IMG/VR virus record: IMGVR_UViG_2713896773_000013 | Reading direction: 5' to 3' (one strand) | DNA from: a virus | Lineage: Duplodnaviria; Heunggongvirae; Uroviricota; Caudoviricetes | DNA: 5,296 nucleotides | In this document: piece by piece, positions 1 through 5,296 of the stretch | How positions within the stretch are numbered: position 1 is the first letter of the stretch | Layout: every line of letters starts with the position of its first letter | The notes under the pieces: generated by a model | Database searches by the model: none | The model's input: only the letters and a program-made list of their open reading frames with translations | What the model was told of the DNA's origin: nothing | Position numbers and translations under genes: made by a program

Positions 1-20
1 TGATCCACCGCGCGATAAAT

Positions 21-61
21 AAGCCGCAATCCGTGAGATAAATGGACACGGTGCGGCTTTT
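21..61. terminator. Putative intrinsic terminator hairpin just downstream of the tape-measure gene stop (looks bidirectional)
   Basis: Seen in sequence: AAGCCGCA (21-28), 2-nt bulge, CCGTG (31-35), 11-nt loop, CACGG (47-51), TGCGGCTT (52-59). The + strand continues with TT (T-run 58-61); the minus strand continues with ATTTAT. It lies about 30 nt beyond the TMP stop codon (89-91). Confidence 0.4.
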
Positions 62-88
62 CAGATACTGCAAAGGAATTACAAATTA

Positions 89-2566
89 TCAGTCGTAAGC
101 AACCCGGCGCTTACGGGCAAGAATAGCTTCCAGCGCTCTTTCAATCTCAGGAATGGACAGCTTAAGCGCATTCGCTACATCCGGTGCTGGTGACTTGTTC
201 TTGCCATCAATATAGATATGGTTAATGACGTTAATCCCTGCACCTGCCGGTGAATGTGAATCCCGGCCTCTGGATAAGGTAAGGTCGCCGCGCATATAGC
301 GCTCTAATACGGGTGGTACTTTCGGTACATCCGGCACCATCATATCAGCCAGCCGCGAGGAGGCTTTTAGCGCCAGCGATGCAGACTGACCGATACCAAT
401 CGCCGCCCCTTCTGCGATGTTTGAACCGAAGCCCATAAAGACCCGGCTTGGCGAGTGAATCCCCAGCTTTTCCTTGAACCACCCGCCGACGCTATCGCCC
501 ATCTCGGTAACGGTATTCTTGAGCGACTCCCACTTATTTTTGATACCGTTCACCAGTCCGTCAATCAGGTGACCGCCAAACTCGGTAAACTGGCCGGGAA
601 GGTCGATGTTAAACCACTTCATGACCCCCGCAAACGCCTTGTAGAACAGCCCCAGCGGCGACCAGTTCAGGATTAGCTTACTGACACCAAGAACCCCGCC
701 GTTAAAGGCTGTTTTCACTTCCTCCCACCGCTGCGAGAACCATCGGCTTATCGCGCCCCAGTTGCGGTAAATCAGGTACGCGCCCCCGGCGATGATGGTT
801 ATCGCAATGCCTATGGGGTTCATTAACAGCGCCCTGCCAAACCAGAGGAAAGCCTTTGCCACCACCATTACGCCTCTGAACAGTCCACCCGCCAGCGCTT
901 TACCCAGCATTCCGGCTCCTTTCGCCACGGTACTGAATCCGGTCGCCAGCCAGCGCAGCTTGCCGCCGTCGCTGAGGGCTGTTTTGAGTAACAGCCAGTT
1001 AGTGCGCAGCAGTACGACGTTTTTCCACAACCCGGCGAACGGAGATACCAGCAGGTTAAGACCGAGTTTCAAGCCGACAGTGGCGATTTTCAGCCCCAGC
1101 AATGCGCCCACTGTTTTTGCCACGCCCTGAACAATGCCGGGATGTTGCGCTATCCATTGCCCGGTGGAATGAATCAGCGGAATCAGTTGCTGCGTCATTG
1201 ACACGAACGAGGGAGACAGTTGACTGCCAAGGGTAATGGACAGTTCGCGGGTGCTGACCATCAGTGCTTTGGTCGCCTCCAGCGGCGATTTCAGTCGCTC
1301 CGTGTAGGAGGAGGCCAGCAGGTCTTTATCCGCCGCCTTAAGTGCGCCAGCCCTGATTTCGCGGTATTTGTCCATGTTGGCGAGCATCGGACGGACAAAC
1401 GCCATGACCTGCATATCGGCGAACATCTCACCCAGACCGAAATTCTTTGCCAGTTCCTGTAACGCAAGGTCGCGGGAGTTATCGTCCTTGATTTTCATTG
1501 CTTTCTTGAAGCCTGCCAGTGCTTCCGGGCTTTTGGCCTCCAGATACCTGCCCATGACGCTTATCATGCCCTCAATGGGCGAGACGCCAGCAGATTTATA
1601 AGCCATGAGTGACCCCTGAAGGTCAATCCCGATATCGGCAAACTGTTTCTGCGTGTCGCGGGCAAAAATCTTGGTGAGGAAGTTACGGAAGTTGTTACCA
1701 GCCTCGTCAGATGACCCGGCACCAATTCGGGCAATCTGTAAACTCGCTCCGATTTCCGCCATCGCTTCTTTACCTTCGGCAATACCGCGCATCATCGGGG
1801 CAAGAGATGGCATCCATTTCACCTGGTCAGGTATTTCAAAAGACCCCTGGTCGCCTGCAAAGGCCATGATGTTCTGTACTTTGGCAAACTCTTTAGCGCT
1901 GCCATCCATCGAGTTTTTCCAGACGGCGGCAACCTTCGCCCATTCCGTCCCTGTGGTGCGTGTGGCAGTAGCGGCGCGGGCTATATTGGGCATGAAGCTG
2001 CCAATTTCGGACACACTGTCGATATTGTCACTGATAAGCGAGCCTACGGCGTCCTGTAAGTCGCTCTGGTACTGGTTGTACTTGAGCGACCATCCCCGGA
2101 TTTGCTGCCCCAGACTGGCGCGGGTTTTATCGTCATATTTCGCCGTGATCGACATATCAATCATCTTGTCGTCGAACGTAGCCGACTGCTGAATCGCCGG
2201 GGAAACGAGGCTGTAAGCGGCTTTGGCCTGCGCCCACGTCTCAATTCCCTGTCCATAAAGCGCCATCCGGTTAGCTCTCAGGGCATCGGTTGTGGCAGAC
2301 GCTGCCGACAGGCGGGACTGCTGGCGGTTTAGTTGCTCCAGCGTTCTGCCTACCCGTTGCAGGTCATTGTTCAGGCGTGAGGCCACGCCTGAACCTACCT
2401 GACCGTAACGCTGCATGGCGCGTGACAGGCTGCTTTGTTGCTCGGTCAGGCGGCGTGACGTGTCGCCGAGAGAATCAAGCGCCCGCCGTGTGCCGCTGAC
2501 GGCGGAACGGAAGCTGCTCCCGACAATACCGCCAATCATCACACCAACAGAAAAATTATTGCTCAT
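89..2566 (-). CDS. Phage tail tape-measure protein (myovirus P2 gpT / Mu gp42-like class), 825 aa
   Basis: Uninterrupted 825-codon ORF. ATG at 2566-2564 preceded by GGAG about 7 nt upstream. N-terminus of TMP type (FSVGVMIGGIVGSSF followed by a Q/R/S-rich coiled-coil region). Central Gly/Ala/Leu-rich hydrophobic segments typical of TMPs (for example GALLGLKIATVGLKLGLNLL and NPIGIAITIIAGGAYLIY). GIHSPSRVF-type motif near the C-terminus. Length is in the range of P2 gpT (815 aa) and lambda gpH (853 aa). Confidence 0.85.
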   Translation of the reverse strand: MSNNFSVGVMIGGIVGSSFRSAVSGTRRALDSLGDTSRRLTEQQSSLSRAMQRYGQVGSGVASRLNNDLQRVGRTLEQLNRQQSRLSAASATTDALRANRMALYGQGIETWAQAKAAYSLVSPAIQQSATFDDKMIDMSITAKYDDKTRASLGQQIRGWSLKYNQYQSDLQDAVGSLISDNIDSVSEIGSFMPNIARAATATRTTGTEWAKVAAVWKNSMDGSAKEFAKVQNIMAFAGDQGSFEIPDQVKWMPSLAPMMRGIAEGKEAMAEIGASLQIARIGAGSSDEAGNNFRNFLTKIFARDTQKQFADIGIDLQGSLMAYKSAGVSPIEGMISVMGRYLEAKSPEALAGFKKAMKIKDDNSRDLALQELAKNFGLGEMFADMQVMAFVRPMLANMDKYREIRAGALKAADKDLLASSYTERLKSPLEATKALMVSTRELSITLGSQLSPSFVSMTQQLIPLIHSTGQWIAQHPGIVQGVAKTVGALLGLKIATVGLKLGLNLLVSPFAGLWKNVVLLRTNWLLLKTALSDGGKLRWLATGFSTVAKGAGMLGKALAGGLFRGVMVVAKAFLWFGRALLMNPIGIAITIIAGGAYLIYRNWGAISRWFSQRWEEVKTAFNGGVLGVSKLILNWSPLGLFYKAFAGVMKWFNIDLPGQFTEFGGHLIDGLVNGIKNKWESLKNTVTEMGDSVGGWFKEKLGIHSPSRVFMGFGSNIAEGAAIGIGQSASLALKASSRLADMMVPDVPKVPPVLERYMRGDLTLSRGRDSHSPAGAGINVINHIYIDGKNKSPAPDVANALKLSIPEIERALEAILARKRRVAYD

Positions 2567-2597
2567 GGTTCACTCCGGTTGAGTGGTTCGGTGGGCG

Positions 2598-3191
2598 TCA
2601 TTCAGTCAGGGACAGGCCGCTGATTCCGGTAATCCCGGCAATTTCTTCGCTGACGGCTGCCAGTTCACTTTCAAGCCCGGTGCGTTCGCTGACCAGTGCC
2701 GCCACGGTCTTACGGCGCTCTGCCAGTGAGGGAAGTTTGTCATTACCCCACGTCACGCTCTTATCCTTCTTAAGCGCTTCGGTCAGTCGGGTGGCGACCA
2801 CATCCGGGAAGAAAAAGCAGAGCTTGCGCATTACCGCCATCCCGGTATCAGCCGGGGGGACGTTTCCTCCCAGCCCCACCAGACGGAACAGACCGGAAAT
2901 ATCGCCGTTCTCATTTTCCAGATTGCCCCAGCGTTCGGCGTTCCCTTCACCGCCGGAACCGTTGCAAAGAGCACGCTTGAATGACTGATATTCTTCCTGC
3001 CCGAATCGCTCAATATATTCAGGAATAAAGGAACAGTAATCATTAAGTGATAACGGCATATCCTGTAATGCGGTTATTTCGCCATTAATATCACCAATGC
3101 GACGAGAGAGCTTTTCTTTCTGCTCATTCAGGGAGGTAAGGTTATTTTTAACGGCGTTCAGTGCTTCAATGAGGGAAATAACAGGTTTCAT
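2598..3191 (-). CDS. Hypothetical coiled-coil protein, 197 aa (function unknown; sits where a TMP chaperone would normally be, but does not look like one)
   Basis: ORF with ATG at 3191-3189 and GGAG about 10 nt upstream. Stop is 31 nt upstream of the TMP start; start is 1 nt after the stop of the preceding gene. N-terminal heptad-like segment (LIEALNAVKNNLTSLNEQKEKLSRRIGDINGEITALQD), central Gly-rich region, C-terminal predicted helix (LAERRKTVAALVSERTGLESELAAVSEEIAG). I recognise no family. Confidence 0.6.
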   Translation of the reverse strand: MKPVISLIEALNAVKNNLTSLNEQKEKLSRRIGDINGEITALQDMPLSLNDYCSFIPEYIERFGQEEYQSFKRALCNGSGGEGNAERWGNLENENGDISGLFRLVGLGGNVPPADTGMAVMRKLCFFFPDVVATRLTEALKKDKSVTWGNDKLPSLAERRKTVAALVSERTGLESELAAVSEEIAGITGISGLSLTE

Positions 3192-3192
3192 T

Positions 3193-3807
3193 TTAATAAC
3201 TCCAGATAAAAGGTGTAGTGAGGGTGAGCGCTTCGGAATAGGAGACGTTGCAGGCTTCGCTTACATCCTTTATTAAAAGGTGCTGCGCTGCCCTCTGGCT
3301 GTCGGCTATGCCGTCGAGCTCTGAGAAATAAACGTGTGATTCATTGTGACCAAAACAAACCGGGTAAGCGCTTTCCATAAACTCCACCTGCTCAAGCCCC
3401 TTTACGGCTGGCGGCTGTGCGCCGAGAAAACCAATATGGCGAAGATACCAGGCACCAGTTCCGGCCGGGTTACGCGCTTCTCCCGGCCTGTAGAAAGCGG
3501 CAGACACTTTTTTATATAGACCTGACTGAACCATATCCAGCAACCTGTTATCAGGCTTAACCAGCGCGAAAAGTCTGCCGTTTTTACTTATCAGTCCGGT
3601 GGTTTCACCATAGGCGGGACTGTTACTGGCCGGATGCCCCAGGCACAGCGGCGCACCATAACCCGCGCGATGATAGCCGTTATAGGCTGCTGCCATGTTG
3701 TCGATATCCTCGTCGGAAAAGCTGATTTCCTGCCCCGCCATCGCGGTATGTGTTCCCGCCCGGAATATCTCAATAGTTTTCCAGTTACCAATATTGATAT
3801 CTGTCAT
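3193..3807 (-). CDS. Hypothetical protein, 204 aa, N-terminal half resembling the phage P2 GpO prohead serine-protease domain (MEROPS S73-like); C-terminal 60 aa unrelated
   Basis: ORF with ATG at 3807-3805 and AGGGA about 12 nt upstream, 1 nt after the stop of the Mor-like gene. By-eye alignment to remembered P2 gpO: FRAG...GQEIS..DEDIDNMAAAY versus FRIG...GRVIS..AQDIQEMAETF; CLGH versus INLEH (candidate catalytic His); GRLFALVKPDN..LYKKVS versus GKWALFAKITP..AQKVYTS (candidate catalytic Ser); WYLRHIGFLGAQPPAVKGLEQVEF versus YLVGLAVTDDPASLGTEMLEF. Not verified by any search. Confidence 0.5.
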   Translation of the reverse strand: MTDINIGNWKTIEIFRAGTHTAMAGQEISFSDEDIDNMAAAYNGYHRAGYGAPLCLGHPASNSPAYGETTGLISKNGRLFALVKPDNRLLDMVQSGLYKKVSAAFYRPGEARNPAGTGAWYLRHIGFLGAQPPAVKGLEQVEFMESAYPVCFGHNESHVYFSELDGIADSQRAAQHLLIKDVSEACNVSYSEALTLTTPFIWSY

Positions 3808-3808
3808 T

Positions 3809-4336
3809 TTATATTTGTCCCTGTTTCATATCGCGGCACTCTTTGTTTTTCTTACGCTCGGCGGCAATAATCTGATAAATCCACTGAATAGAATTGCCAT
3901 ATTTCCTGGCTAATTCCCGATGAGTCATCCCTTGTTTGTAATCGGAAAATATCCTGGCATTTCTGTCGAAAGAGTTTCTGGCTGCGCCATTAGGTATATA
4001 GAAATTGTTACCTTTAAAGACCCTTCTAAGGTGTTCTGTAATTTCCGGGGAAATGATTTCGGCCTGAGCCGAAAAGCAATGTATTGTAAGCAAAGCCTGC
4101 GCTATCACACCTGTAAGCTCATGCAGAAAAGATGTTGCTTTAGGGGCGTCTTCACATTCTATTGGCATGTAATTCTGGCAACCACCAAGATTATCAGATA
4201 TATGCAAAACAATTTTATTTGCTGCACTACTTGCCTGAAGTTGTGAATAGCCCGCATCAGTCAGAAAATCTTCAATCGCATCCCCCATTTCCCCCAGAGT
4301 GTCAGATGTTGCGTACAATCCCTCTCTTGTAATCAT
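3809..4336 (-). CDS. Mor/C-family (phage Mu late-gene activator-like) transcriptional regulator with an N-terminal extension, about 175 aa
   Basis: C-terminal region KGNNFYIPNGAARNSFDRNARIFSDYKQGMTHRELARKYGNSIQWIYQIIAAERKK matches the Mor-family signature (GG.Q.YIP....R..RN..I...F.G.....LA..YG.......Y..I) ending in an HTH. Start placed at ATG 4336-4334, which has GAGG 7 nt upstream; the ORF track's in-frame GTG at 4342 has only 1-nt spacing. The gene is clearly AT-richer than the downstream genes. Confidence 0.65.
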   Translation of the reverse strand: MITREGLYATSDTLGEMGDAIEDFLTDAGYSQLQASSAANKIVLHISDNLGGCQNYMPIECEDAPKATSFLHELTGVIAQALLTIHCFSAQAEIISPEITEHLRRVFKGNNFYIPNGAARNSFDRNARIFSDYKQGMTHRELARKYGNSIQWIYQIIAAERKKNKECRDMKQGQI

Positions 4337-4344
4337 AATCACAC

Positions 4345-4393
4345 CTCGGTAATGATAAAGATGTGCGCTAAAAAGGCTTTATAAAGCTTTATG
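4345..4393 (-). promoter_or_regulatory. Candidate activator-dependent promoter with dyad-symmetric operator upstream of the Mor-like gene
   Basis: Minus-strand TATCAT (+ strand 4352-4357) is a 5/6 match to the -10 consensus, with no convincing -35 hexamer. Two overlapping perfect 12-bp palindromes, GCTTTATAAAGC (4376-4387) and ATAAAGCTTTAT (4381-4392), containing TAAAGC direct repeats at 10-bp spacing, are centred roughly 37-42 bp upstream of the predicted start site. Confidence 0.35.
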
Positions 4394-4537
4394 AGGCGTC
4401 TTTCTGGTGACAAATCAGCACATACACCATTAACGCTTTAAAATGGCTTACAGGCTTTTTTAGCGCGGGTTACTAATGTGGATTAAGAATATGGTTTTGG
4501 GGCGGGGATGTTTTTTAATGTACTTTAGATATGAAGA

Positions 4538-4559
4538 AGCCCCTCAGAGGAGGGGCTTG
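4538..4559 (-). terminator. Putative intrinsic terminator after the 96-aa gene
   Basis: Perfect 9-bp GC-rich stem AAGCCCCTC / GAGGGGCTT with a 4-nt loop, 16 nt after the TAA stop (4575-4577). Followed on the minus strand by a T-containing but imperfect tract, CTTCATATCT. Confidence 0.45.
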
Positions 4560-4574
4560 CGGGATTACGCCAGA

Positions 4575-4865
4575 TTATTGAGGTCGTCTGTCTTTCCTCA
4601 ATCCATCAAGTAGCGCCATGGCATCAGTAACCAGTATGCCAGCAGCATCCGTAACCATCGAAACATCAGAGGATGCACATGATTTATCCATACCTAATGT
4701 TGACGCAAAATCAAGTAGCTTACGAACTGCGTCAAGTCGATAGGTGGCAGAGTCGTAAATTAACTCCTGATTAGCATCAGTCTTTAAAAACATAATATCA
4801 TCAGAGGCACCTTGTGAAAATGACGGCATCGCACGGAAAGTATTTTGAGTTTCAGCCTGTTTCAT
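4575..4865 (-). CDS. Hypothetical protein, 96 aa (unknown function)
   Basis: ORF with ATG at 4865-4863 and GGAGGG about 9 nt upstream. Its start overlaps the stop of the upstream ORF in an ATGA arrangement (4862-4865). AT-rich composition. No recognisable motif. Confidence 0.5.
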   Translation of the reverse strand: MKQAETQNTFRAMPSFSQGASDDIMFLKTDANQELIYDSATYRLDAVRKLLDFASTLGMDKSCASSDVSMVTDAAGILVTDAMALLDGLRKDRRPQ

Positions 4866-5296
4866 TGTGCAGCCCTCCGGCTAATAGCGAATTTATTATA
4901 AACTTCATAACTGGCAGCATTCAGTCCGGGGTTGTATTTATCAGCCAGAGCACAGGCAATCATATGTTCAATAAATTTTGTTATTGCGTTAAGTTCGGTT
5001 TCGTCTGAATAACGCAATGCCACTTTGAGTAACTCGCGGCAATATTGCTTTTTATTCTCTTCGATTTGGCCTGATTGTTTTATTCCTGCCTTTTTATCTA
5101 ACTCGTCCTCAACAGGCAAAGATGAGATATCCTCTTTATTGGTTAGCGTTCTTTCGCAAATAATATCTTCACCAGATTGAATTACGCGCTGCAACTCTCT
5201 GGCGCTCATGCGAAGAATATCATCAAGCGTGTGGTCGTTATATGCCCCACCACTGGCAAGGAGATCCAGTGTCACTTCATCCAGCCGGGCAAGCAG
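4862..5296 (-). CDS. Hypothetical protein, 5'-truncated by the window edge (at least 144 aa visible)
   Basis: The reading frame stays open from the stop at 4862-4864 up to position 5296. The start at 5275 given in the ORF track is a GTG, and the frame continues open upstream of it, so the true start probably lies outside the window. Acidic, Lys/Glu-rich central stretch; no family recognised. Confidence 0.45.
   Translation of the reverse strand: MLARLDEVTLDLLASGGAYNDHTLDDILRMSARELQRVIQSGEDIICERTLTNKEDISSLPVEDELDKKAGIKQSGQIEENKKQYCRELLKVALRYSDETELNAITKFIEHMIACALADKYNPGLNAASYEVYNKFAISRRAAQ

Follow-up and report, generated by a model that had tools for sequence, protein, structure and literature searches.

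Four consecutive genes on the minus strand of the window, the whole 5,296-nt stretch of DNA analysed here, form a compact cassette. In the direction of transcription they encode a Mor/C-family activator (3809-4342, 177 aa, GTG start), a short prohead protease (p204; 3193-3807, 204 aa), a helical protein (p197; 2598-3191, 197 aa) and a tape measure protein (TMP; 89-2566, 825 aa), and according to the ORF listing they are separated by gaps of 1, 1 and 31 nt. The 31-nt spacer on the same strand (2567-2597) contains a GGAG ribosome-binding site before the TMP start, as read from the sequence, so that the spacing given in the initial annotation, one-nucleotide joins followed by a 31-nt gap with its own ribosome-binding site, was reproduced. 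Only the start of the activator gene differs, having been placed at an ATG at 4336 instead of the GTG at 4342. Upstream of the cassette lie an intergenic region (4343-4574), the p96 gene (4575-4865), whose first 4 nt are also, in the ORF listing, the last 4 nt of the preceding gene including its stop, and the 3' part of a DUF3102-like gene (4862-5296) that is cut by the window end, all read on the minus strand. At the other side, positions 1-60 constitute the left terminus of an element, with the boundary between flank and element at base 1 of the window.

HMM searches assigned both outer proteins of the cassette to known families. The TMP matched PF10145 (E=5e-20), TIGR01760 and phrog_28 over residues 1-824 and is similar over its full length to the TMP of a related phage, which identifies it as a tape measure protein. 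Compared with the TMP of phage PhiKM its identity is 72% over residues 1-637 and only 28% over the last ~90 residues, and its dN/dS is 0.03-0.08 at dS values of 0.28-0.50. Residues 69-168 of the activator matched PF08765 (E=1.7e-25; 89.5 bits against a cut-off of 24.9), including the C-terminal helix-turn-helix. They are preceded by an N-terminal extension of ~68 residues. The activator varies greatly from one copy of the element to another, and other copies encode a Mor version of 110-121 aa. Between the window and copy L001 the dN of Mor amounts to 0.32; dN/dS is nonetheless 0.15-0.23. The DUF3102-like protein is 243-252 aa long where it is complete, the L002 copy matching PF11300, and p96 is a small protein conserved in copies L001, L003 and L005 (dN/dS about 0.09 or below) with no family match in Pfam or NCBIfam.

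The intergenic region 4343-4574 presumably holds the promoter of the Mor-p204-p197-TMP operon. It contains no good sigma-70 consensus, and our sigma-70 and terminator scan performed at or below chance. A dyad (CTTTATAAAG) is located 44 nt upstream of the Mor start codon and a terminator-like hairpin (4540-4552) follows p96. A Rfam search of the window and the element gave no RNA family.

For p204 and p197, no Pfam or NCBIfam family was found. In p204 a disordered linker (146-167) joins an assemblin fold (residues ~10-135) to a C-terminal helix-turn-helix (171-201), and H58, S102 and H124 are invariant, corresponding to the catalytic His/Ser/His of prohead serine proteases. Together, fold and conserved triad place p204 in this enzyme class. 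The protein had initially been called GpO-like; however, neither p204 nor the homologous 371-aa protein of PhiKM matched a Pfam family at E<=0.1, P2 GpO (PF05929) included. The likeness to P2 GpO is confined to the architecture, a single gene encoding both protease and scaffold. A PDB sequence search with the p204 profile returned nothing. p204 corresponds to the 371-aa protease-scaffold of BcepMu-like phages of the PhiKM type, referred to below as the helper, without its central scaffold region, and the C-terminal helix-turn-helix is common to p204 and the long forms. A search of IMG/VR phages for p204 homologs returned 80 loci, 76 of them with a delimitable ORF. The long form (282-525 aa) was present in 74 of the 76, with a capsid gene just downstream in 62, and the two short forms were found on 8-12-kb contigs, the only ones in which a relative of p197 follows.

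The p197 model (pLDDT 82.6) consists of a long N-terminal helix (residues 7-43), a long C-terminal helix (156-194) and a conserved helical core between them, for which the earlier description as a coiled-coil protein is too plain; the assignments of Mor, protease-like protein and TMP stood. Conserved motifs are DMPLSLNDYCSFIP, CFFFP and WGN...ERR, and dN/dS is 0.17-0.26. The family comprises 46 clusters, and every cluster with a taxon name is from Enterobacterales. A structure search with p197 gave matches to generic helical folds only, with no detectable similarity to any solved structure, and a PDB sequence search yielded coiled-coil noise. No similarity to scaffold, Sid, Psu or Cpm proteins was detectable, and in hhalign comparisons the p197 profile was unrelated to the helper protease-scaffold as well as to a 250-aa protein of L019.

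p197, the short protease's obligate partner, is encoded immediately after a p204 homolog in three element types, and the pair recurs only in elements of ~8 kb: the type seen in the window, autonomous mini-Mu elements of 7.5-8.4 kb that end with the pair, and ~8-kb integrase-AlpA-Ash-primase islands (L016-L018, L028). The target duplications of the autonomous mini-Mu relatives could not be defined. Mor, a short protease, TMP and a truncated Gp27 are also found together in a distant 12-kb mini-Mu. These relationships bear on another reading of the initial annotation, an unusual module for tail assembly or TMP processing, here taken to belong to a complete phage that extends beyond the window. 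The tight linkage and co-transcription with the TMP speak for it, but p204 is homologous to head protease-scaffolds encoded next to capsid genes, and p197 accompanies p204 in other elements that have no TMP.

The limits of the locus decide this point. The window begins, at base 1, with the terminus of an element of ~7.8 kb that has TG...CA ends and of which the cassette makes up two thirds. We found this self-contained element at 11 independent sites, located in ynbC, other chromosomal genes, plasmids and an ICE, and a perfect 6-bp target duplication was present at 11 of 11. Its left terminus opens with 5'-TG (TGATCC...) and contains transposase-binding-like repeats at 10-20 (GCGCGATAAAT) and 33-43 (GTGAGATAAAT), two repeats being present at each element end, and a GCCGCA/TGCGGC hairpin occupies positions 23-57 beyond the TMP stop. 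A 34-bp inverted-repeat segment of the right arm, tested as a possible MITE, is confined to element-bearing genomes. The flanks, where the initial annotation had suggested looking for the missing tail genes, consist of host or plasmid genes that start directly past both ends. The defined ends refute a tail module of a complete phage, an explanation to which we assign next to no probability, and the cassette does not belong to the tail module of a prophage. Neither the ends nor the lack of a transposase was within view of the initial annotation. The two termini coincide precisely with the limits of a 7,799-nt IMG/VR contig, and in a 7,904-nt scaffold the element has flanks of only 54 nt; we counted both, along with the start of the window at a terminus, as signs of activity that bear on packaging only indirectly.

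The element encodes TMP, the short protease, p197, Mor, the N-terminal domain of Gp27 (a truncated small-terminase homolog outside the window), DUF3102 and small ORFs. Just three of its genes are virion-related, and genes for transposase, an ExeA-like partner, lysis, capsid, portal, large terminase, tube, sheath and baseplate are all absent. With partner-like ends, target duplications and no transposase ORF it has the make-up of a non-autonomous DDE (mini-Mu-like) element, and in lacking most virion and lysis genes while keeping a few that would act on a helper it has the general gene content of a satellite. It does not qualify as a BcepMu-like prophage, having neither an rve transposase with its ExeA-like partner nor complete head, tail and lysis modules, nor as a P4-like element or PICI, as the window-type element has no integrase, AlpA, primase-replicase, sid, psu, delta or cos. 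The observation that the layout is unlike any phage tail module was borne out, and the TMP gene is not preceded by genes for a tube or chaperone. A megablast search with the window returned no match from 50,697 phage records. The same layout was found in more than 10 loci of at least eight genera under purifying selection and is thus not due to chance.

The ends of the element point to its origin. The KS10 paper (PMC2628397) names TG...CA termini and Tn552-like rve transposases as hallmarks of BcepMu-type prophages, and the 37-kb PhiKM-type prophage of E. coli EC958 has the termini TGAT...ATCA and a 6-bp duplication (GAAGAA). The left end of the element is identical to the tail-proximal end of this prophage at 47 of 63 positions, and to the opposite prophage end at 35 of 62; overall, cognate ends share 47/63 and 46/61 positions (75% identity) and non-cognate ends 35-38 of 62. 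Like the BcepMu-like phages (PhiKM, the EC958 prophage, BcepMu and phiE255), the element combines these termini and the 6-bp duplication with homologous TMP (72% identity to the helper protein), protease N-domain (46%), Mor (33%), DUF3102 (30%) and Gp27 or TerS N-terminus (41%). Unlike them, it measures 7.8 instead of 37 kb, lacks the transposase, ExeA-like, lysis, capsid, portal, TerL, sheath, tube and baseplate genes listed above, has rearranged gene orientations and possesses p197 in addition, for which no helper counterpart was found. The left end, TMP and protease are arranged and oriented as in the helper, whereas Mor, DUF3102 and Gp27 are inverted; in the helper the DUF3102 gene lies two genes upstream of the transposase gene. 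As a promoter motif shared by the late regions of element and helper, we found nothing beyond a dyad of 10 nt that was too weak to be of use.

These homologies, the partly conserved order and three degenerate copies (L009, L025 and L027) are what one would expect of a decaying BcepMu-like prophage in which deletions left a head-protease fragment beside the TMP. As an account of the evolutionary origin this remnant head module, one of the readings offered initially, comes closest, but the locus is mobile and not decaying. Purifying selection acts on every gene (dN/dS 0.03-0.26 at dS up to 1.4), with ORFs intact in at least eight genera, the ends are intact at 11 independent insertions, and a single inherited insertion event is excluded because the 11 target sites differ. 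Moreover, the inversions show that the element is no simple deletion derivative, p197 has no counterpart in the helper, and two further element types carry the pair. We consider a remnant very improbable. The dS values of genes within one copy pair are unequal, which indicates recombination.

We conclude that the element is almost certainly a transposable element mobilised in trans. Going one step further, we favour, with some reservation, the view that BcepMu-like (Bcepmuvirus) phages gave rise to a non-autonomous transposable element of ~7.8 kb, most likely a phage satellite, with the cassette as its leftward operon. During lytic growth of the helper, its DDE transposase and ExeA-like partner would act in trans on the element ends, so that the element is replicated and moved, while the element's Mor would turn on its own operon and possibly the late genes of the helper, too, as Delta of P4 does. 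Packaging of the element as a satellite is probable. That p204 and p197 remodel the capsid is a tentative part of the model: p204, whose C-terminal helix-turn-helix may bind the helper capsid protein encoded at 8586-9539 of L021, would enter helper procapsids together with p197 and give rise to a small capsid fitting a genome of ~8 kb, comparable to SaPI CpmB, and the Gp27 N-terminal domain could bias packaging. Against remodelling, the catalytic residues kept by p204 would also suit a protease with no further role. Incorporation of the element TMP into satellite particles is still more tentative, and what this protein does is a matter of speculation, the more so as the degenerate copies L009 and L025 have lost it; once part of a helper tail, the TMP with its divergent C-terminus may evade TMP-directed exclusion or aid DNA delivery. 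In a naive cell, transposition is no route to integration for a transposase-less element; it would depend there on co-infection, on homologous recombination of the flanks packaged with it, or on transport by a plasmid or ICE.

The relation to the helper can also be read differently, namely as a non-autonomous transposon that is moved by a helper-type transposase, spreads by transposition into plasmids and ICEs and remains unpackaged. In this case the short protease, p197, the variant TMP and the truncated TerS would poison head and tail assembly or packaging of incoming BcepMu-like phages, protecting the host population. Truncated assembly proteins of a helper are classic dominant-negative designs, TMP-directed assembly blocks have precedent in Tab (PMC10884400) and Tai (PMC11364771), and copies of the element reside in a conjugative IncF plasmid, the T4SS cluster of an ICE and a phage-plasmid-like replicon. 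The purifying selection on all genes would fit as well. The distribution of the helper has two sides. Its transposase occurs in 640 of 5,426 E. coli genomes as compared with 25 of 33 element carriers, which favours the satellite, and E. coli AW1.7 has the element in ynbC together with a PhiKM-type prophage; but the co-occurrence is dominated by one ST131 clone with a degenerate copy (no TMP, IS5 insertion), and both are found in only about two of 5-6 independent E. coli lineages. The absence of the PhiKM-type transposase from eight of the 33 carriers speaks for the unpackaged transposon. On the other hand, a search of 15 proteins of the element and its relatives against PADLOC-DB 2.0 gave no component match, and three unrelated backbones with the pair converge near 8 kb, one of them being the integrase-AlpA-primase backbone typical of satellites. 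Size convergence and chassis together suggest a packaging constraint, and the terminus-to-terminus contigs suggest variable flanks. We regard interference without packaging as unlikely, though as a contender; interference and life as a satellite are not mutually exclusive. Of the accessory or defence-type insert in a prophage late operon considered in the initial annotation, interference with a phage stays plausible, whereas the context was wrong as no prophage surrounds the element. None of the three readings proposed there captures the nature of the locus.

Satellites are known for cos and pac phages, among them P4, PICIs, PLEs and PICMIs, and in a full-text literature search we found none described for Mu-like or other transposable phages. 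We judge the chances to be evenly divided that the elements represent natural satellites of Mu- and BcepMu-like phages, in which a two-gene capsid-hijack module, the scaffold-less protease and p197, has spread over three mobility backbones; the window type would add TMP and a truncated small terminase and so parasitise replication, integration, head assembly, packaging and tail assembly of one helper. If this holds true, borrowing the helper's transposase would be a new way of parasitising a phage and would link the biology of MITE-like transposons with phage satellites. BcepMu-like prophages are present in ~12% of complete E. coli genomes, ST131 included, and insertion into conjugative plasmids and ICEs means that the element may cross genera and influence which strains are open to the helper phage. 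The short protease-scaffold offers a directly testable model for capsid-size control, and a TMP encoded by a satellite is nearly unprecedented.

A close parallel is the laboratory mini-Mu and mini-Muduction, where Mu ends without A and B are complemented and packaged by helper Mu. Both systems have two phage ends and no transposase, and in the element, too, mobilisation in trans by a helper DDE transposase is likely, with headful packaging including host flanks as the expected route. Mini-Mu, however, is engineered, whereas the element is a natural family under selection with its own regulator, head-assembly genes, TMP and TerS-like gene, and its ends are of the BcepMu type (Tn552-like transposase, 6-bp duplication) instead of the Mu type (5 bp).

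CpmB and CpmA of SaPIs, the staphylococcal PICIs, redirect capsid size. As is the case for CpmB, p204 may be a small satellite protein that carries the capsid-binding C-terminal end of the helper scaffold and competes with it, and both satellites are a fraction of the size of the helper genome. In contrast to the Cpm proteins, p204 retains a whole protease domain and resembles neither CpmA nor CpmB in sequence or fold, and the element relies on transposition, SaPIs on an integrase with pac or cos. The rcm gene of SaPIpT1028 has been described in connection with SaPI capsid-size redirection (PMC12409344). With P4, the satellite of P2, the element would share a late-gene transactivator (Delta and Mor, respectively) and capsid-remodelling genes, and the ~8-kb integrase-AlpA-primase islands hold p204 and p197 where P4 has sid-delta-psu; the window-type element differs from P4 in lacking integrase, primase, cos site, sid and psu. 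Finally, satellites encoding a TMP have been reported in Mycolicibacterium (EPIPs), TMPs being otherwise absent from known satellites save for a TMP-like protein proposed for PLE11 (PMC12822802). Like the element, EPIPs encode a TMP, but they are actinobacterial, use a serine integrase, additionally encode capsid, scaffold and adaptor proteins and are unrelated to transposable phages.

The six genes found in the window by ORF listing all lie on the minus strand: a gene for a DUF3102-like protein (4862-5296, truncated at the window end), p96 (4575-4865), a Mor homolog (3809-4342; PF08765, E=1.7e-25), p204 (3193-3807; phrog_976 'head maturation protease', E=1e-46), p197 (2598-3191) and an 825-aa tape measure protein (TMP; 89-2566; PF10145, TIGR01760 and phrog_28). 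Reading the sequence confirmed the gaps of 1 nt, 1 nt and 31 nt and the GGAG site ahead of the TMP gene described in the initial annotation. The label 'GpO-like' for p204 held for the architecture, not for the family, as Pfam gave no match. The alignment with phrog_976 was confined to profile positions 31-173 of 415. Megablast of the window against phage genomes yielded no match. Protein searches pointed to BcepMu-like phages: the TMP shares 71% identity with its counterpart in Escherichia phage PhiKM, and p204 aligns at 43-46% identity with the N-terminal portion of the proteases of BcepMu and PhiKM.

The AlphaFold model of p204 (pLDDT 83.5) comprises a beta-rich domain (residues 10-135), a disordered linker (146-167) and a confidently predicted C-terminal helix-turn-helix (171-201). 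Homologs fall into a short (183-247 aa) and a long (282-371 aa) class, and the C-terminal helix-turn-helix motif is common to both (hhalign 91%, E=9e-7), indicating that short p204 corresponds to the helper protease-scaffold protein minus its central scaffold segment of some 150 residues. Phage KS10, a relative, has a nested scaffold gene annotated in the corresponding stretch (PMC2628397). p197 is modeled as a conserved helical core flanked by two long terminal helices, and structural and sequence searches gave no informative relative. One p197 homolog (55% identity) has no p204 partner; it lies in an island of another kind (L008 2065-2637), together with YfjJ-like, AlpA and TIR-domain genes.

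The cassette belongs to a transposable element. In E. coli AW1.7 the window genes are part of an insertion of about 7.8 kb in ynbC, which lacks an integrase, a transposase and additional structural genes; other copies were found in further chromosomal genes and in an IncFIB plasmid of Enterobacter that also has phage-like genes. Comparison of the loci defined the exact ends, TGATCC... and ...TCTAATCA, the terminal T being window base 1, and all 11 independent insertions are flanked by a perfect 6-bp target duplication (AGTGAA, CCAGAG, ATTGCA, CCACGG, GTAAAA, GCGATT, GGCTGT, ACATAT, CTTAGC, GCATCC and TCCTTA). Two GAGATAAAT-type repeats, spaced by about 23 nt, are present at each end. Copies measure 4.4-9.6 kb, the majority about 7.8 kb, those shorter or longer being deleted or IS-disrupted. 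The leading region of an IncF conjugative plasmid from Citrobacter contains one copy (L003 20001-27786) and the T4SS gene cluster of a Yersinia ICE another (L005 5504-13298), which provides an inter-genus route for an element without transposase.

Outside the window, the right arm contains a small HicB/YlcI-like gene, an ORF-free stretch of about 1.1 kb and a gene for a 122-aa protein whose match to the Mu Gp27 small-terminase profile does not extend beyond its N-terminal 50 positions. Six copies of a palindrome of about 24-28 nt (AAAAGCGC..GCGC..GCGCTTTT), spaced by 70-205 nt, occur in the AW1.7 copy (L001 25949-26564), partly overlapping a doubtful 79-aa ORF. A single similar palindrome, a perfect one (AAAACGCTCAGCGCTGAGCGTTTT), lies within the DUF3102 gene of the helper prophage (L021 22032); such palindromes may serve as operators, enhancers or pac-type sites. 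In the interval L001 26629-26914, 218 nt that include a strong bidirectional terminator-like hairpin and a TTATAAT box are bracketed by a perfect inverted repeat of 34 bp. This segment, found only in element-bearing E. coli genomes (98-100% identity), may act as a switch that inverts, or else form a structured leader ahead of the Gp27-like gene. In four copies the place of the HicB-like gene, the non-coding stretch and Gp27 is taken by a 316-321-aa ORF with small ORFs (L002 25595-26758; L006 6159-7598; L025 6754-7704; L027 6438-7403); neither Pfam nor PADLOC matched these ORFs, which may be a cargo or accessory locus.

The initial annotation had also considered a remnant head module generated by deletion. 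A decaying remnant is contradicted by low pairwise dN/dS between copies in all genes tested (TMP 0.03-0.08, p204 0.08-0.20, p197 0.17-0.26, Mor 0.15-0.23, p96 about 0.09 or below; 0.03-0.26 overall) and by rearranged gene orientations: Mor, DUF3102 and Gp27 are inverted relative to the helper, so that simple deletion from it does not account for the element. dS reaches 1.4 between copies and is strongly gene-dependent within one pair, indicating recombination between lineages. G+C content steps at window position ~2800-3000 from 0.55-0.60 (TMP and 3' half of p197) to 0.41-0.47 in the 5' half of p197 and in Mor, p96 and DUF3102, a pattern that, combined with the gene-specific dS values, suggests that the element is of mosaic origin. 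Variation is greatest in the Mor gene (window 3809-4342; L002 23855-24205; L005 8986-9336), with alleles of 177 aa carrying a 68-aa N-terminal extension and of 110-121 aa without it; between window and AW1.7 copy, Mor dN is 0.32 and that of the adjoining p204 0.01. A CTTTATAAAG dyad upstream of Mor (window 4343-4574) recurs identically upstream of the helper protease-scaffold gene (L021 10670-10883), too weak a match to call an activator site common to both.

The complete PhiKM-type prophage of E. coli EC958 (37,048 bp) is bounded by TGATGCGCCGCGCGATAAAT... and ...TCAAGTCTAATCA and flanked by a 6-bp duplication (GAAGAA). The left end of the element matches the tail-proximal end of this helper at 47/63 positions and its right end the Mor-proximal end at 46/61, compared with 35-38/62 for non-cognate pairs. 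BcepMu-type prophages typically have TG...CA termini and Tn552-like rve transposases (PMC2628397). With cognate ends and TG...CA termini the element appears equipped for mobilization in trans by the helper transposase. Signs of activity come from an IMG/VR metagenome contig of 7,799 nt spanning exactly TGATCC to TAATCA, a 7,904-nt scaffold with flanks of only 54 nt, and the coincidence of the window start with the terminus; contigs ending at or near termini are the expected assembler output when flanks vary, as for transposable phages. The helper transposase is present in 640 of 5,426 complete E. coli genomes and, using a chimeric query, in 25 of the 33 that carry the element. This co-occurrence is statistically weak because 23 of the 25 are one ST131 clone with a degenerate copy and eight carriers lack the helper. 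The degenerate copy (L009 8001-12400), adjoining tRNA-Ser in strain ZH063 and 22 other genomes, retains intact Mor, p204 and p197, has lost the TMP and contains an IS5; all 23 genomes possess the PhiKM-type transposase.

Among 80 IMG/VR loci listed with p204 homologs, 76 had a delimitable ORF. The long form accounts for 74 of these 76, and a PhiKM-like capsid gene lies just downstream in 62 of the 76; both short forms are followed by a p197 relative on 8-12-kb contigs. All short-form contexts examined are small elements without capsid gene. Autonomous mini-Mu elements of 7.5-8.4 kb (L010-L015, L020) encode repressor, Ner, MuA-like transposase, MuB-like protein, GemA, Mor and, in most, Gam, then the p204-p197 pair and the element end, and E. 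coli integrase-AlpA-Ash-primase islands of about 8 kb (L016-L018, L028) also terminate with the pair. A mini-Mu of ~12 kb on a metagenome contig (L019 3000-15600), by gene content a distant parallel of the window set, encodes MuA and MuB of its own, along with Mor, a short protease, a baseplate hub resembling Mu gp44, a TMP of 647 aa and a truncated Gp27; capsid, portal and tube genes are absent, and no p197 relative was detectable.

The best reading is that the element is a phage satellite of a BcepMu-like helper, a model whose functional steps are all inferred. The helper transposase would move the element, Mor would switch on late genes, p204 and p197 would remodel the capsid, the Gp27 N-domain would bias packaging, and the element would contribute its own variant TMP. 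The last ~90 TMP residues are only 28% identical to the helper TMP, and prophage-encoded assembly blocks are known to target TMP C-termini (PMC10884400), one possible reason for a variant. A real difficulty for this model is that a genome without transposase cannot transpose alone in a naive cell. The main rival is a non-packaged interference transposon spread on plasmids and ICEs. The main argument for packaging into a small capsid is that three unrelated mobility backbones share the p204-p197 module and converge in size near 8 kb.

Within the incomplete coverage of our full-text literature search we came across no report of a satellite of either Mu-like or BcepMu-like phages. According to a December 2025 preprint (PMC12822802), known satellites lack a TMP; the exceptions it names are the EPIPs that it describes and PLE11, for which a TMP-like protein has been proposed.

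Follow-up and report, generated by a model that had tools for sequence, protein, structure and literature searches.

A short head maturation protease and its conserved partner in a small transposase-less Mu-like element of Escherichia coli

The window analyzed here is a 5,296-nt stretch of DNA from a tailed-virus record (IMGVR_UViG_2713896773_000013). As judged from its E. coli relatives, it makes up most of an element of 7,862 bp, and base 1 of the window is the first base of the element terminus. This terminus (bases 1..48) has the structure TGAT-N9-GATAAATA-N9-CCGTGAGATAA, with an inverted copy at the other end of the element; the GATAAATA/CCGTGAGATAA repeats are likely transposase-binding repeats. 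Window bases 1 to 84 are 79% identical to bases 3 to 86 of the phage Phi06_2974 B contig, and a megablast comparison of the window with phage records returned no match. An Rfam search found nothing, and a promoter and terminator scan gave signals no higher than expected from shuffled sequence.

The genes described below are all encoded on the minus strand. In the direction of transcription, they start with the 3′ part of a 245-aa gene (4862..5296), which is cut by the window end and is present at full length in locus L001. It is followed by ORF96 (4575..4865), a small conserved gene that is found in all element copies and has no family match. Further along lie the gene of a 177-aa Mor-family transcription activator (3809..4342; Pfam PF08765, E = 1.7e-25), ORF204 (3193..3807), its conserved partner ORF197 (2598..3191), and the gene of an 825-aa tail tape measure protein (TMP; 89..2566). 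TMP matches Pfam PF10145 (E = 5e-20) and PHROG tape-measure families, and shares 71% amino acid identity with the TMP of Escherichia phage PhiKM; no further gene lies between it and the element end. It is optional cargo; an ST131 variant of the element, which adjoins tRNA-Ser, lacks TMP and keeps the terminus. The 245-aa gene is 27% identical to a 303-aa gene upstream of the PhiKM-like transposase, and its homologue from another locus matches DUF3102; by these similarities, it is distantly homologous to the DUF3102-like early gene found ahead of the transposase in phages of the BcepMu type. Outside the window, the element also contains a 114-aa N-terminal fragment of a Mu gp27-type small terminase.

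ORF204 starts with ATG and encodes a 204-aa short-form head maturation protease, an assignment based on profile matches, homologues, a fold model, and dN/dS values. A single nucleotide separates the Mor stop from the ORF204 start, and the same distance separates the ORF204 stop from the ORF197 start. We found 263 homologues of the protein, and the identical protein occurs in 184 blocks of the assembly collection index. Comparison with enterobacterial copies yielded dN/dS values of 0.09 to 0.20 at dS of up to 0.67; ORF204 is thus a real gene under purifying selection (dN/dS of about 0.1). In RefSeq, the ORF204 and ORF197 proteins are both labeled hypothetical. Pfam and NCBIfam scans of ORF204 gave zero matches even at E ≤ 1, ORF197 matched no Pfam or NCBIfam family, and a PDB sequence search with ORF204 returned chance matches only.

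The family of ORF204 was revealed by a PHROG profile search, in which residues 9 to 153 matched phrog_976, “head maturation protease,” with E = 1.2e-46. The match spans positions 31 to 173 of the 415-position profile, and positions 174 to 415 have no counterpart in ORF204. Homologues in characterized phages are the head proteases of BcepMu (gp32), phiE255, B3, RcapMu, KS10 (gp28), phiSHP3, RR1-B, and PhiKM, all of which are Mu-like transposable phages. These proteins match only the N-terminal 65 to 86% of ORF204, with 37 to 49% identity (46% for the PhiKM protease) and E values down to 1e-29. By sequence, ORF204 is therefore a member of PHROG 976, the family of BcepMu gp32/B3/KS10 gp28-type head proteases.

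The protease domain comprises residues 9 to 145 (3373..3783). An AlphaFold2 model, which rests on a 25-sequence alignment, has pLDDT above 90 over residues 10 to 130 and shows the assemblin-like β-barrel of the assemblin/HK97-type prohead serine protease superfamily. A fold search of BFVD with the model matched prohead peptidase and scaffold proteins, with E values down to 8e-16. The domain is thus predicted to have the prohead-protease fold known from T4 gp21 and herpes assemblin, although its identity to these proteins is only 12 to 14% and the ORF204 domain is smaller.

To define the active site, we compared 178 nonredundant domains of the PHROG 976 family, 83 from short, 12 from intermediate, and 83 from long forms of the protein. 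H58 (3634-3636), S102 (3502-3504), and H124 (3436-3438) are 100% conserved in this set, in short and long forms alike. The conservation of H124 is partly built in, since loci were gathered with a peptide pattern containing this residue; H124 is likewise invariant among proteins recovered by an independent homology search. The catalytic triad of herpesvirus assemblin is Ser-His-His, and the His-Ser-His order in ORF204 agrees with it. H124 is thus probably the third catalytic residue beside H58 and S102. A literature search did not turn up the third catalytic residue of T4 gp21. With its catalytic set intact, ORF204 is apparently a catalytically competent protease.

A first-pass annotation of the window had assigned the ORF204 product to the P2 gpO-type proteases and left open whether it is an active enzyme or a pseudo-protease. 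The candidate catalytic residues that it named, the His of CLGH and the Ser of KKVS, are indeed the invariant H58 and S102. The gpO triad is reportedly D19/H48/S107 (Asp-His-Ser), so that a P2 gpO-type (S73) origin of ORF204 would imply a protease or pseudo-protease that has lost the Asp. Profile-profile comparison (hhalign) of the family alignment with P2 gpO did produce a weak alignment over 122 columns (E = 0.003, probability of 10%), in which H58 lies opposite gpO H48, S102 is 2 columns off gpO S107, and Ala24 is opposite gpO Asp19, which bears out the suspicion that Ala occupies the Asp position. In addition, the scaffolding protein of Serratia phage KSP20, which we take to be a P2-like phage, was among the BFVD fold matches. 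However, a search for Phage_GPO (PF05929) gave no match at E ≤ 1, and P2 gpO, Mu gpI, and ORF204 belong to three separate PHROGs (73, 328, and 976, respectively). The column aligned to gpO Asp19 varies across the ORF204 family, including head proteases of characterized phages, and H124 is the invariant residue instead. An S73 identity of ORF204 is accordingly very improbable. What stands of the original assignment is a prohead serine-protease domain, placed by profile in PHROG 976 rather than in Phage_GPO/S73, and the protein appears to be gpO-type only remotely. A pseudo-protease is also unlikely, given the invariant H58/S102/H124 set and purifying selection, the gpO-Asp column being merely variable. 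Mu gpI showed no similarity to the ORF204 family (hhalign E = 0.063, probability of 0.9%).

In overall layout, ORF204 and P2 gpO are alike, each with an N-terminal protease of about 140 aa and a C-terminal part that interacts, or in ORF204 would interact, with the capsid; a weak profile similarity with an aligned His adds to the likeness. They differ in that ORF204 lacks a Pfam Phage_GPO match, has Ala at the Asp19 position and a probable His as the third residue, and carries an unrelated C terminus, the dissimilarity to the gpO scaffold region having been recognized already in the first-pass annotation. Nor is the sequence of the last ~40 aa new, being homologous to the extreme C terminus of the long-form protease-scaffold proteins.

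Across the family, the length of the sequence that follows the protease domain is trimodal, with classes of about 40 to 70, about 100 to 110, and about 180 to 260 aa. The extension of ORF204 is 59 aa long, compared to 180 to 260 aa in long forms. When 80 short-form C-terminal extensions were aligned and compared to the last 55 aa of the 83 long forms, hhalign gave a probability of 93.6% and E = 2e-7. The homology was detected only by this profile-profile comparison; direct search of the short-form extensions with an HMM of the long-form last 55 aa, built on a poorly anchored alignment, gave nothing below E = 1e-3. The tips share the motif R-x3-H-x12-S-Y-x-E-A, whose spacing is identical in ORF204 and the PhiKM protease. 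In ORF204, the tip forms a C-terminal helical hairpin (residues 166 to 204; 3196..3312) with helices modeled by AlphaFold2 at residues 169 to 186 and 190 to 203, and in the class with an extension of about 100 aa, the hairpin is present in two copies. The kinship of the ORF204 extension with the long-form tip argues that the short form is a protease joined to the extreme tip of a scaffold, without the ~170-aa linker/coiled-coil scaffold body. In KS10 and BcepMu, the gene for the scaffold lies in-frame inside the protease gene, in the portion that encodes the C-terminal part (PMC2628397). Both the scaffold body and the nested scaffold gene of the full-length PHROG 976 architecture are missing from ORF204.

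The domain and the tip of ORF204 are connected by a disordered linker (about residues 143 to 165; 3313..3381), with pLDDT below 50 at residues 144 to 160. The linker contains FME (143 to 145) and FSE (161 to 163), two instances of the motif F-[AGSM]-[ED], which occurs three times in ORF204 versus 0.29 expected (P = 0.002) and is about 10-fold enriched in the C-terminal regions of the whole protease family. In phage PhiKM, there are eight such motifs in the protease-scaffold protein and four in the portal (P = 0.01), and none in the capsid, terminase, F, G, sheath, or tube proteins. The Mu protease is said to process the portal and the scaffold. Since the motif is confined to the PhiKM scaffold and portal and these are the proteins that the Mu protease processes, the F-x-E motifs are plausible candidate cleavage sites, and FME and FSE are candidate self-cleavage sites. 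The two motifs bracket the linker, and cleavage at them would allow the protease to release itself from the tip.

In an unbootstrapped neighbor-joining tree of the protease domain, all 83 long forms share one clade, and about 70 of the 83 short forms lie outside it in pure clades of their own, which speaks for a long-standing separate lineage and against a series of recent truncations. By these criteria, the short form is a distinct, selected, and widespread subfamily.

Gene neighborhoods differ between the two forms as well. For 80 genome loci and some additional ones, we labeled the open reading frames according to the annotated reference proteins that they resemble. Long forms occur in two gene orders, gp27-TerL-portal-MuF-G-[protease]-(cement)-capsid, as in Thiocystis and PhiKM, and the KS10-type order Mor-[protease]-capsid, and the capsid gene adjoins the long form in most phage loci examined. 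Short forms lie 3′ of Mor, sometimes with Gam, in nearly all loci, and are followed by a gene for a 175- to 240-aa protein, the element end, and host genes. The elements that contain them are 7 to 8.5 kb long, carry repressor-MuA-MuB-GemA, and have no major capsid gene. In Salmonella, for example, elements of 7.5 to 8 kb with terminal inverted repeats encode a repressor, a Mu-type transposase, a MuB-like ATPase, GemA, Mor, Gam, the short protease, and the partner, and occupy three different chromosomal sites. A betaproteobacterial element lies between ftsK and a reductase gene, and further short-form loci were found in Ca. Desulfobacillus, Dechloromonas, Rhodoferax, and others, so the architecture is kept across Gamma- and Betaproteobacteria. 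There were exceptions. In locus L021, the protease/ORF197 pair is followed by a gene for a 394-aa Portal_Mu protein, and in L109, an IMG/VR contig, by MuF-like and G-like genes; the pair is therefore not always free of head genes. One short form, without any Mu genes, adjoins a CRISPR-Cas locus.

The proteins encoded downstream of the short proteases form one family, as a local jackhmmer search with ORF197 converged on them. While word-indexed searches for ORF197 homologues recovered proteins from Enterobacterales only, the Beta- and Gammaproteobacterial neighbors were linked to ORF197 through jackhmmer. In about 20 loci, the ORF197 HMM matched open reading frames, all of them directly 3′ of a short protease, and it gave no match in long-form loci or the PhiKM genome. 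In its AlphaFold2 model (pLDDT of 80), ORF197 folds into an antiparallel coiled-coil hairpin that bears a small head domain; a fold search with this model returned generic coiled coils only. We also considered whether ORF197 could be the detached scaffold body of a split gene and rejected this possibility, as comparison with the middle regions of long forms gave an hhalign probability of 0.7%.

Compared with the proteases of BcepMu (gp32/gp33), KS10 (gp28/gp29), and B3, ORF204 thus has the same protease domain, invariant H/S/H residues, tip motif, and F-x-E motifs. Like the KS10 protease, it directly follows Mor (PMC2628397). It differs from them in the absence of the ~170-aa scaffold body, and hence of a nested scaffold gene, in not adjoining a capsid gene, in its pairing with the ORF197 family, which is absent from full phages, and in the occurrence of its family in 7- to 8.5-kb elements without a major capsid gene.

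The 7,862-bp element contains no transposase, integrase, portal, large terminase, or capsid gene, and a six-frame comparison revealed no transposase remnant. The first-pass annotation, which had noted the absence of portal, terminase, and major capsid genes near ORF204 and described the domain as lying outside its capsid-gene context, was correct as to the missing capsid module, in the window and in the whole element; the context is nevertheless richer than that description, being a mobile, transposase-less Mu-like element. The inverted terminus and a perfect 6-bp target duplication were found in seven loci. Seven or more insertion sites are known, each with a different perfect 6-bp duplication, and in four cases with an identical protease: ynbC (AGTGAA), the PTS gene glvC (GCCGAA), a site beside a CMD-family gene (GCTTGT), the interval between narJ and narI (CCGTGG), recQ (AGAAAT), a lambdoid prophage (TCAGGC), and one further site (TTTTAC). 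Genes disrupted by the element include recQ, ynbC, and glvC. The presence of the element at seven sites implies recent transposition. A 7,799-bp IMG/VR contig consists of the element alone, which is the sole hint of packaging in helper virions.

These data bear on the possibility that ORF204 is a decaying, functionless leftover of a degraded Mu-like prophage. Such a history would fit the gp27 fragment, the rearranged layout relative to a full phage, and the splitting of the ORF197 homologue into two open reading frames in two loci. However, dN/dS is about 0.1 at dS of up to 0.67, the catalytic residues are invariant, the short-form architecture is conserved over Gamma- and Betaproteobacteria in clades of its own, and the element has moved recently. 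In addition, its genes are only 27 to 46% identical to those of its candidate helper, as detailed below, too far apart for a recent derivation by deletion. The evidence of selection and mobility largely rules out a functionless remnant, which we find hardly credible.

A candidate helper is a PhiKM-like Bcepmuvirus prophage, which 640 of 5,426 complete E. coli genomes carry. Its transposase is of the rve type and 589 aa long, and it also encodes an ExeA/MuB-like protein. In strain ZH063, the 38.5-kb prophage is inserted within ssuB and flanked by the 6-bp duplication TCTCGA. Its terminus TGATGCGCCGCGCGATAAAT matches the ZH063 copy of the element at 20 of 20 positions and the window at 18 of 20; the terminus TGATCAGACATGAGATAAAT matches the other end of the element at 19 of 20, and the inner CCGTGAGATAAAT repeat is common to the prophage and the element. 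The element and a PhiKM-like prophage coexist in ZH063 and SaT040, which both belong to ST131. Thus, the element lacks capsid, portal, and large terminase genes and shares cis termini and the length of target duplication with a co-resident phage. Relative to the PhiKM-type counterparts, amino acid identity is 46% for the protease, 35% for Mor, 27% for the early DUF3102-like gene, 36% for the gp27 N terminus, and 71% for TMP. At the DNA level, only TMP (about 69 to 72% nucleotide identity) and 41 nt of one terminus match, and we rejected a recent origin of the element from PhiKM by deletion. By sequence comparison, the element and the prophage are old relatives rather than parent and deletion derivative. 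Mobility, the lack of a transposase, and termini that match those of the prophage together indicate an active non-autonomous transposable element that would need the transposase of a BcepMu-like phage.

We propose that this is a helper-dependent, satellite-like element whose short protease is targeted to the capsid and acts on the helper procapsid, an explanation to which we give an even chance. The helper transposase would replicate and move the element, a step strongly supported by the sequence data. During the lytic program, Mor would turn on the protease, ORF197, and TMP. The tip would then dock the protease into the assembling helper procapsid in the manner of a scaffold C terminus. In many phages (P22, phi29, 80alpha/SaPI CpmB), scaffolds attach to the coat protein through their C-terminal end, and it is by analogy to them that we infer a capsid-binding role for the ORF204 tip. 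Once inside, the protease may cut the helper scaffold and portal at F-x-E sites and free itself. Together with ORF197, it would either divert helper head assembly (capsid hijack or size redirection) or sabotage it. Laboratory mini-Mus are packaged with flanking host DNA, and a small capsid is not needed for their transduction; size redirection is therefore not required.

The same pair of genes could serve a purpose unconnected with element transfer. In the helper, the terminal position that follows Mor is used for accessory genes and contains a gene for a 210-aa membrane protein; as a homologue of ORF197, this helper gene was considered and rejected. An accessory slot fits defense or interference cargo equally well, and protease-ORF197 could be cargo that defends the host or the element against related Mu-like phages by interfering with assembly, through docking onto the capsid or scaffold proteins of these phages and premature cutting. 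The occupation of the terminal post-Mor slot by the pair, where the PhiKM-like helper has its unrelated membrane protein, the short form next to CRISPR-Cas, and the conservation of both the tip and the active site are compatible with such cargo. In Pseudomonas, prophages are known to encode proteins that block virion assembly (PMC10884400). On the other hand, PADLOC models matched none of eight element proteins, the pair is tightly tied to small Mu-like elements, which depend on a helper in their own right, and the truncated gp27 and TMP in the element point to virion hijack rather than pure defense. We therefore consider a purely defensive role unlikely, though worth keeping in view.

It is also conceivable that the short protease acts on a non-capsid substrate, such as a neighboring protein (ORF197 or TMP), as the first-pass annotation had raised, or a regulator like the helper repressor. 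Mor, the protease, ORF197, and TMP are tightly coupled in an operon, and tape measure proteins are proteolytically processed in some phages. Yet neither the ST131 variant nor any of the autonomous short-form elements has TMP, and the retained scaffold-type tip argues for location at the capsid. F-x-E is not enriched in TMP and does not occur in ORF197, and neither protein was retained as a substrate candidate on the basis of this motif. A non-capsid substrate is, in our estimation, decidedly improbable.

Extending the proposal of a capsid-targeted satellite protease from the E. coli element to the whole set of loci, the protease/ORF197 pair might be the signature module of undescribed satellites of Mu/BcepMu-like phages, which would remodel or sabotage helper heads with a scaffold-less protease. 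We advance this broader idea tentatively, the chances being somewhat against it. In such a satellite family, some members would be autonomous for transposition (repressor-MuA-MuB-GemA-Mor-protease-ORF197), and others would borrow even the transposase.

The closest functional parallels are P4 Sid/Psu, SaPI CpmA/CpmB, SaPIbov5 Ccm, and PLE TcaP, which are likewise encoded by helper-dependent elements without capsid genes. CpmB has a capsid-binding C terminus in common with the helper scaffold, which parallels the tip shared by ORF204 and the long forms. None of these factors is a protease, however, and their helpers are not transposable phages. To our knowledge, no satellite uses a scaffold-less capsid-targeted protease against helper heads, and the well-studied satellites that we know of (P4-like, PICI/SaPI, cf-PICI, and PLE) all exploit site-specifically integrating phages that package from cos or pac. 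Laboratory mini-Mus have Mu ends and no structural genes and are replicated and packaged only with helper Mu. The short-protease elements resemble them in having phage ends and no major capsid gene, and would likewise depend on a helper. They differ in being natural and widespread and in carrying Mor, the short protease, ORF197, and sometimes TMP and the gp27 fragment, and the E. coli type lacks even the transposase.

The protease family and the satellite concept are already known. In a full-text literature search that covered part of the journals, we came across no account of a natural satellite of transposable phages, of the conserved short protease/ORF197 module, of natural mini-Mu-type elements around this module, or of a transposase-less version matched to an E. 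coli Bcepmuvirus helper. The element occurs in clinical E. coli, including ST131, and it is directly testable, as the module consists of two genes and a candidate helper is co-resident in two ST131 genomes. If confirmed, our proposal would explain a widespread unannotated gene pair, the short protease and ORF197, and would add proteolysis to the ways in which capsids are hijacked or interfered with.

The post-Mor slot that holds the short protease and ORF197 genes in the small elements is filled differently in the proposed helper, a PhiKM-like Bcepmuvirus prophage (L099). There, the last early-arm gene, located between Mor and the phage end, encodes a predicted 210-aa membrane protein (L099 4383–5015). 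The slot is probably an accessory (moron) position.

In phage PhiKM (L096 2140–3636 and 5114–6229), the tripeptide motif F-[AGSM]-[ED] occurs in eight copies in the protease-scaffold protein and four copies in the portal, and is absent from the other PhiKM head and tail proteins. In the short protease itself, copies lie on both sides of a disordered linker (window 3313–3381). F-[AGSM]-[ED] is a candidate cleavage-site consensus for this family of proteases.

One IMG/VR contig (L107; 7,799 bp) consists of the element only, at almost exactly its full length. Some relatives carry a few head genes, since in L109 and L021 the pair of short protease and ORF197 genes is followed by MuF/G-like genes or by a gene for a 394-aa Mu-type portal. 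In two further loci, the ORF197 homologue is present as two ORFs (L005 10601–11160 and L019 3125–3704), probably as a result of a frameshift, and the short protease is intact in both. A 191-aa short form of the protease (L092 10001–10576, L093) is accompanied by a PBECR2-domain gene and adjoins a CRISPR-Cas locus; neither Mu genes nor the ORF197 partner are present at this locus, and the protease gene may be a stranded or domesticated copy.

The tape measure protein (TMP; window 89–2566) is encoded by the only tail gene in the element. It is 71% identical at the amino acid level to the PhiKM TMP, compared to 27 to 46% identity between other element genes and their PhiKM counterparts, and is ~100 aa shorter than the TMP of the helper. 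The ST131 variant of the element lacks the TMP and retains the terminus. The TMP looks like optional cargo of recent acquisition. The GC content of the tape-measure region is ~54 to 60%, that of the protease/ORF197 windows is 48 to 54%, and that of the half containing Mor, ORF96, and a 245-aa gene (window 3750–5296) is ~40 to 46%. Because of this step near window position ~3750, a mosaic origin of the two halves is suggested.

The opposite end of the element extends beyond the window and carries a gene for a 114-aa protein (L001 27325–27669) that corresponds only to the N-terminal helix-turn-helix part of the Mu gp27/DUF3486-type small terminase. It matches positions 1 to 50 of the 173-position Pfam profile; over aa 1 to 53, its identity to the gp27 of the helper is 36%. 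By analogy with satellites, which use such decoys, this fragment could act as a packaging-specificity decoy.

The start of the window coincides exactly with the terminal TG of the mobile element. The terminus (window 1–48) contains two spaced repeats, GATAAATA and CCGTGAGATAA, with inverted copies at the opposite end; they resemble the multi-site transposase-binding ends of Mu-like phages. Insertions of the element in E. coli interrupt recQ, ynbC, and the PTS gene glvC (L102, L001, and L095). Since host genes are disrupted, carriage of the element may alter the phenotype of the host.

Follow-up and report, generated by a model that had tools for sequence, protein, structure and literature searches.

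The closest described counterparts of the locus analysed here are the activator-dependent middle and late promoters of phage Mu, with which it shares a dyad centred at -43.5, a -10 hexamer and a poor or absent -35 element. The Mor-dependent middle promoter of Mu, Pm, rebuilt here from the Mu genome, consists of the dyad AGTAA-AGCCGG-TTAAT at -51 to -36, the hexamer TATCCT at -13 to -8 and a transcription start (+1) at Mu position 9224. This reconstruction reproduces the published features of Pm, namely -57G, -54A, a dyad at "-51 to -36" and a G/C-rich hexanucleotide spacer. The Mu promoter Pmom, verified in the sequence, carries ATTAT-GCCCCA-ATAAC centred at -43.5 as counted from its -10 hexamer TAAGAT.

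A second system for comparison is the satellite P4, whose late promoters Psid and PLL are activated by P2 Ogr or P4 Delta, zinc-finger proteins that act at TGT-N12-ACA at -55. The element described below resembles P4 in being a small mobile island that combines activator-dyad promoters with its own homologue of a phage-type late activator. Unlike P4, which integrates by means of an integrase, it has TG...CA ends and 6-bp target duplications, and its activator belongs to a family (Mor) other than that of the zinc-finger proteins Ogr and Delta.

The window, that is, the whole stretch of 5,296 bp that was analysed, carries all its open reading frames of interest on the minus strand. Two of them (137+ and 96 aa, ending at 4575) precede a 232-bp gap, on the other side of which a gene of the Mor family opens an operon with genes for proteins of 204 aa and 197 aa and for an 825-aa tape-measure protein, the successive gaps between genes being 1, 1 and 31 nt. 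The 204-aa protein matches the N-terminal part of the Mu gpI-type head protease (phrog_976), and the recognition helix of the Mor-family protein (SIQWIYQIIA) resembles that of Mu C (SQPQIYQIIA). PADLOC defence models matched none of the six proteins. The first-pass annotation of this DNA had read a pair of overlapping palindromes in the gap as the operator of a promoter without a -35 element, lying before a gene for a Mor-like protein; the assignment of that protein is borne out by the Pfam match given below. The features of the window and of the region upstream of this gene are the following.

1-60, no strand assigned: island terminus, beginning TGATCCACCGCGCGATAAATAAGCCGCAATCCGTGAGATAAATGG...; base 1 of the window is the island/host junction seen in five relatives.
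3809-4336, minus strand: gene for the Mor-family activator, 175 aa (Pfam PF08765, E 1.7e-25; phrog_532, late transcriptional activator).
4334-4347, minus strand: Shine-Dalgarno sequence GAGGTG (4347-4342) and ATG (4336-4334) of the Mor-like gene, assigned from the sequence and from 175-aa homologues.
4472-4487, minus strand: second Mor-type dyad CTTAATCCACATTAGT, overlapping the predicted +1; only one site in the window matches the Mor-box matrix better.
4486-4491, minus strand: predicted -10 hexamer TATTCT of promoter P_A, at -13 to -8 as is TATCCT in Mu Pm; the +1 is predicted at 4477-4479.
4514-4529, minus strand: Mor box 1, TCTAAAGTACATTAAA (TCTAA-AGTACA-TTAAA), an imperfect dyad of 16 bp, 12 of them symmetric, predicted to span -51 to -36.
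4537-4558, minus strand: terminator-like hairpin AAGCCCCTC-CTCT-GAGGGGCTT, with which the upstream operon ends (folding energy -16.1 kcal/mol).

Judged by its sequence, the window is one arm of a small non-autonomous Mu-like transposable island. Complete islands are about 7.7 kb long, begin with TGATTAGACGTGAGATAAAT and end with GCGCGGTGGATCA, so that their ends read TG...CA, and three of them are flanked by 6-bp direct target duplications (CATAGC, ATGAGT and TTCACT). The insertion sites are unrelated to one another (the hya operon, sbmC-dacD and ynbC). The islands are devoid of a transposase, and head and tail genes are absent save for the tape-measure gene and a truncated gpI-like gene. In a Hafnia element the same arm adjoins Mu-type c, ner, A and B genes, and mini-elements from Salmonella and metagenomes carry c, ner, A, B, GemA, Mor and Gam together with the same pair of ~200-aa proteins and no structural genes. 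Relatives of the window were found in 33 of 5426 complete E. coli genomes, with further ones in Intestinirhabdus, Hafnia, Citrobacter and metagenomes; GenBank phages, searched for near-identity to the window as a whole, gave no match. A search of viral contigs with the island terminus, aimed at a helper phage, returned island copies only, and a literature search for Mu-type satellites found no description of them.

For the analysis of conservation, the sequence preceding the Mor-like gene was gathered in 17 distinct versions, which fall into two types of leader and Mor gene. Type 1, to which the window belongs, encodes a Mor protein of 175 aa, and type 2, represented for example by E. coli MS 115-1 (L013), one of 110-116 aa. 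Mor proteins of the two types are 32% identical, whereas the proteins encoded by the gene after Mor are 90% identical; the Mor gene and most of the leader thus act like a cassette, either swapped or very old, within a conserved island. Only two intergenic stretches are identical between the two types. Block A comprises the terminator-like hairpin (4558-4537), whose stem is invariant and whose loop varies among relatives, plus TTCATATCTAAAGTACATTAAAAAACATCC, and Block B is TAAAGCTTTATAAAGCCTTT, which holds the palindromes of the first-pass annotation. The centre of Mor box 1 lies 185.5 bp from the ATG in both of these otherwise unalignable leader types, and 137 bp from the centre of Block B in one of them and 135 bp in the other, which in both amounts to about 13 helical turns.

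A predicted Mu-type promoter with its dyad at -43.5 and without a -35 element does lie upstream of the Mor gene, where the first-pass annotation had supposed one, but its place is at 4529-4486, some 135 bp upstream of the palindrome, and not at the palindrome itself. The assignment of this site, P_A, to the Mu Pm type is well supported, and it is the predicted main promoter of the Mor operon. Its 16-bp imperfect dyad is centred at -43.5 from the predicted start near 4478, the -10 hexamer is present and begins 22 nt after Mor box 1, and the region of the -35 element reads AAACAT and holds none. Mor box 1 does not vary among the relatives; in place of TATTCT, type 2 has TATTAT and the relative L129 has TACTAT, and the geometry of the site is identical in all relatives and at a second island promoter, P_gp27. 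P_A and Mu Pm have in common the 16-bp imperfect dyad of the form nnTAA-N6-TTAnn (AGTAAAGCCGGTTAAT in Mu, TCTAAAGTACATTAAA here), the absence of a -35 element, a position directly after a terminator hairpin and a distance of 31 nt from TAAAG to a TAT..T hexamer (TATCCT in Mu, TATTCT here), a spacing found at P_gp27 as well. The two differ in the gene controlled, which here is the Mor homologue itself, while in Mu mor is transcribed from the early promoter. At the position of the second Mor-type dyad, type 2 has ATTAACTGACTTTAAC. From this anatomy we infer transcription from P_A.

When scanned for TAA-N6-TTA followed by a -10-like hexamer at an offset of 35-37, 36.7 kb of Mu gave three sites, one of them Pm. 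Every complete island gave a site before Mor and another before Gp27, at positions common to all the islands (L010 has one site more), and hence the islands carry two Pm-type promoters. P_gp27, which precedes the Gp27-like gene in complete islands, consists of ATTAAAGCGCATTARA followed by AATCAT or AATGAT, and the box common to the two promoters is TAAAG-YRCA-TTARA. Scans of the Salmonella and other mini-elements (L125, L127) for Mor-type and C-type boxes yielded nothing informative.

The palindromic region between P_A and the Mor gene, together with its surroundings in the leader, comprises the following features.

4376-4387, no strand: palindrome 1, GCTTTATAAAGC, perfect in the window.
4381-4392, no strand: palindrome 2, ATAAAGCTTTAT, perfect in the window and kept across all type-1 relatives.
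4378-4391, minus strand: invariant core of Block B, 5'-TAAAGCTTTATAAA-3', made of the abutting pentamers TAAAG / CTTTA / TAAA(G).
4370-4374, minus strand: T-run (TTTTT) after Block B, variable in length; relatives have TTTTTT, TTTATG, TTTTC and TTTCC.
4352-4357, minus strand: hexamer TATCAT, the -10 element of the first-pass annotation; 2 of its 6 columns are invariant in the gapless alignment.
4365-4466, minus strand: hairpin of about 100 nt predicted in the leader (z = -3.4, minimum free energy -30.3 kcal/mol), with a basal helix formed by 4466-4446 and 4387-4365.

The two overlapping perfect palindromes lie where the first-pass annotation had put them, and the window holds no other perfect palindrome of 12 bp. 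Their number by itself is unremarkable, because 1000 first-order Markov simulations of the window gave a mean of 1.46 such palindromes, with P(>=2) = 0.43; an overlapping pair arose in only 0.8% of the simulations. The strongest evidence that the palindrome exceeds chance is its conservation. Across the 17 distinct related sequences the 14-mer TAAAGCTTTATAAA is invariant in 14 of 14 columns, compared with 16 of 76 columns in the upstream flank and 6 of 20 in the downstream flank. Palindrome 1 reads GCTTTATAAAGG in most of the close (type-1) relatives and GCTTTATAAAAC in L129, and palindrome 2 reads GTAAAGCTTTAT in the divergent type 2. The constrained unit is the 14-mer and not the symmetry of either 12-bp palindrome, both full palindromes being less conserved. 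A 21-bp block, TAAAGCTTTATAAAGCCTTTT, persists in the E. coli MS 115-1 type.

Block B occurs once per island, and a search of the islands for further copies with up to 4 mismatches found none in a plausible regulatory position. A recurring match with 3 mismatches sits within the HicB coding region. Distant searches against phages with Blocks A and B gave chance matches only (E >= 2). The exact 17-mer TAAAGCTTTATAAAGCC has 36 matches in viral contigs, five of which are island copies; the others were rejected as chance or unrelated, since they fall in an unrelated low-GC phage family or inside coding regions. Copies of the palindrome upstream of other genes are thus absent from the islands, and copies in the phage collections do not exceed chance. 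Block B itself is a real element, sharply bounded and specific in sequence.

We tentatively interpret the palindrome as a putative protein-bound DNA operator in the leader of the Mor operon that would gate the operon, a reading that we prefer to the others but to which we give less than even confidence. Because the predicted +1 of P_A lies near 4478, Block B would fall at about +88 to +101 of the P_A transcript, inside the leader and away from the main promoter. There it would serve as a duplex DNA operator built from three abutting TAAAG/CTTTA pentamers, TAAAG being the pentamer that also forms the promoter-distal arm of the Mor boxes. A protein of the Mor/C family, encoded by the island or by a helper phage of the Mu type, might bind it and so gate the operon after, or independently of, activation through Mor box 1. 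The most likely mode would be a feedback brake, acting as a roadblock or through a loop to box 1 some 13 helical turns off; Mor/C proteins are not known to act as roadblocks in the manner of a small activator bound within a transcribed region, and both the identity of the protein that would bind Block B and the sign of its effect are speculative.

Recognition of duplex DNA is the best-supported reading, since invariant bases that are unpaired in RNA, the symmetry of the element and the distances preserved between unalignable leaders all speak for it. The bases in question, invariant although no predicted RNA fold pairs them, are the first TAAA (in type 1) and the AA that separates helices; together with the symmetry they fit recognition of duplex DNA by an oligomer. 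Block B also survives where the flanking leader is unalignable and the Mor proteins have diverged as far as stated above, and it has TAAAG and the following T-run in common with Mu Pm (GTAAAGCC...GCTTTTTTT). What argues against an operator is the low rank of Block B in the Mor-box matrix and the sharing of one half-site only with the Mor boxes; the gap between pentamers is 0 bp in Block B and 2 bp in the Mor boxes, so the same dimer may not fit. A regulon to which such an operator might belong would likewise be hard to define, given no second copy of Block B in the islands or in phage collections. Its bases can also pair with an upstream segment as part of a long hairpin, for which type 1 shows some covariation, and a role in RNA may therefore coexist with one in DNA.

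The earlier interpretation of the palindrome as an activator-dependent promoter is partly supported. In this account it would be a site for a Mor/C-type activator at a secondary promoter with TATCAT as its -10 hexamer and a +1 at about 4345, serving autoregulation or control by a helper activator, and we regard it as unlikely. Its components are found in the sequence: TATCAT stands at 4357-4352 of the minus strand, a -35 element is lacking (the best candidate, AAAGCC at a 17-bp spacing, matches 1 of 6 positions, and a sigma-70 consensus scan of 4343-4536 reported no site), and with +1 at 4345, 7 nt past TATCAT, the palindromes are centred at -36.5 and -41.5, in agreement with the first-pass annotation. 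A hexamer with A2 and T6 can be found in 17 of 17 relatives, among them the variants TATCGT and TACCGT and, in type 2, TGACAT/GACATT or TGATAT/GATATT, where GACATT and GATATT are reached through a 1-nt shift. TAAAG, the T-run and the TATC(A/C)T hexamer recall TAAAGCC...TTTTTTT...TATCCT of Mu Pm, the proximal arm ATAAA of Block B resembles the C-box arms ATAAC and ATAAT of Mu Pmom and Plys, and the likeness of the island recognition helix to that of C points in the same direction. The geometry, however, departs from that of the Mu promoters. TATCAT would occupy -12 to -7 and neither palindrome is centred at -43.5, the dyad being 2-3 bp too near its -10; the distance from TAAAG to the hexamer is 29 nt in type 1 and 30 nt in type 2 against the 31 nt of Mu Pm, P_A and P_gp27, and therefore the 16-bp register is centred at -40.5/-41.5. 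With Mu Pm the palindrome shares only the TAAAG pentamer, the following T-run and the TATC.T hexamer, which is nearer to the site than in Pm, by 2 nt in type 1 and by 1 nt in type 2. Its half-sites TAAAG/CTTTA abut, whereas Mor boxes have TAA-N6-TTA, and its spacer is AT-rich and not G/C-rich. Set in the Pm register, Block B reads CATAA-AGCTTT-ATAAA and lacks the TTA arm, and the 16-bp dyad that can be drawn at the site, TCATA-AAGCTT-TATAA, has arms that match at 4 of 5 positions and a spacer with G/C at 2 of 6. Among 10,562 positions scored with the Mor-box weight matrix, Block B comes no higher than 16th and 56th. A C-type box is an inverted repeat, TTAT-N6-ATAA, at 23 nt from the hexamer, while Block B offers a direct repeat, ATAA-N6-ATAA, at 20-21 nt. 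The implied start would fall inside the Shine-Dalgarno sequence and leave a leader of about 9 nt, only 2 of the 6 hexamer positions are invariant in the gapless alignment, and the palindrome precedes no other gene in the islands. Far less probable still is an ordinary internal promoter whose -10 would be the TATAAA at the palindrome centre (4383-4378), the same on both strands, and which would give a Mor leader of about 35 nt or an antisense RNA. This hexamer is invariant and matches TATAAT at 5 of 6 positions, and a start at about 4371 would give a leader of normal length that includes the Shine-Dalgarno sequence; the final T that is conserved in -10 elements is missing, as are a TG extension and a -35 element at 16-18 bp (CAGAAA in the window, GTCAGT in type 2), for which reasons we judged this promoter unlikely. 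The promoter scan did not report it, and a -10 alone would leave 14 contiguous invariant bases unexplained.

The leader would be about 142 nt long if transcription starts near 4478, and it is possible, though on the unlikely side, that Block B is the 3' strand of the ~100-nt leader hairpin and that this structure attenuates, processes or translationally gates the Mor operon. The folding models that speak for such a role are suggestive, and the two readings, operator and RNA helix, are not mutually exclusive. The hairpin is predicted to fold better than shuffled sequences in three unrelated versions (z = -3.4 in the window, -3.2 in L001 and -2.3 in L013), values that are inflated because its boundaries were chosen after the fold had been seen; z-scores for whole leaders are -2.0 and -0.5. 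In both leader types Block B is placed opposite a UGUAA-GC segment and the Shine-Dalgarno sequence is sequestered in a small second hairpin, which in the window pairs 4364-4358 with 4347-4341. Among the 36 pairs predicted in the type-1 alignment, 3 show a compensatory change, and 97.0% of the cells are paired against 95.6% in shuffled alignments, a value reached by 2 of 500 shuffles (2-5 of 500 over the values of the covariation test). In the four type-2 sequences, by contrast, 5 pairs are broken and compensatory changes are absent. Compared with the antisense strand, the sense strand has the better fold by energy in 6 of 7 sequences and by z-score in 5 of 7, but in the window the antisense strand does better (z = -6), and some of the invariant bases are unpaired. 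With only -2.0 to -5.1 kcal/mol, as compared with -12.2 for the terminator that Mu has at Pm and -16.1 for the hairpin at 4558-4537, the local hairpin of Block B is too weak to terminate transcription by itself, and the terminator scan did not report it; this role of Block B was rejected. The U-run is preceded only by the long irregular hairpin and not by the stable G+C-rich one of an intrinsic terminator. Rfam, searched at a permissive threshold, returned nothing relevant to the leader. A 13-codon leader ORF (ATG 4430 to TAA 4389) was likewise rejected, being unconserved and having its ATG replaced by CTG in most relatives. That the palindrome has no function of its own, and is a chance AT-rich palindrome kept by recent common descent or recombination, appears highly improbable. 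One or two 12-bp palindromes are expected by chance in such a window, and exact 17-mer matches do occur in unrelated viral contigs, but Block B is an isolated block of identity between unalignable leaders whose Mor proteins have diverged strongly, and the rarity of overlapping pairs in the simulations weighs against this explanation too.

A broader picture of the islands might be drawn, which we consider doubtful. They may represent a previously undescribed family of non-autonomous Mu-type islands, maybe satellites of transposable phages, whose two Pm-type promoters would sense the Mor of a helper; the invariant palindrome would be a switch peculiar to the islands, thrown by their own C-like activator or by a helper factor to commit them to expression.

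The Mor/C activators are a small and structurally unusual family known almost wholly from phage Mu. What the sequence newly contributes is two Pm-type promoters with the clear box consensus noted above, a Mor homologue that stands under a Pm-type promoter and hence in a potential feedback loop, and a perfectly conserved leader element without counterpart in Mu. The assignment of the promoter is corrected whichever reading of the palindrome holds. If Block B should prove to be a second class of Mor/C site or an RNA switch in the leader, it would reveal the means by which a mobile island sets the timing of its reaction to a transposable helper phage.

The window begins at a terminus of the transposable island (base 1, within window 1-60), an element of about 7.7 kb that was found in further copies at three of the related loci:

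L007, 2679-10346: island copy
L013 (E. coli MS 115-1), 16802-24416: island copy
L001, 11819-19627, reverse complement: island copy

The island ends read TGATTAGACGTGAGATAAAT...GCGCGGTGGATCA, with the motifs GAGATAAAT/GCGATAAAT repeated there, and the islands are flanked on either side by 6-bp target duplications (CATAGC, ATGAGT and TTCACT) at unrelated host sites. No transposase or integrase gene is encoded in the islands. A shortened island copy carrying IS5 and devoid of the tape-measure gene was observed in E. coli strains of the ST131 type (L002/L003), adjoining tRNA-Ser between clpA and infA; of the 33 E. coli genomes having the element, 23 contain this truncated copy.

Besides the upstream Pm-type promoter predicted in the window (Mor box 4529-4514), complete islands carry a second predicted one upstream of the Gp27-like gene, beyond the window, in which 22 nt separate the box ATTAAAGCGCATTARA from a downstream AATCAT or AATGAT. 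These promoters and an additional Mor-type dyad are located as follows:

L013, about 17365-17324, minus strand: second Pm-type promoter (P_gp27), predicted
L007, 3242: the same promoter
L001, 17928: the same promoter
L010, 1818: the same promoter
Window 4472-4487: Mor-type dyad CTTAATCCACATTAGT, overlapping the transcription start predicted for the upstream promoter

The dyad at 4472-4487 may be an autoregulatory site. At the equivalent position, type-2 relatives, which have another leader and a shorter Mor, likewise show the TAA-N6-TTA form, but in a different sequence.

The 175-aa Mor-like protein (window 3809-4336) appears to contain an internal duplication of its N-terminal (dimerisation) region, as residues 1-63 and 66-125 each align with residues 1-68 of the type-2 116-aa protein. 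Its recognition helix, SIQWIYQIIA, resembles that of Mu C more closely than that of Mu Mor.

The terminator-like hairpin at window 4537-4558 has a stem, GCCCCTC/GAGGGGC, that is invariant in all 17 relatives, while its 4-nt loop varies, as does the upstream gene; the stem shows no covariation, and this is unusual for a simple terminator. Within the leader, a small hairpin is predicted (window 4341-4364) in which ACAUCUU (4364-4358) pairs with the Shine-Dalgarno region (4347-4341), and its loop contains the TATCAT proposed as a -10 element by the first-pass annotation. An equivalent hairpin is also predicted in the type-2 leader, which is unrelated in sequence. Over window 4361-4466, the antisense (plus) strand of the leader gives a more favourable fold (-39.1 kcal/mol, z = -6.0) than the sense strand does, a feature of the window not seen in most relatives.

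The exact 17-mer at the conserved palindrome core of this leader, TAAAGCTTTATAAAGCC, also occurs in an unrelated family of low-GC (~35%) viral contigs (L014, L015, L017, L019 and about 25 others), within a conserved stretch of AAAGTTT-like repeats that precedes CAACTGGTTAAT.

The gene set at window 89-3807, considered together with L005 and L125-L128, comprises the Mor-like gene and genes for a 204-aa protein resembling the N-terminal part of the gpI protease, for a 197-aa protein and for a tape-measure protein, and the lengths of these genes are unchanged across genera. In Hafnia the set adjoins Mu-type c/ner/A/B genes. Mini-elements of Salmonella combine c, ner, A, B, GemA, Mor and Gam with the pair of ~200-aa proteins and lack head or tail genes. 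Our literature search found no description of such putative satellite elements of transposable phages. Elements carrying the Mor-like gene together with the ~200-aa pair could be satellites of transposable phages.
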